64,000 nucleotides of DNA from a virus: the IMG/VR virus record IMGVR_UViG_3300018080_000002, positions 32,001-96,000 of that record; one strand, written 5' to 3'. Numbering within the stretch: the first letter of the stretch is position 1; each line of letters opens with the position of its first letter. The translations under genes were made by a program, and so were the position numbers. The notes below the pieces were generated by a model. It saw only the letters and a list, made by a program, of their open reading frames with translations, was not told the origin of the DNA and ran no database searches. This document shows positions 1-64,000 of this stretch, piece by piece.

Positions 1-2
1 CT

Positions 3-488
3 GGTGGAATTGCTCAAGCGATATCCTTAGCTAAAGACTTTGTTGGTAAAGATAATGTAGCGGTTATCCTTGGTGACAATATGTTTGATTTCAAGCTAGA
101 TAAGGAGGTTCTGAGCTTTGATGAGGATAAGACAGAAAAGTGTAGGCTTTTTTTAAAACGAGTGGATGATCCAAAGAGGTTTGGTGTTGCAGAGGTGCTA
201 TCAGACGATAAGATTCTTTATATCGAAGAAAAACCAAAAGTCCCTAAGTCAGATCTGGCTGTTATAGGGATATATTTTTATTCTAGCGATGTTTTCTCTA
301 AAATTACTTCATTGAAACCGTCTGGAAGAGGGGAATTGGAAGTAACAGATCTAAATATGGCCTATGTCAAAAATGGCGTTGCGGAGGCGAAAGTTATCGA
401 TGGATATTGGAGCGATGCTGGAACGTTTGAGACTTACAGGTCTGCTAATCGATTTATCTGGGAAAAATATGATGGCAGTTTTTATTAG
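3..488 (+). CDS. rfbA: Glucose-1-phosphate thymidylyltransferase (RmlA/RfbA), 5'-truncated by the window edge
   Basis: Frame is open from nt 3 (GGIAQAISLAKDFVGKDNVAVILGDN). Motifs RFGV, EEKP, KPSGRGELEVTD and WSDAGTFE. Confidence 0.9.
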   Translation, partial: GGIAQAISLAKDFVGKDNVAVILGDNMFDFKLDKEVLSFDEDKTEKCRLFLKRVDDPKRFGVAEVLSDDKILYIEEKPKVPKSDLAVIGIYFYSSDVFSKITSLKPSGRGELEVTDLNMAYVKNGVAEAKVIDGYWSDAGTFETYRSANRFIWEKYDGSFY

Positions 489-556
489 GGATTTGATGGT
501 AGGTTTTGCTTAATCCTACTTTTTTTTATAAATTTTTTGATTTTAGTTAGGAGTTT

Positions 557-1609
557 TTGATTATGAAGCAAGGTAGATCTATTAGTGATTTAGCGTTGGA
601 GTTAGAACGACAGGCAGAGGCCAAAAAAGATTTTATGGTCCCTGTCAGTGCGATGGGAATGCAGGGTAATGGACAGATATCATTTGGTGAATCGCCTGTA
701 GAATTTACGCGACATGCCCATGGCCAGGTTGCAGATTTTTTAGGTATCCCTCGAAGCTATTACGAAAAGATGCGAAAAGAAAATCACTTTGAACTTTTGA
801 GTGAAAATGTTAACCATTGGTTAAGCACTCACCAGGACAAAAAGAGAATGATCCGAACCCTTGATGGCTATGGAAGGGCTTTCTTGTCATCGAGATATCG
901 ACGATTGGATAATAAGGAAGTGGCAGAGACAGTATTACCTGTTTTGGTAGACCAAGAAGTTCAGATCATGTCGTCTGAAATAACAGATCGGAAAATGTTT
1001 ATCAAGGCTGTGTTTCCTAAAATACAAGGGGATGTAGCAGAGGGTGATGTGGTTCAATCTGGGATTATTATTTCCAATTCTGAGATTGGAGCAGGATCAT
1101 TGTTGGTTCAGCCATTGATTTATAGGTTGGTATGTGAAAATGGTATGATCTTGCCTGATAGCAAGTTGAACAAGTATCATATTGGTAGGGTTAATAGTCC
1201 TGAGAGCAAGATTGCTCATTTATTGACATCGGAAACACTTGATGCAAACGATAAGGCATTTTTTCTGAGCGTTAGGGATGTGGTAAAATCTTGTTTTGAG
1301 ATCGATCTTTTTAATGGCAGTCTTAACAAATTGAGAGAGGCATCTGGTATTAAGATTGAAAGCAAAAAGATTGAGAAAGTGGTCGAAGTAACCCAGAAAA
1401 AATTCAATATTTCGGAGTCGAATGGTAGTAGTATTTTGCAGCATTTGATTGAAGGTGGAGATCTTAGCAAGTACGGGTTGGCCAATGCTGTTACCAGAGC
1501 TTCCAGTGACGTTGAAAATTATGACGATGCAACAGATATGGAAGAAATCGGCGGCAAGATCATCAATTTAACATCTGGAGAATGGAAAACTATTTCTGAG
1601 GTATCATGA
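557..1609 (+). CDS. DUF932-family phage/plasmid protein
   Basis: MKQGRS..LA.ELERQ N-terminus; RAFLSSRYRRLDN, ISNSEIG.GS and YRLVCENG motifs. Confidence 0.75.
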   Translation: MIMKQGRSISDLALELERQAEAKKDFMVPVSAMGMQGNGQISFGESPVEFTRHAHGQVADFLGIPRSYYEKMRKENHFELLSENVNHWLSTHQDKKRMIRTLDGYGRAFLSSRYRRLDNKEVAETVLPVLVDQEVQIMSSEITDRKMFIKAVFPKIQGDVAEGDVVQSGIIISNSEIGAGSLLVQPLIYRLVCENGMILPDSKLNKYHIGRVNSPESKIAHLLTSETLDANDKAFFLSVRDVVKSCFEIDLFNGSLNKLREASGIKIESKKIEKVVEVTQKKFNISESNGSSILQHLIEGGDLSKYGLANAVTRASSDVENYDDATDMEEIGGKIINLTSGEWKTISEVS

Positions 1610-1613
1610 TTGT

Positions 1614-2783
1614 ATGGATTTGGAAGAGGCTAGAATTGTTTTAGAGCGGTTAGGATCTGTAAAATTTAAGTCAACGAATAGGGGGTTTCTGACTAATTGT
1701 CCTTTGAAAGACAGGCATAAAAATGGGGATAAAAACCCCAGTATGAATGTGTTTAGCGGAGATCCTACTATTTGTTATTGCTTTTCCTGTAAATTTAAGG
1801 GGAAGCTATTTTTTTTAGCAAAGGATGCTGGAGCCTCTAGCGATTTATTGGATTACATAGACGGTGCAGAGGGTCTTGATCTTATCAAGAGAGCTGGTCA
1901 TTTGCCAGATTATGAGACTGTTCCTTATGCCGCGACTATGTTATCTGATAAGGAGCGAAAAGCGCAAAATAGACTAAGGGATATACAGCGGAGGGGAGGG
2001 TGGTATTATTATGCCAAGGAAGAAAAATCAGCATATTTATCCAATATCCAAGAAAATGAGCTGTCGGGATGGCTCTCTAACCCCTATCCTGCCTATCTTA
2101 CTGAGCGTGGAATCACACAAGCTACGACCGAAAAATGGGGGATTGGTTACGATGATATTGGTTTGGTTGGGCTTAGAGAAAAAGAAACTGAGGATGGATC
2201 TAGGACCAAGTATTTTCTCTCGATTGGCGAAAGGGTTGTCTTTAGCATCCGAGACCAGTCCGGTAAAACGGTTGGATGGAGTAAAAGAACCATCCATGAT
2301 GAGAAAAGAGTGCAAGTCATCAGAAAATGGAAAGATGACATAGATTTGGTTATTATCAGGGGTGGTAATTGTAAATATTATCATATGCCTGGATTTGATA
2401 AGAAAAAGTACCTGTATGGTATGGATTTGATCGATTTAGAGCGGAGTCGGACGTGTATCGCAATGGAGGGTTTTACTGACGTCTTGAACTTATGGCAACA
2501 TGGATTGCCTAATGTATTGGGGTGTATGGGTGGAGATTTCAGCGATTGGCAGTTAAGCTTTATGGTGCGTAATTTTGATCGGGTTGTCTTTTTCCCCGAT
2601 GGTGATCAGGCGGGGTTGACGACTGTTGAGACTGCTTTTCAAAAAATATCTGGTCATGTTGATGTAAAAATTGCAGGATGGATTGATAAGAAAGACCCTG
2701 ATAGTTATGATGCGAAAACTGTCTATGAATTATTGGCTAAAACTCACAAGAAAAGCGTAAGGAGTCGTAATGTCGAAAAATGA
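1614..2783 (+). CDS. dnaG: DnaG-like DNA primase (Zn finger + TOPRIM)
   Basis: CP..H..D.NPS..CYCFSC zinc finger; YL.ERGI; TOPRIM EGFTD and FPDGDQAG; KDPD. Confidence 0.85.
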   Translation: MDLEEARIVLERLGSVKFKSTNRGFLTNCPLKDRHKNGDKNPSMNVFSGDPTICYCFSCKFKGKLFFLAKDAGASSDLLDYIDGAEGLDLIKRAGHLPDYETVPYAATMLSDKERKAQNRLRDIQRRGGWYYYAKEEKSAYLSNIQENELSGWLSNPYPAYLTERGITQATTEKWGIGYDDIGLVGLREKETEDGSRTKYFLSIGERVVFSIRDQSGKTVGWSKRTIHDEKRVQVIRKWKDDIDLVIIRGGNCKYYHMPGFDKKKYLYGMDLIDLERSRTCIAMEGFTDVLNLWQHGLPNVLGCMGGDFSDWQLSFMVRNFDRVVFFPDGDQAGLTTVETAFQKISGHVDVKIAGWIDKKDPDSYDAKTVYELLAKTHKKSVRSRNVEK

Positions 2784-3426
2784 TGAAGTTAAGAACTTGA
2801 AAGCACAACAATTGCTGTTAGGCAAAGAGATTGATGAGTTAAAGAGGCAATACAATAGATTTGTTCAAACCATCAATAATTCTAATGAGTTAAATACTCT
2901 AAAAAAAGAACTGGGATCTGTGAAAAATGCTATGTTTGAGATAACTGAGTCGATTGATTCGATCGATCAAGTTCTGATAGACAAGGGCATTTATTCTTCG
3001 CAGGAGGTTAAGGACAAGCTGATTCAGTCCTTTTTAGACCGCAGAAATTACACGAAGGACGTTAAAAAGGAGGCGTTGGAAAGTGGTGATTTGACATTCA
3101 TCAAATTTGTTTGTGTTGATGAGAATAAACAGGTGGTGTTTGCAGAGCCTCATCCGGTCAAATATCAAATCGGTATAGGTGCGTTGCCGTTCGAGAGTAA
3201 GATTGTTTCTTGTAAGCCTGGAGCAACCGAGGAATTTGAAGTAGATTTTCCAGACAATTTCTTTAATAAAAATGCGGCAGGAAAGAAATTGAATGTTGTC
3301 TTAACTTGCCAGTTGTGGGCTACTCCTGATCCTAGCAAAAAAAAGACACCACAGAAAAACCCGCCAGCGATTTCGCCTCATGACAAACCTAAGACGATGA
3401 ACGATGATGGGGAGCTTGAGACATGA
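2770..3426 (+). CDS. Coiled-coil protein with a trigger-factor-like FKBP domain
   Basis: C-terminal GD...I.F...PFESKIVSCKPGATEEFEVDFPDNF...AAGK resembles the trigger factor PPIase domain. Confidence 0.6.
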   Translation: MSKNDEVKNLKAQQLLLGKEIDELKRQYNRFVQTINNSNELNTLKKELGSVKNAMFEITESIDSIDQVLIDKGIYSSQEVKDKLIQSFLDRRNYTKDVKKEALESGDLTFIKFVCVDENKQVVFAEPHPVKYQIGIGALPFESKIVSCKPGATEEFEVDFPDNFFNKNAAGKKLNVVLTCQLWATPDPSKKKTPQKNPPAISPHDKPKTMNDDGELET

Positions 3427-3782
3427 GTGATGTAGATGTTGGTAACATAATCTCAAAAATTAAAAAAAAACCTACTCGCAAAAAAAGAGCGCAAAAACAG
3501 AAAAAAGAATCGGCAAAACCGATAGTGGTTGAAGTTGAAAAGCAGGAGCCTGTTGCAGATATGTCCTTAGATCAGGATTTATCATATCTGGATAATCTGT
3601 CACCAGAGATGGTCAAATCTCTGAGGTTACAGGCTGGTTTACCTGAATTGAAGGTATTCAGTGTGTATCCGTATTGCATGAAACATGGGTTTATCAATCC
3701 GACAGATCCAAATGCAGCGAGGAGATTTTGCTCTATTTGCGGTTGTAAGATGATAGATAAAAAGTATCTCGGAGAGCTATAA
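3423..3782 (+). CDS. Hypothetical protein with C-terminal Zn-ribbon-like motif
   Basis: CMKH...FCSICG; overlaps the upstream stop (ATGA). Confidence 0.6.
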   Translation: MSDVDVGNIISKIKKKPTRKKRAQKQKKESAKPIVVEVEKQEPVADMSLDQDLSYLDNLSPEMVKSLRLQAGLPELKVFSVYPYCMKHGFINPTDPNAARRFCSICGCKMIDKKYLGEL

Positions 3783-3789
3783 AAAGTAT

Positions 3790-3990
3790 GCGAATGCGTT
3801 GGGTAGTGTAAATCGGCAAGAGGCAGTCTCGATTTATAGAGAAAATGTGCTTGTCGGGGTAGCGGGTGCCAGGTTCCAGTACTGTCTAGGGTCTTGGCGG
3901 TGGCCATGTAAACACTGTCCAGTGAAGGGTTAAGGCAGACAGCCCGAAAAGGATCATTGGGGATGTACCAGCTCCCCCCCAACGCATCGT
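3790..3990 (+). ncRNA. Candidate structured ncRNA (~200 nt), family unknown
   Basis: GC-rich intergenic block closed by a perfect 10-bp helix ATGCGTTGGG (3794-3803)/CCCAACGCAT (3978-3987), with internal hairpins and a T-tract after it. Confidence 0.55.
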
Positions 3991-4011
3991 TTTTGTTTTG
4001 GAGTATGCGTT

Positions 4012-4212
4012 ATGCCAAATGAGATTCCTGATAATTACGAGCATATCGATCGTATCGAGATTCATATGGTTACAGGGGAAAAGTTGGTTTTGAGCGGTGA
4101 TGATGCTTATGCGTGGGCTGAGGCAGTTGACTGGGCTATACGAAGATTCCATGTTGAGCAATATGCTAGGTATGACAAGATAAAACGTGATTTCATATGG
4201 CGAAAGGAGTAG
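4012..4212 (+). CDS. Hypothetical protein
   Basis: GGAG RBS; operon-like packing. Confidence 0.6.
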   Translation: MPNEIPDNYEHIDRIEIHMVTGEKLVLSGDDAYAWAEAVDWAIRRFHVEQYARYDKIKRDFIWRKE

Positions 4213-4215
4213 ATC

Positions 4216-4599
4216 GTGGAAATGAATAAAGAGCTGCTTGAGGCGGTTAATAAGTATTTGCAACCTAAACAGTATTTCAGAGCTGAGACAGTCAAAGGCA
4301 AAAAGACGATTATTACGATCATGGGGTTTGATAATCCAAGACAGCCGAGATGGGTTTATTTCGCTCATGCTGGAAGGGATAAGAGGACTGATAGAGCCAA
4401 GGTCACGAAACACACCGTTGGAGAAACTATCAGAGCGATAGAGGCTGGAGATATAGAGCCAGTCGCAAGAGAGACGATAGATCCGCATGATATGGGGATG
4501 CTGGCTATTGGCCTTACAGCTCTAGCAAAGGGTATGGGTGTTCATGAGTATTTGGACAGACGAACAGATGGAAGTTTGCCTCCAGAGGGGATGAAATGA
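4216..4599 (+). CDS. Hypothetical protein
   Basis: AAGGAG RBS; tightly packed ORF. Confidence 0.6.
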   Translation: MEMNKELLEAVNKYLQPKQYFRAETVKGKKTIITIMGFDNPRQPRWVYFAHAGRDKRTDRAKVTKHTVGETIRAIEAGDIEPVARETIDPHDMGMLAIGLTALAKGMGVHEYLDRRTDGSLPPEGMK

Positions 4600-4796
4600 A
4601 TATATTTGAAAAACCGAACAAAGGCGGTGGTTGGGAATGCCCTATATGTAAGACGAATAAGGATGGTCAAGTTATTTTAGCTGGGATCGTTGGAACTGAG
4701 GATGGAAACAACATGCAGGCTGAACAGATCCATGTCGATTGCCTTGAGCTGTATATTCACAAAGACCAGCATTGGATAGGGATGAAATATGACTAA
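4596..4796 (+). CDS. Small Zn-binding hypothetical protein
   Basis: CPIC...HVDC; coupled to neighbours. Confidence 0.55.
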   Translation: MNIFEKPNKGGGWECPICKTNKDGQVILAGIVGTEDGNNMQAEQIHVDCLELYIHKDQHWIGMKYD

Positions 4797-4977
4797 GGAT
4801 GAAGCTAAAGAAATTTTAGAGGACGTTTTAGATACTTTGGTTGAAGTGGGTAATGGGACAACGGATGAGATGCTTCACGATGCTGCGAATAAGTTGTTTA
4901 GGTTTCGGGATGAATATTTCAACGAGGTTAATAGGAGGAATGAAAATGCAAGTAAGAAAGTATTGTCCGAAGTGTAA
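4789..4977 (+). CDS. Hypothetical protein
   Basis: Packed ORF overlapping its neighbours. Confidence 0.5.
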   Translation: MTKDEAKEILEDVLDTLVEVGNGTTDEMLHDAANKLFRFRDEYFNEVNRRNENASKKVLSEV

Positions 4978-5104
4978 GAAAGACTATTACATTGAGCTGT
5001 CTCCAGTAATGAAATGCCCTAAGTGCGGCATGACGTTGAATGAATTGAATGAAATTATAGGTAATAAGGAGCAGCAAGACAAAGAATTGCAGGAAAACAA
5101 ATGA
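4940..5104 (+). CDS. Zn-ribbon protein
   Basis: AGGAGG RBS; CPKC...CPKC. Confidence 0.55.
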   Translation: MKMQVRKYCPKCKKDYYIELSPVMKCPKCGMTLNELNEIIGNKEQQDKELQENK

Positions 5105-7620
5105 AAGAAAAAAAGACGTTATATTACCTAGTTAAGCAACTTGATGCTTGCTTTAGCTATCGGATTTTATGGCCGAGCAAATACCTCCAGAGGAATCACA
5201 ACTGGGAGTGTTACTACGACAAGATTGATGATTTGTTCTACATGAATCAGGATGGATCGTATAACTACGACAAGATCAAGCCTGGTCGGTTAGAGATCTT
5301 AGAGCAATGTGATTTAGTAGTTCTCCAGAGGGGTACGGATGCAGGACATTTGCAGTTGCTTCGGTTTATCCGAGATCAGTTCAAAAAGCCGATCATATAC
5401 GAATGTTTTACATATGATAATGAGGTGATGACTGAGTTTGGTCTCATGAGGATTGGAGATATAGTTGAAGAGGGATGGGATGTTAAAGTTTATAGCGATG
5501 ACGGTAAGTTGTATCCCATAGATAAGCATTTTTCAAGAGAGTTTGATGGATGGGTTTATCGAATAAAGACTTGGTATTTGTTTGATGAGATAGAGTGTAC
5601 GGATTCTCATAAGTTGATTGCTCATAAAGGCGGTTTTAACGATGAGATATTTGAAGAGATTGAAGTAAAGCATTTAAGAAAAGGTGATTTTTTAAAGATC
5701 CCATTTTTGAAGATCAATTGTGAAGTCCCGATGTCTTTTGATTTAGCGGATTATATTCCTGATGGATGGAATGTTGAAGATGATTTTGTTTATAAAGTGA
5801 GTAATTGTAAGACATTAAGATATATTGATTTTGATTACGATCTTAGTAGGCTGTTCGGTTATTTTTTATCTGAGGGATGCGTCAATAATAGTAATAGGTC
5901 GGTTACGTTTTCTTTCCATATAGATGAAAGAATATATATTGATGATGTTTTGTCTATTGTTAAGTCTAAGTTTGGTCATGATGCTAGTGTTTATTCCGAT
6001 TATCATGAAAGTTCTGTTAGGATTCAGATTAACTCTAAGATAGTAGGTTTATTTTTTAATGATATTTTTGGGGAGAATGTAAGAGCACCTACAAAGAAAG
6101 TGCCTAATTTTTATTTTTCTAGTATTGATCTGCGGTATGTTAAAGAAATGTTATTAGGTTTGTTTCGAGGAGATGGTAGTAACGTTAAAAATATCGGTTT
6201 TCGTCGTGGGGCTAGGTTAACAACATCGTCTAAGACTATGTTGTATCAGGTTCATAATTTGCTTTTAAGATTTGGGATCATTGCCAGTGTTTATAAGTTG
6301 TGGAGATCAGGGAAAGAACATGAAATCCGAGGAAGAACAGTTAATTCAGGTGATGGCTATGAGCTTAAGGTTAATGTAGTTGATGACATAGAAAGTATTG
6401 ATTTTAAAGAAAGATGCGAGTTAAAGACTAAGAATTTGAATCTAAAGGGTAAGGTGGATTTAGAGAATGAGTTTGCTTGGGTAGAGATCCAGAATATTTC
6501 AAGGGAAAAGAAGAAAGTCAAAGTTTTTAATATCTGTGTTAATCCCAGACATACTTATAATGTAAGAACTATCGCCAGTGCAAATAGCGACGACGACTAT
6601 ATTAACGTGCCGGAATGGAACACTGGCTATAGGTATTTTGCGCCAAGAAAAGCAGAGATAGTTCAGATGATTTCTGAGGTTGATGCTGTTACAGTCACAG
6701 TTCCGAGTCTTCGAGATTTGTATAGTAAGTACAATCCAAGAATTAAGATTCTGAAGAATTGTCTGGATTTCGAGAAAATAGATAAATCTCCTGCATTGGT
6801 GAATGACAGCAAGATGCTTAGAGCATCGATGTATAGATGTCCTAGAGATTATCTTGAGGAGTCCTTGAGAGATATTGTTTTAAAGCAGGTCGAGGCAGTC
6901 ATTAATAAAGAGGGTAAGCCTCTCAGCCAGGAGAACATCGATGCTGTTATGAATGGTCCCGTTCAGTTTAACGTGCCTGTGAATTTTGATTGGTATCGAG
7001 CGATACGTGATGACGAGAAAAAATTGTTGCTTGGTTGGGGTGGTTCTCCTACTCATATTCTCGATATTGAGGTGATGAGAGATCCTGTGATGAAAGTAAT
7101 GTCCAAGTATCGGTTTTTACACTTGGTATTTGTTGGATATTTGCATATGATGTCCTTATTGCGAAATTCTCCATATGGCGCGAATGTTCGTAAATGGCTT
7201 ATAGGGATGGATCTGAAGAGATTTTGGATATTCCATTTAGTAGGCGTTAAACACTACTATTCCCTATATAAAGCACTAGAATTTGATATTGGTCTGGCTC
7301 CTGTTTCTCCGGTCCAGTTTAACGCTTCCAAGAGCAATCTTAAGGTGATTGAGTACATGGCATTGGGCATGTATCCGATGGCTAGTGATTTCACCACTTA
7401 TCACGGCGTTATGGTTCCTGAAGGAAAAGAGAATGAGGATGTTGGAGTAGGGAGATTATGTAAGACCCAGGATGATTGGGAGCATAATCTTTATGATGTT
7501 CTGAATGATCACGATATGAGAGCTGAGTCGGTTTACCATAATGACCTGTTTGTAAGAAAGCACTACGACATTGATTTCGAGTCGGAACATTGGGATAAAT
7601 TTTATCGCAGCTTGCTGTGA
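5101..7620 (+). CDS. GT-B glycosyltransferase (GT4-like) interrupted by an intein
   Basis: Exteins carry SYRI.WP, VVLQR, IIYE|SDDD, GWGGSPTH..D, DIGLAP and FNASKSNLKVIEY. Confidence 0.8.
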   Translation: MKEKKTLYYLVKQLDACFSYRILWPSKYLQRNHNWECYYDKIDDLFYMNQDGSYNYDKIKPGRLEILEQCDLVVLQRGTDAGHLQLLRFIRDQFKKPIIYECFTYDNEVMTEFGLMRIGDIVEEGWDVKVYSDDGKLYPIDKHFSREFDGWVYRIKTWYLFDEIECTDSHKLIAHKGGFNDEIFEEIEVKHLRKGDFLKIPFLKINCEVPMSFDLADYIPDGWNVEDDFVYKVSNCKTLRYIDFDYDLSRLFGYFLSEGCVNNSNRSVTFSFHIDERIYIDDVLSIVKSKFGHDASVYSDYHESSVRIQINSKIVGLFFNDIFGENVRAPTKKVPNFYFSSIDLRYVKEMLLGLFRGDGSNVKNIGFRRGARLTTSSKTMLYQVHNLLLRFGIIASVYKLWRSGKEHEIRGRTVNSGDGYELKVNVVDDIESIDFKERCELKTKNLNLKGKVDLENEFAWVEIQNISREKKKVKVFNICVNPRHTYNVRTIASANSDDDYINVPEWNTGYRYFAPRKAEIVQMISEVDAVTVTVPSLRDLYSKYNPRIKILKNCLDFEKIDKSPALVNDSKMLRASMYRCPRDYLEESLRDIVLKQVEAVINKEGKPLSQENIDAVMNGPVQFNVPVNFDWYRAIRDDEKKLLLGWGGSPTHILDIEVMRDPVMKVMSKYRFLHLVFVGYLHMMSLLRNSPYGANVRKWLIGMDLKRFWIFHLVGVKHYYSLYKALEFDIGLAPVSPVQFNASKSNLKVIEYMALGMYPMASDFTTYHGVMVPEGKENEDVGVGRLCKTQDDWEHNLYDVLNDHDMRAESVYHNDLFVRKHYDIDFESEHWDKFYRSLL
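5404..6585 (+). mobile_element. Intein with LAGLIDADG homing endonuclease (394 aa) in the glycosyltransferase
   Basis: Starts CFTYD; block B CTDSHKL; LFGYFLSEG and LLGLFRGDG; block F VFNICV...HTY; ends ASAN followed by Ser+1. Confidence 0.85.
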
Positions 7621-7629
7621 GGGATTCGT

Positions 7630-8202
7630 ATGTCTTATGCGTTTTATGATGATGTTTATTCGCCTGTATTGGAGGGAAGGGCTGATCGCATTGTGGTTAT
7701 TGCTGGGGGTCATGAGGAGTTGGGGGATCTTTCCATACTAGCAAAATTGATGGGGATTGAAGAATGTGTTGATCGGCTTGTCTTTGAGTTCCCTTATGGT
7801 TATTTAGACGACCTAGAACTGATTTCAGTGTTTCCTAATTATACTCCTGATTCTAATCATCCAGTTATAAGGAGGAGAATATATAAAACTGATATTTTGG
7901 CGTTCTTCGCAGGCTTTGTTCATGAAGGAGATCGCATCGGTGAGAATGAAAATTACTGTTTAGGAAGCCGTAATTTATCTTGTGATACGTTTGGGCAATT
8001 GAAGGAATTGCAGAAACGAGATTTCTTTGAAAGAGGATACCAGCTCAAAAATACGATAAAGGATTTTATAGATCGGTTTGGGTTTGATAGATTGAATAGC
8101 ACAAGTCCAGAATATTTTTTAAAAATTTTCATGCCAAAGTTATCGATTGGAGAAATCGGATGCCATTTGAGTTTAAAGAAACAGATATTGAAGGAGTCAT
8201 AG
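7630..8202 (+). CDS. Hypothetical protein in the glycan cluster
   Basis: 190-aa ORF between the GT and rmlC. Confidence 0.6.
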   Translation: MSYAFYDDVYSPVLEGRADRIVVIAGGHEELGDLSILAKLMGIEECVDRLVFEFPYGYLDDLELISVFPNYTPDSNHPVIRRRIYKTDILAFFAGFVHEGDRIGENENYCLGSRNLSCDTFGQLKELQKRDFFERGYQLKNTIKDFIDRFGFDRLNSTSPEYFLKIFMPKLSIGEIGCHLSLKKQILKES

Positions 8203-8732
8203 AGGTTTCCCCACAGATTTTTCCTGATAGTAGGGGAAAGTTTTTAGAATTTTTTAGGTGGGATCTCTTTAGTCAGGACGGGATTCATTCAGTATATAGC
8301 CAGGTTAATGTCTCAGTGTCTAAAAAGAACGTTATTAGAGGCTTGCATTACCAGGATGGATTGAAACCCCAGGCTAAATTGGTTGGAGTTATAGCGGGTA
8401 AGGCTACCGATGTGGTTGTCGATTTAAGAGCAGATTCCAATACCTATTTGCAATATAGGAAGTTCGATTTAGATGCCAAAGCTCACAAGCTGATCTTAAT
8501 TCCGGTTGGGTGTGCTCATGGTTTTGCTTCATTACAGGACAATACAGTGCTAATGTATATGTGTAGCAATGAGTATGACATATTGTGCGATAGTGGAATC
8601 AGGTATAATGATCCAGATCTCAATATAGATTGGGGTATAGAATCGCCTGTCGTGTCGTCAAAGGATAATCGATTACAATCTTTAAAAAGGTTTTTGGAAT
8701 GTGGTGGATTACAGGTGCGAACGGTCTGTTAG
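8160..8732 (+). CDS. rfbC: dTDP-4-dehydrorhamnose 3,5-epimerase (RmlC)
   Basis: FPDSRGKF, RGLHYQ, QAKLV, DVVVDLR, IP.GCAHGF, GIRYNDPDLNIDW. Confidence 0.92.
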   Translation: MPFEFKETDIEGVIEVSPQIFPDSRGKFLEFFRWDLFSQDGIHSVYSQVNVSVSKKNVIRGLHYQDGLKPQAKLVGVIAGKATDVVVDLRADSNTYLQYRKFDLDAKAHKLILIPVGCAHGFASLQDNTVLMYMCSNEYDILCDSGIRYNDPDLNIDWGIESPVVSSKDNRLQSLKRFLECGGLQVRTVC

Positions 8733-9583
8733 GCAAGGAAATATCGGCTTTTTTCGGTGAGAATAATGTAGAATGTTATCTCACTGATTTTAATGTGGAT
8801 ATCACGAAAGAGAGATCTATTCTCAATTTCTTGAAGGATAGAAAAATTACTGGAATTATTAATTGTGCTGCTTATACGAATGTTGAGGAGTGTGAGGAGT
8901 GTCCGATTGATCATGTTAATGTTAATATGATCGGTGCATATAATTTGGCTTTAGTAGCCAAGAAATTCGATGTTCCTATTATTCATTTTTCGACTGATTA
9001 TGTATTTAGTGGCACCTCCAAACGTCCATACCAAGAGTCTGATATTACGGGTCCAATTAACAAGTACGGTCTGAGTAAACTGTATTCCGAGAATTACATC
9101 ATGACTAATTCTGATAAATATTTTATTTTTCGGATTTCCTGGCTATATGGCCGTTTTGGTAGTAGTTTTGTTAATAAGGTCATGGACAAGATTATGGCAT
9201 TTGAGGATCTTAAGATTGTTGATGATCAAGTCGGAAGTTTGACTAATGCGTTTGATGTTGCCAAGTTGGTTTATGCTTTAGCAGTTCAGCCTGTGGATAA
9301 ATATGGGGTGTATCATTTTACTGGCTATGGTGCTGCTAGTTGGTTTGATATAGCCAAATTCATCGGTAGGTGCATGTTTAGTATGGGTATTGTATCCAGA
9401 GAGCCAAAAGTGGAGCCTATCAGCTCATGGGCTGCGAATTTAAAGGCAAAAAGACCAGTTTATTCCTACTTGGATAAGTCAAAAATTGAAAATGAATTGG
9501 GAATTGCTTCAGCAGATTGGAAGGATTCCTTGGTCGGTTACATAATAAATAGGTACGAGCATGTCTATCGTAGTGATTGGTGA
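8699..9583 (+). CDS. rfbD: dTDP-4-dehydrorhamnose reductase (RmlD)
   Basis: ITGANGLLG, INCAAYT, STDYVFSG, YGLSK, DDQVGS, AKRP.YS.LD. Confidence 0.92.
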   Translation: MWWITGANGLLGKEISAFFGENNVECYLTDFNVDITKERSILNFLKDRKITGIINCAAYTNVEECEECPIDHVNVNMIGAYNLALVAKKFDVPIIHFSTDYVFSGTSKRPYQESDITGPINKYGLSKLYSENYIMTNSDKYFIFRISWLYGRFGSSFVNKVMDKIMAFEDLKIVDDQVGSLTNAFDVAKLVYALAVQPVDKYGVYHFTGYGAASWFDIAKFIGRCMFSMGIVSREPKVEPISSWAANLKAKRPVYSYLDKSKIENELGIASADWKDSLVGYIINRYEHVYRSDW

Positions 9584-10550
9584 TTTGATTTTAGACGATT
9601 ATCGTTTTGTTGATGTCAGTAGAGTGAGTCCTGAAGCTCCATGTTTGATTGGTCTGGATAAATCTCAGGATTTGAGGCTTGGTGGTGCGGCCAACGTTGC
9701 CTGTAATATAAGACAATTGACTAACAATTTGCTGTTGGTTGGCCAGTGTGAGGAGAATGAGTATCGTCCGCTTTTGGATAAATACGATGTGGATTGTAAG
9801 ATTCTCGATGGCAAACACTCCATTAAGATGCGTTTTATTGATGAGAGAACGAACGTCCAGCTTTTTAGGTATGACATAGAAAAAGTGATTCCTCAGAACA
9901 GTCGGGATAATTTTACAAATTATGTTGATTTTGTTGATAAGATAGATTTTAAAAGCTTCAATATATGCGTAATAGTCGATTATAAAAAGGGCATGATAAG
10001 AACATGCGATATTAAAAGGCTATCTGGCAGTAAGATCAATATTGTCAGCACTAAGAATGAACGACCTCATCTGGTTTTACCAAGACCGAGACATTGGAAA
10101 CGCTTAAAAAATGCTCCTGTTAATATACTGATCTTTAATAATAAAGAATATAATGCAGCTAAGGAGATTTGGGGTTATAATTATATTATACGTACTGAGG
10201 GTGATCGTGGAATGACGATCTTTAAGGTGATTGAAGATCCTGAAGAGATAGATCACCGTGAAGATGTTCTGGCGAAAATAGATGCGATCAAGGTTGATAT
10301 TTTTGACGTTACTGGTGCTGGCGATACTGTGACAGCAGTAGTAGCATTCTGTTTGGATAAGTACGGATTCAGTGAAGAAAATTTGGTTAAGGCGTGTAGA
10401 TGCGCTAATTATGCAGCGTCTAAGGTGGTAACGATTTCAGGAACGGCGGTCGTTCAGGATAGTGTCGATGAAATCTCTGTGATGTTTGAGGGTGTGAATG
10501 AAGATAAACGTAAAGAGATCAAAGACGATTCGGAAAAATTGGGGAAGTGA
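9561..10550 (+). CDS. PfkB-family kinase of the HldE/RfaE type (heptose-7-phosphate kinase domain)
   Basis: VIGDLILD...RVSPEAP, GGAANVACN, DYKKG, DVTGAGDTV. Confidence 0.82.
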   Translation: MSIVVIGDLILDDYRFVDVSRVSPEAPCLIGLDKSQDLRLGGAANVACNIRQLTNNLLLVGQCEENEYRPLLDKYDVDCKILDGKHSIKMRFIDERTNVQLFRYDIEKVIPQNSRDNFTNYVDFVDKIDFKSFNICVIVDYKKGMIRTCDIKRLSGSKINIVSTKNERPHLVLPRPRHWKRLKNAPVNILIFNNKEYNAAKEIWGYNYIIRTEGDRGMTIFKVIEDPEEIDHREDVLAKIDAIKVDIFDVTGAGDTVTAVVAFCLDKYGFSEENLVKACRCANYAASKVVTISGTAVVQDSVDEISVMFEGVNEDKRKEIKDDSEKLGK

Positions 10551-10884
10551 GGAAATCATCTGCAATAGTGAAAAATATTGCGGAAAAATTATGGTTTTGT
10601 TGAAAGATAAGTATTGTTCTCTTCATTATCATAAGCTTAAGGAAGAGGATTTTTATGTAATGGTCGGTCGTATTAAGCTTGAGATGCAGCAGAGTGACCC
10701 AGATGGTCAGCCTGTGGGTGAGAAAGCTGAAACGATTTTAGAGGTAGGCGATTCTGTAAACGTCAAGCCTGGAATGTTGCATAGATTTACTGGCTTAGAA
10801 CCAGAGAATTTATTTGTAGAATTTTCATCTCAAGATTTTGCCGAAGATAGTTACCGCATAGAGCCTAGCTGTCCTGCCGAATAA
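10498..10884 (+). CDS. Cupin-fold sugar isomerase-like protein
   Basis: K.WG.E...YCGK..SLHYH..KEEDFYV...HRF...EDSYR. Confidence 0.75.
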   Translation: MKINVKRSKTIRKNWGSEEIICNSEKYCGKIMVLLKDKYCSLHYHKLKEEDFYVMVGRIKLEMQQSDPDGQPVGEKAETILEVGDSVNVKPGMLHRFTGLEPENLFVEFSSQDFAEDSYRIEPSCPAE

Positions 10885-10937
10885 TACGTCATTGTGATAC
10901 ATTATAAATAGAGATAACAACCATACAGGAGGGTATC

Positions 10938-11558
10938 ATGTATCTAATTACAGGTATTCCGAGGAGTGGTACGTCTTTTTTACAAAGATGTTTTGATTTG
11001 TATGGTCATTCGATGAGTCCAAAATGTTATTCTGATTTTGTGCCTAGAGATCCGTTAACGTTGGCTGAACCTGTGGCTGTTGCAAGGGGAATCAGTAATG
11101 GTTGTAATCGACATGAGCTGATTGGTATTTTTGATTCAATTAAATCAAGGGCGAAGGGGTTTAGCGATGGTATTCCTGTAATGAAAACACCGCAAATGGT
11201 GTTTAGAAAACCAGAAATTGAGTATTTTGATTTTGTTATTGTATGTCTTCGTTCCATAGATGAAGGCTGGCTAGATTCAGCTAGATTTCAGAATATGCCG
11301 ATGTGGATATACAATATGAGTAATGTTGCATTTCTACGACCGTATGCGAATAGAATTAATAGATCGAATGATAAGTTGAGAGAGCTTGGTTTGATCTGGA
11401 GGCAGTGTTCTCAGGAGGTCATTAAATCTCTCGATAACAGTAAAGTTTTCATTTTTGATTTTGATAATGCCAAGGAGTCTTTTGGCAAGTTAGCCGATAG
11501 ATTCTCGATAGGGGAAGAGGTTTTTGATTCCGTCTGGCATAGGAGGAGAAAAAAATGA
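10938..11558 (+). CDS. Sulfotransferase-family protein
   Basis: PAPS-binding motif ITGIPRSGTSFL and K.P; next to cysC. Confidence 0.7.
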   Translation: MYLITGIPRSGTSFLQRCFDLYGHSMSPKCYSDFVPRDPLTLAEPVAVARGISNGCNRHELIGIFDSIKSRAKGFSDGIPVMKTPQMVFRKPEIEYFDFVIVCLRSIDEGWLDSARFQNMPMWIYNMSNVAFLRPYANRINRSNDKLRELGLIWRQCSQEVIKSLDNSKVFIFDFDNAKESFGKLADRFSIGEEVFDSVWHRRRKK

Positions 11559-11737
11559 AGATAGCATTAAAGACTCTGTCTTGGCGTCTTTGTGCTACCG
11601 CTATTACTGCTATCGTAACTTGGTTTGTCACAGGTAGCGTTGACATCGCTGCTAAAGTTATGTCGGTAGAATTTATTGTTAAAATGTTTGCTTATTATGG
11701 ACATGAACATATATGGAGGAGGATAGGTAATGTCTAA
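11555..11737 (+). CDS. DUF2061-family small membrane protein
   Basis: KTLSWR..AT..T...YYGHEHIW pattern. Confidence 0.75.
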   Translation: MKIALKTLSWRLCATAITAIVTWFVTGSVDIAAKVMSVEFIVKMFAYYGHEHIWRRIGNV

Positions 11738-12647
11738 GTGTCTGTTTTTAACTGGTATTCCTTGTAGTGGAAAGACCACTATAGCTAAGGAGTTGATGAA
11801 GTATTATCCTAGAGTTCAGCTCTTGGATGGTGATGAGATTCGTGACACTCCGATTTCTGCCGGAGCTGGTTTTACGCCAGAGGATCGAAAACGGCATTTG
11901 CTTCGGGTTGGATACCTGGCTAAGATGTTTGTTGATCAGGGAATTTGGACTATTTGCTCATTTGTATCGCCGTTAAAAGAGGTAAGAAATGAAATTAGAT
12001 CCATGTTTAAGGAAGGGGATTTTTTAGAAATATATGTAGATCCTGGCATCGAAGAATGTAAGAAAAGAGATGTCAAGGGAATGTATGCAAAGGCGATCAA
12101 GGGTGAAATTAAAAATTTTACGGGTATTTCGGCTCCTTATGAGGCTCCTGATAATCCAGAGTTGGTTATTGATACCAGCAAAGAATCGGAGACAGTTGAG
12201 GTAAGTGCTGCTAGAATACTCGAAATAGCGTCTCCGTTTGATGATCCTGTTAGCATTTTTATTGGCAGATGGAATGGCGTGTACCATAATGGGCATGACC
12301 ATATCGTACATGAGCCTCTGAAAAAAGGTCGTAGAGTTTTGATGTTGATTAGGAATGTTGAACCTGACGAAAAGAATCCGATGACTGCATCCGAGGTTAA
12401 GGAAATGCTTGATTTCAGGTTTCAAGATGATTCAAGAGTGGAGACAATGATCATTCCAGATGTAAAAAGTGTGGAATATGGTCGAGGCGTAGGTTATGAA
12501 GTTAATGAAATAAAAGTTGACAAGAAAATAGCCGGGATTTCTGGTACTGAATGTCGAAAATTGATTGCTGAAGGTAACGATTCTTGGAAGGAATTTGTTC
12601 CAGGTCGGATTGTAGAGTTTTTAGAGAATAAGATATCTGTTAAATGA
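11730..12647 (+). CDS. cysC: Adenylyl-sulfate kinase fused to a C-terminal HxGH nucleotidyltransferase-like domain
   Basis: TGIPCSGKTT, LDGDEIR, RDVKGMYAKA..GEIKNFTGISAPYEAP; then IGRW..YHNGH and ISGT. Confidence 0.85.
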   Translation: MSKCLFLTGIPCSGKTTIAKELMKYYPRVQLLDGDEIRDTPISAGAGFTPEDRKRHLLRVGYLAKMFVDQGIWTICSFVSPLKEVRNEIRSMFKEGDFLEIYVDPGIEECKKRDVKGMYAKAIKGEIKNFTGISAPYEAPDNPELVIDTSKESETVEVSAARILEIASPFDDPVSIFIGRWNGVYHNGHDHIVHEPLKKGRRVLMLIRNVEPDEKNPMTASEVKEMLDFRFQDDSRVETMIIPDVKSVEYGRGVGYEVNEIKVDKKIAGISGTECRKLIAEGNDSWKEFVPGRIVEFLENKISVK

Positions 12648-12698
12648 ATGTTGTGTGGGGAGGGAAATCTTCCCCACGGTTGTTAATTGGAGTAAATT

Positions 12699-14390
12699 AT
12701 GCCTGTCACTCTTGTTATCCCCACGATAAACCAAACTCAGATGATTGATGATTGTTTAACGTCCTTTTTTAAATTTCATAAAGACGAACATGAGATAATT
12801 GTTGTTGACGATGGTAGTCCACCTGACACTCAAAAAGCGGTTCAAGCAATATGCGAGAAACATGGTGCGGATTTTTTATCAAATTCCTTTAATGTTGGAT
12901 TTTCCAATACAGTCAATCGTGGGATTGATAGAGCTACGAATGACATCGTTATTTTGGTGAACAATGATATTGTTTTTACCGAAGAAATTACGAGTAAATT
13001 TGAGAGCAGTTTCAAGAATGATGAGCGGATCGGTATCGTTGGCGGTTTATTGTTCTATCCGAACGGTACGATTCAGCATGGAGGCATATTTAGGACCGAA
13101 AGCTGGTTTATGCATAGAGCTTGGCATAAAACCCTGAAAGATTCTCCGGTGGTCAAACAGGATTGTTACATTATAGCGGTTACAGGCGCATTATTTGGCA
13201 TCAGGAAAGCGATGTCGGATAAGATAGGGGTTATGAACCCAACGTATTTCATCGCCTGTGAGGACACTGAGATGTGTCTGAGAGCGTGGAAAAATGGCTG
13301 GCGGGTTTTTTATAATGGATCGATCCAAGCGATTCATGCTGAAGGAGCCACTAGAGGCCATAACAACGAAGTCAAAATGAAAAAAGGCCGAGATTGGATG
13401 ATCAAAGAAAAGGAAACCAATCGTCGGTTTGCCCAAGATATGAAAAGATTTGATTTCAAGGTGATTGAATCTCGCATTAAAGATGCAAACTCGAATATTA
13501 GTCGAGTCAAGTTGGCTAAGTTAGATCAAGGTTGTGGAGTGGTGGGTGTTAACAGAGCGGGTGCGTTGGGAGACGTTCTCCTAACCACTGGATTGATTAG
13601 GAAATTGAAGAAAAAGTTTCCAAATTATGACATTCATGTTGCTACTGGTTGTGGCGCAGTCTTTAAAAATAATCCAAATATTAGTCGGCTGGTGAGGTCA
13701 AGGGATCAGTTAGTAGGCAATATCATTTTTGACCTGGATCTGGTTTATGAGAAATCTCCTAAAATGCCGATTGTCGAAGCATACCATCGGTCGGTTTTTG
13801 GCGATGGAGATCTGGTGTCAGATACACAGCCTGAGATGTTCCCAGATGAAAATGACGAAAAGTCTTTAATGGAAAAATTACCGCCAAGATTTTTAATTCC
13901 TCCAGTTGCAGTAGTCCATATGGGGGTTGGCTGGCCGAATAGAACATGGCAAAGGCAAAAATGGTTGAGAGTAATTGATCATTTGGTCAGTAAGGATGTT
14001 CGGATTGCGGTTGTCGGTAAGGCTGGAGATTTTAAGCCAGAGACCAAAAACAATGTTTTAAATCTGACAAATAAGCTTTCTATTCATGAGATCATGATAT
14101 TGATTCAGAAAAGCAATGTTTTTATCGGCATGGATACAGGTTTGTTGCATATAGCATCATGTACGGATACTCCTTTAGTGGGTCTATTTACGTGTGCTAA
14201 TCCGATTTATCGATTAGTTGAGAGAAAAGCTCAGAGTGTAGCATTGATTCCCAAAGTGAGTTGCCGTTTTTGTTTGCATGAAGAGGAGCCTCCTGTCACC
14301 TTTGCAGGATGTAAACGGGGGAATTATCAGTGTTTGAATGATATCACTGTAGCGGATGTTATCAAGTCTGCGAATAAGTTTTTGTTTTGA
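12699..14390 (+). CDS. Glycosyltransferase fusion: GT2 + GT9 (heptosyltransferase-like)
   Basis: GT2: VDDGS, N.GF...VN.G, LVNND, VTGA, EDTE.C. GT9: GALGDVLL, GMDTGLLHIA, C..C..C. Confidence 0.85.
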   Translation: MPVTLVIPTINQTQMIDDCLTSFFKFHKDEHEIIVVDDGSPPDTQKAVQAICEKHGADFLSNSFNVGFSNTVNRGIDRATNDIVILVNNDIVFTEEITSKFESSFKNDERIGIVGGLLFYPNGTIQHGGIFRTESWFMHRAWHKTLKDSPVVKQDCYIIAVTGALFGIRKAMSDKIGVMNPTYFIACEDTEMCLRAWKNGWRVFYNGSIQAIHAEGATRGHNNEVKMKKGRDWMIKEKETNRRFAQDMKRFDFKVIESRIKDANSNISRVKLAKLDQGCGVVGVNRAGALGDVLLTTGLIRKLKKKFPNYDIHVATGCGAVFKNNPNISRLVRSRDQLVGNIIFDLDLVYEKSPKMPIVEAYHRSVFGDGDLVSDTQPEMFPDENDEKSLMEKLPPRFLIPPVAVVHMGVGWPNRTWQRQKWLRVIDHLVSKDVRIAVVGKAGDFKPETKNNVLNLTNKLSIHEIMILIQKSNVFIGMDTGLLHIASCTDTPLVGLFTCANPIYRLVERKAQSVALIPKVSCRFCLHEEEPPVTFAGCKRGNYQCLNDITVADVIKSANKFLF

Positions 14391-14608
14391 TTGGTGATTT
14401 TATGTTTATAGAAAAATATGTATTGATTGGTGTGATATGCCTGATCGCGGGATATTGTATTCGTGGGGTTCAATCGGCAATTGCAAAACGTCTTTTTGAA
14501 AGAAAGATGACGGTCGAAAGAGAAAAGTTAAAACAGTCTGCAATCGAGTCTGGATTTTTTGAAGCTAGAACATTACATCCAGAAAAAAAATCTAATATAA
14601 ATAATTGA
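14387..14608 (+). CDS. Small membrane-anchored hypothetical protein
   Basis: One N-terminal hydrophobic helix. Confidence 0.5.
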   Translation: MIGDFMFIEKYVLIGVICLIAGYCIRGVQSAIAKRLFERKMTVEREKLKQSAIESGFFEARTLHPEKKSNINN

Positions 14609-14627
14609 TTTTTCAGCGATAATCGAG

Positions 14628-14656
14628 TTGACTTACGATGGTTTATTAAGTATATT
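14628..14656 (+). promoter_or_regulatory. Sigma70-type promoter
   Basis: TTGACT-N17-TATATT upstream of the SSB/helicase operon. Confidence 0.55.
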
Positions 14657-14682
14657 CTTTTAGGATTATTTAATGATTCATA

Positions 14683-15414
14683 GTGAGGATTATTGATATG
14701 AGTTGGTATTCAACAGGTTATGAAGGAGCTTCGGCTGCTGCTAAAAAATCGGATAACAATCGTAAAATTCCTAGATTTTGGATGCCATCTGGCGTGTCTA
14801 AGGAACTTATTTTTATTGATGATGTTTGTTTTGCTATTGACGAACATAATTTAAAAATTAACGGGAATTGGGGAAATTATTATACCTGTTTGGGAAAAGA
14901 AACGGGTTGTCCTTATTGTCAATTGGGAGATCCTAAGTACACTGGATTTTTTACGGTTCTCGACTTGACTGGTTACATAGACAAGAAAGGTCAGGTTCAA
15001 GACAAGAATACGGTCAAATTATTAGCGGCTCATGCAAAGGTCGTTGAGACTATCGAATCTTTGAAAAAGATGAGAGACAATCAGTCCTTGATTGCGTGTA
15101 GGTTTCGAGTTAGCAGGAAAAATACTAAGAATGATTTTAGTACAGGCAGTTCATTTGAATTTTTGCAGGCATATGATCCACAACAGCTATTAGCGAAATA
15201 CCAGGCATATGATTATGTTGATTTGTTAAAGCCGTGGGATAGATCCTCTGCAACTAATTTGGTGTCGAGAATTATGGGTCATATTCCGAATAGCAATGGA
15301 CCGATGTATAATGCAGCACCTCAACAGCAGCAGCCACAGAATCAACAGCAGGGTAGTCCTGTTGGTCAGCCAGGTGTTGAAGGATGTCCATCGTTAGACG
15401 ATATTCCATTTTGA
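14683..15414 (+). CDS. Phage single-stranded DNA-binding protein (gp32-like)
   Basis: H..C..CP.C Zn site, Q/P-rich linker, acidic LDDIPF C-terminus. Confidence 0.65.
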   Translation: MRIIDMSWYSTGYEGASAAAKKSDNNRKIPRFWMPSGVSKELIFIDDVCFAIDEHNLKINGNWGNYYTCLGKETGCPYCQLGDPKYTGFFTVLDLTGYIDKKGQVQDKNTVKLLAAHAKVVETIESLKKMRDNQSLIACRFRVSRKNTKNDFSTGSSFEFLQAYDPQQLLAKYQAYDYVDLLKPWDRSSATNLVSRIMGHIPNSNGPMYNAAPQQQQPQNQQQGSPVGQPGVEGCPSLDDIPF

Positions 15415-15425
15415 TGTAAGGTTTA

Positions 15426-16835
15426 TTGATGAAAGTTCGTATAAACTCTTTAGCTTGGCTTTCTAAGTCGTTGTTTAGTGAAGTCGATCTATATGTGTTG
15501 AAAAGAAAATTGATTATAGTCCCGAAGAAAACCTCAGAGTTTAGTGATCCCAATCCTATTCAAATGTATGCCGAAACCGATGATGAAATTGGTGTTCCGA
15601 GAGAGTATTTTTTTACGAATATAAATAGAGGGTATGAAGTAGATGATCAAACATCAATGGGTCATCCTTTTAATTCCAGTTTTGGTCCTATTAAGCTAAG
15701 AGATTACCAGATTGGTTCTGTAAATAAATTTTTAAACTATTTGAAGGATCATTTCGGGGGTAGCTTTGAAGCAGTTACCGGATTTGGAAAAACGGTCTGT
15801 GGCCTGTATATATCCAGGGAATTAGGCGGGACAACGTTGATTGTGGTCCATAAAGATTCATTAGCGCAGCAATGGATAAAAAGAATCAAAGGAGATCCAA
15901 ATGAGGATGAGCCTTTGTTGAAAAAAGGGTTTATGCCTGAAGCGTCTGTTGGTCTGGTCGGTGATGGAAAAGTTGATTATCAAGGAAAAGATTTCGTTAT
16001 CGGGATGATCCAGACATTATCTCAAAAAGAGCTGGATGATGATTTTTACTCTTATTTTCGTACAGTGATAATTGATGAGCTTCATAGATCTGGTGCTGAA
16101 AAGTGGGGTACTGTTGCTCCGAAAATAAACTCACGTTACAGGATAGGGCTTTCAGCTACTATTCGCAGAAAAGACAAAGCCGAGAACGTGTTTTTTTGGC
16201 ATATAGGGAAAATAGTAGCCAAAGGTGAAAAAGGCGGTGTTTTAGATCCTGCCATTTATTTTATGGAAACTGGATTTTCTTTGATTGAGACACCAGGATT
16301 TAACCCTGATTCATTGACGAGGGTTCAGGTTATAAGCGCATTGATAGACTCTTCATATAGAAATAGCATCATCATGACTGAAATGATGAAAGCTGTAAGG
16401 GCTAAGAGGCGTATAGTTGCTGTGAGTGATAGGGTTAAACATTTAGAGAAATTTATAATTGCTTTAAAGGCTTTTAGGGATAGGGAAAAATTAGAATTTA
16501 CCATAGGCGAATTTTACAAAGGAGGTAGACGAGTTACAAAGGAAGATTTGGCAAACGCAAAAAAACGTGATGTCGTGATGGCTACGTTTAAGATGATAGA
16601 GGATGGAGAGGACGTTAAGGAGCTGGATTGTCTCTTCATGCTTACACCATGCTCTGATCCAGAGCAACTTACAGGTCGAATTTTAAGGGACAAGGATGGC
16701 AAAAAATCTCCTGTTATAGTTGATTTTATTGACAATGATATTTTGAAGTGTCGCCAACTATATTTTTGCAGGAAACGATTTTATGCAAAAAAAGGGTGGA
16801 AAGTATATGAAGTCAAAAGAGACTCCCAAAGATAG
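15426..16835 (+). CDS. SF2 DEAD/DEAH-box helicase (UvsW-like)
   Basis: LRDYQ, TGFGKT, IIDELH, GLSAT, Q.TGRILR. Confidence 0.88.
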   Translation: MMKVRINSLAWLSKSLFSEVDLYVLKRKLIIVPKKTSEFSDPNPIQMYAETDDEIGVPREYFFTNINRGYEVDDQTSMGHPFNSSFGPIKLRDYQIGSVNKFLNYLKDHFGGSFEAVTGFGKTVCGLYISRELGGTTLIVVHKDSLAQQWIKRIKGDPNEDEPLLKKGFMPEASVGLVGDGKVDYQGKDFVIGMIQTLSQKELDDDFYSYFRTVIIDELHRSGAEKWGTVAPKINSRYRIGLSATIRRKDKAENVFFWHIGKIVAKGEKGGVLDPAIYFMETGFSLIETPGFNPDSLTRVQVISALIDSSYRNSIIMTEMMKAVRAKRRIVAVSDRVKHLEKFIIALKAFRDREKLEFTIGEFYKGGRRVTKEDLANAKKRDVVMATFKMIEDGEDVKELDCLFMLTPCSDPEQLTGRILRDKDGKKSPVIVDFIDNDILKCRQLYFCRKRFYAKKGWKVYEVKRDSQR

Positions 16836-17301
16836 GAGCCAATACTGGTCTGAATATTGGGGTAAGAATCGTGATGATATTTTAAAAAGGCGTAGAGACA
16901 GGTATAACTCTGATCCAGAATATAAAAAAAGGATGCAAGAAATCAGAAAACGCAATTATGAGAAAAACAAGGTTTTGAAAGTGAAAAAACCTGAAAGCGA
17001 TTTCGTTTCAATCAGGTCCAAGCCTATTATTTTAGAGTTAAATGGGCAAAAAATGCTCATGTATGATATCGAGTATTTTGCTAAGAAAATTGGTCGGAGT
17101 GTTGCTACAGTTAGATACTGGGAACGAAAGGGTATCCTGCCGAAAACTCCGTACAAAGGAAGTCGAAAATGCCTGTATTCTAAGGAAATGATCAAAGCAG
17201 TTTACAATGCTCTGGAGGAACAGGGATTTCCTGGTAATATAGATCTGGAAGATTTTTCGGATTATGTTTATGCCTGTTGGCAATCGTTAGAGGTTATATA
17301 G
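16783..17301 (+). CDS. MerR-type HTH protein
   Basis: FAKKIGRSVATVRYWERKGILP. Confidence 0.7.
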   Translation: MQKKGGKYMKSKETPKDRSQYWSEYWGKNRDDILKRRRDRYNSDPEYKKRMQEIRKRNYEKNKVLKVKKPESDFVSIRSKPIILELNGQKMLMYDIEYFAKKIGRSVATVRYWERKGILPKTPYKGSRKCLYSKEMIKAVYNALEEQGFPGNIDLEDFSDYVYACWQSLEVI

Positions 17302-17303
17302 AG

Positions 17304-17507
17304 ATGTTAAGTTTGTCGTTTGAGTATTTGTCGTATGTGTTTTTTTCGTGGTCTTTTTCGTTGTTTTTGACTAGATTGTTGACAGTCTATATGAGGATGA
17401 AATTAGTTAAAGATAAGCCAATTGGGTTTAGCTTTACTGATCCTCTTATGATATTGATTTTAGGTTTGTTTTTAAGATTTTTGTCAGAGATTGATTGGAG
17501 TATGTAA
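17304..17507 (+). CDS. Small membrane protein
   Basis: Two hydrophobic segments. Confidence 0.4.
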   Translation: MLSLSFEYLSYVFFSWSFSLFLTRLLTVYMRMKLVKDKPIGFSFTDPLMILILGLFLRFLSEIDWSM

Positions 17508-17964
17508 TATGATTGATTTTGATAATCTTAAGCAGTTCGTTATTTGGCTTTTCTCGAAATTTGGCCTATCTGAGCGAGAGAAATTCAAGCAACCAGTCGC
17601 ATATGTTAAGTCTGAAAAATTTATTATTGGGTTTGATGGAAAAAAGGTTTCTGCTGGGGTTCTGGAAGATAGACAATATGATTTTGATATTGAACCAATT
17701 ATTGGTCCTCATGAAACGATCGGTCTTGGGATAGAGAGAACGATAAATATGGGTAATTATGAGTCTATCAAAATGTCGGTTTTCAGGAGTATGCCAGTAC
17801 ATCCTGGGTCAGAAAATATTGAATCGGCTTATGTAAAATGTAAGGAATGGGTAGGAGGTAAGCTGACGGATCAGGTTAAGAAAGTGGTAGATTATCGTGA
17901 TAGTAGATCAAAGCCTATTTCTAATTCTGGAGATCGAAATATTGTCAATAAAGTAACTTATTAA
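17491..17964 (+). CDS. Hypothetical phage protein
   Basis: RTINMGNYES.K motif, recurrent in phage replication regions. Confidence 0.6.
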   Translation: MIGVCNMIDFDNLKQFVIWLFSKFGLSEREKFKQPVAYVKSEKFIIGFDGKKVSAGVLEDRQYDFDIEPIIGPHETIGLGIERTINMGNYESIKMSVFRSMPVHPGSENIESAYVKCKEWVGGKLTDQVKKVVDYRDSRSKPISNSGDRNIVNKVTY

Positions 17965-17965
17965 T

Positions 17966-19228
17966 GTGATTGGAATGATTATGGCTGGTAAAAAAGATGC
18001 AGAGGTAAAGGACAAAGAAAAAGGTAAGACGAAGGAAAAAAAAGAGGAAAAAAAGAAAGAAAAGGAGAAAAAACCACCGACAAGGTTAGAACGATTAGGT
18101 GGTATAGTTAAGAGTGTGAACGATAAATTTGGCGTTAACACTCTTATGGTTGGATATAAGAATTTCTATGTCGGGACTAGGGTTAGTACCGGGTCTATTC
18201 TGATGGATCTAGCGACAGGTGGTGGTATCCCTATTGGTCGAGTGGTCCAATTTCACGGAAAGGAAAGTAGCGGCAAAACTAGCAATGCTATTAGGGTTGC
18301 AGGAAATTTACAGAAATTATGTACGAAATGCTATACTCCTATCAATGGGATCATTGATCCTGTGACTTTAAAGCCTATTTCGGAGGTATGTAAATGTGGC
18401 GTTCAAAGACGTGGTATGGTTGTTTTTGTTGATGTGGAAGGAACATTTGATCCCGATTGGGCTGAGTGCCTTGGTTTACTGATTGATCCTGAATTTTTCA
18501 TATATTGCCGACCTGAGAGTGGGGAAGAATCAATCGATATTGTTGAGGCTCTTATCAGGAGCGGAGATATTGATATGATTATTTACGATAGTATTGCTGC
18601 TTTTGCTCCGTTGGAAGAGATGAAGAAATCAGCAGAGGAAAATACGGTGGGTCTTGGAGCGAGGCTCTTAAACAGAGCTTGGCGTGTTTGGGGTTCTGCT
18701 ATGAGCGATGCTGCAAATAAGAATGGTGTTGCTCCTACTGTGATCACGATCAATCAACAAAGATTAAAAATAGGCGTTATGTATGGCAGTCCGATTACTA
18801 GACCTGGTGGTGAAGGTCAGAAATTTGCCAATTCAATCGAAATTGATATGAAACGTGCTACTGAAGATAAAACCAAAGATGAGGATGGTAATTTCCTCCC
18901 ATTAGTGACCTTTGCGGGGAAGGTTACGAAGAATAAGACAGCTCGACCATTCTTGGAATATGAGTTCCAGGTTGCTACAGAGGCATTTCAATACAAGAAC
19001 ATCCGATATAACAAGGGTGATATAGCCGAGCTAAAAACTCTCAGGGATCTTGCTTATCGGTATGGGATTATGGGCAAGGATGAATCTAGTAAAAAGTATT
19101 TTTATAAAAAACATAAATTTGATCGACAGATGGATCTATTTGATAAGGTTTTATATACAAATGCCGGGATAATTGCTTTAAAGCAGGATATTTTAGAGGT
19201 TATGCGGCATGGAAAAGTTTCAGCGTGA
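17966..19228 (+). CDS. recA: RecA/UvsX recombinase
   Basis: STGSI.MD.ATGGGIP.GR, GKESSGKT, D.EG.FD, DSIAA, INQ.R.KIGVMYGSP...PGG. Confidence 0.92.
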   Translation: MIGMIMAGKKDAEVKDKEKGKTKEKKEEKKKEKEKKPPTRLERLGGIVKSVNDKFGVNTLMVGYKNFYVGTRVSTGSILMDLATGGGIPIGRVVQFHGKESSGKTSNAIRVAGNLQKLCTKCYTPINGIIDPVTLKPISEVCKCGVQRRGMVVFVDVEGTFDPDWAECLGLLIDPEFFIYCRPESGEESIDIVEALIRSGDIDMIIYDSIAAFAPLEEMKKSAEENTVGLGARLLNRAWRVWGSAMSDAANKNGVAPTVITINQQRLKIGVMYGSPITRPGGEGQKFANSIEIDMKRATEDKTKDEDGNFLPLVTFAGKVTKNKTARPFLEYEFQVATEAFQYKNIRYNKGDIAELKTLRDLAYRYGIMGKDESSKKYFYKKHKFDRQMDLFDKVLYTNAGIIALKQDILEVMRHGKVSA

Positions 19229-19601
19229 GTCCAAGAAAAAGAAAGTAGATAAGTTTAAATCTGATTCAAGTGAGTTCTGGGTAACTCATGAAGATGATGT
19301 CGCTGAGACCTTTCAAGGTGATAAGACCATCGGTAGTGGTAATAAACCTTTTTATAAAGGTGACGTGAAATCAGACATGTTTCTGGTTGAGGCCAAGAGT
19401 TCTGAGCAGAAAAGCATCGGTATTAAGGCTGAATGGCTCAAAAAGATATCTGATGAAGCTTATGGGTATCAAAGGTTGCCAGCGGTTCATTTGAGATTTG
19501 GTTCGATAGAGGATGGATTATGCGAGAGGGATTGGGTTATGGTCCCTCAGAGCGTGTTTAAAAGGATGTTAGCTAGGTTTGGGGATGATGATGTTAGATG
19601 A
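19209..19601 (+). CDS. PD-(D/E)xK Holliday junction resolvase-like nuclease
   Basis: E...GSG...KGDV...LVEAK. Confidence 0.65.
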   Translation: MEKFQRESKKKKVDKFKSDSSEFWVTHEDDVAETFQGDKTIGSGNKPFYKGDVKSDMFLVEAKSSEQKSIGIKAEWLKKISDEAYGYQRLPAVHLRFGSIEDGLCERDWVMVPQSVFKRMLARFGDDDVR

Positions 19602-20397
19602 AATAGCCAGTATTGGGAATAGTCCTGTGGGTGATAAATGTGTTTTGTTTGAAGAAAAGATCAAGAGATTTGTGACATCAGAATTTGTTCGGGGGAATTA
19701 TCGAGAAAAACTTGATCCTGATGGTTATATCAGAGTGTCCAGTATTCCGTATATGTGTCCCAGGGACGAAGTCTGGTACGCATTGACTGACGAGCTTCAG
19801 TATAAAGAGAAAGAACGTCTCAGGATCACTTTTGATTTTGGTAAAGCCTTTGAAGGTATAATTCGTGATAATTACCTGGCTCCGATGGAGATATTGAAGG
19901 GGGATTGGGAGTGTGCGAAGTGTGGTTATGTCGTACAGTCTGAAGAAGAAAAGCTGATTAAGCCTTATTATGGATGTCCGTCATGTAATGCTATTCGATG
20001 GAAATATCATGAATCTGAGTTGGTCAATGAGCAGTATAAGATAACAGGCCATTGTGATGGTATTGTAGAGCTGGACGGGAATGACTATGTGCTAGAGATA
20101 AAATCTTGTAATGCTTACTTTTTCAAGCTTTTCAAGAATGACGCTTACTCATGCTCTTTTTTCTCGAAATACCTGATTCAGATACAGATGTATATGTGGT
20201 TGAGTGGGATTCATAACGGTATTTTTTTATTTTTTAACAAGGATAGTAGCACAATGTATTCATTGCCTGTATCTTATAGCGAATCAATTGTTGATGACGT
20301 TTTGAAGTTTGTTTCAGATATCAGGCATTGTATTAGAAATAGTATTTTGCCTGAGTGTACCTGTAAGAAACAGGATCATGTGGACTTGAAATTATGA
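19579..20397 (+). CDS. Cas4-like PD-(D/E)xK exonuclease (stand-alone)
   Basis: CPR, GHCDG, LEIKS, QIQMYM; Zn-ribbon insert. Confidence 0.75.
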   Translation: MGMMMLDEIASIGNSPVGDKCVLFEEKIKRFVTSEFVRGNYREKLDPDGYIRVSSIPYMCPRDEVWYALTDELQYKEKERLRITFDFGKAFEGIIRDNYLAPMEILKGDWECAKCGYVVQSEEEKLIKPYYGCPSCNAIRWKYHESELVNEQYKITGHCDGIVELDGNDYVLEIKSCNAYFFKLFKNDAYSCSFFSKYLIQIQMYMWLSGIHNGIFLFFNKDSSTMYSLPVSYSESIVDDVLKFVSDIRHCIRNSILPECTCKKQDHVDLKL

Positions 20398-20945
20398 GTG
20401 ATTTTAGTGTCATGGGTATAGATCCGTCATTGACTGCAACGGGAATTGCGGTGATAAAATCCGATGCTACAGCTATGGGTTGGACGAGAGGGGTTTCTGT
20501 TAAAAAAAAGGCATCCAACCTTACAAGACTAAAAAGGTTATTGTTTTTGGCGAGTTCTATTATAGAGATTGTTGATGAACATAATGTTAGGTACATTGGT
20601 GTAGAACAAGCAACATTTGGTTATTCTGTCAGAGCTATGGAGCTAAGAGAACTTTTGATTGTTTTAAATACTCAGTTGTTTTTAAAGTATGGATTCATGG
20701 CTGTAAATATTCCGTTTGCGACTATTCGGAAGTATTTTTTGGGTGATGGTAAGACTGGCAGGACCAAAAAGGATGATATTGTGGCTCATGTCAGAGAGGA
20801 ATTTGGTTATACATTATCAAGCACAGATGAGTATGAGGCTTTAGCTGTGGCTAGAATAATGTATGAAAATCGCAAATTTGATCGATCTAGTTTTTGCTCC
20901 TATAAACGAGAGGTACACGGTCGTATTGATAAGGTGTTGGCATGA
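20394..20945 (+). CDS. ruvC: RuvC-like Holliday junction resolvase
   Basis: MGIDPSLTATG, IGVEQ, G.G...K.D, DE.EALAVA. Confidence 0.75.
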   Translation: MSDFSVMGIDPSLTATGIAVIKSDATAMGWTRGVSVKKKASNLTRLKRLLFLASSIIEIVDEHNVRYIGVEQATFGYSVRAMELRELLIVLNTQLFLKYGFMAVNIPFATIRKYFLGDGKTGRTKKDDIVAHVREEFGYTLSSTDEYEALAVARIMYENRKFDRSSFCSYKREVHGRIDKVLA

Positions 20946-21235
20946 CGATAGGTTTAAATTTTGCGTTTATTTCAGGGAATGTCGGGGAAGTAACTTTTAG
21001 TACGACTGGAAGTAATGTTCCTTGTTGCAGTTTTTTCATTGCGTCTGAAAGGCAGGGCTATGATGCTGTATGGGTTCGCGTGAATGTGTATGGCAAAAAT
21101 ACGAATATATGCAAGGATAAGCTTGCTAAGGGTGTTTACGTTATTGTTAAGGGTGAAATGATGAATCGGACGTCTGGTGGTAAAAATGAGAAATTTCTTA
21201 CAGAGGTAAGATGCCATGAGATCGTGTTTCCATGA
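20942..21235 (+). CDS. ssb: OB-fold single-stranded DNA-binding protein (short SSB)
   Basis: LN...ISGNVG...W.RVNVYGK...L.KG..V.V.G...TEV. Confidence 0.75.
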   Translation: MTIGLNFAFISGNVGEVTFSTTGSNVPCCSFFIASERQGYDAVWVRVNVYGKNTNICKDKLAKGVYVIVKGEMMNRTSGGKNEKFLTEVRCHEIVFP

Positions 21236-21238
21236 AAG

Positions 21239-22126
21239 GTGGGTGTGATGATGGAAAATAATGAGAATAAGGAATTGGAAGTAGTTGATGATAGCAATGG
21301 TTATCTCGATGAAATTGAGGAAGAAAATACTGAGGTTGAAGAAATGGATAACCTCAATCAAGAGCAGCTAGAACAGCTCAGGCAGGAGACTAAAAAGCTG
21401 TCTGAAGCTGGTGATGCTGCATACATTACAATGGCTGGAAACTTATATGAGATACGTAAGAGCAAGTCATATAAGGGTTGGAAATATGATAAATTCCGAG
21501 ATTATGTTGAGACAGAGTTAAGCATCTCTTTGAGAAAAGCTGAATATTTGATGCAAATTTGGGATTATTATGTGGAGAAAGTTGGTGGTGGTAGCAAGGC
21601 ATTATTAGACAAGGTGAAAGGTCTTGGTCTTACCAAGCTCAAAGACTGTATCAATGTAATCAAGCCAGATAATGTCGACAAGGTGTTGGATCAAATTAAG
21701 GATCTGTCTGTTCGTAGAGTTGCGGAGATCAAAAAAGAAATCAATATTAGCGTAGATATTGCCAAAGATACCGAGTCTGATTCTAAGACGGTGGATTCAG
21801 AGGACGTTGATGATTTAGCAGCATCCACTAAACATTCTATGAATTTCAAGCTCTATTCTGAGCAATATAAATCAGTTAAAGATGCTCTTGAATTGTCTGG
21901 TAAGATAGGGAATACCAAGTGCCGAAACACTCAATTGAGGTATATCTCGGAAGAATTTTTAAGTCTACATCAGACAGGCGATTCGGATAAGAGTCGTTTG
22001 GATGCCTGTGAGAGATTTGAAAAGCTATATAATGTGAAGATTTTGGTAGCTGATGCGGTTTCTGGTACTATTTTATATGGAGAGGATATTGAGGAAAAAT
22101 TATCAACCATTGTAAAGGCTAGTTAA
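21239..22126 (+). CDS. Hypothetical protein, probably DNA-binding
   Basis: LYEIR...Y.KF.DYVE.EL.IS.R.A.YLM helical motif. Confidence 0.6.
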   Translation: MGVMMENNENKELEVVDDSNGYLDEIEEENTEVEEMDNLNQEQLEQLRQETKKLSEAGDAAYITMAGNLYEIRKSKSYKGWKYDKFRDYVETELSISLRKAEYLMQIWDYYVEKVGGGSKALLDKVKGLGLTKLKDCINVIKPDNVDKVLDQIKDLSVRRVAEIKKEINISVDIAKDTESDSKTVDSEDVDDLAASTKHSMNFKLYSEQYKSVKDALELSGKIGNTKCRNTQLRYISEEFLSLHQTGDSDKSRLDACERFEKLYNVKILVADAVSGTILYGEDIEEKLSTIVKAS

Positions 22127-22127
22127 T

Positions 22128-22469
22128 ATGGCAATTAGGCTACCTATAAGTCGTGCTAGAGTCGATTTTCTTGCTGACTGGTTAGAGGAAAGAACTGGTG
22201 TTGAGGCTAGATATTTTAAGACTAAGCTGACGAATAAGTTTCCTGGTATTTCTGAGGTAGAGGCTGATGAAGGTGTATCGGGATTACATCTATATCTTGA
22301 GGCAACAGACATTAGTTCTGAGACGATATGGTTTGGGAAGTTAGATGATCTTAGATCTGATGATCAGGATGTATTTTTTACTATTTTTGCTCCGAAAGAT
22401 TTTACAGGTTCCAGATATTTTCAGTACGTAGGAGAGGTGTCAGGGGTTCCAGATCTTTCATATGTTTAG
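22128..22469 (+). CDS. Hypothetical protein
   Basis: Packed 113-aa ORF. Confidence 0.55.
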   Translation: MAIRLPISRARVDFLADWLEERTGVEARYFKTKLTNKFPGISEVEADEGVSGLHLYLEATDISSETIWFGKLDDLRSDDQDVFFTIFAPKDFTGSRYFQYVGEVSGVPDLSYV

Positions 22470-22481
22470 TCGAAAGGGGTA

Positions 22482-22802
22482 ATGATGATTTCTAAAGCGT
22501 TCAGGGATTGTCATCATATTAATGGCGTAAAAATCGATAGAGCCAGTTTAGGCACATCATCTGATTTGGTTATTGCATATGATGATAAAGCGGAAAGCCT
22601 GTTCTTAAAATTTCAAAAAGGATCGGTTAGGAAAAATGGCGTTGTAGAGGATGATTTGCTGGATATTGTGGAAAAGCTTATCGTTTCCAATGATGATGGT
22701 TGTGGTGATTTTTCGTCTAATTGGAATAAAGCTGCTTTAGAGGGTATTGCCGTAGCTCGTAAGGCTTTAAAAGAAAGAGCTAAGACGTATCCGTTGAAAT
22801 AA
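22482..22802 (+). CDS. Tad1-like anti-defence signal-sponge protein
   Basis: LKFQKG...NGV.EDDLLDIV...GDFSS..N..AL..I..A...L.ER resembles the Tad1 family pattern. Confidence 0.55.
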   Translation: MMISKAFRDCHHINGVKIDRASLGTSSDLVIAYDDKAESLFLKFQKGSVRKNGVVEDDLLDIVEKLIVSNDDGCGDFSSNWNKAALEGIAVARKALKERAKTYPLK

Positions 22803-22823
22803 CGTAATTGTAAGGAGGTTTCG

Positions 22824-23096
22824 ATGTCTAATAGTAATGATGTTCATTTCTCAAATAAGGTAATCAGCACGTTAAGCGATAATGATATACTTCATTTGAG
22901 CGTATCTCACCGTTGTAAGCCGGAGGTGGGTGAAAAATTCAAGCAAATTAATGAGGGCTGTGAGAAATTCATCAAGCTCATTAGAGATACATGCCCAGGT
23001 TGCGCGGATTCGCAGAATGCGATGCGATGTATCAGGGAAGCTAGAATGTGGGCAAATTCTGCCTTGGCTTTGGATCAAAAGAATTGGGATGACTAG
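22824..23096 (+). CDS. Acb2/Tad1-superfamily helical-hairpin sponge protein
   Basis: H...P....F..I...F...I...CP...D...A...IREARMWANSALA. Confidence 0.65.
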   Translation: MSNSNDVHFSNKVISTLSDNDILHLSVSHRCKPEVGEKFKQINEGCEKFIKLIRDTCPGCADSQNAMRCIREARMWANSALALDQKNWDD

Positions 23097-23511
23097 GAGG
23101 AATAAGGTGACGATTACATATAGGGTATATGATTCATATAAAGTAAGACCTGTCGTAGATGCGTTGAATAGGCGTAGAGAGGTTGAAGAGTTTCCTCTTG
23201 TGGTCGGTGATACATTGCCCTATCTGGATTTTAGTCTGATTGATGAGGATGAAAATCCGTATGATCTTACTGGGCATACAGTCAAATTTTACTTTAAAAA
23301 ATATGGGCTTGGGTATCATTCAAATAGTAGTACTGAGTGTGATATTGTCGAGGCGGTTTCTGGCACATGTAGATACAGTTGGAGCGAGGGTGATATTGAA
23401 GAACCTGGGCTGCATGTCGGAGAATTAGAATTAACTACTCAAGATCATAAGAAATTATCGATGCCTTACGTGGTCCGATTTCGAGTCAGGGATCAGTTAG
23501 AACAAACTTGA
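23089..23511 (+). CDS. BppU-N-like virion/baseplate domain protein
   Basis: GDTLP.L.F.L.D....YDLTG.TV.F...G.C.Y.W..GD....G...GE. Confidence 0.6.
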   Translation: MTRRNKVTITYRVYDSYKVRPVVDALNRRREVEEFPLVVGDTLPYLDFSLIDEDENPYDLTGHTVKFYFKKYGLGYHSNSSTECDIVEAVSGTCRYSWSEGDIEEPGLHVGELELTTQDHKKLSMPYVVRFRVRDQLEQT

Positions 23512-23608
23512 TAATATATTAGTTATCAATTCTTGTTTGTTTTTCCTTGGATTTATGTTAATATTCAATAACAAACTGTTTTTGTTGATTTTAGTTAGGT
23601 TGTTGATT

Positions 23609-24844
23609 ATGTCTGTACTCAGGATTCAGGGGGAGAACGATAAAATATATGAGATTACGAGAGAGGGGAAAAAATATATTTGTCCTTGCTCTGGATATAC
23701 TCATGGTCGTTGCTCTCATACTGCTAAAGCCAAAGATTTTTTAGAAAATGACTTCAAATCATATAAAGATGCCTTGTTTTCTGCGTTTCATAAAGAGGTC
23801 AGGCGTTGTGATCTACAGCGGGGTATGACCTGGGCTTATATCATCAAAAAATTTAATAGCGATAAGGAAGTTCGGGATTTTTATTTGAAAATCTGCATTG
23901 AGGATACTCGGAATTTTGATCTATACAATTTGATCATCAATCAGTGGGGTGTCAAAGGTCAGATTGAAATTGCGAAGCTCTTGATTTTGTCAAAAAAGCG
24001 ATGGATGAACAATAAAGACGATTGGTTGGAAAAGCTGGTAAAGGGCTATATTGCTCAGATTGATGACGACCATTGGCCTGAAGATAAGGTTCGGAGGACG
24101 ATTTTTAACAGCTCTGATTTAGCCGAGTGGTACTCCTGCGTTTTTGCGGTTTTCAATTCGGATGATCGATCCAAGATGATTCGTGCTTTTGTTGAATCAT
24201 TGAAAAATCGGATGTATTCACAAACTCGTTTGCCGAATAGAAACGAGAGCAAATTTTTGATGGCTACGACTTTGGGATTTAATGAACTTTTGGCTTTATG
24301 CGATTTAGGTTTAGGATATTGGAATAGTGGAATGAATGAATATATGGGTGATGAAGAATATGTGAAACCTAATTACATCCCAAAATTTCAAGATTATACT
24401 CATGATAATATGACTACTACGGGCAAAAACCGCTTATACAAGCATTGGTTTTCGATACGTTTCGGAAAAAAACAACCTCCTAAAATTGATATGCGTTGGT
24501 CGGGAATGATGTACGGGCTGCTATGGAGACAATTAGCTTTTCGTAAAGTTAAAGGCGATTTGAGAGAAATTGATTGGAAGGAAATTGAAGTAGATGGTAA
24601 GTTTTTAGAATTGGCTCAAAGACTGGATGGATGTCTGCATAAATTGTTTTATGGAATGGTTCATTTCATGAACTTTAGGTTGGATGATGATCCGTTATTT
24701 ACGCGAATTGTGTCCGATTGTAAGGGTCATGAGGATCTAGTCAGACCTGTCGAGTTTTTCGGGACTAAGAGAGACAATGTATTATTTAAGCAGGAATGCG
24801 CTAGGATTTATGGAAACATAGATGATCAGGTTCAACTTTCATAA
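23609..24844 (+). CDS. SWIM Zn-finger protein with an MgsA/RarA-C-like helical domain
   Basis: CPC...CSH; SAFHKEVRRCD; P.F.DY..D..T..G. Confidence 0.5.
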   Translation: MSVLRIQGENDKIYEITREGKKYICPCSGYTHGRCSHTAKAKDFLENDFKSYKDALFSAFHKEVRRCDLQRGMTWAYIIKKFNSDKEVRDFYLKICIEDTRNFDLYNLIINQWGVKGQIEIAKLLILSKKRWMNNKDDWLEKLVKGYIAQIDDDHWPEDKVRRTIFNSSDLAEWYSCVFAVFNSDDRSKMIRAFVESLKNRMYSQTRLPNRNESKFLMATTLGFNELLALCDLGLGYWNSGMNEYMGDEEYVKPNYIPKFQDYTHDNMTTTGKNRLYKHWFSIRFGKKQPPKIDMRWSGMMYGLLWRQLAFRKVKGDLREIDWKEIEVDGKFLELAQRLDGCLHKLFYGMVHFMNFRLDDDPLFTRIVSDCKGHEDLVRPVEFFGTKRDNVLFKQECARIYGNIDDQVQLS

Positions 24845-24855
24845 GGAGTATTAAC

Positions 24856-25269
24856 ATGCGAATGAAATTTTTGATGGCAACGATTTTTTTGGCGTTATTT
24901 TCATGCGGAGAAAGAGAGGATCAGGAAAAGAAACCAAATTATGACAAATTGTTGGTTGGTGTATGGGAAATGGTTAGGCAAACCCCTACAGCAGAGGATG
25001 TGGTTAAATGCGGTGATATCATGATCCTTCACTCAGATCAGACGGTGACGAGACAGTACAAATGCGGGAATGAGGTAAGGACTACGGTAAATAGGAATTT
25101 CAGAGGTCACTATGAGCGTTTCGGAGACAGATTACATTTCAGATATGCAAATGCCATGACTGAGATCTATTTTTTCACTCTCGATGATAATGAATTGACG
25201 TTGGTTAAGAGTAATCAGGAGATCGTTTATTACCGGAGACCTTCAGACGGGTTAAGGATTGAGGACTAA
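24856..25269 (+). CDS. Lipocalin-like lipoprotein
   Basis: Lipobox LALFSC followed by LLVGVWE. Confidence 0.6.
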   Translation: MRMKFLMATIFLALFSCGEREDQEKKPNYDKLLVGVWEMVRQTPTAEDVVKCGDIMILHSDQTVTRQYKCGNEVRTTVNRNFRGHYERFGDRLHFRYANAMTEIYFFTLDDNELTLVKSNQEIVYYRRPSDGLRIED

Positions 25270-25272
25270 GAA

Positions 25273-25578
25273 ATGTATGTAAAGTTCGTTTTCGTACTCG
25301 TATGTTCCGTATTTTTGTTAGGTAGTAAGATCCCGAATAGAAAACCGGATGTTGTTTCACAAAGAGCTAAAATTTCTGACTACTATATTTATGATAAAAA
25401 ATCTCGGAAATGGATCTGGAAACCAGATTACTATGCTGCCGTTAGAAAAAAAATGGCTAAAAATAGGAAAAAATATCGGAAATTGCAGGCAAAAAAGAAA
25501 CCAGTTATCAAGAAAAAGCGAAAAGTTGAGCCGTTCATATATAGAGATGATCCTGTTATACAATACATATTAAAATAG
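25273..25578 (+). CDS. Secreted or membrane-anchored basic protein
   Basis: Signal-like N-terminus, Lys-rich. Confidence 0.5.
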   Translation: MYVKFVFVLVCSVFLLGSKIPNRKPDVVSQRAKISDYYIYDKKSRKWIWKPDYYAAVRKKMAKNRKKYRKLQAKKKPVIKKKRKVEPFIYRDDPVIQYILK

Positions 25579-25628
25579 TTGACTCCAATTTGCTTATCGA
25601 TTACAAGGGTATGGTCTATTGAACTTGT

Positions 25629-25716
25629 AGGACAATGGACGACTGGTATCTGAATGACACAGCTTCGAGAGTTTCACTCTTTTTTTGTCATTTAGATGCC
25701 AGCCTGCTTGTGTTTT
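25629..25716 (+). ncRNA. Long hairpin RNA heading the tRNA-mimic array (unit 0)
   Basis: 17-bp helix 25643-25659/25686-25702 with two G-U pairs; encloses GCTTCG and a mini hairpin AGAG-TTTCA-CTCT. Confidence 0.5.
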
Positions 25717-25755
25717 GATGTTTGATGTATTGCGTACTTAAAACCGTTCAAAAAC

Positions 25756-25825
25756 GGTAGCGAGATGTAAGTGAGGGCTACTTCGGCCATTATGAAATTC
25801 CCCTTGCTGATTTGTTTCCGCTATC
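25756..25825 (+). ncRNA. Putative Y-RNA-like unit 1 (scaffold only, 15-nt cargo)
   Basis: ggtagcg AGATGTA agtgaggg c TACTTCG [cargo] cccttgct GATTTGTTTC cgctatc. Confidence 0.65.
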
Positions 25826-25838
25826 ATAGTATTTGTAC

Positions 25839-25950
25839 TGACGAGATGTATGTGAGAGTTACTTCGTAAGTTCGACTCTTATCCCTCCCTCCATTCCATT
25901 ACGGGGGGGTTGTCCAGTGGGGACATTTCTCTTACAGTCTGTTTCCGTCA
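25839..25950 (+). ncRNA. Putative Y-RNA-like unit 2 (permuted tRNA cargo: T arm, acceptor with internal UCCA, D arm)
   Basis: tgacg AGATGTA tgtgagag t TACTTCG ... ctcttaca GTCTGTTTC cgtca; T loop TTCGACT. Confidence 0.7.
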
Positions 25951-25966
25951 TCAATCAGGTAAAATT

Positions 25967-26078
25967 TGCAGAGTAGTGTAGGTTAGAGATACTTCGTGTA
26001 ATGGTTACACATCTGACTCGAAATCGGACGTAGCGGTTCAAATCCGCAGTTTTCCTCTTACTGATTGTTCTCTCTGCA
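25967..26078 (+). ncRNA. Putative Y-RNA-like unit 3 (cargo = D, anticodon (CGA) and T arms; scaffold replaces the acceptor stem)
   Basis: tgcagag TAGTGTA ggttagag a TACTTCG ... ctcttact GATTGTTCT ctctgca. Confidence 0.7.
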
Positions 26079-26092
26079 TTAACGATATTTGA

Positions 26093-26230
26093 TATAGGCG
26101 CAGTGTAGATTATGCTTACTTCGCATTGAAAGCGGCGGGTCGTTGGTTCGAGTCCAACTCTGGGGGTTTCCCCAGATAGCTCAGTTGGTAGAGCAGCTTC
26201 GTATGGCATTATTGATTGTTCTCGTCTATA
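26093..26230 (+). ncRNA. Putative Y-RNA-like unit 4 (YrlA-type permuted tRNA: T arm, loop-closed acceptor, D arm)
   Basis: GTTGG-TTCGAGT-CCAAC, TCTGGGG-GTTT-CCCCAGA and TAGCTCAGTTGGTAGAGCA inside the scaffold tataggcg/cgtctata. Confidence 0.75.
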
Positions 26231-26247
26231 CTAATTTTGCTGATAAT

Positions 26248-26387
26248 GAGAGCGTGATGTAGATTATAGACTTCCTTCGCATTTTAGCTCACTTGGTAGA
26301 GCACAAAAGTTAGAATTTTGAGGTAGCGGGTTCAATCCCCGCAAATGTGACCATTAGGTCGGGTCTTATTCGCCTGTTTCCGCTCTT
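26248..26387 (+). ncRNA. Putative Y-RNA-like unit 5 (cargo = complete tRNA)
   Basis: gagagcg TGATGTA gattatagac t TCCTTCG ... gtcttattc GCCTGTTTC cgctctt. Confidence 0.7.
26278..26353 (+). tRNA. tRNA-like gene nested in unit 5; anticodon TAG (nominally Leu), short variable loop, encoded CCA
   Basis: 76-nt cloverleaf: CGCATTT/AAATGTG, GCTC/GAGC, CAAAA-GTTAGAA-TTTTG, GCGGG-TTCAATC-CCCGC, ACCA. Confidence 0.7.
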
Positions 26388-26407
26388 TTAATACGTTAGG
26401 TGATATT

Positions 26408-27127
26408 ATGCTTGTTGTTGATCAGAGTCAGTTTGATAGATTTTTTTCCATCCTAGAAAAACCCGAAAAAGATGAAGTATATTTTGTGTCTCTGTCAGCC
26501 AGAAACAAGTATTTGACTGATGAAGAACGCCAACGCTTTCGCCTTGGCAAAACGGAGATGTTTGGTCGGACCACTATCAAGGATTTTAACGATCTTCCAT
26601 ATATCGTGCGGAAGCTAGAGGGGTTCCTTGGCGCATATCGCACCAGGAGCGGTTTAGAGATCCCTGAGCAAGCGAGAGTGGTTTACATCAATGTCAACCC
26701 ATCCTCAACAATTAAGGCGTATACAGCCTTGACTAAGGATCTTAATGACGCTTTATTTCGTTGTCATCTCGGCACTTGTGATTACTCGATGTTCAAGTCT
26801 ATTGAGCGCAGGATTTTGAATCATGTCCAGAGATCCAGATCTCGGCAGGTTTTCGTAGATATTGATTTTGATAACGTATCGGAAACGCTTGTTAAGGTGT
26901 TTAGAGGTCGTATTAGAGATACCGAGAATTACTTGATACGAACGAAATCAGGTGTTCATGTTTTGATCAAAAAAGAGACTTTAACGAAAGATATCAAGCT
27001 TGGTGTGATCATTGAGAATTTCAATGATGAAGCTAAAACGAGCGGTGGAGAGGTCGAGATAAACCAGAACCAGATGGTTCCTATGCCGGGAACAATGCAA
27101 GCTGGTCATTTGGTTACGATCGAGTAA
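26408..27127 (+). CDS. AEP (archaeo-eukaryotic primase/prim-pol superfamily)-like protein
   Basis: Motif I VFVDIDFD, motif II IRTKSGVH, C-terminal P.PGT. Confidence 0.55.
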   Translation: MLVVDQSQFDRFFSILEKPEKDEVYFVSLSARNKYLTDEERQRFRLGKTEMFGRTTIKDFNDLPYIVRKLEGFLGAYRTRSGLEIPEQARVVYINVNPSSTIKAYTALTKDLNDALFRCHLGTCDYSMFKSIERRILNHVQRSRSRQVFVDIDFDNVSETLVKVFRGRIRDTENYLIRTKSGVHVLIKKETLTKDIKLGVIIENFNDEAKTSGGEVEINQNQMVPMPGTMQAGHLVTIE

Positions 27128-27180
27128 TATCTGTCTGAAGAAACTAGAAAATCCCTAAAATACCTTATTTGACTGTTTTG

Positions 27181-27189
27181 TGGTATAAT
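27181..27189 (+). promoter_or_regulatory. Extended -10 promoter
   Basis: TGGTATAAT ahead of an AGGAGG RBS. Confidence 0.45.
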
Positions 27190-27223
27190 ATAGCCAGAAA
27201 CCATTCCAAAAGGAGGGCTGGCT

Positions 27224-28084
27224 ATGTTTAGATTAGCAATCATAGCTTTGTCGTTTTGCCTCTCCTGCTCGATGTTTGCCCGTACAAATGTTAAGACGTT
27301 CATGCCTGAAAATGACTTACATTTAGAGGATGATCTTTTTTCTCTATATGGTACTTCCGAACAAGAATTTTATGACGTTATCGAGGATGCTGAGAGGGTA
27401 TTTGCTCCTATCGTAGAAAGGCTTGGGGGTAGATTGTATATCTATAAAAAGTGGTATGATAGCACTGTTAATGCAATGACTTATAGACAAGGAGATTGGT
27501 GGATCATTGAAATGTATGGTGGTTTGGCTCGTAGACGAGAAATAACTAGAGATGGTTTTAACATGGTTCTTTGTCATGAGTTTGGTCATCAACTTGGAGG
27601 ATTCCCTTTCGTTCAAGATTGGGCTGCGGCTGAAGGTCAATCGGATTATTATGCGACTCATGCGTGTGCTAAACTGCTTTGGGCTAATGACGACAATTCT
27701 TGGACAAGACGCCAAATTCCCGCTTTTCCGAAGGGATTATGTGATAGGACTTGGAAGTCTCAAGCTGATCGTGATCTGTGCTACAGGAGCATGTTAGCGA
27801 GTAAATCGACAAATGATTTGCTGGCTGTTTTGAGTGGAGAGAGGGTTAATTATAATACGCCAGATCGATCTGTGGTTAGACGGACGAATACCAGTTATCC
27901 GAGAACTACTCAGTGTAGGCTGGATACCATGATGGCGGGAAGTGTCTGTGTAGCTCGCTGGAATCATGGAAGAATCCCGTCAACTGAAAGGAGTTCAGTT
28001 TATTATTTGTGTTCTACGGCTAGAGGTTATAGTATGGGGGTTAGACCGCGTTGTTGGTTTGCTCCTAGAATTGGGTTGCATTAG
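27224..28084 (+). CDS. Secreted Cys-rich zinc metallopeptidase (HExxH)
   Basis: Signal peptide; MYGGLARR..IT.DGF.MVLCHEFGH.LGG.P...EGQSDYYA; QCRLDT; RPRCW. Confidence 0.75.
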   Translation: MFRLAIIALSFCLSCSMFARTNVKTFMPENDLHLEDDLFSLYGTSEQEFYDVIEDAERVFAPIVERLGGRLYIYKKWYDSTVNAMTYRQGDWWIIEMYGGLARRREITRDGFNMVLCHEFGHQLGGFPFVQDWAAAEGQSDYYATHACAKLLWANDDNSWTRRQIPAFPKGLCDRTWKSQADRDLCYRSMLASKSTNDLLAVLSGERVNYNTPDRSVVRRTNTSYPRTTQCRLDTMMAGSVCVARWNHGRIPSTERSSVYYLCSTARGYSMGVRPRCWFAPRIGLH

Positions 28085-28154
28085 TATGAGTGATGTTGTA
28101 TATCAACAAATTATAAGGTTGATCTTGTAAGAGAGGATTATTCGCATGTTTTTT

Positions 28155-28270
28155 TTAGCACCACAAAAGCCAGAGATTAATGGTCATCAAGATTGGTACG
28201 ATGATCCGTAGGTGCTAATAAATAAAGTTTTCCCAACGCCTTAGCACCAAAAAGCTGAGGCGTTTTTTTT
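28155..28270 (+). promoter_or_regulatory. Attenuator-like leader with an intrinsic terminator upstream of the TROVE gene
   Basis: Terminator AACGCCTTAGC/GCTGAGGCGTT (28235-28264) + T-tract. GGTGCTAA (28211-28218) is complementary to TTAGCACC at both 28155 and 28241. Confidence 0.6.
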
Positions 28271-28295
28271 ATCCCGTATTTTTCGGAGGTGTAAG

Positions 28296-29876
28296 GTGTC
28301 AAGGTTTAATTCAACAGCAACTAAGGGGGTTCAGACTGTAAAAAATCACGGTGGAGCTGATTCGTACAAACTATCCAAGGAAGTAGAATTGTATTCGGTT
28401 GTTTGCAATAGTTTGATAACGGACAAGTATTACGAGAGTGGAGATAGTCAGCTCGCTAGAATCATAGAGTTGGTAAAAGACTGCGATCCAGTTTTTGTCG
28501 CTAACTTGGCATCCTATGCGCGTAACGAAATGAATTTGAGGACGGTTCCTGTGGTCTTGAGTACGTTGTTATGTAGGAATGTGGGTGGATCTGTAGCCAA
28601 AGATGCGGTTTTCAGGACGGTAAAACGTGCTGATGAAATCACTGAGGTTCTTGGTTATTTCGCTCAATTAAACAAAGACAATTGGAAAAAGATTAGCGAA
28701 AAAGGCCATATCAAGACTAAGAAAATGTCGAAATACTCTCACTCTTTAAAGAGAGGTATTGCGAAGGTATTTGAGTCTGGAAGGTTCGATCGATACCAAT
28801 TTTCTAAGTATAACAGGCAACGAGAATTTTCGTTCAAAGATGCTTTGTTTCTTTGCAATCCTAAGCCTCAGAACGATGAGATGGCTGAACTATTCAAGTT
28901 GATTGCGAGTGATGAATTGGGGTCTGCTGATACTTGGGAAGCTAAACAATCGGCTCTAGGTCAGGAGAATAAGGAGAAATCGGAGGATGAGGCGAAGGTA
29001 TCCAAGCTAGAGGTTTGGAAAGAGATGATTGCGAACAAAAAGCTTGGACACATGGCTTTGCTGAGAAACCTCAACAACATCCTTAAATGTAAGCCTGACT
29101 CTGCTTTTATGGATGATGTATGTCGAGAGCTGGTTCGTGGTGCTAAGAAAAGTAAGCAGTTTCCTTTTAGGTACTGGAGTGCCTATAAGACATTACAGAA
29201 AGATCATGGTCATCACTCAGATCCATTTCTGTTTCAGAAAGTATCTGATGCTCTGGAGCAGGCGATTAGGGATAGTATCAAGAGTATGAGTAAGTTTGAT
29301 GGAAATACTTTGATTGCCTGTGACGTTTCGGGATCGATGGTTACACCTGTTTCAGATAAGTCGATCATTCAAAATATCGATATAGGTTTGGTTCTTGGTT
29401 GTTTGTTAAAAAACGTTCAGAAACTAAATACTATTTTAGGTGTTTTCGGTGACGAATTTAAGATCATTACAGGTATCGGTAATGGGGTTTTGGCTGATGT
29501 CAGGAGTTCATTTGACTGGTCTCATAAAGTCGGTTGGTCGACTATGGGATACAAGGTCATTGAATACCTGAACAAAAGAAATTTGGATGTGAATCAGGTT
29601 CTTGTTTTCACTGACTGTCAGGTTTATGGATCTGCTGGAAATGGATACTACAGCAATGGTAATGAGATGGAGAGACAGTGGAGTATTTACAAGAGCAAGC
29701 ATCCTAATGCAAAGCTCTATATGTTCGATCTTTCTGGATATGGAAACGTGCCTCTAAGATTGGACAAAGGCGATGTTATTCATGTCGCTGGCTGGTCCGA
29801 TAGGATCTTTGAGGCGGTTGAGTATCTAAGAAAGGGATCTGATGCAGTAGATATGATTATGAACTATACTAGGTAA
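28296..29876 (+). CDS. rsr: TROVE-domain RNA-binding protein (Ro60/Rsr orthologue) with vWA domain
   Basis: YARNEMNLRTVP, RADEITE, FD.YQF.KY, TWE, MALLRNL.NI, SKQFPFR; vWA DVSGSM, VFTDCQ, AGWSDRIF. Confidence 0.9.
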   Translation: MSRFNSTATKGVQTVKNHGGADSYKLSKEVELYSVVCNSLITDKYYESGDSQLARIIELVKDCDPVFVANLASYARNEMNLRTVPVVLSTLLCRNVGGSVAKDAVFRTVKRADEITEVLGYFAQLNKDNWKKISEKGHIKTKKMSKYSHSLKRGIAKVFESGRFDRYQFSKYNRQREFSFKDALFLCNPKPQNDEMAELFKLIASDELGSADTWEAKQSALGQENKEKSEDEAKVSKLEVWKEMIANKKLGHMALLRNLNNILKCKPDSAFMDDVCRELVRGAKKSKQFPFRYWSAYKTLQKDHGHHSDPFLFQKVSDALEQAIRDSIKSMSKFDGNTLIACDVSGSMVTPVSDKSIIQNIDIGLVLGCLLKNVQKLNTILGVFGDEFKIITGIGNGVLADVRSSFDWSHKVGWSTMGYKVIEYLNKRNLDVNQVLVFTDCQVYGSAGNGYYSNGNEMERQWSIYKSKHPNAKLYMFDLSGYGNVPLRLDKGDVIHVAGWSDRIFEAVEYLRKGSDAVDMIMNYTR

Positions 29877-29877
29877 A

Positions 29878-29916
29878 TATAGCGACGATGTTAGAACATA
29901 GCATTGTCGCTATTTT
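29878..29916 (+). terminator. Hairpin between the TROVE gene and the tRNA array
   Basis: TAGCGACGATGTTA/TAGCATTGTCGCTA followed by TTTT. Confidence 0.5.
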
Positions 29917-29992
29917 GGGGTATGGGACTGCAAGGAGTGGTCACTGGCCTGTCACGCCAGAAATCAGGCGGGTTCAATTCCCGCATATCCCG
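29917..29992 (+). tRNA. tRNA-Asp(GTC)
   Basis: Cloverleaf; anticodon arm CTGGC-CTGTCAC-GCCAG. Confidence 0.85.
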
Positions 29993-29997
29993 TTTAC

Positions 29998-30069
29998 GCG
30001 GCTATAGGACAATGGCTAGTCCATCGGATTTTCAGTCCGGGCATCGGGGTTCGACTCCCCGTAGCCGTA
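29998..30069 (+). tRNA. tRNA-Glu(TTC)
   Basis: TCGGA-TTTTCAG-TCCGG; T loop TTCGACT. Confidence 0.85.
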
Positions 30070-30134
30070 TTTTGTATGACTGCTTCCGGTTTTTTTACGG
30101 AACCATATGTAGCAACGTTGGGAGAGTAAGGTTT

Positions 30135-30207
30135 GGAAGGGTAACTCAGTTGGTAGAGTGGCATCCTGATAAGGTGCTGGTCGATGGTTCAAGTCCATCC
30201 CTTTCCA
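30135..30207 (+). tRNA. tRNA-Ile(GAT)
   Basis: GCATC-CTGATAA-GGTGC. Confidence 0.9.
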
Positions 30208-30217
30208 CTTGTTTTAG

Positions 30218-30287
30218 GGGGCATCCTGTAGACGAGGTAACGCTCAAGTACGGGGGGATGTTGCGGGTTCGATCCCCGTGTGCTCCA
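30218..30287 (+). ncRNA. tRNA-like element with an Ala-type acceptor stem and T arm but no D or anticodon arm
   Basis: GGGGCAT/GTGCTCC-A (G3.U70, A73); GCGGG-TTCGATC-CCCGT. Confidence 0.5.
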
Positions 30288-30296
30288 CTTGAATGA

Positions 30297-30368
30297 TGGG
30301 ATGTAGCTCAGTGGTAGAGCAAGCGGCTGTTAACCGCTAGGTCGCGGGTTCGATCCCCGCTTTCCCAG
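30297..30368 (+). tRNA. tRNA-Asn(GTT)
   Basis: AGCGG-CTGTTAA-CCGCT. Confidence 0.9.
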
Positions 30369-30373
30369 CTTAA

Positions 30374-30446
30374 GCAACGGTAGCTCAGTCGGTAGAGCAC
30401 CAGACTGAAAATCTGGGTGTCGTTGGTTCAATTCCAACCCGTTGCA
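30374..30446 (+). tRNA. tRNA-Phe(GAA)
   Basis: CCAGA-CTGAAAA-TCTGG. Confidence 0.92.
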
Positions 30447-30456
30447 CTGGTTTTAA

Positions 30457-30529
30457 GGGTCATTAGTTCAGATGGTAGAACACGACACTTTTAATGTCGG
30501 GGTCGCTGGTTCAAGTCCAGCATGACTCA
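30457..30529 (+). tRNA. tRNA-Lys(TTT)
   Basis: CGACA-CTTTTAA-TGTCG. Confidence 0.92.
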
Positions 30530-30538
30530 TTTGATTAT

Positions 30539-30611
30539 TGGGGTGTAGAGCAGTTGGTAGCTCAACAGTTTTTGATGCTGTCGGTCGCTGGTTCGAGTCC
30601 AGCCACCCCAG
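30539..30611 (+). tRNA. tRNA-Gln(TTG)
   Basis: ACAGT-TTTTGAT-GCTGT; U1-A72. Confidence 0.88.
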
Positions 30612-30730
30612 TTTTTAACTCATATGAGTCGAAAACTGCCCTAAAGTTATCGTTTAAAGACATTTTATGGGTAGTTTAGAGGTTGTTTGGGCTGTTAAAT
30701 ACAAATTGTGAGTATTTAGATGTTTTGTTT

Positions 30731-30804
30731 AGGGGAATAGCTCAGTTGGCTAGAGCGATAGATTCCAAATCTATAGGTCATGGGTTCGATCCCTATTTCC
30801 CCTG
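30731..30804 (+). tRNA. tRNA-Trp(CCA)
   Basis: ATAGA-TTCCAAA-TCTAT. Confidence 0.9.
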
Positions 30805-30863
30805 TTTGATTCGACACCGTTTGTAGGTTTGTCGGTGACTAAGTTTAAAAAACCTGCGCTTAT

Positions 30864-30937
30864 GGTGGGCTTATCTCAGTTGGTAGAGAGACGGGTTGTG
30901 ATCTCGTAGGTCGTGGGTTCGAGTCCCACAGTTCACC
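30864..30937 (+). tRNA. tRNA-His(GTG)
   Basis: ACGGG-TTGTGAT-CTCGT; G-1/C73. Confidence 0.9.
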
Positions 30938-30948
30938 CTTTTTTATAT

Positions 30949-31025
30949 CGGGGTATAGCGCAGTCAGGTAGCGCACTTGCTTTGGGAGCAAGTGGTCATC
31001 CGTTCAAATCGGATTACCCCGACCA
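30949..31025 (+). tRNA. tRNA-Pro(TGG), CCA encoded
   Basis: CTTGC-TTTGGGA-GCAAG. Confidence 0.92.
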
Positions 31026-31037
31026 TAAGATTGCTAC

Positions 31038-31101
31038 AGGCGTTGAAAGATCATTAATTTTTAGCCGACGACAGAGTGCTGAGATCCTTTGACGCCTTTT
31101 T
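31038..31101 (+). terminator. Long hairpin + T-tract after tRNA-Pro (terminator or small RNA)
   Basis: AGGCGTTGAA..GATC / GATC..TTTGACGCCT followed by TTTT. Confidence 0.4.
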
Positions 31102-31271
31102 ATTGACATTCATTTTTACCAATGAGAAACTTGAATTTTAGGCTTTGTGTCTATTTATCTTTATTTTAGGCTTATGTATATGTTTTTAAGTTTGTACTCA
31201 AGTTTATATCTATCCTTACTCTATAAGAGTCAGGGGGTTGGTATGGTTTGATACGCTTATAGCATTGCATG

Positions 31272-31310
31272 AAAAACCCCTGATGTCTTAACCGATTTCA
31301 GGGGTTTTTT
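31272..31310 (+). terminator. Intrinsic terminator immediately before the second tRNA block
   Basis: AAAAACCCCTGA/TCAGGGGTTTTT. Confidence 0.55.
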
Positions 31311-31317
31311 GATTTTT

Positions 31318-31408
31318 GGGGGAGCTGCGAAGATTGGCTGGTTTCGCATCGGATTGTAAATCCGGTCCCACAGGGTAAACGTTGTAGGTTCGAGTCCTAC
31401 CTCCCTCA
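31318..31408 (+). tRNA. tRNA-Tyr(GTA)
   Basis: TCGGA-TTGTAAA-TCCGG; long variable arm. Confidence 0.85.
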
Positions 31409-31413
31409 CTTAT

Positions 31414-31487
31414 GGCTCAGTATCCCAATTGGTAGAGGAAGCTGGCTTAGACCCAGTTGGTTGTCAGTTCGAGTCTGACCTGAGCTA
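31414..31487 (+). tRNA. tRNA-Leu(TAG), short variable loop
   Basis: GCTGG-CTTAGAC-CCAGT; 5-nt variable loop. Confidence 0.8.
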
Positions 31488-31497
31488 CTTGTTTTTT

Positions 31498-31572
31498 GGT
31501 CCCGTAGCCCAACTTGGTAGAGGCAATGGATTTAAAATCCATGAGTTATCAGTTCAAATCTGATCGGGACTA
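31498..31572 (+). tRNA. tRNA-Leu(TAA), short variable loop
   Basis: ATGGA-TTTAAAA-TCCAT; 5-nt variable loop. Confidence 0.8.
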
Positions 31573-31576
31573 CTCT

Positions 31577-31660
31577 GGAGGGATGGCCGAATGGTAAGGC
31601 TCTGGATTTGAAATCCAGTGGCGGGTAAAACCGATGGGGGTTCGATTCCCTCTCCCTCTG
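31577..31660 (+). tRNA. tRNA-Ser(TGA)
   Basis: CTGGA-TTTGAAA-TCCAG; long variable arm; G73. Confidence 0.88.
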
Positions 31661-31669
31661 CTTTTCTTT

Positions 31670-31755
31670 GGAGAGTTGCCCGAATGGTTAAGGGAGCACA
31701 TTGCTAATGTGTCGGTCTGAAATATGATCTCAGGGTTCGAGTCCCTGACTCTCCG
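31670..31755 (+). tRNA. tRNA-Ser(GCT)
   Basis: GCACA-TTGCTAA-TGTGT; long variable arm; G73. Confidence 0.88.
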
Positions 31756-31844
31756 TTTTTCTTCAAGTCTTTATTCAATTGATACAATTGCTGAAATGGA
31801 GGATAATGACAAAAAAGAATTTATGTCCAAATTGAGAGATAATA

Positions 31845-32504
31845 ATGTTTAATGAATTAAATTTGATTACGAATAATTGTTTTGAGAGTTTTCCTGGTAG
31901 TAGTCATCCTATAAATCGTAGGATGCAGCCTATTGTTGATTCTATTGTTGGCATGGGGACAGAGAACATTTCATTTATGATCAATGAATTGGTTCGTTGT
32001 TTCGCTGTCAAGGGATCGTATGTTGAGGTGGGGTGTTTACGAGGTCGAAGCTTGATTTCGGCTGCATTTCAAAATGATTCAACCAAGTGTATCGGTATCG
32101 ATAATTTCAGCGAATACGATCATAATAATGAAAACGAGACAGCATTGTTGCAGAACATTAAGAACAGCGGACAAAAAAACATCAAATTTTTTAATGGTGA
32201 TTATAGAGAGATATTGAGCGAGATATTAGATTTTAAGTCAGTAGATGTTTACTTTTATGATGGACCGCATAGATATCAAGATCAACTTGATGGATTAGAA
32301 ATTATGCTTCCCTATTTTAAGGATAAATGTGTCATAATTGTAGATGATGTTTGTTGGTCTAATGTTGCAAGGGCAAACGATGATTTTTGTTTGAAACATG
32401 CTGATTTTAAGCAGTTTGTTAGGGTTGCGCCTCATGATGGCACATTCCCACATGGGCAATGTCCATGGTGGAATGGATTTGAGATCATATATAGGGATGT
32501 ATGA
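31845..32504 (+). CDS. Class I SAM-dependent methyltransferase (Methyltransf_24-like)
   Basis: YVEVGC..G.S, GIDNF, DVYFYDGPH, IIVDD, WWNG. Confidence 0.8.
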   Translation: MFNELNLITNNCFESFPGSSHPINRRMQPIVDSIVGMGTENISFMINELVRCFAVKGSYVEVGCLRGRSLISAAFQNDSTKCIGIDNFSEYDHNNENETALLQNIKNSGQKNIKFFNGDYREILSEILDFKSVDVYFYDGPHRYQDQLDGLEIMLPYFKDKCVIIVDDVCWSNVARANDDFCLKHADFKQFVRVAPHDGTFPHGQCPWWNGFEIIYRDV

Positions 32505-32534
32505 TGCAATAAAATATAAGAATGGAGGCTTATC

Positions 32535-32696
32535 ATGTCATTGACCTTAGCTAAAATATTAATGTTTTTGGTAACTAATAGTGTTTGTAAGAAAATGGCC
32601 GCTGTTCTCATCGAAAGAGGAGTTAAATCTACAAAGACTAAACTTGATGACGACATGGCTGAACCTGTTTTAAAATTTCTTCGAGATGAGTTATAG
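32535..32696 (+). CDS. Small phage protein (53 aa; not in the ORF track)
   Basis: GGAGG RBS; MSLTLAKILMFLVTNSVCKKMAAVLIERGVKSTKTKLDDD. Confidence 0.5.
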   Translation: MSLTLAKILMFLVTNSVCKKMAAVLIERGVKSTKTKLDDDMAEPVLKFLRDEL

Positions 32697-32702
32697 TAAT
32701 AT

Positions 32703-32776
32703 TGCGGTGTGGAGAAGTGGCTATCTCAGGGGTCTCATAATCCCCAGATCGTTCGGTTCGAGTCCGACCACCGCAA
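32703..32776 (+). tRNA. tRNA-Met(CAT), initiator-like
   Basis: CTCATAA loop; TGCGGTG-TGGAG 5' end and AGATC variable loop resemble tRNA-fMet. Confidence 0.8.
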
Positions 32777-32872
32777 CTAATTCCGTTATTTCAGAATAGT
32801 AAACTCGAAAGCGCATTCGCTTTATAGTATAATTCCATTGTTGATCAACAATTTTTTTGAAGGAGTGCAGTT

Positions 32873-33976
32873 ATGAGGCATTTAATTTTTCTGCTGTTGT
32901 TGATGATCCCTTCGGGGTTATTGGCGCAGGAAATCGAAGAGGAGGAGTATCTTTTTTTACCGGAAAATGATCTCCATTTAGAGGATGGTTACAATGATTT
33001 GAATTTCATGGAAGATTCTGCGGAATTGAATTGTTGGCCTAAACCTCGACCAAAGCCGCCGAAACCTAAACCACCTTGTCCAAAACCTGATCCAGATCCA
33101 TGTCCACCAGATGATCCTGGTCAAGATCCACCACCTCCTTGTCCCGATCCTGATCCACCTTGTCCAAAACCTGATCCAAAACCTGATCCAGATCCATGTC
33201 CAAAGCCTAAGCCTCCGACATGCAATATCTCTGAAGCTGAGTTTAACGAGCTTTTAAGCAAGATGGAGAGCAAGTATAAGCCTATTTTTGAAGGGAATAA
33301 TTTCCGTTTAAGAGTAGAGCGAAAATGGGCTGATCCTACAGTGAATCTCAAGACATCCAGAGTTTTTGGTTATGTGGTTGTTAAAGCATATGGGGGTCTT
33401 GCTAGACGATGTGAGATCACCAGAGATGGTTTCGTATTAGCGATGTGTCATGAGTTTGGAAGATTCCTCGGAGGTTTTTCTAAGAATCGTTGGGGTCAAT
33501 CTGTAGCCGGACAGGGTGATTATTTCTCAACTCTGTCGTGTGGTAGAGAGATGTGGCGCAATGATTATGATGAGAACTCGGCTTACAAGTATAAGACTCC
33601 TGCTTACATTCAGAGCTTATGTGATGAGGTTTTCCATGATGAAAATTCAAGAAACCTCTGTAAGCGTCAGGTGATGGCGGGGAAGTCGATCGCTGACCTA
33701 ATGGCGGTACTTGAGAACAGTTATGTTGAGTTTGACAATCATGATTTTAGCGAAGTCGACAAGACATTAGATTGTCATCCGACCTCTCAATGCAGGATGG
33801 ATTCTTACATTGCTGGAGCCATCTGCAAAAAGAATTGGAATCCGCTTTATATTCCAAAAACAGAGCTAGAATCGGTAAATTATAGCTGTACCGAATATGG
33901 GGGGTATGTTTTAGGGATTAGACCGAAGTGTTGGTATAAGCCTACTCTTCCTTCGTGCAATGGTTCGGGATGCTAA
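32873..33976 (+). CDS. Secreted paralogue of the 27224 metallopeptidase with a Pro/Asp/Cys repeat insert and degenerate HExxH (HEFGR)
   Basis: Shares PENDLHLED, YGGLARR.EITRDGF, QCR.D and RP.CW with the 27224 protein. Confidence 0.75.
   Translation: MRHLIFLLLLMIPSGLLAQEIEEEEYLFLPENDLHLEDGYNDLNFMEDSAELNCWPKPRPKPPKPKPPCPKPDPDPCPPDDPGQDPPPPCPDPDPPCPKPDPKPDPDPCPKPKPPTCNISEAEFNELLSKMESKYKPIFEGNNFRLRVERKWADPTVNLKTSRVFGYVVVKAYGGLARRCEITRDGFVLAMCHEFGRFLGGFSKNRWGQSVAGQGDYFSTLSCGREMWRNDYDENSAYKYKTPAYIQSLCDEVFHDENSRNLCKRQVMAGKSIADLMAVLENSYVEFDNHDFSEVDKTLDCHPTSQCRMDSYIAGAICKKNWNPLYIPKTELESVNYSCTEYGGYVLGIRPKCWYKPTLPSCNGSGC
33037..33219 (+). repeat. Coding PKP/PDP/PPC low-complexity repeats
   Basis: Repeated ccaaaacctgatccagatccatgtcca units. 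Confidence 0.7.
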
Positions 33977-33984
33977 TTCATGTC

Positions 33985-34011
33985 AGGAGGTCCGGTTAAA
34001 TCGGACCTCCT
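33985..34011. terminator. Strong hairpin after the paralogue gene
   Basis: AGGAGGTCCGG-TTAAA-TCGGACCTCCT. Confidence 0.5.
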
Positions 34012-34186
34012 ATGTACTGGCATATCGTATTTCTGTATGATAGTTTTGTTTGATGTTTTTTAATTTGTAAGCAGAGGTTGTTATGACGTTGAATGATAGT
34101 TTTATTTTAGACTTTCTTTCCAAAAACGCTTACCAGAATTTTTATATTGGAAAATTTATGTTGTAAGAGGAGCGCATAAGAGGGCT

Positions 34187-34387
34187 GTGAATATGTGGAC
34201 ATGGTTAAAAAAGAATTTTATAGACATTCAGGATGAGGAGCTGTTGGCAGAGATTCAAAAGGTTGTTGAGGATGAGGAGCTTTTGAAGAAAAGAAAAAAG
34301 TTGGCAGTATCTAAGTTTGAGAAATTTTTGAAAGAGGGTGGAGCGTTGGCATCTGGCATGTCTCCCAGTGATGACGTTTTAGTATGA
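34187..34387 (+). CDS. Hypothetical protein
   Basis: ORF with an internal DEELL repeat. Confidence 0.5.
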   Translation: MNMWTWLKKNFIDIQDEELLAEIQKVVEDEELLKKRKKLAVSKFEKFLKEGGALASGMSPSDDVLV

Positions 34388-34400
34388 TTGGGAATAGAGG

Positions 34401-34925
34401 ATGATTGGAAAATCAAAAGGCTATAGTATGATTTATCACTCTGAAACTGCTAAAATAAGACATAGAATCGATAAATATTTGTTTGAAAAATCAGTGATTG
34501 ATATCGGATGTGGTCCAGACAAAGTTACTCTGGACGCTTTCGGTGTTGATGGTAGACCGCTAAATGGTATTGATTATGTGACGAAGGCGAGAAATGAGAT
34601 TTATCACTTGGATTCTATCCTTGATAAAAGGTTTGATGTTGTTTTTAGCTCTCATGTTCTTGAGCATCTGAAGAGGGATGTCCATGCTCTTAAATCCTGG
34701 TCTAATCTGTTGAATCCTGACGGAGTGATGTTGTTATATTTGCCTGATGATGACTGGTACGATAACGATACGAATCCAGAGCATGTTCAGAGGTATAAAT
34801 ATGTGGATTTTGTGAGGAGGTTCGACCAGTTTGGGGATATTGATTTTTTGGATGTAATAGAGCACTGGCCGGATGTTGGAAAAGATAGATATTCGTTTTT
34901 TGTGGCGTGTAAAAAAAGAATTTAG
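34401..34925 (+). CDS. Class I SAM-dependent methyltransferase (type 11-like)
   Basis: IDIGCG, FDVVFSSHVLEH, L.PDG...LYLP. Confidence 0.85.
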   Translation: MIGKSKGYSMIYHSETAKIRHRIDKYLFEKSVIDIGCGPDKVTLDAFGVDGRPLNGIDYVTKARNEIYHLDSILDKRFDVVFSSHVLEHLKRDVHALKSWSNLLNPDGVMLLYLPDDDWYDNDTNPEHVQRYKYVDFVRRFDQFGDIDFLDVIEHWPDVGKDRYSFFVACKKRI

Positions 34926-35206
34926 GTATCATCGTTCGGATATTCGATTCTAACGCATCCTGCGTTGCCCATACCGAAGTCGTTTAGAGGTTCATCTCCA
35001 TGAAATTCACCGATGATGTACCCTTCATAGTAAAGTATGTCGTCGTCGTCATACATGCGAAAATAAGATCCTTTTTTGATCTCATCTGGCTTTGCTGTAG
35101 AATCTCTCGGACCCTGCATCCCAACAGCATTACAATTACATGGTGGTTCCAGAGTCTTATCTGCGATATGATCTTTTGTGATGATCCAATCGTATTTTGA
35201 TTTCAT
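34922..35206 (-). CDS. Hypothetical phage protein
   Basis: FRMYDDDD.LYYEG...PL.DFG..NAGC..IEY. Confidence 0.65.
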   Translation of the reverse strand: MKSKYDWIITKDHIADKTLEPPCNCNAVGMQGPRDSTAKPDEIKKGSYFRMYDDDDILYYEGYIIGEFHGDEPLNDFGMGNAGCVRIEYPNDDT

Positions 35207-35464
35207 TTATCTCTCCTTTTTTTCGTTAAAAATAATGGTTATAAAGGTCAGCATGTGTTTCCATCCAAATCCTTCCATTTGATATCGGTCCTTGGCATCG
35301 CATTTTTTACATATACGACCCCAAAAATCTTTACCGTTAACCGTTTTTACTGCTCGTTGAGACCCCTCCGTAGGTCGCCATTGCTGGCATTCAACGCATT
35401 TGATCTTGCTTGTATGGGCTGAGATTAGCTTTTCAATTTGTTGCTCATATGAATCTGTCATCAT
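35207..35464 (-). CDS. Zn-finger hypothetical protein
   Basis: CVEC...CKKC. Confidence 0.55.
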   Translation of the reverse strand: MMTDSYEQQIEKLISAHTSKIKCVECQQWRPTEGSQRAVKTVNGKDFWGRICKKCDAKDRYQMEGFGWKHMLTFITIIFNEKKER

Positions 35465-36063
35465 TCCCTCCCGCGAAAGCTTTGAGCAGGTTTATCACCA
35501 TAGTCAACGCCTGAGTTGCCTGATACCGTCAGAAAAAGAACATCGTATTTTTCGCTGTATTCAACTTTTTTAACGGTCATTTTATCTTCGTAAATAGTAT
35601 TGATCGTGATATCAACACCGTCATCTTCGCATCGAGCAGATCGCGGATAAACAGTGTGAGAAATATCAAAATCAATTTTAACATCGATTATATCGCCGAC
35701 TTTGATGTCTGGTCTATTGTCGTATGTTGACCATTCGTCAATTTCGATTCCTGAGATTTCATATTCGTACTCAGGAGCCTCCGCTGGTTCCCACCAGCTA
35801 CCCGATGATCCTGGTGTTGATCCGACTATTTCATGATCAGTTACTCCGACATTATAGTCTCTTAAATCATGTATGATTTTGTTATCCCAGTTGAGTAAGA
35901 GATAACTTTCCAAATCGGATATTTCTGGGTAAATATCTTGATAATCTTTCGCCAGTTTTTTTAACTTCGACCGTGTCATTGGCTCTGAGCCAAGTGTTTC
36001 GCTGGCTTTGATTTCGGATCGAAATTTGTCCAGAGCCTCTTGTTTAAGATTTGAGTTTTTCAT
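35461..36063 (-). CDS. Hypothetical protein
   Basis: GGGAG RBS; 200-aa acidic ORF. Confidence 0.65.
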   Translation of the reverse strand: MKNSNLKQEALDKFRSEIKASETLGSEPMTRSKLKKLAKDYQDIYPEISDLESYLLLNWDNKIIHDLRDYNVGVTDHEIVGSTPGSSGSWWEPAEAPEYEYEISGIEIDEWSTYDNRPDIKVGDIIDVKIDFDISHTVYPRSARCEDDGVDITINTIYEDKMTVKKVEYSEKYDVLFLTVSGNSGVDYGDKPAQSFRGRE

Positions 36064-36102
36064 GAAGTTTCTCCCTTTTTGTTTTTAACGGTTTTTGCTG
36101 GT

Positions 36103-36549
36103 TTATTTAGATTTGGCTATTTCGATTTCACGCCAGATCAGACAATGTGATTGTCTCTGGCTGGTGTATTTGTCTTTGAGTTTCTGATAGCGTTTTTCTT
36201 CGTCTTTGAGTACTTCATCGCAGATACCTTTGTAAGAGATGCTTTTTTTGCCGAGTAATTCTTTGATTTTGAAATCTTCGATCTCTTCACCAGTGATCAA
36301 GCGTTTTAAGATGTTCATCTCGAAATCGGCTTTGTCGTTGAGCATTTCATGCAATTCGTTTTGGATTTTGCTTAATTTGAGTTCGAGTTTGTCGATGCCA
36401 GCTTGAGCCTTAAGTTTGGCTATTTTGGCTTCGATGTTAGCTTCCATTTTTGCTCGCTCGGTATTCAGATCTGCGATAGTGTCTACGAAAGCTTGGTACT
36501 TGTTAGTTTCTTGAAATTTGTCGACTTTTTTAACGTTTGATTTTTTCAT
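36103..36549 (-). CDS. Coiled-coil hypothetical protein
   Basis: AGGAG RBS; heptad-rich. Confidence 0.65.
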   Translation of the reverse strand: MKKSNVKKVDKFQETNKYQAFVDTIADLNTERAKMEANIEAKIAKLKAQAGIDKLELKLSKIQNELHEMLNDKADFEMNILKRLITGEEIEDFKIKELLGKKSISYKGICDEVLKDEEKRYQKLKDKYTSQRQSHCLIWREIEIAKSK

Positions 36550-36617
36550 ACTTTGGCTCCTAGTTTGATGTGAATATTAAAAATTTCTTTAAAACCGTCC
36601 ATGGTTTAAAGTAGTTT

Positions 36618-37595
36618 CTATGGTTTTATGGGCTTTATGGGTTCAGGAAATATTCCAGCATTGGGGTCTAACTCATCAAGAAATACCTTCACTTTTTTCC
36701 CCTTCCTGGTGGTTTTCAATATGGCATGGCCGATCTCTCTTTCGAGTTTAGCCATCCGGTTGAAAGCTTCAGGGTTGGTTTTTCGGACGGTATTCCAGTA
36801 TCCTGCTCCACCTTTGGGACAGCCAACGCAGTTGTTGTTGCAGAACGAGTTATAATTTTCTGGAAGATCAATTCCCAGGCTCTTGAGTATCCAGAAACAA
36901 TTTGCTTTGGATAAGCCATTTTCAATTAGTGGAGTCTCGACTTTTCGGTCTGGATTTCGTGCTTGGAAGTCCTGGCATCTTTTACATTCTGAGTTGTCGT
37001 ATCCGAATATCTCTTTTTTGACGTTCGGGATGAGTGAAAAAATGAGGTCATTAACCTCTCGTTTTAATATTCTTGTGCAGGGACAGCCTTTAGGCGATTT
37101 GATGAATCGCACTTTTTTGATCACTTCCCAGTGATCATTAAATCCCTGCTCGTTTTTCACTGTATCGATAACGACTTTTTTTCCTGCAATTCTTGAGTAC
37201 AGTTTTTGACACTGTTGCATGAATCGAAGGTTGTCTGGCTTTGACGCTGTTCCTGGGTCTATGCAGAGTATTTTTACGTTGTCTGCGCCATATTTTTCTA
37301 TGGCAAGCTTGCAAGCGACTGCGGAGGTTGCGCCAGCAGAGAACCATGCTATGACTGTGGATGTAGTAATAGCAATGAGCAAGTTTTTCAGTTTTTGAAC
37401 TGATACTCCAAGGATTTTTGCGAATTGACGCAATCGATTCAATGGCGGTCTTTTTATCCAGCCAGTTTCGATCTGGCCGATAGTAGATGCAGAGATTCGA
37501 TCGTTCTCATCCATTTTTTCGCTGAACTCTTTTCGTGAAAGATTTAGTTTTTCCCTTTTCTCTCGAATAAATTGCCCTAATTTTGTGGTTTTCAT
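36618..37595 (-). CDS. XRE-type HTH fused to a PAPS-reductase/PP-loop family domain
   Basis: N-terminal LGQFIREKREKLNLSRKEF..IGQIETG; then WFSAGATSAVA, CTRILK, TPLIE..LSK.NC, NNNCVGCPKGG.GYW. Confidence 0.75.
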   Translation of the reverse strand: MKTTKLGQFIREKREKLNLSRKEFSEKMDENDRISASTIGQIETGWIKRPPLNRLRQFAKILGVSVQKLKNLLIAITTSTVIAWFSAGATSAVACKLAIEKYGADNVKILCIDPGTASKPDNLRFMQQCQKLYSRIAGKKVVIDTVKNEQGFNDHWEVIKKVRFIKSPKGCPCTRILKREVNDLIFSLIPNVKKEIFGYDNSECKRCQDFQARNPDRKVETPLIENGLSKANCFWILKSLGIDLPENYNSFCNNNCVGCPKGGAGYWNTVRKTNPEAFNRMAKLEREIGHAILKTTRKGKKVKVFLDELDPNAGIFPEPIKPIKP

Positions 37596-37610
37596 ATCCC
37601 TCTCCTATAT

Positions 37611-37658
37611 TTGCGTTTCGTTTTAAAACTCATCAGTGGTCGAAATGACCAGACGCGA
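37611..37658 (-). ncRNA. Type III hammerhead ribozyme; predicted cleavage after GUC, between nt 37652 and 37651
   Basis: Minus strand reads UCGCGUC^UGGUC-AUUUC-GACCA-CUGAUGA-GUU-UUAA-AAC-GAA-ACGCAA, giving a complete catalytic core and stems I-III. Confidence 0.85.
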
Positions 37659-38029
37659 CAGAGTTTTAAAGACTCTGAAAACTCTCTGTCCCTGACATCA
37701 CATTTCAAATGGAATAAAGACGCTGTTCTGAAGTACCTATCGTCAAATCTGACTAGGATCTGACGCTGGCTTACCAGTCTCAAGGTGTGATAGGACTGAC
37801 GATGATCGACTAACCATTTGCCCGTAAGGCTGGCCTCGGTTATCACCGTGGGTGTTTTAAGCCCAAATGATTGAATCCTTATGTCCGGTTGTTCAGGATC
37901 GGATTCGTTGGGGTGTCGGCAAGTTAGACCATCCTTGTAACCCCTGGGGATCGTGCATCATCCCCCCGTCATGTGATCTCAAACCGCTGATCGTACTACC
38001 CTTATTTACTCACCCTCACTGGCTTTCTT
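37659..38029 (-). ncRNA. Candidate large structured RNA/leader upstream of the hammerhead
   Basis: GC-richer stretch with many hairpins on the minus strand (GGGGA/UCCCC, GAAUCC/GGAUUC, CGGU-GAUA-ACCG, CUGG-UAAG-CCAG, CGUCAGAUC/GAUUUGACG). Confidence 0.45.
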
Positions 38030-38077
38030 ACTAACGATCGTTAGTTCTAACGAACGTTAGTAATAACGATCGGCATT
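38030..38077. promoter_or_regulatory. Three tandem 16-bp palindromic operator-like sites
   Basis: ACTAACGATCGTTAGT, TCTAACGAACGTTAGT, AATAACGATCGGCATT at the divergent-transcription point. Confidence 0.6.
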
Positions 38078-38231
38078 TTTTTTAAAAACTTTAGTTTTCT
38101 TAAAATATTTTTAAAGTTGTTGTAATTATGGGGAAAATTTGGGGTGAATTTGGGGAATTTTTTCTGAGGCCAAATTTTTGCGGTCAGTTTTTGTGATATA
38201 ATTGAGGAAAGAATTATCACAGGAGGGATGT

Positions 38232-38711
38232 ATGAGGTTGATATCTTTACTAATTTTATCAATTAGTACCCATTTTATAGTCCCCTCTGAAATATTTGGC
38301 TATGATTTCAATAAGGTAGAGTATATTCGGAATTACGATGGCGATACGCTCAAAGTCAATATCAAGGGGATTCATCCCTTGTTGGGTCGAAATATCAGCA
38401 TTAGACTGGCTGATATCGATACAGCAGAGATCGGGGGATCTAAAAAATGTGAGCAGGAAATGGCGAAATTAGCGCAATCCTGCGTTGAAAATCTCATCAT
38501 AGGGTCTGATAGGGTTGATATCAAAAACGCGCAGAGAGGCAAGTATTTCCGCGTTGTGGCCGATGTTTATCTTGAGGGGTTTCATCTCAATACTTTGCTG
38601 CTGAAATTGGGGTTAGCGGTCCACTATAGCGGGGGGAAAAGACCGGATGTAGACTGGTGTGAAATGTTGGTCAAGGCGAAGCGGAATCGAGCACTCAATC
38701 GGTGTTTATAG
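38232..38711 (+). CDS. Thermonuclease (SNase) family protein with signal peptide
   Basis: YDGDT, IRLADIDTAE, GKYFRVVADV, GLAV.Y.GG. Confidence 0.85.
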   Translation: MRLISLLILSISTHFIVPSEIFGYDFNKVEYIRNYDGDTLKVNIKGIHPLLGRNISIRLADIDTAEIGGSKKCEQEMAKLAQSCVENLIIGSDRVDIKNAQRGKYFRVVADVYLEGFHLNTLLLKLGLAVHYSGGKRPDVDWCEMLVKAKRNRALNRCL

Positions 38712-38714
38712 CAC

Positions 38715-38975
38715 ATGCAGGAGGAATCGTTTTGTCGGTTGGTTTATGCCAGCGAGTCGATCAAAGCGTTTTTTTATATCTCTGGTGTGCGGAGAGTGAT
38801 ACCGAGAACTCAGGGTGTCAAAACCCGCCAGCGATTTCGTTTTTACCCCAAAAAACGCCTCATGACAGAGTACCGATTTTTCAAAAAGCGCAGAAAACAG
38901 TCTTACATGGGTCTGATTGAGATAGACGAGAGAGTTTTCGATTATGAGATTGAAGAGGATGATGACGATGAGTAG
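38715..38975 (+). CDS. Hypothetical protein
   Basis: ORF directly following SNase. Confidence 0.4.
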   Translation: MQEESFCRLVYASESIKAFFYISGVRRVIPRTQGVKTRQRFRFYPKKRLMTEYRFFKKRRKQSYMGLIEIDERVFDYEIEEDDDDE

Positions 38976-39035
38976 GATTCTTTTTTGGCTCTTTACGGGA
39001 TACTTTCGAGATCTTTATTAGCTCTGAAAAAGAAA

Positions 39036-39175
39036 CCAAAAAATCGCTCCAGCCATCCAAAAAATCGCGCAACCAACAAAAACATATAAAGAAAAAATTC
39101 AGAAAATCGCGGAACCAAAAAATTCCAACAAATATTTCCATTTACCCCCCAAACAAAAAGTCGCGCAACCAAAAA
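39036..39175. repeat. Four imperfect direct repeats AAA(A/G)TCGCG(C/G)AACCA in an A/C-rich non-coding tract
   Basis: Copies near 39040 (degenerate), 39061, 39103 and 39157. Confidence 0.6.
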
Positions 39176-39355
39176 CAAAATACAACCGTTACGTAAAATG
39201 GATACAAACCACAAACCCTTCAATTAAACCCTAATCTACTGTAACATAAGAGTTGAAGAGGAATAACTTACTAAGATACAGTAACAAGTAGATGTTACTA
39301 TGTCAGCATTACGCAAATGGAAGAAACAGTATGACTACACAGATAAGAGCTTAAT

Positions 39356-40372
39356 ATGACGGATGATATCAAAAAAAGGATCTTCCCAGATGGTAAGAGG
39401 AATAGGAAGAAATTAGAGGATAAACAGGACGCTTATGCGAAAATACTGGAGGAACAGCATGAACGAGTGAAGGAGATGAGGCGAAATAAAAAGATTATTA
39501 AGGGTGCTGAGATTGAGGATTCTTTGAAGCGTAATAAGGCTCATCACTCTAAGAAAAAGCAGTCATCGAAAAAGCAAACGATGTTTGATTATGGCATTCG
39601 ACCTTCAAAGCTAGAGAAATTGAAATGTTTCCCAGAGGTCGTTAGCCTTATAAAAACGGGATATCCTGCAACTGCGATCGCAAAATATATCCGTGAGGAG
39701 AGGAAAGAGTATACTGATGTTTCATTTGATGCTGTATATAAAGCGGTTCGCACATTCATTCATAAGATGCCTCCTGGAGAGGTGATTCGAGAGCGATTGC
39801 CTGGTTATTACAACACGGTTATGAACTCTATCGAAGATCAGATTGATGGAGTGAAAGCCTTGAGCGACTTGTTTCACATTCAATTTGATAGGTTGATGAT
39901 CGATTATCAGAATGAGAAAAAGGTTAATAAGCTGATTGATAGCAATACCAAAAACGTCCAGGCTGCTACAGATATAGCTTATAAACTGGAGGAGGTTCGT
40001 TATCGATTAGTTGGTCATCATGCGCGATATGGTGTTAAAGTAGAGTCAGATAAGCCATCTACAGAGGATCAATTGAGGGATATTCGTGGTAAGATTTCTC
40101 AGAAATATGGTACTCGAATGGCTAATATTGCGTCTGATCCTATCCGCAGGAGAAAGCTCTTAAATATTTTTGAGAGGATCACGAATATCGGAGAGGATAG
40201 GTTTTTAGAGGTTATTAGTAAGTATAATGAGGATGATATTGAAACGATTGATGTAACGAATACATCTCAGGAGAACACAGATGACGAACGAACAGAGATC
40301 GTTGAAGGAAGTGGAGACAGCAACGGAGAGAACTCAGCAGAAAATGGAGGAGCTGAAACCGAGGCTACATAG
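39356..40372 (+). CDS. Hypothetical helical protein (terminase small subunit candidate)
   Basis: HTH-like segment (LIKTGYPATAIAKYI), coiled coil and acidic tail; the assignment is weak. Confidence 0.45.
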   Translation: MTDDIKKRIFPDGKRNRKKLEDKQDAYAKILEEQHERVKEMRRNKKIIKGAEIEDSLKRNKAHHSKKKQSSKKQTMFDYGIRPSKLEKLKCFPEVVSLIKTGYPATAIAKYIREERKEYTDVSFDAVYKAVRTFIHKMPPGEVIRERLPGYYNTVMNSIEDQIDGVKALSDLFHIQFDRLMIDYQNEKKVNKLIDSNTKNVQAATDIAYKLEEVRYRLVGHHARYGVKVESDKPSTEDQLRDIRGKISQKYGTRMANIASDPIRRRKLLNIFERITNIGEDRFLEVISKYNEDDIETIDVTNTSQENTDDERTEIVEGSGDSNGENSAENGGAETEAT

Positions 40373-40625
40373 ATATTTCAAATTAATTGACGGTTTCAGT
40401 CATAATCCGTTGTTGAGATATGGACGAAATGACCCTTGTATATGTGGCAGTAATAAAAAGTTTAAGAAATGTTGTTTGCCAAAATTACCAAGGGGTGTCC
40501 CATCTCCGATTGCAGATGATATGAAAAATAAGAGTGTTGGTACTCAAGCGGCTATCCTGTTAGAATATATAAAAGAGCAACAAAAACATAAGGATAGCAA
40601 TAATGAGGACATCAAAGAGCAATGA
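40281..40625 (+). CDS. SEC-C motif protein
   Basis: GRNDPCICGSNKKFKKCC. Confidence 0.75.
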   Translation: MTNEQRSLKEVETATERTQQKMEELKPRLHRYFKLIDGFSHNPLLRYGRNDPCICGSNKKFKKCCLPKLPRGVPSPIADDMKNKSVGTQAAILLEYIKEQQKHKDSNNEDIKEQ

Positions 40626-40857
40626 TGATAAGCTATTCGTTATACGCCACTGGGACATTGATCACGATGATTCGTCGGTGGTTGCTAGAGGGTATCTCGC
40701 TGATGATGAGAGCCGTACAATCCGCATAGTAGAAATTCCTGTCATTTCGTTTCGTGTTGTTTGTAATCATAAAATTGCTAGTGCTGGTAGTCAGTTAGTG
40801 ACTCGATTGCGTTCTGGCCACTTCAAGCTTTATGATATGAATAAGGTGGAGGGCTAG
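40603..40857 (+). CDS. Hypothetical protein
   Basis: Packed ORF. Confidence 0.45.
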   Translation: MRTSKSNDDKLFVIRHWDIDHDDSSVVARGYLADDESRTIRIVEIPVISFRVVCNHKIASAGSQLVTRLRSGHFKLYDMNKVEG

Positions 40858-41009
40858 TTAGCCTTTGCGGCTGTTTATAGGCTTTTTTGTTCATGTATAG
40901 AAAACTGTCGTTCTTCATTTTTTGTTTGGGGGGATGCTGGTGATTGTGTTCTAGGGACGGAAAGCGAGTATCGGCATTCCTATTTAATTTTTTTATGAAG
41001 GGGGGAGCG

Positions 41010-41348
41010 ATGGATATATTATCAAATTCTGCTGAACTTACGGCTATTCTTGTTTTGTCTCTTGGATTGATAAAAATCATTGAAATGCTGGTTAAAAAGA
41101 TTGGCAAAAAGGATAGTGCTCTACTTTCCGATGAACGTACATGGTTAAGAAACACCAATGAGATATTATCGAAGACCGATTCTAGCGGTGTTCCGTTGGT
41201 CTATGTTCCGCGTAGCTGTTCAGAATCTCAGGACAGACTGTTAGAGAAAATGTCTGCTATATCTTCGTCGCAGGAAAAAATTTGCTACATTCTTGAGAAT
41301 GTTGTTAAGCATTTAGAGAATATTGAGCTGTTAAAAAATAAACAGTAG
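41010..41348 (+). CDS. Membrane protein with coiled coil (holin-like)
   Basis: GGAG RBS; single N-terminal TM helix. Confidence 0.5.
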   Translation: MDILSNSAELTAILVLSLGLIKIIEMLVKKIGKKDSALLSDERTWLRNTNEILSKTDSSGVPLVYVPRSCSESQDRLLEKMSAISSSQEKICYILENVVKHLENIELLKNKQ

Positions 41349-41451
41349 TAGACCAGGAAAATGTAAGTTGATAAAACTTATGAGTTGACTATAATAATGT
41401 TATTATGTTCAGGAATGATGTTTGTTTTTTTTTGTTACGAGGTAATGGCGT

Positions 41452-41913
41452 ATGGATCAGAAAGATTATTTGAAGTTTCACAAGGATTTTACCTCCAGAA
41501 TGTATCAGATAGTCGAGTCTGATTCTAGGGGTAGTGAGAACGGAGATCCTTTTACTGACTTTATGTTCGTAGAGGATATCGGTGTTTGTTCAGCTCTTTA
41601 TGGGTATCTGATAAATAAGTCGGATCGCTTTAGAAAGATCGTAAAATACCTTAAAAGAGGGGTCGATAAGTTTCCGATGGAGGCGATTGAAGAGACCTTG
41701 CTCGAAGAGGCGAATTACAACGTGCTTTTGGCAGCTTATTTAAAGGATATGCGGACTAAAAAGAGCGGCGAAGAGGAAAAAAAAAGACGTAGTGACGATA
41801 CTGGTAATAGTAAAGAGGATTCTCGCTTACCTCCGTCCGAAAGGCGGGATTCAGAATCCGAGAACGTATCGGAGTCTGTCGATAAGTTAGGTCGAGAGTC
41901 GATTATATACTAA
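41452..41913 (+). CDS. DUF1599/nucleotide-modification-associated domain-like protein (degenerate)
   Basis: DPF.DF..VE..G...G.LI..SD...E.IEETL.E.ANY.VLL. Confidence 0.5.
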   Translation: MDQKDYLKFHKDFTSRMYQIVESDSRGSENGDPFTDFMFVEDIGVCSALYGYLINKSDRFRKIVKYLKRGVDKFPMEAIEETLLEEANYNVLLAAYLKDMRTKKSGEEEKKRRSDDTGNSKEDSRLPPSERRDSESENVSESVDKLGRESIIY

Positions 41914-41947
41914 CATTGGAAAAACTCTTTTCAGATATTATAGGTGT

Positions 41948-41980
41948 GGTCACAGTGATGAGTTGCTGTGACCTTTTTTT
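41948..41980 (+). terminator. Intrinsic terminator
   Basis: GGTCACAGTGA/TTGCTGTGACC + T7. Confidence 0.65.
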
Positions 41981-42329
41981 GTGCAATAAGATCGTGACAT
42001 TTTTATGTCGAGGTAAAAGCTGCTCACCCCTTTAGAGGCAAGTAGAGTCGAATTGACGAGAGTTTTTGAAATGATTGAGATTATTTTTTTAGGTGAAAAA
42101 ATAAGGTCTGAGTCGATGTTGAGTAAAGTTTGCACGTAGATGATTATTTTGTAGGCAAGATAGACTGCAAAATCGATAAAAACAGGCCAAAAAGACCCTA
42201 TTTTGACGTTTGTATGTAAGATTGAATTGCTGAGTTTCCCCTGGAGACAAGGTGATCACACTAACTGTAATTATTGAAATTTGATGTTTTGTCAAATGAT
42301 CAGGTTTGTATGTATGTGATGAGTTAAAC

Positions 42330-42575
42330 ATGAGTAAAAAACGGCGGTATGACTACAGAACGTTGTCTGATGAAGAGATCAAGACACTAAAACATGCTCG
42401 ATGGAAACGTTGTCCTTTCTGTGGCGATAAGGTCGAGGTGTTTGAGAATTATCCCTATTCAAAGGTTTTCCAGGACGCATGGCTTAGATGTTTAGGGTGC
42501 GACATCTCTGTAGGTCCGTATTCAAAGAGAATAGCTTTAAAGGCAAGATGGAATATGAGGGTAGACGATGATTAG
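42330..42575 (+). CDS. Lar-like restriction-alleviation Zn-finger protein
   Basis: CPFCG...CLGC...WN.R pattern. Confidence 0.6.
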   Translation: MSKKRRYDYRTLSDEEIKTLKHARWKRCPFCGDKVEVFENYPYSKVFQDAWLRCLGCDISVGPYSKRIALKARWNMRVDDD

Positions 42576-42710
42576 TAAACTGTGGTGGAATATCAAGTAT
42601 TGGTTCAAGTGTGTTTTTGTAATTCCTGATGATAACTCAGAGGTGATGAGGAAATCAGGTGAAGCTATGGAATTTCTGAAAAGCCTTGAGGCTAAAGAGA
42701 GGGGTAAATC

Positions 42711-43607
42711 ATGAAATTGATGTTAGCTATTTTGTTTTTGGTGATATCCTGTAGTCATCAGAGCGAAGGGATGTTGACTGATCCGGCAGAGTTTGTGCCA
42801 ACACCGCCAGGAGATTTTGGCAGTTTTTATCTATCAGGTCCAGATCTGCATGGGATTCGCGGCGGTCGGTTCGATGTGGATAAGTGTTGTCCGAAGTGCA
42901 AAAAATGCAAAGACGATGAATTGAAAGAGGAGTTGAAAGAGGCTGAAGAGGAGATCAAACGCCTTGAGGACATGCTTGAGAAAAATGATGAGTTTCTGCG
43001 AAAGGCCGAAAAAGACTTAGAGGATGCGGAGGAGGATCTGGAAAAGGCTGAAAAAGATCTGGAGAAATGCCAGGACAAAGAGGAATGTCCTAAGTGTAAG
43101 AAATGCGAAAAGTGCGAAAAGTGCGAAAAGTGCGAAAAGTGTAAAGAGTGTGAGAAATGTGAAGAGTGTCCTCCAGAGAAAGAATGTCCTGATAAGGACT
43201 CGGATAAGGATGATGATAAGAACATCCCCCCACCAGAGGAGACTGCTGATGGAGCATTGAAAGATCTCTTTGAAGAGATGAATAAGATCAGATCGAAATA
43301 TGGAGCGGGACCATTGGTTTTAAATCCCAGGCTAAATTGTGCGGCAAAAAAACATAGTGAGGATATTGGCAGAACGAGGCGTTGCTCTCATACAGGTTCC
43401 GATGGTTCGAGTCCTTGGAAACGGGCTGAGAGATGTGGGATCAAAGCATATGGTGAGATAGTAGCGTGTGGTCAAGGGACTCCGAAAGCTGCGATAGATG
43501 CTTGGTTTAAGAGTTCTGGCCATAGAAATCTAATGCTCAATAAGAAATTTAAAAAGGTCGGGGTTGGTATGAAAAACAATTACTGGACTGCGATCTTTGC
43601 ATATTAA
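42711..43607 (+). CDS. CAP (SCP) domain lipoprotein with coiled coil and CEK repeats
   Basis: Lipobox LVISC; N.IR..G..PL..LNCAAKKHS.D..SHTGSDGS..GEIVA.GQ..W.KS.GH..ML. Confidence 0.85.
   Translation: MKLMLAILFLVISCSHQSEGMLTDPAEFVPTPPGDFGSFYLSGPDLHGIRGGRFDVDKCCPKCKKCKDDELKEELKEAEEEIKRLEDMLEKNDEFLRKAEKDLEDAEEDLEKAEKDLEKCQDKEECPKCKKCEKCEKCEKCEKCKECEKCEECPPEKECPDKDSDKDDDKNIPPPEETADGALKDLFEEMNKIRSKYGAGPLVLNPRLNCAAKKHSEDIGRTRRCSHTGSDGSSPWKRAERCGIKAYGEIVACGQGTPKAAIDAWFKSSGHRNLMLNKKFKKVGVGMKNNYWTAIFAY
43092..43170 (+). repeat. 9-bp tandem repeat (AAGTGCGAA) encoding (KCE)n
   Basis: Protein reads CPKCKKCEKCEKCEKCEKCKECEKCEEC. Confidence 0.7.
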
Positions 43608-43618
43608 GGGGGTGAGTT

Positions 43619-45571
43619 ATGAAAAAGATATTATTTTTGATTTTTATTTTGGTGTTGGGGTGTGCTGCATCTTGGAAAATCACAGAGCAGACAGCGACAA
43701 GGATTGTGATGGAGCTGGTGGAAGATCCAGTTGATCCTACTCCGATACCTCCTGTCGAAGATCCTGTGGAGGTTCCTGCTGATGGTAATGCTTGGTTAAT
43801 GGGGTATTATGTCGGGTATCAGAGAGGTCTATATCCACCGGAAAAGGTAGATTTTACCAGTATCACGCATTTGATGGTTGGTAGAGTTGTGCCAAAGGCT
43901 GACGGGACATTAACTACGGATCTGGATATCGATGATACGAATGGACCAGCTTTGGCGAAATCGCTGGCGGGTTTGGCGCATAAAAATTTAAGAAAAGCCA
44001 TTCTTATGATTGGTGGTGATGGTGCTCACTCTGGTTGGGTTGGGTCAGCCAGTTCAGCAAACAGATCTAAGTTTGTGGATAACCTGTTATCGGTTATGGA
44101 TGCCTGGGGATATGATGGTTTAGATTTGGATTGGGAGCCTATTCTGGATTATGATAAGCCAGACTTGTTAGCATTGATAAAAGAGCTTAGGGCAAAAAGA
44201 CCGAATATGATTTTGACGATCCCTGTCGGTTGGGTTAATGCCAACCTTAAAAATGCTGATCCATGGTTGAAAAATATAGAACCATATGTTGATCGCATAA
44301 ACGTTATGTCATATTTGATGGGTGGTCCTTGGAGCGGTTGGCTGAGTTGGCATTCATCGGCATTGTCCGGTCATGGTGCTCAATATCCTAGTTCTATCGA
44401 GGTATCTGCTGAAGGATATCGATCTGTGGGGATACCAGCGGGGAAAATAGGTATTGGAGTGGGTTTTTTTGGCGTATGTTGGAAAGGTGTGACTGGTCCT
44501 AAACAATCTACATCTGGAGCATCGATAGTCGCCAGTGACAATACGATGAGCTATCGAAATATCCTTGCAAGTTATTTGGTTGAATCTGCATATAAATGGG
44601 ATTCAACAGCTTATGTTCCATATCTTTCATATCCGAACGGATACGGTCCTCTGGGATGTAATTTTATCTCGGCAGAGGATGAATCATCAGTATCACGCAA
44701 AGGGGAATATGTTCGAGTAAATGGTCTTGGAGGAGCTATTGTTTGGACTGTTAATCAGGGGTATTTGCCAGATAAGGATGATAATCCACTGTTGGTTTCA
44801 TTAGCAAACGGGATGTTTGTCGATAGCCAGCCTTTACCGATTCCTGTTCCGACTCCTGATGTTGGACAGGATATTAGCGGGAATATTAGTGGCATTTTTG
44901 AGGTTAGCAAATCTCCATATAATGTTGTTGGTGATGTCCATGTACCTAAAGGAAAAACTTTGATTATCGAGCCAGGAGTTAAGCTGATTTTTAAGGGTCA
45001 TTATAAAATGACGGTTGAAGGTATTTTGGTTTCTAAGGGAACATCTCAATTGCCTATTATTTTCACGGCAGATGATACTGCTGAGGGGTGGAATGGTTTG
45101 AGATGGCAAACTGGTACTGGGCATGATACGACAGGTTTAAATATTATTAAACATACTGTCTTTGAATATGGGAACAAAACTAAAGTGGTTATTAACGGTT
45201 CATATAAAGAAAATCGTGCTGGAGCGTTATTTGTATATGGAGTAGAAAATATTCAGATTGAGGACAATGTTTTTAGATATAACAGATCAAACGACAAATG
45301 CGGTGCAGTTATGATGCTGGCCATAGACGCTCCTATTTCTTTTAAAAATAATTCTTTTGAGGGTAACGAATCTTATCAGCATGGGGGAGCATTATGTTTT
45401 ACCCATGGCAAGTATCAAGATTTGTACGGCGGGTCATTTCAGAATAATAAATCGGCAAAAAATTATGGTGCAATTTATGTTTATGATACGAAGGTGACTC
45501 TTCATAATGTAGGGTTTTCAGGGAACATACCGAATAATTATAATACGAATGCAGTTAGTATTGCTGATTGA
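43619..45571 (+). CDS. GH18 chitinase-like lipoprotein with a C-terminal beta-helix domain
   Basis: Lipobox VLGC; catalytic YDGLDLDWE; NVMSY; GLGGAIVW; parallel beta-helix repeats. Confidence 0.85.
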   Translation: MKKILFLIFILVLGCAASWKITEQTATRIVMELVEDPVDPTPIPPVEDPVEVPADGNAWLMGYYVGYQRGLYPPEKVDFTSITHLMVGRVVPKADGTLTTDLDIDDTNGPALAKSLAGLAHKNLRKAILMIGGDGAHSGWVGSASSANRSKFVDNLLSVMDAWGYDGLDLDWEPILDYDKPDLLALIKELRAKRPNMILTIPVGWVNANLKNADPWLKNIEPYVDRINVMSYLMGGPWSGWLSWHSSALSGHGAQYPSSIEVSAEGYRSVGIPAGKIGIGVGFFGVCWKGVTGPKQSTSGASIVASDNTMSYRNILASYLVESAYKWDSTAYVPYLSYPNGYGPLGCNFISAEDESSVSRKGEYVRVNGLGGAIVWTVNQGYLPDKDDNPLLVSLANGMFVDSQPLPIPVPTPDVGQDISGNISGIFEVSKSPYNVVGDVHVPKGKTLIIEPGVKLIFKGHYKMTVEGILVSKGTSQLPIIFTADDTAEGWNGLRWQTGTGHDTTGLNIIKHTVFEYGNKTKVVINGSYKENRAGALFVYGVENIQIEDNVFRYNRSNDKCGAVMMLAIDAPISFKNNSFEGNESYQHGGALCFTHGKYQDLYGGSFQNNKSAKNYGAIYVYDTKVTLHNVGFSGNIPNNYNTNAVSIAD

Positions 45572-45589
45572 TGTTTGGAGTAAAGGGTC

Positions 45590-45775
45590 ATGGTTGACTT
45601 GATAAAATATGAAGATGAGAGTGATTGGGATGCGTTTACAGAGTGCATGTGTCTGGATATTGTCGAAGAGGGTGATTTTAGAGATTACCTTTTAGATAAC
45701 GGTTATACCGTTGATAGTTTGACTCTTAGTGAATTGGAAGTTTTGTATAAAGAGTTTGATAATGACGGATTTTAA
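45590..45775 (+). CDS. Hypothetical acidic protein
   Basis: Packed ORF with RBS. Confidence 0.5.
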   Translation: MVDLIKYEDESDWDAFTECMCLDIVEEGDFRDYLLDNGYTVDSLTLSELEVLYKEFDNDGF

Positions 45776-45787
45776 AAGGAGATCGTA

Positions 45788-46210
45788 ATGAGTGTAAAAG
45801 TTTTGATCCTTAAAGGATTACCTGGTAGCGGTAAGAGTGCTTATGCAAAAGAACTAATGGATAAGGAAAAGGATTGGGTTAGGGTCAGCAGGGACAATCT
45901 CAGGGATATGCTTTATTTTAAGGATTTTCACTGGGCAAAAGAGAAAATGCTGGTCAGGATCATGAAAGAAATAATTGTTGATCTTGTGAGAATCGGCAAA
46001 AATGTCATTGTTGATAATACTCATTTAGATCCAAGTCATATAGAAATTGTTCATGATGCTTTGGTTTATAGTGGTGTGGATACAGATGTCGAAATTAAGT
46101 TTATTGACACACCCTTAGATGAATGTATAGCTAGGGATAGTTTGAGATCTGATTCTGTTGGTGAAACGGTTATTAGAAAAATGTACGAGAAATGGCTTGA
46201 AGAGAAATAA
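45788..46210 (+). CDS. Polynucleotide kinase-like P-loop kinase (T4 Pnk kinase domain/AAA_33)
   Basis: GLPGSGKS, RVSRD.LR, VIVDNTHL, ECIARD..R...VGE.VIRKM. Confidence 0.8.
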   Translation: MSVKVLILKGLPGSGKSAYAKELMDKEKDWVRVSRDNLRDMLYFKDFHWAKEKMLVRIMKEIIVDLVRIGKNVIVDNTHLDPSHIEIVHDALVYSGVDTDVEIKFIDTPLDECIARDSLRSDSVGETVIRKMYEKWLEEK

Positions 46211-46353
46211 ATACCATAAGTTAGCACATGAAAAGATATTGAGTAGAGGTCGTCTTATTGTTAGATGTAACATAGATAACTGTGGTGCTTGTTCTTATAT
46301 CCAAGATGCTTATAGAGTGCGTTTTTTAAAAAATAATAGTTGGAGTAAGAAAT

Positions 46354-46566
46354 ATGTTATCGTCAGGCGTAAAGGTACTATTGTTGATCGGATTATTCAG
46401 TTTTTTAACAGGCTGTGGTAGGTGTCAGAGGACGATTACTCATTGGACGGGTGATTTGACATACAAATGTTCTAAAGGTGGAGCTGAGTATGTTCAATCA
46501 GACAGCGGTATCGCGGTTCATGTGAATCCTGATACTGGATTGCCATATCATTGCACTGGAAGATAG
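46354..46566 (+). CDS. Small lipoprotein
   Basis: LLLIGLFSFLTGC lipobox. Confidence 0.55.
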   Translation: MLSSGVKVLLLIGLFSFLTGCGRCQRTITHWTGDLTYKCSKGGAEYVQSDSGIAVHVNPDTGLPYHCTGR

Positions 46567-46571
46567 ATTTT

Positions 46572-46700
46572 TATGGGGATAGCGGTTACATCTGGTAACA
46601 GGTGTTGACAGGAGTGAGCGAGGTGCCTTGGCTAGACCGATCGGGCAATGGCCGAAAGTCCTAAAGAGCATCGATTGGAACCCGTACTGATCTCTCATTA
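46572..46700 (+). ncRNA. Candidate structured ncRNA (~125 nt)
   Basis: GC-rich intergenic block; ACATCTG-GTAA-CAGGTGT GNRA hairpin; GGTGC/GCATC; complementary ends. Confidence 0.4.
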
Positions 46701-46987
46701 TCCATTAGGTTTTGATGCAGATTGGTTGATGCTCCTATCCCCTCCCCTTAAAATACGAAAGCGCATTCGTTTTTTTCCAAGGAGGTTATTATTTCGAGTT
46801 GTATATATTGTGATGGTGGAGATGTAATTGTCTCGACTAGCACTCGTAGGGGTGCGTATAAAGGAATTGAGGTTGATCATAAATATGAATACTTTGAGTG
46901 TTTGTCGTGTGGTAAAACGTTTCAAACGATAAAACAGAAAGCTCAAGAGATTGCTGAAATACAGGAACAGATTAGGAAGAAAGATCG

Positions 46988-47797
46988 ATGAATATTATAG
47001 GTGACGTGCATGGTGAGTATGATGCTTTAGTAAAGCTGGCAAAGAAAATGCCAGACGATGAGTTTATATCAGTAGGAGACATGATTGATAGAGGTGCAAA
47101 ATCCAAAGAGGTCATGGATTTTTTCAGAAAAAACGGCAGAGCGGTCCTGGGCAACCATGAACATCAGTTATTGGATCTTTGGAATAAGGGTGATTATTAT
47201 GATTGTTTGATTTGGGGTGCGTTTAACGGTGGTTTTAAGACGCTTACAAGCATGATTTCATTTGTGGATGACATAAAGAGAGTGGTGTCCTGGAATAATG
47301 AGGTTTTATTTACAGTTAAGTATGGAAAGATGTTTGTCGAAGAGGGAATATTGGATGATATGATTGAGGGGTTTTCTAAAGATATTTGTGATCTTGTAAA
47401 GGAGATGATCCCAAAAGATTACATTGATTGGTTGCAATCGTTGCCATTGTATATCGATGAGGATGGTGTTTTCATTTCTCATGCTGCAAAGAATCCAGAG
47501 CTACAATTAGAGGATGTCTGCGATCTCAGGTATGGTCCTAACAATGAATATGCGATAGAGGATTTACCTCATAAATTAAAGCCTAAAGGATCGTATAACG
47601 ATAATATATTGTGGAATACTGGAAACCCTAGACGGATGAAAGACAAATATCAGGTGCATGGTCATAAGAGACAGACGAGTCCTTGGAAATATATGGATCA
47701 GTTTGGAGAGTTTGGCATCAATATCGATACCGTCCCTCAGATGCTTACAGGAATCCATCTGCCATCAAAAAAAGTGTATCAGGAGGAGATTGGATGA
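46988..47797 (+). CDS. Calcineurin-like metallophosphoesterase (PPP/ApaH family)
   Basis: GDVHG, GDMIDRG, GNHE, SHA, VHGH, NIDT. Confidence 0.88.
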   Translation: MNIIGDVHGEYDALVKLAKKMPDDEFISVGDMIDRGAKSKEVMDFFRKNGRAVLGNHEHQLLDLWNKGDYYDCLIWGAFNGGFKTLTSMISFVDDIKRVVSWNNEVLFTVKYGKMFVEEGILDDMIEGFSKDICDLVKEMIPKDYIDWLQSLPLYIDEDGVFISHAAKNPELQLEDVCDLRYGPNNEYAIEDLPHKLKPKGSYNDNILWNTGNPRRMKDKYQVHGHKRQTSPWKYMDQFGEFGINIDTVPQMLTGIHLPSKKVYQEEIG

Positions 47798-47855
47798 CGT
47801 TGTCAAGAAAAAAATGTATTCTGGTATTAATAGATACTAGGTATGGGGTTTAATT

Positions 47856-48878
47856 ATGGAAATCATTAAGAAACGTTTGAAAATGATTGAACAGGCTTTA
47901 TATGAGGGTGGTATGCCCAAAGTGCCTAAAGAGATGATAAAGCCTGTAATGGACTGGGTAAAATCTGTTCATAAGTTTGGAGTTAGTAAAACAAAGACTT
48001 TTAGGTTCCCGAAGGGAATTAAGATTTATGGAAAAGAGACAGGACAGCCGATTGAGATAAAAGTCATATTGAAACCGTTCCAAACGAGAGAGGGTTCGTG
48101 GAGTGTATATGGCGGAAAGTTACAGTTAAATTCTGAGGCATCGATCGAAGAAATTGAGACGACTTTGTATCATGAACTTATTCATTTCATGCAGTCCTGG
48201 GATAAGAGGAATATCGGGGTTCCAAAGTCTAGGTCTGTTATAGTAAAGGGTGCGAAGTTCAAGAGTGAGAGAGAACGCGGATATATTTCATGGTTAGCAA
48301 ATCCGTATGAGTATAAGACGTTTTTGGCTGATAAGATAAACGGTTTGAGTAAGCATATTTTAAGTCTGGCAAGTAGGGATCAAGGTGTTGATGTTCAAGA
48401 CATGATAAGAGGTGTCGTAAAGAATTTTATGGACAAGAATGAGAATTATAAAAGACTTGATTCTAAAACTAGACGAGTATTTGCTACTGACTTAACGGTA
48501 GGCTTGAACAAAGATCCAAGGATCAAGAATCTTATCAATAGGCGAAAAGGTCAGCAGGATGTTGATGTTGATTCGATCAAAAAATCTCTTAGATCTGTAG
48601 CTAAGAGGACAGGTTTAGATATTTTTATGCCGAAAGCAGGAAAAGAGTTAAGCCAAGGTGGTGAGGAGAAACAATTATGGATTCAAGGCGATAATCCGAA
48701 GGACGTTGTTCATGTATTTAACTTGCTACGAAAGAGATACGGCACTGAGCTTGGTTTGGATTATATGGTGGATAAGGGAAAGCCAACCGTCAGGGTTTTC
48801 TATGATCAGAGTGAGTTAAGAAAATTTAGAGAGATGGTTAAATTTTTAGGAAAAATAGATAGGGTAGGTAAATTGTAA
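47856..48878 (+). CDS. Zincin-like (HExxH) protein, possibly virion-packaged
   Basis: TLYHELIHFMQ...P.E. Confidence 0.55.
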   Translation: MEIIKKRLKMIEQALYEGGMPKVPKEMIKPVMDWVKSVHKFGVSKTKTFRFPKGIKIYGKETGQPIEIKVILKPFQTREGSWSVYGGKLQLNSEASIEEIETTLYHELIHFMQSWDKRNIGVPKSRSVIVKGAKFKSERERGYISWLANPYEYKTFLADKINGLSKHILSLASRDQGVDVQDMIRGVVKNFMDKNENYKRLDSKTRRVFATDLTVGLNKDPRIKNLINRRKGQQDVDVDSIKKSLRSVAKRTGLDIFMPKAGKELSQGGEEKQLWIQGDNPKDVVHVFNLLRKRYGTELGLDYMVDKGKPTVRVFYDQSELRKFREMVKFLGKIDRVGKL

Positions 48879-49654
48879 TGAAGGTAAAGTTTCTTGGCGT
48901 AGGATCTGCGTTTTATCCAGATCTAGGTAATACGAGTATTTTGATCAACGATAGGGTGCTTATTGATTGCGGTTCAACAGTACCAGCCGAATTGATGAGA
49001 TTGAAAAAAATTGAAGAGATCACTGACATCATCATTACTCATCTCCATTCCGATCATGTTGGTGGTTTAGAATTACTTGGTCAGATTTATTATTATGCTT
49101 TAAAAAAGAGACCTCGTTTATGGCTTACAGAAACCATGAGGAGGGATCTTTGGGAAAAGGTGCTGAGAGGTGGTTTAGAGTATTCTGTGTCACCAGTCGG
49201 CTCTATCCTCAAATGTGAGCTAGAGACTTATTTTAACTTAGAGTGGGGGATTACTCCGAAACCTGGTGTTGTTGGTTGTTATGAAGTCAATACTCCAGAC
49301 GTCAGCATTATGTTAGAGTTGACGGAGCATGTCCCAGGAATGGAATCATATTCGATGATCACAGATGACGGGGTAATTTATTCCTCAGACATCAAACATT
49401 GTCTGTATGATCAGGGGTATGCGATCGAAGAGTTTGACGGATTGAAAGCAATATTTCATGATTGTAGTCTGGTTGATTTGGGGGTTCAAAACGTCCATCC
49501 GTATATCGAGAGTTTGTTAGAGGGTATTCCAGAGGAATATCGGGGAATTACGTGGTTCGTACATTATGGGAATCAATATAAGGACTGGGAAGAAAAGATT
49601 CAGCCTTTAGGGTTTCCAGGGTTTGTTAGAAAAGGCCAGGATTTTATTTTTTGA
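48878..49654 (+). CDS. Metallo-beta-lactamase-fold hydrolase (RNase Z/BN-like)
   Basis: FLGVGSA, LIDCG, THLHSDHVGG, HV, YSSD, FHDC, VHY. Confidence 0.78.
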   Translation: MKVKFLGVGSAFYPDLGNTSILINDRVLIDCGSTVPAELMRLKKIEEITDIIITHLHSDHVGGLELLGQIYYYALKKRPRLWLTETMRRDLWEKVLRGGLEYSVSPVGSILKCELETYFNLEWGITPKPGVVGCYEVNTPDVSIMLELTEHVPGMESYSMITDDGVIYSSDIKHCLYDQGYAIEEFDGLKAIFHDCSLVDLGVQNVHPYIESLLEGIPEEYRGITWFVHYGNQYKDWEEKIQPLGFPGFVRKGQDFIF

Positions 49655-49664
49655 GGAGTACGAG

Positions 49665-49862
49665 ATGCAAATTTTGATCAAAAAAGATGGTGTTCATCTG
49701 TATATCGAACATGCTGGAAACAACGTTATCAAGTTCACAGTCGGCAAGCTGGCAGACAAGGATTATGATGGAAAGCCGGATTTATATACGGTTGCTTTAA
49801 AGCAAGAGGAGTTGGAAAAGGCGGTTCGATTTGTGGTTGGAGAGGGGTCTTCAATTAGTTGA
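49665..49862 (+). CDS. Hypothetical protein
   Basis: GAGGAG RBS. Confidence 0.5.
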   Translation: MQILIKKDGVHLYIEHAGNNVIKFTVGKLADKDYDGKPDLYTVALKQEELEKAVRFVVGEGSSIS

Positions 49863-51880
49863 TGACGTTTTTGTTAATATGCTTGGTGAATTTTCATATG
49901 ATAAAACAAGAGGGTTTAAGACATCGTAGCTATTATACAGCGAAAGAATATCAGCTCTCATTAAAAGACGACCTTGAGACGTTGGATGATGATGAGATGG
50001 ATTTCGTCTTTCAGATGTTTGACGATAAGTTTGCTCAGGATATGGAGACGATTGAATATAAGACTATTCCTGTCGATATGGAAACGTTTTTGTTAGATCC
50101 GTATTATCTTGGCATTGTCGGGAAAACGTTGTTTCCGGCATGGTTGGACGATCTCATAGAGCTGTTTAGCGGGGAATATCACGAAGCTATTATTGGCGGT
50201 GCGATAGGTACTGGGAAATCTACATTTGCCCATGTGGCAGTTATCCGTATGCTGTACGAGGCTAGTTGTTTGGCCAATCCTCAAGCTTCGTATGGCATCA
50301 TGGATGGCACTCCTATATGCTTTGCGAATGTCGGTGTGAGTAAGACCAATGCTGAAAAGGTAGTCTATGAGGGCATTGCTAGTAAGCTGAGGCTATCCGA
50401 ATATTTCATGAACGTCTATCGTCCTGTGAATGCCTCCAAGAAAGAGATTTTATTTTTAGACAACATTCAGATTACGCCAGGTAGTTCTACAGAGTCAGGA
50501 ATTATCGGTATGAATATTTTTGGTGGAATCATGGATGAATCTAATTTTATGGATGATAGAGCTAAAAAAGGTACTAAGCAAAATATTGCATTAAACATGT
50601 ATGCTGCAATCCAAAGGCGTATGAAATCTCGATTTATGCAACAGGGCAAACTTCCAGGGATTTTGATGTTAATTTCGTCTAAACGAACACAAGATGATTT
50701 TACAGAGCAGCGGATTAGAGGAGCAATTGGCGATAAGCATGTGTTTGTGCGAGATTATTCCCAATGGGGGACGAGAAAACGATCGGTTTTTTCTCCAAGA
50801 TCATTCAAGGTATTGATAGGGAATGATAGGCTCCAGTCTAAAATTATAAAGGATGATAAAGAGATTGAGGAAATAAAATCCAAGTCTTATGATGATGAGG
50901 TTCATATAATTGATGTGCCTGAAGATTATAGGCTAGATTTTGAAAATGATTTAACTGGTGCGATTCGAGATATAGCAGGAATCTCAACAGAGGCTATTAG
51001 CAATTTTCTCCAAAATAGAGAAAAGATTTTTGAGATGATAAATAAAAGCAGATCTCATCCTTTTAGTGTCGAGTCGTTTGATATGAGTAAGCCGGGGGGT
51101 TTTCTTTGGGAAAAGCTTTGTCATAAGGTATATGACGAGAAAGATCCCAAGAAATTTGAATGGCGTCCTTGGTTGAATCCTCAAGCGGTTAGACATATCC
51201 ATATTGACCCTAGTTTGTCGACTGATTCCACTGGATTTGCTATGGGTCATATCTCTCATATGACTGAGGTGATCAGAAAGAGGCGTGATGAGGATGGTCG
51301 AGAGGTTATTTATAAGGAGGTTGCTCCATTTGTAGTCATTGATTTTGTTTTAGAGATAGTGCCTCCTCTGGGTGAGGAAATAATGCTAGGGAATGTGCGT
51401 CAGTTGGTCTATGATCTCTCGGCACATGGATTCCCGATTAGGTTGATAACGATGGACTCATTTCAATCTGCTGACTCTAAGCAGCAGTTTATGAATAAAG
51501 GTTATAGGGCTGAAATTTTGTCTTTAGATATAAGCCCTGAGCCATATCAAAATGTTAAACTTGCTATTTATGAAAATAGAGTTGACTGTTATTATTATAA
51601 GAAATTGATTGATGAGCTAAAGACATTAGAGAAAGATAATACGACCGGAAAAGTGGACCATATGGCAACTAAAAGCAAAGATGTTTCGGATGCTTTTGGT
51701 GGAGTTATCCATTCGTTGACGACGATGGTTAAGTATCCTGCGCCTCCGATGGAAAGGGGTATCAGTGAATCAACGGAGTCTGATGACGAAGGGGATCGAT
51801 GGATTTTACAAGGTAGACATGCCGAGTTTGACAAGGCTGGGAACAAGACTGAATTACCCCTACCGTTTTTAAAGGGATAG
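49859..51880 (+). CDS. Terminase large subunit
   Basis: Walker A GAIGTGKS, Walker B GIMDE, motif III ISS, nuclease HIDPS..D, DH...SKDVSDA; lies directly before the portal. Confidence 0.85.
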   Translation: MMTFLLICLVNFHMIKQEGLRHRSYYTAKEYQLSLKDDLETLDDDEMDFVFQMFDDKFAQDMETIEYKTIPVDMETFLLDPYYLGIVGKTLFPAWLDDLIELFSGEYHEAIIGGAIGTGKSTFAHVAVIRMLYEASCLANPQASYGIMDGTPICFANVGVSKTNAEKVVYEGIASKLRLSEYFMNVYRPVNASKKEILFLDNIQITPGSSTESGIIGMNIFGGIMDESNFMDDRAKKGTKQNIALNMYAAIQRRMKSRFMQQGKLPGILMLISSKRTQDDFTEQRIRGAIGDKHVFVRDYSQWGTRKRSVFSPRSFKVLIGNDRLQSKIIKDDKEIEEIKSKSYDDEVHIIDVPEDYRLDFENDLTGAIRDIAGISTEAISNFLQNREKIFEMINKSRSHPFSVESFDMSKPGGFLWEKLCHKVYDEKDPKKFEWRPWLNPQAVRHIHIDPSLSTDSTGFAMGHISHMTEVIRKRRDEDGREVIYKEVAPFVVIDFVLEIVPPLGEEIMLGNVRQLVYDLSAHGFPIRLITMDSFQSADSKQQFMNKGYRAEILSLDISPEPYQNVKLAIYENRVDCYYYKKLIDELKTLEKDNTTGKVDHMATKSKDVSDAFGGVIHSLTTMVKYPAPPMERGISESTESDDEGDRWILQGRHAEFDKAGNKTELPLPFLKG

Positions 51881-51983
51881 TTATTTGATTTCATTGTGTG
51901 TTATGATTTGTTATTGATAATCAATTGTCTGCTTTTCATTTTTCCGTAATCGAAAATTTGTTGATGAACATATATTAGTAGGA

Positions 51984-54932
51984 ATGGCGATGGCTAAAGA
52001 TAATGGTTTGCTAAACTTTTTACGGCATGTATTTGTCGATGAGTATAATATTCCTTCCGAATTGTCTCCTAACACCAGACAGGTGATGATGCCTGGGACT
52101 GGTCATAGCAGTTATTTTCAGAATATCGATACAAATTTTGGGTTAACAAGTTCTTGGCTGAAGGATTATCTCACCATAGAAAACGATCTGATTTCCAGAT
52201 ACGTTGACTATGAGGATATGGATGACTTGCCAGAGCTTTCTGCATCTTTAGATATATATTCGGACGATGCAACACAGCCAGACGGTATTACGGGAAAGAC
52301 TGTTAGGGTTGATTGCCAGGACCAAACCATATGTCAGATTCTTGAAGATCTTTACGAAAAGAATTTAAGGATTGACGAAGAGGTTTGGGAAATGGCTCGA
52401 ACCTTATGTAAGTACGGCAATGACTTTGAGGAAATTGTTATCAAGGATGGTGAGGGTGTTATAGACCTCAACTTTTTACCTCCACCGACAGTGAGGCGCA
52501 TAGAGGATACTGAAGGATCTTTGCTAGGATTTGTTCAGGATTACACGGCGAATTTTAAGATCACGACAGAGGAATTTCTGGAGCGTATTAAGAATCGGGA
52601 AGAGGAAGAGAAATATGTAGAGGAGCAGATGGAAAGAGGCTCTTTACCAGTCAAGAGTTTCGAGAACTGGGAAGTGGTACACATGCGTCTACGATCCAAG
52701 CAAAGACGATCTATGTATGGCTATGGGGTGTTGGATTCTGTTAGATGGATCGTAAAACGGTTGATGCTGATCGAAGACAGTATGCTCGTATATCGTCTAT
52801 GTTTACATGGTGATAGTAACGTTTGGACGGATAATGGGTATAAAAAAATTAAGGATATTGTAAAAGATGATGTTGTTTATTGTTATAACAATAAGGGTAT
52901 TTTAAACAAAACTAAGGTTGTTTATAAAAAACATAATGGTAAGGATACTATCTATAAAGTATCAAGTAGGCGAAGGCAGATTTTTGCCAATAAAACGCAT
53001 CCTATTTTAGTGGAGTCGGTTGAGCATAATGGCAGTGGGAATAGGAATACAATTAAACTTGAGTATGTAGAGGTTCAGAATATTGAGCCTAATATGTATA
53101 AGTTTATCATGCCGAAAGTAGAGTCAGGTGAAGATATAATATTGAATTTTCCTGATGTTTCTAAGAGAGCTTTTATCAAGTCTGATTTCTTAGGGAAAAT
53201 AGAATTAAAAAAAGGTCCACGTTTTTTAATGGAAAAATGCGGAGTTAATAGTCAGAAAATCAAACCATTCCTTAATGGTGATATTTCTCTTACAGAACGA
53301 GCAGCACTCTCATTAATGTCAGAAAATGGCTATGATGAGAGTGTTTTGGATATATACGATGATTGGGGAAGTATTGATGTTTCTGGTTTACCGAAAACTG
53401 TGGATGAAGATTTTTCCAGATGGTTTGGATTTATGATAGGTGATGGGTTTTTATCCGATCATACTCATAAAAGTGGATATATTGCTAGAAATACTGTCGG
53501 TTTTGCCTGTGGGAATAAGTTTGAAGTGAATAATAAGTATAAGGACTTATTTAAAAAGTATGTAGGCAATGTAAAAGAAAATTTTAAAGGTGATAGGCTG
53601 AATAGTTATTGTATTTGTTCGAGACAATTTTATGAGTTTATGATTTTGAATGGGTATATAAAGGGTGCTCATAATAAAAGAATACCTGAGTGGGTTTTTA
53701 GGAGTGAACTAAAAATTAGAAAGGCTTTTATTTTTGGTCTTATTGATGCTGATGGGATGGTTAGAGATAATGGAAAAGATGTTTCTATTGAGATGTGTAA
53801 TAAAGATCTAGTAAATGATCTTAGAATTTTGTGCATGCAATCTGGTTACAGTGTAGGAAAAGAGATCAAGAGACGAGAAAGGTCTGGTGGTCATATAATA
53901 GAAGGCGATCATCGTGCTCCTGAGACTGTATCATATTGTTTGAATTTTAGTTTCAATGAATCTGAGGATAGAGAAAACATTTTAAATGTAGAGATTGTGG
54001 GCATAGACGATATTTATGATATTGGAGTGGAGGCTGAAGAACATAATTTTGTTTCCGATGGTGTTGTCGTACATAATACTAGAGCACCAGAGCGTTTGGC
54101 TTTTTACGTAGATGTTGGTGACATTCCTCCAAACGAAGCTTTAGGGTACGTCAAAAAGGTCAAGAACGAGTATAAAAAGAAAAAGTGGGTTGATCCTAAT
54201 ACGGGAAAACTCGATATGTCTTACAATCCTTTGAGCGCGGATGAAGATTTTTTTGTCCCAGTAAGAGGGGATAAGAGGTCGGCCAGCATTGAGAGTATAG
54301 GTGGAGCGAACTACCAGCCGACAGACGATGTTAATTACTTCAAAGATAAGTTATATTCAGGACTTAAGATTCCAAGAGACTTTTTAAACTATACTGAGGG
54401 TGGAGCTTCCAAGGCAAACTTATCCACAGAGGATATGCGGTTTGCCCGATCTATTCTTCGCATCCAGCGAGAGATCAGAAACGGTTTGAAAAAGGTTGGC
54501 AGGGTGCATTTGGCATCATTCGGCATACAGCCAGATATTGTCGAGTGGGAAGTTATGCTCAATCCTCCATCGAGTATATTTGAGTTAGCTCAGATGGAGG
54601 TAAGGAATGCTCAGTTGGACCTAGCAGATAGATATAGGGCTTTTGCCAGCCAGTATTGGATTATGCGCGAAATACTGCATATGACGGATGAGGAGATTGA
54701 ATCTATCAATACTGAGCGTAAAAAGGAAACCTTGGATAAAACCAGTTATCCTGAGTTTGAGGCTAGGGATTATCCCAGAAATTTCTTCAATGGAAATCGA
54801 GAGGCTGAAAAAATTCTTTCTGAGAATTGGGAAAAAATGATGACGCAGAGTCCATATCTCAAAAAGAGATTTGATGAATTACGAGGATTGATTTCTGATA
54901 TGAGAATCCATTTACAGAAACGGAGAAAATAA
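51984..54932 (+). CDS. Portal protein (T4 gp20-like) with intein
   Basis: Y..M...PE...LD.Y.D, L.LIED.ML.YRL|TRAPER..FYVDVG.IP, EDFFVP.RG, DV.YF..KLY.GLKIP. Confidence 0.9.
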   Translation: MAMAKDNGLLNFLRHVFVDEYNIPSELSPNTRQVMMPGTGHSSYFQNIDTNFGLTSSWLKDYLTIENDLISRYVDYEDMDDLPELSASLDIYSDDATQPDGITGKTVRVDCQDQTICQILEDLYEKNLRIDEEVWEMARTLCKYGNDFEEIVIKDGEGVIDLNFLPPPTVRRIEDTEGSLLGFVQDYTANFKITTEEFLERIKNREEEEKYVEEQMERGSLPVKSFENWEVVHMRLRSKQRRSMYGYGVLDSVRWIVKRLMLIEDSMLVYRLCLHGDSNVWTDNGYKKIKDIVKDDVVYCYNNKGILNKTKVVYKKHNGKDTIYKVSSRRRQIFANKTHPILVESVEHNGSGNRNTIKLEYVEVQNIEPNMYKFIMPKVESGEDIILNFPDVSKRAFIKSDFLGKIELKKGPRFLMEKCGVNSQKIKPFLNGDISLTERAALSLMSENGYDESVLDIYDDWGSIDVSGLPKTVDEDFSRWFGFMIGDGFLSDHTHKSGYIARNTVGFACGNKFEVNNKYKDLFKKYVGNVKENFKGDRLNSYCICSRQFYEFMILNGYIKGAHNKRIPEWVFRSELKIRKAFIFGLIDADGMVRDNGKDVSIEMCNKDLVNDLRILCMQSGYSVGKEIKRRERSGGHIIEGDHRAPETVSYCLNFSFNESEDRENILNVEIVGIDDIYDIGVEAEEHNFVSDGVVVHNTRAPERLAFYVDVGDIPPNEALGYVKKVKNEYKKKKWVDPNTGKLDMSYNPLSADEDFFVPVRGDKRSASIESIGGANYQPTDDVNYFKDKLYSGLKIPRDFLNYTEGGASKANLSTEDMRFARSILRIQREIRNGLKKVGRVHLASFGIQPDIVEWEVMLNPPSSIFELAQMEVRNAQLDLADRYRAFASQYWIMREILHMTDEEIESINTERKKETLDKTSYPEFEARDYPRNFFNGNREAEKILSENWEKMMTQSPYLKKRFDELRGLISDMRIHLQKRRK
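52800..54077 (+). mobile_element. Intein with LAGLIDADG endonuclease (426 aa) in the portal
   Basis: Starts CLHGDS; FGFMIGDG and FGLIDADG; IYDIGV...HNF..DGVVVHN followed by Thr+1. Confidence 0.9.
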
Positions 54933-55430
54933 ATGGGAAAGAAAAAAGCAGGCGTTAAGATTGAGTCAGATATGAGTAACGAAAACGAAAAGTCATTTAT
55001 TAAATCGTATGAGGTTGTAGGCGCAGAGAGACCTTTCATTCAAACCGATGTGGTTGAGGCTTTGATGAAAGGCTCTTACGAGGATAAGGTTCGTAAGGTG
55101 TCTAGTCTTGTCGGAGAGAATAGGAAATTGTTTCTTAGTCATGATGTAGATGATATCAGTGTAAGTCCGGTCGCTACTTTCGATAGTCATGTGATTGTGG
55201 CAACGGATGAGGGCAAGCTGTTTAAATCAGAGATTGCAATGAATGAGGATGATGGTTCATACTCATTAGGTAATGTCGAAGAAATGGAGATTCCTTCAGT
55301 AGATGCTCAACATCTTAAAGACTTTAGAGAAAGCAAGTTATCTGAAATGATAGATGATTTTTGCCGAAACAAAGTTTTTGATCGTAGCAGAATGAAGGAC
55401 TTAGTTTCTTTGAATAGCTTGATCGGGTAA
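54933..55430 (+). CDS. Hypothetical head-module protein
   Basis: Directly follows the portal. Confidence 0.6.
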   Translation: MGKKKAGVKIESDMSNENEKSFIKSYEVVGAERPFIQTDVVEALMKGSYEDKVRKVSSLVGENRKLFLSHDVDDISVSPVATFDSHVIVATDEGKLFKSEIAMNEDDGSYSLGNVEEMEIPSVDAQHLKDFRESKLSEMIDDFCRNKVFDRSRMKDLVSLNSLIG

Positions 55431-55459
55431 GGCTGAACGTTCCAATGTACTCGTAAGGA

Positions 55460-55487
55460 TTGATGTTGACAAGCAAAATGATATAAT
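55460..55487 (+). promoter_or_regulatory. Sigma70-type promoter for the head genes
   Basis: TTGATG-N16-TATAAT with an extended TG. Confidence 0.45.
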
Positions 55488-55663
55488 GGACTATATCGAA
55501 CTATATTCATTGATTTTTGCTAGTTAGGTAGATTTGAAAAAAGATACCATATTGATCTTGTAAAGTCCGGTTAACACAGAATTAAGAATAATTTTTTTTC
55601 TGTTAAACGATTTAGGGGTTTTATTGCATACCAATCAGCTCATCGAACAGAGGGGGCTTATAA

Positions 55664-57046
55664 ATGTTCAAAAAGAAAATTAATTCATTGAAGGAAGATT
55701 TTCAGACGTTAGGACTTATTAGAGAGGAGACCAGAACGTCTGATGGTCAGGAGGATCTCACCGAAGCGAAGGTGGTGAAGAAAAAAACGGGTGCGAAAGC
55801 CAAGCAGGCTGCACGTAAAAGAAAGATCGAGTATCGTAAGAAAAAGTCAGAGATCAAGAGGAAAGCCAAAAAGTATCGCCAGAGTGCGAAGGGCAAAAAG
55901 ACTATCGCAAAGCATGAAAAGGTAGTCAAACGAATGGGTGGAACGAAAAAAGGAAAATACATTCGTACATCCAGCATTGAGAGAAATGCGAATATTATCG
56001 AAGAAATTTCAAGATTGAATAAAGCTCTGTTAGGGGAATCTAGGCCAGAGCTTTTTTCTGAGCAGGAGTTAAAAGAACTGCGTAAGTCTATTAAGAATAC
56101 TCATCATCTAGCGGCTGTCTTAGCTAAGAGATTGGCTGAGTACATTGAGCAATGCGGTGAAGATATCCCTCATGATATTCTTACAAAGCATTTCAAAGAG
56201 GCTGCTCCATCGATCAATCCGAAAGCACCAAGCCGAAAAAATCCAGGCATTAACCCTGACAAAGATTTAAGTAAAAATCGTGTAGGGGAAGATCAGCCAA
56301 CAGACATGGAAGATGAGCATGGCATCAGTGATCCTAAGTCTGAAGCGGAGAAAAATGTTCAGAAAGAAAACATGGATGGCGAAACTCCAGATGATTTAGA
56401 CGATGATGAAATGGATTACATCGGTGATGAGGATGCCGATGGTGACGTTGATGATCTCGATGATGTCGACAATGAGTATGATGAAGAAAACGATCAGGGT
56501 GAAGATGGAACAGATGGTCCTGATAATGATAGCGGTGATCCTGAGCATGATTACATCGGCGATGACGACAAAGACGGTTATCAGGATGATGTCGATGAGC
56601 CTAGTCATGTAGGCGAAGATGATGATGAGGATGATTTATCTCTTGATATTGATGGAGATGGAGATGCCGATTTAGACATAGACATCGATGATGACGACGA
56701 TGACCTGGGTGCTGTGGATGACGATGACGACGACGATTTTGACGATGATGATGTTTCTGATGATTTTGACGATGATGATGATGATGATGATGAGTATGAC
56801 GAGGATGTCATGCCTACAGTGAAGGATTTCTTGGAAGAGGTTCAGGATATCAGTGGGAAGTCAAGTAAGCTGCTTAGTAAGCTTGATGATAAGACGATTA
56901 GCCCAGGATTAGCCAAAGATGTTTTAACTTCATTGGTCAATTATCTTGGTGGTGCGATGGAGCTATATACAGATTTGAATAAGTATGCAGCCAAGCCAGA
57001 TTATGAAAACAAAAATCTGACTGGTATGCCATCCAAGGTAAAATAA
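55664..57046 (+). CDS. Prohead core/scaffold-like protein with a basic N-terminal region and a very long Asp-rich tract
   Basis: Lies between portal and protease; K/R-rich segment followed by ~150 aa of D/E-rich sequence. Confidence 0.6.
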   Translation: MFKKKINSLKEDFQTLGLIREETRTSDGQEDLTEAKVVKKKTGAKAKQAARKRKIEYRKKKSEIKRKAKKYRQSAKGKKTIAKHEKVVKRMGGTKKGKYIRTSSIERNANIIEEISRLNKALLGESRPELFSEQELKELRKSIKNTHHLAAVLAKRLAEYIEQCGEDIPHDILTKHFKEAAPSINPKAPSRKNPGINPDKDLSKNRVGEDQPTDMEDEHGISDPKSEAEKNVQKENMDGETPDDLDDDEMDYIGDEDADGDVDDLDDVDNEYDEENDQGEDGTDGPDNDSGDPEHDYIGDDDKDGYQDDVDEPSHVGEDDDEDDLSLDIDGDGDADLDIDIDDDDDDLGAVDDDDDDDFDDDDVSDDFDDDDDDDDEYDEDVMPTVKDFLEEVQDISGKSSKLLSKLDDKTISPGLAKDVLTSLVNYLGGAMELYTDLNKYAAKPDYENKNLTGMPSKVK

Positions 57047-57070
57047 TAGATTTTGTGTAGAGGTATTGAT

Positions 57071-58651
57071 ATGGCGAAAGAACTACTTCAGGATTCAGTG
57101 CCGTTTAAGCTCGTTTTGGAAGAGAGTGAGAATGGCAGATTGGTAGCTAAAGGTCAGTTTGGTGCCGTTGATATCCCTACTGCTAATAAAAGAATGTATC
57201 CCCGCAGAATCATAGAGCGTGAATTATCCCGTCTAATGAAGGATGCAAAGGAACGCCGATTATATGGCGAGCTAGACCATCCTGGAGACGGGAAAACCAA
57301 ATTATCTCGCTCCAGTCATTTGATTACCAATCTTTCTTTGCAGGAGGATGGATCAGTTGTCGGTATGGCTGAAATCCTTAGTACCAGGAATGGGAAGGAG
57401 CTACAGGCTATTAGAAATGATGGCGGTCAAGTGGGGATTAGTAGTAGAGGATTTGGTTCGGTTAAAACCAACAATGAAGGTATCGATGTTGTTCAGGATG
57501 ACTTTACTCTCATGACATATGATTTCGTTGCAGATCCCGCTGCTGGCGGTAGCTACCCTGAATTTTCAAATGCTAATAGTGAGGATAGCGAAATGGCGAA
57601 AAAGAAATCTGATGAGAATAAAGATGCGAAGGAAAAAGAGATCCTGACATCTGAGAAAAAACCTGACGAAACTAAGCCAAAGGTTGATGAGGCTGTAATA
57701 TCCAAAGAGCCGGAAGAGAAAGTTGAGCATGAAAAAGAGATTGCTACGCTAAAGGCTAGTTTCAAAAAACAATTGAGTGAAGCTATAAAAGACGTGACTG
57801 AGAAAGTCAGATCCGAGGTTCGTAGTGAACTCCTTTCTGATCCAAAGGTTGCAGGAGCGATGACAGCGATTGAGTCTGTTAAATCGACCTTAAGACCTTA
57901 TATATTAGAGGCGGATGTTAACAAAGAGCTGGAGGTTCGTGAGAGCCGCATTAATGATCTTACATCTCAGGTGGATTCAATTCTCGAAGAGAAAAAATCT
58001 CTTGAATCTAAAATCGAAGAGTTTACTTCAGCGACTAAGGAGCTTGGTTTTAAGTTATTCTTAGAACGAGCGGTTAAGGGTCATCAAGAGTATGACTCTA
58101 TTATTGAAAAAGTTGGTGATGTAAATAGCTTCGCATCCCTTGAGGCTCTAGGTCATAGGGTTAATTTGATTATCTCTGAATACGATGACGTTAAAGAGGT
58201 TGTCAAAGATATCAAGACTGAGAGTGATGGTAGGGTGAAAGCTCTTGAGGGCAAGGTGAAAACCCTTGAGGAACAATTAAGCAAATCTCTTGAGGTTAGC
58301 AGAAACTTTGGTGTTCAGGCTTATCTTAGAGAGCGAGTTGTCAATCATCCAAGAGCTAAAGAAATTCTTTCGGAAGCTAAATTTCAAAAGCTTGAATCGA
58401 AAGAAAATGTTGACGAGTTTATTGCGTCCTATCGAGTGGTCAAGCGTAATGTAAACGAAGATTACCGTTCACGCATTAGGCGGTTTGTCAACAAAGACTC
58501 CTTAGTGGAAGATAGCATTAAGGGGACAAGGGTAGTTGATAGGAAGCAAAAGATAGAGGAGACCTCAGTAAATGAGGCTACTAATCCGCTATCAGGCGTT
58601 CCTGGCGTGACATTGGAAGATGTCGAGAGACTATCTGGAGTACGTAAATAG
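57071..58651 (+). CDS. Prohead protease (T4 gp21-like) fused to a coiled-coil scaffold
   Basis: N.R.YP, GELDHP, GISSRGFGS, DF.L.TYDFVADP. Confidence 0.88.
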   Translation: MAKELLQDSVPFKLVLEESENGRLVAKGQFGAVDIPTANKRMYPRRIIERELSRLMKDAKERRLYGELDHPGDGKTKLSRSSHLITNLSLQEDGSVVGMAEILSTRNGKELQAIRNDGGQVGISSRGFGSVKTNNEGIDVVQDDFTLMTYDFVADPAAGGSYPEFSNANSEDSEMAKKKSDENKDAKEKEILTSEKKPDETKPKVDEAVISKEPEEKVEHEKEIATLKASFKKQLSEAIKDVTEKVRSEVRSELLSDPKVAGAMTAIESVKSTLRPYILEADVNKELEVRESRINDLTSQVDSILEEKKSLESKIEEFTSATKELGFKLFLERAVKGHQEYDSIIEKVGDVNSFASLEALGHRVNLIISEYDDVKEVVKDIKTESDGRVKALEGKVKTLEEQLSKSLEVSRNFGVQAYLRERVVNHPRAKEILSEAKFQKLESKENVDEFIASYRVVKRNVNEDYRSRIRRFVNKDSLVEDSIKGTRVVDRKQKIEETSVNEATNPLSGVPGVTLEDVERLSGVRK

Positions 58652-58720
58652 TATTGTCGTTTTGTCGTTGTTCGTAAGCAAGTAGGATTTTTTTTAGATT
58701 TTTTTTCTTGGAGATAAGAA

Positions 58721-60178
58721 ATGGACGAAATGAGAAAAATGCTTACCGAGCAGCAGAATAAAGCTTCGGAAAGTTATGTTGGTCAGTTACTCGAAAAGTG
58801 GAACCCGCTCCTAAAAGGTGTCAGGTCTGATTACACCAGGGGAACGATGGCTGTTCTTTTTGAGAACCAAGCAAACTATTTAAAAGATTTAACCGAAGAA
58901 ACTCGTACAACCAATGTTGGTGAGTATCTTAAGTATGTATTTCCGATTCTTCGTCGCGTATGGCCGAACCTTATTGCAAACGAAATCGTTTCAGTTCAGC
59001 CCATGACAGCTCCTATTGGCGGTATCTTTTACTTTGAAGTAAAGTATGCCAATACCAAAGGGACCGTGACTGCTGGTGATAATTTCATCCAGAATTTCAA
59101 CCGATATTACAGTTCCGAAACTATCGATAAGGAAGTTATCGGTACGGCTACGGGATCTGGTGCCAGTTTTACCTCCACTCTGGACTATACGCCAATCAGA
59201 AATGGCTCAGTCCACAGTGATGCCTTGTTAACCGTTTGGACAACCGCATCTGGTGTTGATACCCAAGTTGGTGTCGATGACGGATCTGCTGGTGGTCTTA
59301 TCACTGAGTATGCAAGCTCTGGTGTTAGCGGTACGGTCAATTACACGACTGGCGTTATCGAAGTTACTTTCCCAAGTAATCCCGACGCGGATACATCGAT
59401 TTGGGTTAAGTATGACTATGATATGGAATGCAATGAGACTATTCCTCAAGCCAATCTCGATATCGAATTGGTCGAAATTCGAGCCAGAACTCGTAAGATG
59501 AAGGCTCTTTGGTGCTCCGAAGCTGCCGACGATCTTAAAGCGTTTCATGGAATCGATGCTGAAGCGGAATTGGTTGCTGCTCTTGCAGCCGAGATTTCTC
59601 TTGAAATTGACCGTGAGATGATCATGGATCTCTACAATGGCGCGACTGGTGGAACCGAAACTTGGGATTATGCTGGTGCCGCTGCTGGTGTTAGTGAGAT
59701 TGATTGGATCAGAACAATCGTTACGGTCTTAAGCCGACTATCCAACAAAATCTACAAGCAATCGTTACGTGGAGCTGCTAACTTCATCGTTACATCTCCT
59801 GACGTTGCTTCGGTTTTTGAGCAATTGGGTACTCATGGTGATTTCCGATCTATTTTTGCTCCTGCCAATGCAGAGACATTTGTAGCTCCTGAGTCGCCAC
59901 AGACCTTCGGTGTTCAGAAAATTGGTACGCTCCATCAGAAATGGATCGTTTACAAAGATCCATATTTCCCAAGCAACAAAATCCTCCTTGGATACAAAGG
60001 CTCTAGTTTCTTAGATGCTGGCTTTGTTTGGGCACCGTATGTACCGCTACAAATGACTGCTACTTTCTTAGATCCGCAAGATTTCTCATTCAGAAAAGGG
60101 ATGAGAACACGCTATGCTAAGAAAATGGTCCGTAGCGAATTTTACGGAGTTGTTACCGTAAATAATCTGCCTGCTTAA
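58721..60178 (+). CDS. Major capsid protein (T4 gp23-like)
   Basis: LFENQ, P.LRR..PNLIA.EI.SVQPMTAP.G.IF, RKMKA.W..EA.DDL.A.HGIDAEAEL, APYVPL, TRYA. Confidence 0.93.
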   Translation: MDEMRKMLTEQQNKASESYVGQLLEKWNPLLKGVRSDYTRGTMAVLFENQANYLKDLTEETRTTNVGEYLKYVFPILRRVWPNLIANEIVSVQPMTAPIGGIFYFEVKYANTKGTVTAGDNFIQNFNRYYSSETIDKEVIGTATGSGASFTSTLDYTPIRNGSVHSDALLTVWTTASGVDTQVGVDDGSAGGLITEYASSGVSGTVNYTTGVIEVTFPSNPDADTSIWVKYDYDMECNETIPQANLDIELVEIRARTRKMKALWCSEAADDLKAFHGIDAEAELVAALAAEISLEIDREMIMDLYNGATGGTETWDYAGAAAGVSEIDWIRTIVTVLSRLSNKIYKQSLRGAANFIVTSPDVASVFEQLGTHGDFRSIFAPANAETFVAPESPQTFGVQKIGTLHQKWIVYKDPYFPSNKILLGYKGSSFLDAGFVWAPYVPLQMTATFLDPQDFSFRKGMRTRYAKKMVRSEFYGVVTVNNLPA

Positions 60179-60219
60179 TATCAGGTAGATCGACTAATTC
60201 AGCGATAAAAGTTCTACGA

Positions 60220-60256
60220 GGCTAGGTTAGGGTTTCCTTAGCCTAGCCGTTTTTTT
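60220..60256 (+). terminator. Intrinsic terminator after the major capsid gene
   Basis: GGCTAGGTTAGGG/CCTTAGCCTAGCC + T-tract. Confidence 0.7.
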
Positions 60257-60266
60257 GGAGTCGTTT

Positions 60267-61025
60267 ATGAGAGAACGTAAAGATATAGAACTGCTGCTCA
60301 AAAAATTTCTGAAAAAATCCCCTAGAAAAGATGATGAAGTACATGCCTTTGCAGAAAAAGCAGGGATAGATCCACACGATTTAGAGGGTATGATATACTC
60401 GATAGCGTTTAAAGCATTGAATGGTAGGTATCTGAAACACTGGGATGTTCCAGATGATAAGTTTGATCCTGATGAGTTGGCTATGGGTGTTGAGATTGAA
60501 TTAGAGCATACAGGAGATAGGAAAATAGCAGAGGTGATAGCAAAGGCTCATTTGTTGGAGTTGCCTGACTATTACACTCGGCTTAAGAAAATGGAAAACG
60601 AAAGCGATTTCGCAGAGTGGTGCGAACAGGCATATGCAAATGCTAAAAGTCTAAAGATGATGTGCGAGTCCTCGTCAAAGCAGGGTTTTTTTGAAAAGAA
60701 AGGCGGAAAACTGAGCGGAGTCTATTTTGGAAATGACTTTGATCATAAGATTAGTTTTGATTATGTTTCGGACAAGACTGCGGAAATGCTTAAGGGGTTG
60801 GATGATGGTGTGTACTCAGTCAATTACAACCCGTCAAACAGCAGCATTGAAAATGTTGCAAAGATAGATGTGAGAAAAGAGCTGAGTAAGCTGAAAAAGA
60901 CTAAGAGTAAGATTGTCAAGTTTAGAACCACACAGAAGCAGAGGTTTACCAAGTCTGCTAGAACAAGAATCCACCAAGCTGATGATATCAGGAGAAGAAA
61001 GATAGATTGGCTTGAAAGGGTGTAG
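60267..61025 (+). CDS. DUF5661-like protein
   Basis: ELAMGVEIELEHT...IAKAHL.E.PDYYTRLKKME. Confidence 0.65.
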   Translation: MRERKDIELLLKKFLKKSPRKDDEVHAFAEKAGIDPHDLEGMIYSIAFKALNGRYLKHWDVPDDKFDPDELAMGVEIELEHTGDRKIAEVIAKAHLLELPDYYTRLKKMENESDFAEWCEQAYANAKSLKMMCESSSKQGFFEKKGGKLSGVYFGNDFDHKISFDYVSDKTAEMLKGLDDGVYSVNYNPSNSSIENVAKIDVRKELSKLKKTKSKIVKFRTTQKQRFTKSARTRIHQADDIRRRKIDWLERV

Positions 61026-61142
61026 GAGTTTGAAATTTATAAAAATAGAGAGCTGATCAATAAGACAAATGAACAATTATTAGATATTATATTTGAATCT
61101 ATTGTTCCCAAACATAGATATGCTTTTAATGCTGTTAAGTCT

Positions 61143-61538
61143 TTGCATAAAAAACAGTGGTTCCAAGGAAAACATAAGGATTGGGGTTCAGATGAATCCG
61201 ATTATTTTTTTCCTTTTGATAAATATAAAAATATGGCAGAGGAGTTTTTTTTAGTTTCGATTCCTGTGAAAGATCTGGATATTGTGGATGTTGGTGATAA
61301 AGATAGACTAAATAGATATGTGGAATTGATAAAATCAGGTGTGGATATGGGTCCATCATGGGGTGTCTACGGTAGATTTAGACGGAGCGGAGAGTTTGTG
61401 GAGCCTCATACTAAAGGTAAGATTAGCGTATTAGATGGAAACCATAGGGCTTTAGCATCTAAAAAGGCGGGTAAATCTCATATTATGGTTATAATTCCAG
61501 ATATTTCTTTTAATAAATATGTTGAGGACACACCATGA
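61143..61538 (+). CDS. ParB/Srx-like nuclease domain protein
   Basis: VLDGNHRALA..KAG; start uncertain. Confidence 0.6.
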   Translation: MHKKQWFQGKHKDWGSDESDYFFPFDKYKNMAEEFFLVSIPVKDLDIVDVGDKDRLNRYVELIKSGVDMGPSWGVYGRFRRSGEFVEPHTKGKISVLDGNHRALASKKAGKSHIMVIIPDISFNKYVEDTP

Positions 61539-62608
61539 TTACTACTCATTTGAATGAGTTTTTATTAGTAAATCAAAAGGCTGTTTCTTTGATGGAGATG
61601 GTTTTTTCTGGATATACGAAATACGATAATCTTACGGTATTTTTTTCCAAGCAGAGAAAGCCCTCTATAGCTATTTTGAGAAAAGGCAATAGGTATGATG
61701 TTTTGTTTTTCAAGCAAGGTAGGATGGGTCTAGTCCTTTATAATATTTTGGGTATGGGTAGAGGACAGGGGGTTTCTGACGAGAAAATTTTTGATTTGAT
61801 GTTGGAGAAATCTAAGGAAGTTGGTTTGTTGAAAAAGTTTCATTCCAATTTAACTGGACCAAAACTGATTGATTTATTGATAGTAAAAAGCGGTGTTCAG
61901 ACTGAAGTTTTAAAAGACATTTTTCCAGATATTGATTTTGAGGAAAAGGGTGTTAAGACTCAGATTGGAAAATTCAATATTATAGGCTTATCTAAGAAAA
62001 ACGAAAAGATCGTAGAATCATTGATTGACAAATCGTCCGATCTAATCAGGAAAGCAGGATATGGTCATATACTTTATGGCGATGTGGTTATTGTTACTAG
62101 GGGTTCTATATCCCAGAGAGCTGCGGCTGATTATGGCGAAAAATCAGACAATATCAGGTTGAAATTACCTGTTAAAATATTTGATCATGCTGTCCAGAGT
62201 CTCATTCATGAGTTGGGACATAGGCAATATTATAAATTTAAGACTGACCAAACAGCGGTCCATCGGCGATGGCTCCAGGCTACTAGTAAATATCCCATAT
62301 TGCGAATAGGAGACCGGGTAAAAGAACCTGATTCTGATAGGGAATTTTCGGTTACTGGTATTAAGTCTATTCGATCTGGAAACGTCAAGTACCAAGGATA
62401 TTATATGGATGATCCTGGCAGAAAATTGATTGCTAGTGATCATATAGCTCTTTGGGATAAGCTGACTGGAGAGAGCGACAGGGATGTTTTATCTGTATCA
62501 CGATATGCCATGAGTAATGAGAGAGAGTTTTATGCAGAGGTTTTTGCTCATGGGGTTTTAGGAAATAAAAATGCTTTGCAATGGATCAAAGAGGTGTCAT
62601 CTAAGTAG
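61535..62608 (+). CDS. Zincin metallopeptidase (lethal-factor/MPTase-like)
   Basis: LIHELGH ... SRYAMSNEREFYAEVF. Confidence 0.7.
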   Translation: MITTHLNEFLLVNQKAVSLMEMVFSGYTKYDNLTVFFSKQRKPSIAILRKGNRYDVLFFKQGRMGLVLYNILGMGRGQGVSDEKIFDLMLEKSKEVGLLKKFHSNLTGPKLIDLLIVKSGVQTEVLKDIFPDIDFEEKGVKTQIGKFNIIGLSKKNEKIVESLIDKSSDLIRKAGYGHILYGDVVIVTRGSISQRAAADYGEKSDNIRLKLPVKIFDHAVQSLIHELGHRQYYKFKTDQTAVHRRWLQATSKYPILRIGDRVKEPDSDREFSVTGIKSIRSGNVKYQGYYMDDPGRKLIASDHIALWDKLTGESDRDVLSVSRYAMSNEREFYAEVFAHGVLGNKNALQWIKEVSSK

Positions 62609-62617
62609 GGGTTTAAA

Positions 62618-62992
62618 ATGTATAAAGCTAGGGATTTAATTGACGAGACTAACAATGTGGTGTCTTCGGTATTAGATGAAGAATCAATGAAAGTTATTAG
62701 GAAAGTAGATCAAGCTAAACCTGAAGATAAGGTTACAAGTGATTTTTTTGAGTATCTTTTGAGTAAAAAATTGAGAGTTGGATATAATGTTGATGATATG
62801 AGGGGTATTATTGATTTGGGTGAAATTGGAGATTTATATTTTGGTATGTCGTCTAATGATCCTAGTGTTTTTTTCTCTATAAATGATAAACATTTTACCC
62901 ATAGTTTTAAAGTTAGCATGGGTGAAAGTGTTAAATCTGTAATTGAATCTATTTTGAAATTTCGTAAGGTAGTTAATAATTACAGTGAATAA
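62618..62992 (+). CDS. Hypothetical protein
   Basis: Packed ORF. Confidence 0.55.
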   Translation: MYKARDLIDETNNVVSSVLDEESMKVIRKVDQAKPEDKVTSDFFEYLLSKKLRVGYNVDDMRGIIDLGEIGDLYFGMSSNDPSVFFSINDKHFTHSFKVSMGESVKSVIESILKFRKVVNNYSE

Positions 62993-63015
62993 TTGATGAA
63001 TGGAGGTTTGATTTT

Positions 63016-63582
63016 ATGTCGAATATTTTAAAAGAATTTGAAAGTTTTGGTTTAATAAACAAAAAAAAGACTACTCAAGAGGCTTACATTGATCCTGAGC
63101 AAGAGCAGGAACAGGACGGTGCAGAACCAGAGGGTCCAGAGGATGATGAGCCTAGAGCAGATGATATTGGGCAAGACTCTGAAGAGGAGGGTATGATCCA
63201 GGTTCCAGAGGAAACCAAAGAAAAGGTCATGGAGCTGCATAAGCTGGCTGGTGAAGTCTATGGATTGATGGCTGGTGAGCCTGAGACGGGTCAGGAAACA
63301 GAGGAATCATATGATGCCCAACCAGACGACGAAACTCCTCCTGAAGCTGTTGGCGATCCTGACGATACTCCTGAAGATGATAAGACCGTTGATGCTACTA
63401 TTGATGAGCTTATATCGACAAGTTGGGGTGGTGATAACGAGAGTCAGGGGAAAGCGATAGAGCTGCTTAAGGGGTTGGCTTTTTCTGATGATCCGAAAGC
63501 GAATGCGTTTATGATGAAACTGGATGAGTTGACATCCGGTATGGACGCTAGTGCGTTAGGTGAGAGTAAAAAGAAAGCTTAA
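63016..63582 (+). CDS. Acidic hypothetical protein (possible head-internal protein)
   Basis: GGAGG RBS; N-terminus ILKEFESFGLI resembles SLKEDFQTLGLI of 55664. Confidence 0.6.
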   Translation: MSNILKEFESFGLINKKKTTQEAYIDPEQEQEQDGAEPEGPEDDEPRADDIGQDSEEEGMIQVPEETKEKVMELHKLAGEVYGLMAGEPETGQETEESYDAQPDDETPPEAVGDPDDTPEDDKTVDATIDELISTSWGGDNESQGKAIELLKGLAFSDDPKANAFMMKLDELTSGMDASALGESKKKA

Positions 63583-63595
63583 ATAGAGGTCCAGT

Positions 63596-64000
63596 ATGGA
63601 TAATGCAGAATTAATTCATATCGTCCAGAAAAAGCTTGGGATGCCTCAAGTAAAAGTAGAGATGGATGAATCTCAATGGGATGAGATGGTAGATGAGACT
63701 AAGCGTTGGTTCCTTGGTAAGAAAGGGATTATAGGCGCAAAGTCGATGTATATTGTTCCTAAGAGACCAGTTAAGTTTAGTACGATAGATACCACTCATG
63801 GGGTGGACAGCATCGTAGATGTTATCTTTGGTGTAGATCCTGCGTTAAATGGTCTGTTTTATGATTGCATTTTCGGGGTATTTACCAATGGGTATCCTAT
63901 TGTGGGAGCGTCTGTTTTTAAAACCCATTTCGGTCTATTTTCCTCTAGTCGCTATGCTCAGATGGTTATGGCTTTAGAGGAAAGACATAGGATCTATGGT
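63596..64000 (+). CDS. Neck protein (T4 gp13-like), 3'-truncated by the window edge
   Basis: MDNAELIHIVQKKLGMPQVKVEMDESQ resembles the gp13 N-terminus (LG.P.I.VEL...Q); not in the ORF track. Confidence 0.55.
   Translation, partial: MDNAELIHIVQKKLGMPQVKVEMDESQWDEMVDETKRWFLGKKGIIGAKSMYIVPKRPVKFSTIDTTHGVDSIVDVIFGVDPALNGLFYDCIFGVFTNGYPIVGASVFKTHFGLFSSSRYAQMVMALEERHRIYG

What the first reader, a model, noticed from the sequence alone, without database searches (positions are those of the whole stretch)
25756..26387. Tandem array of five modular RNAs with one shared scaffold and interchangeable tRNA-mimic cargo, next to a Ro60/TROVE gene
Seen: five units (25756, 25839, 25967, 26093, 26248), 13-17 nt apart. 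Each reads outer stem - N(GA/AG)TGTA - ~8-bp inner stem - T(A/C)CTTCG - cargo - inner stem' - G-N2/3-TGTT(TC/CT) - outer stem'. Stem sequences differ between units yet keep pairing (ggtagcg/cgctatc, tgacg/cgtca, tgcagag/ctctgca, tataggcg/cgtctata, gagagcg/cgctctt), while the loop motifs are conserved, so covariation is visible within one locus. The cargos are a 15-nt stub, two permuted tRNAs opened at the anticodon, a tRNA opened at the acceptor, and a whole tRNA. Known: bacterial Ro60 (Rsr) binds Y RNAs, and YrlA RNAs join an Rsr-binding stem to a permuted tRNA-like module. The scaffold here does not show the classical bulged-C GGUCCGA/UUGAC helix, and I know of no description of a multi-topology cargo array. 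Inference: a phage-encoded Ro60 ribonucleoprotein toolkit, in which one handle displays different tRNA faces as decoys for host anticodon nucleases or tRNA toxins, or as tethers for repair and decay enzymes.
Basis: partly seen in the sequence, partly recalled or inferred. Interest (0 to 1): 0.93.

Follow-up and report, generated by a model that had tools for sequence, protein, structure and literature searches.

The report
Five Y RNA genes beside phage Ro60
A 157-kb phage carries five small RNA genes in a row that share the "handle" of Ro60 partner RNAs (Y RNAs) and carry different tRNA-like inserts; the same handle sits next to Ro60 genes in hundreds of Bacteroidota and phage loci, so this is an enlarged, little-described variant of a known RNA-protein system.

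Summary
Five units (25756-25825, 25839-25950, 25967-26078, 26093-26230, 26248-26387, + strand, 13-17 nt apart) share one layout: outer stem, bulged N, 2 covarying pairs, UGUA, 8-bp inner stem, N-UACUUCG, cargo, inner', G-N2-3-UGUU, 2 pairs, outer'.

The handle is not unique to this phage. In 164 loci that hold a relative of the TROVE gene, its 5' motif occurs 272 times on the gene's strand and once on the other. 203 of those have the full paired scaffold, against about 3 expected. 65 of 80 named Bacteroidota TROVE loci carry 1-6 units. A covariance model gave 81 hits, all on the TROVE strand, and none in controls.

The layout matches Rfam YrlA (outer stem, loop, inner stem, YUAY, T arm, closed acceptor, D arm). 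The motif G-N-Y-G-U-A is a variant of the published GNCGAA. Rfam YrlA reaches only 39 bits (cut-off 69).

Mixed cargos (stub, permuted tRNA, acceptor-opened tRNA, whole tRNA) also occur in bacterial arrays, so they are not a phage invention. The decoy or repair "toolkit" idea has no support here.

Verdict: a Y RNA array for a phage Ro60, a new variant of a known kind. The scan has noted similar arrays in about 100 other genomes. Expression and binding are untested.

The parts
25756..25825 (+). Unit 1: handle with a 15-nt stub loop (YrlB-like hairpin Y RNA)
   Evidence: Sequence. Found by the descriptor. Model R1 gives 51.5 bits, E 2e-11, but this unit is in the model's training set. RNAfold z -2.9.
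25839..25950 (+). Unit 2: handle with a permuted tRNA-like module. Order: T arm, 7-bp acceptor CCCUCCC/GGGGGGG closed by a loop that begins U-CCA, D arm.
   Evidence: Descriptor. ARAGORN folds the permuted form as a full cloverleaf ending T-CCA. R1 gives 20.8 bits, E 5e-4, with filters off.
25967..26078 (+). Unit 3: handle with a D arm, anticodon arm (loop CU-CGA-AA) and T arm. The handle's inner stem stands in place of the acceptor stem.
   Evidence: Rfam tRNA 35.7 bits against a cut-off of 29; ARAGORN anticodon cga. R1 gives 46.5 bits, E 4.5e-10, and this unit is not in the training set.
26093..26230 (+). Unit 4: handle with a classical YrlA-type module. Order: V region, T arm, 7-bp acceptor closed by GUUU, D arm.
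   Evidence: Rfam YrlA 39.4 bits over model positions 24-84, below the cut-off of 69. Descriptor.
26248..26387 (+). Unit 5: handle (inner stem with one U-U mismatch and one bulge; UUCCUUCG) that encloses a whole cloverleaf at 26278-26353. Anticodon UAG, short variable loop, A73 and an encoded CCA.
   Evidence: Rfam tRNA 59.7 bits; ARAGORN. Handle read from the sequence and found by the relaxed regex. My strict descriptor and R1 miss it (5.1 bits).
28296..29876 (+). Ro60 (TROVE) gene, 526 aa, the presumed protein partner
   Evidence: Pfam TROVE 65.7 bits against a cut-off of 23. PHROG 850 'RNA-binding protein', 6e-42. Matches nearly the full length of Thermus phage phiLo Ro60 9KOP/9L5Y (E 4.8e-30) and part of Xenopus Ro60 1YVP (1e-11). 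About 42% identical to Bacteroidota TROVE proteins.

Best explanation
The five units are genes for Y RNAs, the partner RNAs of the phage's own Ro60 protein. They are probably made from one precursor and cut apart in the 13-17-nt spacers.

The constant handle is the Ro60 docking site. It consists of the closed 5'/3' stem, a wobble-rich helix 5'-G-N-U-G-U-A / 5'-U-G-U-U-N'-C with a 3-4-nt bulge on the 3' side, the 8-bp inner stem, and UACUUCG.

The variable inner part is an adaptor. It presents a tRNA-shaped surface, or in U1 just a loop, to tRNA-recognising host factors. Such factors would include PNPase (as in the Ro60-Y RNA-PNPase complexes of Deinococcus, Salmonella and phage phiLo), RNase P, and CCA-adding or modification enzymes. 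Different units would thus give the one Ro60 ring different partners or gate it.

Shown here: the anatomy, the covariation, and the tight genomic linkage of the handle to TROVE genes.

Inferred: binding to Ro60, processing, and the tether or gate role.
For: 1. Linkage. The 5' handle motif occurs 272 times on the TROVE strand and once on the other strand in 2.08 Mb of 164 TROVE loci. 203 of the 272 have the complete paired scaffold, against 2.85 expected from shuffled downstream sequence. None of 58 motif-only control loci is complete.
2. Named genomes. In 80 named Bacteroidota loci the count is 220 against 1, and 65 loci have 1-6 complete units.
3. Whole genomes. In five whole genomes the only clusters lie at the TROVE locus.
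4. Covariance model. R1, built from 23 stub units, gives 81 hits at E<=1e-3 in 80 viral TROVE loci, all on the TROVE strand. It gives none at E<=1 in 0.5 Mb of control viral DNA. It finds unit 3, which was not in its training set, at 46.5 bits.
5. Covariation. 88.5% of cells are paired against 62% in shuffles and about 50% when the partner is slid. 19 of 21 pairs show changes on both sides.
6. Layout. The order is the same as in Rfam YrlA: outer stem, loop, inner stem, CUA, T arm, closed acceptor, D arm. The published motifs GNCGAAN0-1G and YUAY correspond (PMC4201824).
7. Protein. The TROVE protein is a full-length Ro60 homologue.
8. Precedent. Phage phiLo Ro60 binds two upstream Y-like RNAs and host PNPase (PMC12135203). 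M. smegmatis YrlA and YrlB come from one precursor, and YrlA is cut by RNase P and gains CCA.
Against: - There are no expression, processing or binding data.
- Rfam YrlA does not reach its threshold on any unit.
- The Rsr motif differs at two of six positions (G-N-U-G-U-A against G-N-C-G-A-A).
- Two ORFs and a terminator-like hairpin (28235-28264) lie between the array and the TROVE gene. Co-expression is therefore not a given.
- The covariation count was made on units picked by a pairing filter. The unbiased support is.
- The role of the cargo is unknown even for characterised Y RNAs.
Confidence: 0.82

Rival explanations
1. Counter-defence decoys. The handle-Ro60 particle displays tRNA faces, including intact anticodon arms in units 3 and 5. 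These would soak up or sense host anticodon nucleases and tRNA toxins, or recruit repair enzymes.
For: - Units 3 and 5 carry well-formed 7-nt anticodon loops with U33.
- The phage also carries a 16-tRNA array 30 nt downstream of the TROVE gene.
- TROVE proteins in jumbo phages have been discussed alongside RNA repair systems (PMC7824862).
Against: - The same cargo types, including acceptor-opened tRNA-like modules and a whole cloverleaf, occur in arrays of free-living Bacteroidota (L098; L238). The diversity therefore predates the phage and is not specific to it.
- The genome has no RtcB, Rnl2-type ligase or CCA-adding enzyme.
- Nothing links the locus to any nuclease.
Confidence: 0.1
2. tRNA production cassette. 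The handle is a processing or stabilising frame, and at least unit 5 (perhaps also unit 2) is cut by RNase P and 3' trimming. This would release, or expose, a functional CCA-ending tRNA. Ro60 would play at most a chaperone role.
For: - Unit 5 scores as well as the phage's ordinary tRNAs (59.7 bits) and encodes A73-CCA.
- Unit 2 has U-CCA right after its acceptor 3' strand.
- M. smegmatis YrlA is cut by RNase P and carries CCA in vivo (PMC4201824).
Against: - Three of the five units cannot yield a tRNA.
- Whole-tRNA cargo is rare. ARAGORN found about 2 further cases next to the handle anchor in the 244 TROVE loci scanned, which hold several hundred units.
- Anticodon UAG (Leu) sits on a body without the long variable arm. 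The phage also has another UAG tRNA at 31414.
- The 16 ordinary tRNA genes have no handle.
Confidence: 0.06
3. Chance, or repeat debris. The units are decayed tandem tRNA genes or a repeat family with no function of their own.
For: Single-unit folding z-scores are modest. tRNA-derived sequence is abundant nearby.
Against: - The loops are conserved while the stems covary.
- The handle recurs, strand-specifically, next to TROVE genes in hundreds of distant genomes.
Confidence: 0.02

Closest known systems
Bacterial YrlA/YrlB Y RNAs with Rsr (Ro60): Salmonella Typhimurium, Mycobacterium smegmatis; Rfam RF02553; Chen et al. 2014, PMC4201824
   Same: - Encoded within a few kb of the Ro60 gene, several per locus.
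- The 5' and 3' ends pair.
- A conserved 5'-strand motif lies at the stem and loop, followed by an inner stem and YUAY.
- One kind carries a T arm, closed acceptor and D arm (units 2 and 4). Another is a plain hairpin (unit 1, like YrlB).
- An RNase P/CCA-type acceptor occurs, as in M. smegmatis YrlA (unit 2).
   Different: - The motif is G-N-U-G-U-A (relatives: G-N-C-G-U-A), not G-N-C-G-A-A.
- An invariant UACUUCG follows the inner stem.
- The Rfam model reaches 39 bits of the 69 needed, and only on the tRNA-like core.
- There are five units in tandem.
- Two cargo kinds (D-anticodon-T without an acceptor; whole tRNA with CCA) are not among the described YrlA forms.
Deinococcus radiodurans Yrn1 (Rsr-Y RNA-PNPase complex)
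   Same: It is a Y RNA whose tRNA-like part has an anticodon-like arm between the D-like and T arms, the opposite orientation to YrlA (PMC4201824). Unit 3 has this orientation.
   Different: Yrn1 has a 6-nt 'anticodon' loop and a doubtful D arm. Unit 3 has a canonical 7-nt loop and scores as tRNA. The handle sequence also differs.
Thermus phage phiLo Ro60 with Yrl1/Yrl2 (PMC12135203; PDB 9KOP, 9L5Y)
   Same: It is a phage-encoded Ro60 with Y-like RNAs just upstream. The protein is homologous over nearly its full length (E 4.8e-30). Binding of the RNAs and of host PNPase was shown experimentally there.
   Different: phiLo has two RNAs, defined by a CGAA motif, with no tRNA-like module reported. 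I saw no matching handle in its upstream region.
Y RNA arrays next to TROVE genes of Bacteroidota (Pontibacter, Chitinophaga, Prevotella, Bacteroides, Pedobacter, Sphingobacterium and others), found here
   Same: They have the same handle, UACUUCG, the same 3' loop G-N2-3-UGUU-N'-C, 1-6 units per locus, and the same mix of stub, T-acceptor-D and occasional D-anticodon-T or whole-tRNA cargo.
   Different: - Bacterial handles have C where the window has U (CGUA against UGUA).
- Bacterial arrays mostly lie just downstream of the TROVE gene, not upstream with two ORFs between.
- I found no paper or Rfam family that describes this class.

Membership tests
Y RNA of the YrlA/YrlB kind (Chen et al. 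2014; Rfam RF02553) | Encoded within about 4 kb of a Ro60/TROVE gene | tested here: met
   The array ends 1.9 kb upstream of the TROVE gene on the same strand.
Y RNA of the YrlA/YrlB kind (Chen et al. 2014; Rfam RF02553) | The handle co-occurs with TROVE genes across genomes | tested here: met
   272 against 1 by strand, and 203 complete against about 3 expected. 220 against 1 in named Bacteroidota. Clusters only at TROVE loci in 5 whole genomes. The model gives 81 hits against 0 in controls.
Y RNA of the YrlA/YrlB kind (Chen et al. 2014; Rfam RF02553) | 5'-strand motif GNCGAAN0-1G at the junction of terminal stem and loop | tested here: inconclusive
   The window has G-A-U-G-U-A or A-G-U-G-U-A, so 2 of 6 positions differ. 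Relatives have G-N-C-G-U-A, so 1 differs. The position in the layout is the same as in Rfam YrlA 'cggCgaAUG'.
Y RNA of the YrlA/YrlB kind (Chen et al. 2014; Rfam RF02553) | Terminal stem, internal loop and inner stem supported by covariation | tested here: met
   Within the five units the stems differ yet pair. Across 23 units, 19 of 21 pairs change on both sides. The unbiased pairing test is.
Y RNA of the YrlA/YrlB kind (Chen et al. 2014; Rfam RF02553) | Conserved YUAY after the inner stem | tested here: met
   CUAC, UUAC, AUAC and UUAC in units 1-4; UUCC in unit 5.
Y RNA of the YrlA/YrlB kind (Chen et al. 2014; Rfam RF02553) | tRNA-like module in the order T arm, closed acceptor, D arm (at least one RNA per locus) | tested here: met
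   Unit 4: Rfam YrlA positions 24-84, 39.4 bits, E 7e-7. Unit 2: a cloverleaf after permutation.
Y RNA of the YrlA/YrlB kind (Chen et al. 2014; Rfam RF02553) | Reaches the Rfam RF02553 gathering score (69 bits) | tested here: not met
   The best score is 39.4 bits, on unit 4 only. None reaches it in 8 related loci either.
Y RNA of the YrlA/YrlB kind (Chen et al. 2014; Rfam RF02553) | Bound by Ro60, and accumulation depends on Ro60 | not testable with these tools
   This needs EMSA, RIP or Northern blots.
Ro60 / TROVE protein | TROVE domain and full-length similarity to solved Ro60 rings | tested here: met
   Pfam PF05731 at 65.7 bits. 9KOP at E 4.8e-30 over residues 15-519, and 1YVP at 1e-11. 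NCBIfam Rsr equivalog only 21.9 bits against a cut-off of 900, so it is not an orthologue of the enterobacterial Rsr type.
Canonical tRNA (unit 5 cargo only) | Cloverleaf above the Rfam tRNA threshold, with identity features that fit the anticodon | tested here: inconclusive
   The cloverleaf scores 59.7 bits and A73-CCA is encoded. Anticodon UAG (Leu) sits on a body with a 5-nt variable loop, unlike bacterial class II tRNA-Leu (the class II rule is established knowledge).

The most novel reading that the evidence does not exclude
The UACUUCG handle is a general Ro60 docking module onto which whole, permuted or acceptor-less tRNAs are swapped. In this phage the two anticodon-bearing units (CGA and UAG, both anticodons of class II tRNAs placed on class I bodies) and the CCA-ending units (2 and 5) would make the Ro60 particle one of three things: a decoy or sensor for host anticodon-directed nucleases, a cage that releases a non-standard tRNA on RNase P cleavage, or a device that brings tRNA-modifying or tRNA-charging enzymes to Ro60 substrates.
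Probability: 0.1. Interest if true: 0.8.

Novelty: new variant of a known kind. Interest (0 to 1): 0.48.

Why it matters
What the tRNA-like part of bacterial Y RNAs does is still an open question. This locus, and the several hundred related ones found here, show that one constant Ro60 handle carries very different inner modules in nature: a bare loop, a tRNA opened at the anticodon, a tRNA opened at the acceptor, and even a complete CCA-ending tRNA. That fits a modular adaptor role.

It also gives ready-made natural variants for binding, processing and pull-down experiments.

It shows as well that the Rfam YrlA model misses a large class in Bacteroidota and their phages. Annotation pipelines therefore leave these RNAs unmarked, or call parts of them tRNA genes, as here for 'tRNA-Ser(cga)' and 'tRNA-Leu(tag)'.

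Tried and rejected
- **Viral pattern scan.** The exact pattern GATGTANNTNANNNNTACTTCG over IMG/VR gave 58 single hits. None has a complete scaffold and none matches model R1, so they are chance hits. I used them as negative controls.
- **MAFFT on the five whole units (A1).** It misaligned the 3' halves. I used short 'stub' units from many loci instead (A3).
- **Rfam.** No family reaches threshold on the array. Permissive mode gave only the partial YrlA hit and tRNA hits. The same held in related loci.
- **Sigma-70 promoter scan.** Fewer sites than in shuffles (7 against 11.7), so it is uninformative.
- **phiLo upstream region.** I recognised no matching handle.
- **RNA repair toolkit.** No RtcB, Rnl2-type RNA ligase or CCA-adding enzyme in the 157-kb genome.
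- **AEP-like ORF 26408-27127 as catalytic partner of the system.** The AEP fold is supported. However, only 3 of 40 viral relatives lie within 8 kb of a TROVE gene, so I rejected it as a dedicated partner.
- **Structure work on that ORF.** The single-sequence fold was useless (pLDDT 40). Foldseek against the PDB gave nothing at E<=1e-3.
- **Minus-strand 84-aa ORF over units 3-4.** No PHROG family. I treat it as spurious.
- So there is no context for the closest TROVE relatives (60% and 49% identity) and no expression evidence. Two reviews on bacterial Y RNAs (PMC10870794, PMC6047535) and the supplement of Chen et al. 2014 were not held. I therefore cannot exclude that Bacteroidota YrlA sequences are listed there.
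Full report
**What is there.** The window lies in a complete 157,357-bp virus record with direct terminal repeats and 40% G+C. Between an upstream operon and an ORF that starts at 26408 there is a 0.8-kb stretch without a credible ORF. It holds five units at 25756-25825, 25839-25950, 25967-26078, 26093-26230 and 26248-26387 (+ strand), separated by 13, 16, 14 and 17 nt.

All five read as follows:
- outer stem (5-8 bp);
- one unpaired base;
- two pairs that covary (GA with UC, or AG with CU);
- UGUA;
- inner stem of 8 bp;
- N-UACUUCG (UUCCUUCG in unit 5);
- cargo;
- inner stem';
- G-N2-3-UGUU;
- the two pairs, then outer stem'.

The stems differ between units but keep pairing. The 5' pattern occurs four times against 0.00 expected in shuffles. 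A relaxed form finds just these five places in the whole genome. Folding energy alone is not impressive (z -1.5 to -2.9).

**The cargos.**
- Unit 1 has a 15-nt loop.
- Unit 2 has a T arm, a 7-bp acceptor-like stem closed by a 13-nt loop that begins U-CCA, and a short D arm. When I permuted it in silico, using the handle's inner stem as anticodon stem, ARAGORN drew a full cloverleaf ending T-CCA.
- Unit 4 has a V region, a T arm, a 7-bp acceptor closed by GUUU, and a D arm. It matches positions 24-84 of Rfam YrlA (39.4 bits, E 7e-7; cut-off 69).
- Unit 3 is D arm, anticodon arm (CU-CGA-AA), T arm, with the inner stem in place of an acceptor (Rfam tRNA 35.7 bits).
- Unit 5 encloses a whole cloverleaf at 26278-26353 with anticodon UAG, a 5-nt variable loop, A73 and an encoded CCA (59.7 bits).

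**The protein.** The ORF 28296-29876 is a full-length Ro60 homologue:
- Pfam TROVE 65.7 bits and PHROG 850.
- Thermus phage phiLo Ro60 (9KOP/9L5Y) at E 4.8e-30 over residues 15-519, and Xenopus Ro60 at 1e-11.
- Its nearest named relatives, about 42% identical, are all from Bacteroidota.

**Is the handle linked to Ro60?** I collected 164 loci around TROVE relatives from metagenomes and IMG/VR, each oriented with the gene on the + strand.
- A motif-only search (N-R-N-Y-G-[UAC]-A, 8 nt, N-UACUUCG) found 272 hits on the TROVE strand and 1 on the other.
- 203 of the 272 have the complete paired scaffold downstream, against 2.85 expected when the downstream sequence is shuffled.
- None of 58 control loci, which matched the 5' pattern by chance in a collection scan, is complete.
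- In 80 loci from named genomes, almost all of them Bacteroidota (Pontibacter, Chitinophaga, Prevotella, Bacteroides, Pedobacter, Sphingobacterium, Flavobacterium, Emticicia and others), the count is 220 against 1. 65 of these loci have 1-6 complete units, mostly just downstream of the gene.
- In five whole genomes of 4.6-8.4 Mb the only clusters (5, 4, 3, 2 and 1 hits) lie at the TROVE locus. The rest are background singletons.
- Covariance model R1, built from 23 short-cargo units of many loci, gave 81 hits at E<=1e-3 in 1.19 Mb of viral TROVE loci, all on the TROVE strand. It gave none at E<=1 in 0.51 Mb of control viral DNA. It finds unit 3, which was not in its training set, at 46.5 bits.
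- On the 23-unit alignment 88.5% of cells pair (62% in shuffles, about 50% when the partner is slid), and 19 of 21 pairs change on both sides. Those units had been picked with a pairing filter, so one search is the unbiased test.

**What it corresponds to.** The Rfam YrlA consensus, seen in full, reads: outer stem cggCga, loop AUGCu, 7-bp inner stem, CUA, short stem, T arm, closed acceptor, D arm, then the 3' strands with an 8-nt loop.

That is the same order of parts as here. Chen et al. 2014 (PMC4201824) describe a 5' motif GNCGAAN0-1G thought to be the Rsr contact, and a conserved YUAY at the start of the V region.
- The Bacteroidota handle has U-G-N-C-G-U-A-G, one change from the published motif.
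- The window has G-N-U-G-U-A, two changes.
- Both are followed after the inner stem by (U/A/C)UAC.

Opposite the motif lies 5'-UGUU-N'-C. The element can therefore be drawn as a continued helix: G-C, N-N', then a Y-U mismatch, G-U, U-G and A-U, with a 3-4-nt bulge. At the U-G position, relatives with A on the 5' side have U on the 3' side. I take this as a divergent form of the Ro60-binding helix. That step is inference.

The same paper reports several matching facts:
- M. smegmatis YrlA and YrlB come from one precursor;
- its YrlA is cut by RNase P and gains CCA;
- Deinococcus Yrn1 has the opposite arm orientation.

Units 1, 2/4 and 3 thus each have a described counterpart, but in different organisms.

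Thermus phage phiLo Ro60 has been shown to bind two upstream Y-like RNAs and host PNPase (PMC12135203). A jumbo-phage survey already lists TROVE proteins with a 'tRNA-like partner' (PMC7824862).

**What is not covered by what I could read.**
- Rfam YrlA never reaches its threshold on the window or on eight related loci.
- No other Rfam family matches.
- I found no paper that describes the UACUUCG handle, arrays of up to six units, or whole or acceptor-opened tRNA cargo.
- The supplement of Chen et al. and two reviews were not held, so this is absence in what I could read, not proof.

**Is the mixed cargo a phage speciality? No.** A bacterial array (L098) has a YrlA-type unit, two units with D-anticodon-T cargo and a stub. 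A Spirosomataceae genome (L238) and a phage contig (L173) have a whole cloverleaf inside the handle. Several viral loci have 4-6 units. A rough sort of 197 distinct units gave the following:
- 59 with the T arm before the D arm;
- 48 with a T arm only;
- 38 stubs;
- 33 with neither arm motif;
- 11 that ARAGORN called tRNA, about 5 of which begin at the handle anchor as unit 3 does.

Whole-tRNA cargo is rare but not unique.

**Function.** Nothing in the genome supports an RNA repair or decoy toolkit.
- RtcB, Rnl2-type ligase and CCA-adding enzyme are absent.
- The ORF next to the array (26408-27127) has an AEP (primase-polymerase) fold. The top eleven structural neighbours are all AEP enzymes (Z 9.9 to cyanophage S-2L PrimPol), and DxD and SGxH are conserved.
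- However, only 3 of 40 viral relatives of that ORF lie near a TROVE gene. I do not count it as part of the system.
- The next ORF (27224-28084) has a signal-like N-terminus and an HEFGH motif. It looks like a secreted zinc peptidase.

I therefore commit to the ordinary reading: five Y RNAs that dock on the phage Ro60 through the handle and use their tRNA-shaped parts as adaptors to tRNA-recognising host factors. PNPase is the documented example. Units 2 and 5 are perhaps cut by RNase P.

My confidence that these are Ro60 partner RNAs is about 0.8. My confidence in the tether or adaptor role is about 0.4.

**Verdict.** It is a new variant of a known kind, a many-unit Bacteroidota/phage-type Y RNA array with unusual cargo, and not a new system. 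Earlier notes of this scan list similar arrays in about 100 other genomes. They are unchecked AI notes and I did not use them as evidence.

Noticed in passing
window 26408-27127 (+): A 239-aa ORF that starts 20 nt after unit 5 has an AEP (primase-polymerase) fold. The model has pLDDT 97 and its top 11 structural neighbours are all AEP enzymes (Z 9.9-6.7). D151-x-D153-x-D155, T179..G182-x-H184 and E215 are invariant in 47 relatives. No Pfam or PHROG family matches. Only 3 of 40 viral relatives lie within 8 kb of a TROVE gene.
   Followed up: yes
window 27224-28084 (+): A 286-aa ORF with a hydrophobic, Cys-containing N-terminus and an HEFGH motif. Protein-atlas neighbours point to M48/DUF4344-like zinc peptidases, mostly from Bdellovibrionota. 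It has no relatives in the TROVE loci.
   Followed up: partly
window 28235-28264 (+): A strong terminator-like hairpin (11 bp, T8) ends about 30 nt before the TROVE start codon. The Ro60 gene may therefore be transcribed or regulated apart from the RNA array.
   Followed up: no
window 31414-31488 and 31498-31573 (+): The two 'tRNA-Leu' genes of the phage's tRNA array (anticodons UAG and UAA) are 75-76 nt long with a 5-nt variable loop. They lack the long variable arm of bacterial tRNA-Leu. The Ser and Tyr tRNAs beside them are long (85-92 nt).
   Followed up: no
window 25996-26050 and 26278-26353; L173 9906-9978; L238 3281-3350: Four of about six anticodon-bearing cargos seen inside handles carry anticodons of class II tRNAs (Ser CGA, Leu UAG, Ser GCU, Tyr AUA) on short class I bodies. 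The sample is small and the anticodon calls come from ARAGORN only.
   Followed up: no
window 25886-25902: The loop that closes the acceptor-like stem of unit 2 begins U-CCA (discriminator plus CCA). This resembles M. smegmatis YrlA, which is cut by RNase P and carries CCA.
   Followed up: partly
L173 6114-6471: A viral contig with a six-unit Y RNA array next to its TROVE gene also encodes a full tmRNA (160.9 bits) and several tRNAs just upstream.
   Followed up: no
L064 2125-2380: The contig with the closest fetched TROVE relative (45% identity) has its Y RNA units scattered among ORFs. One of these is a small RRM-type RNA-binding protein directly upstream of three units.
   Followed up: no
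window 19579-20397 (+) and 31845-32504 (+): A Cas4/RecB-like exonuclease ORF (PHROG 2506, 3e-22), and a class I methyltransferase ORF that sits inside the tRNA gene region.
   Followed up: no
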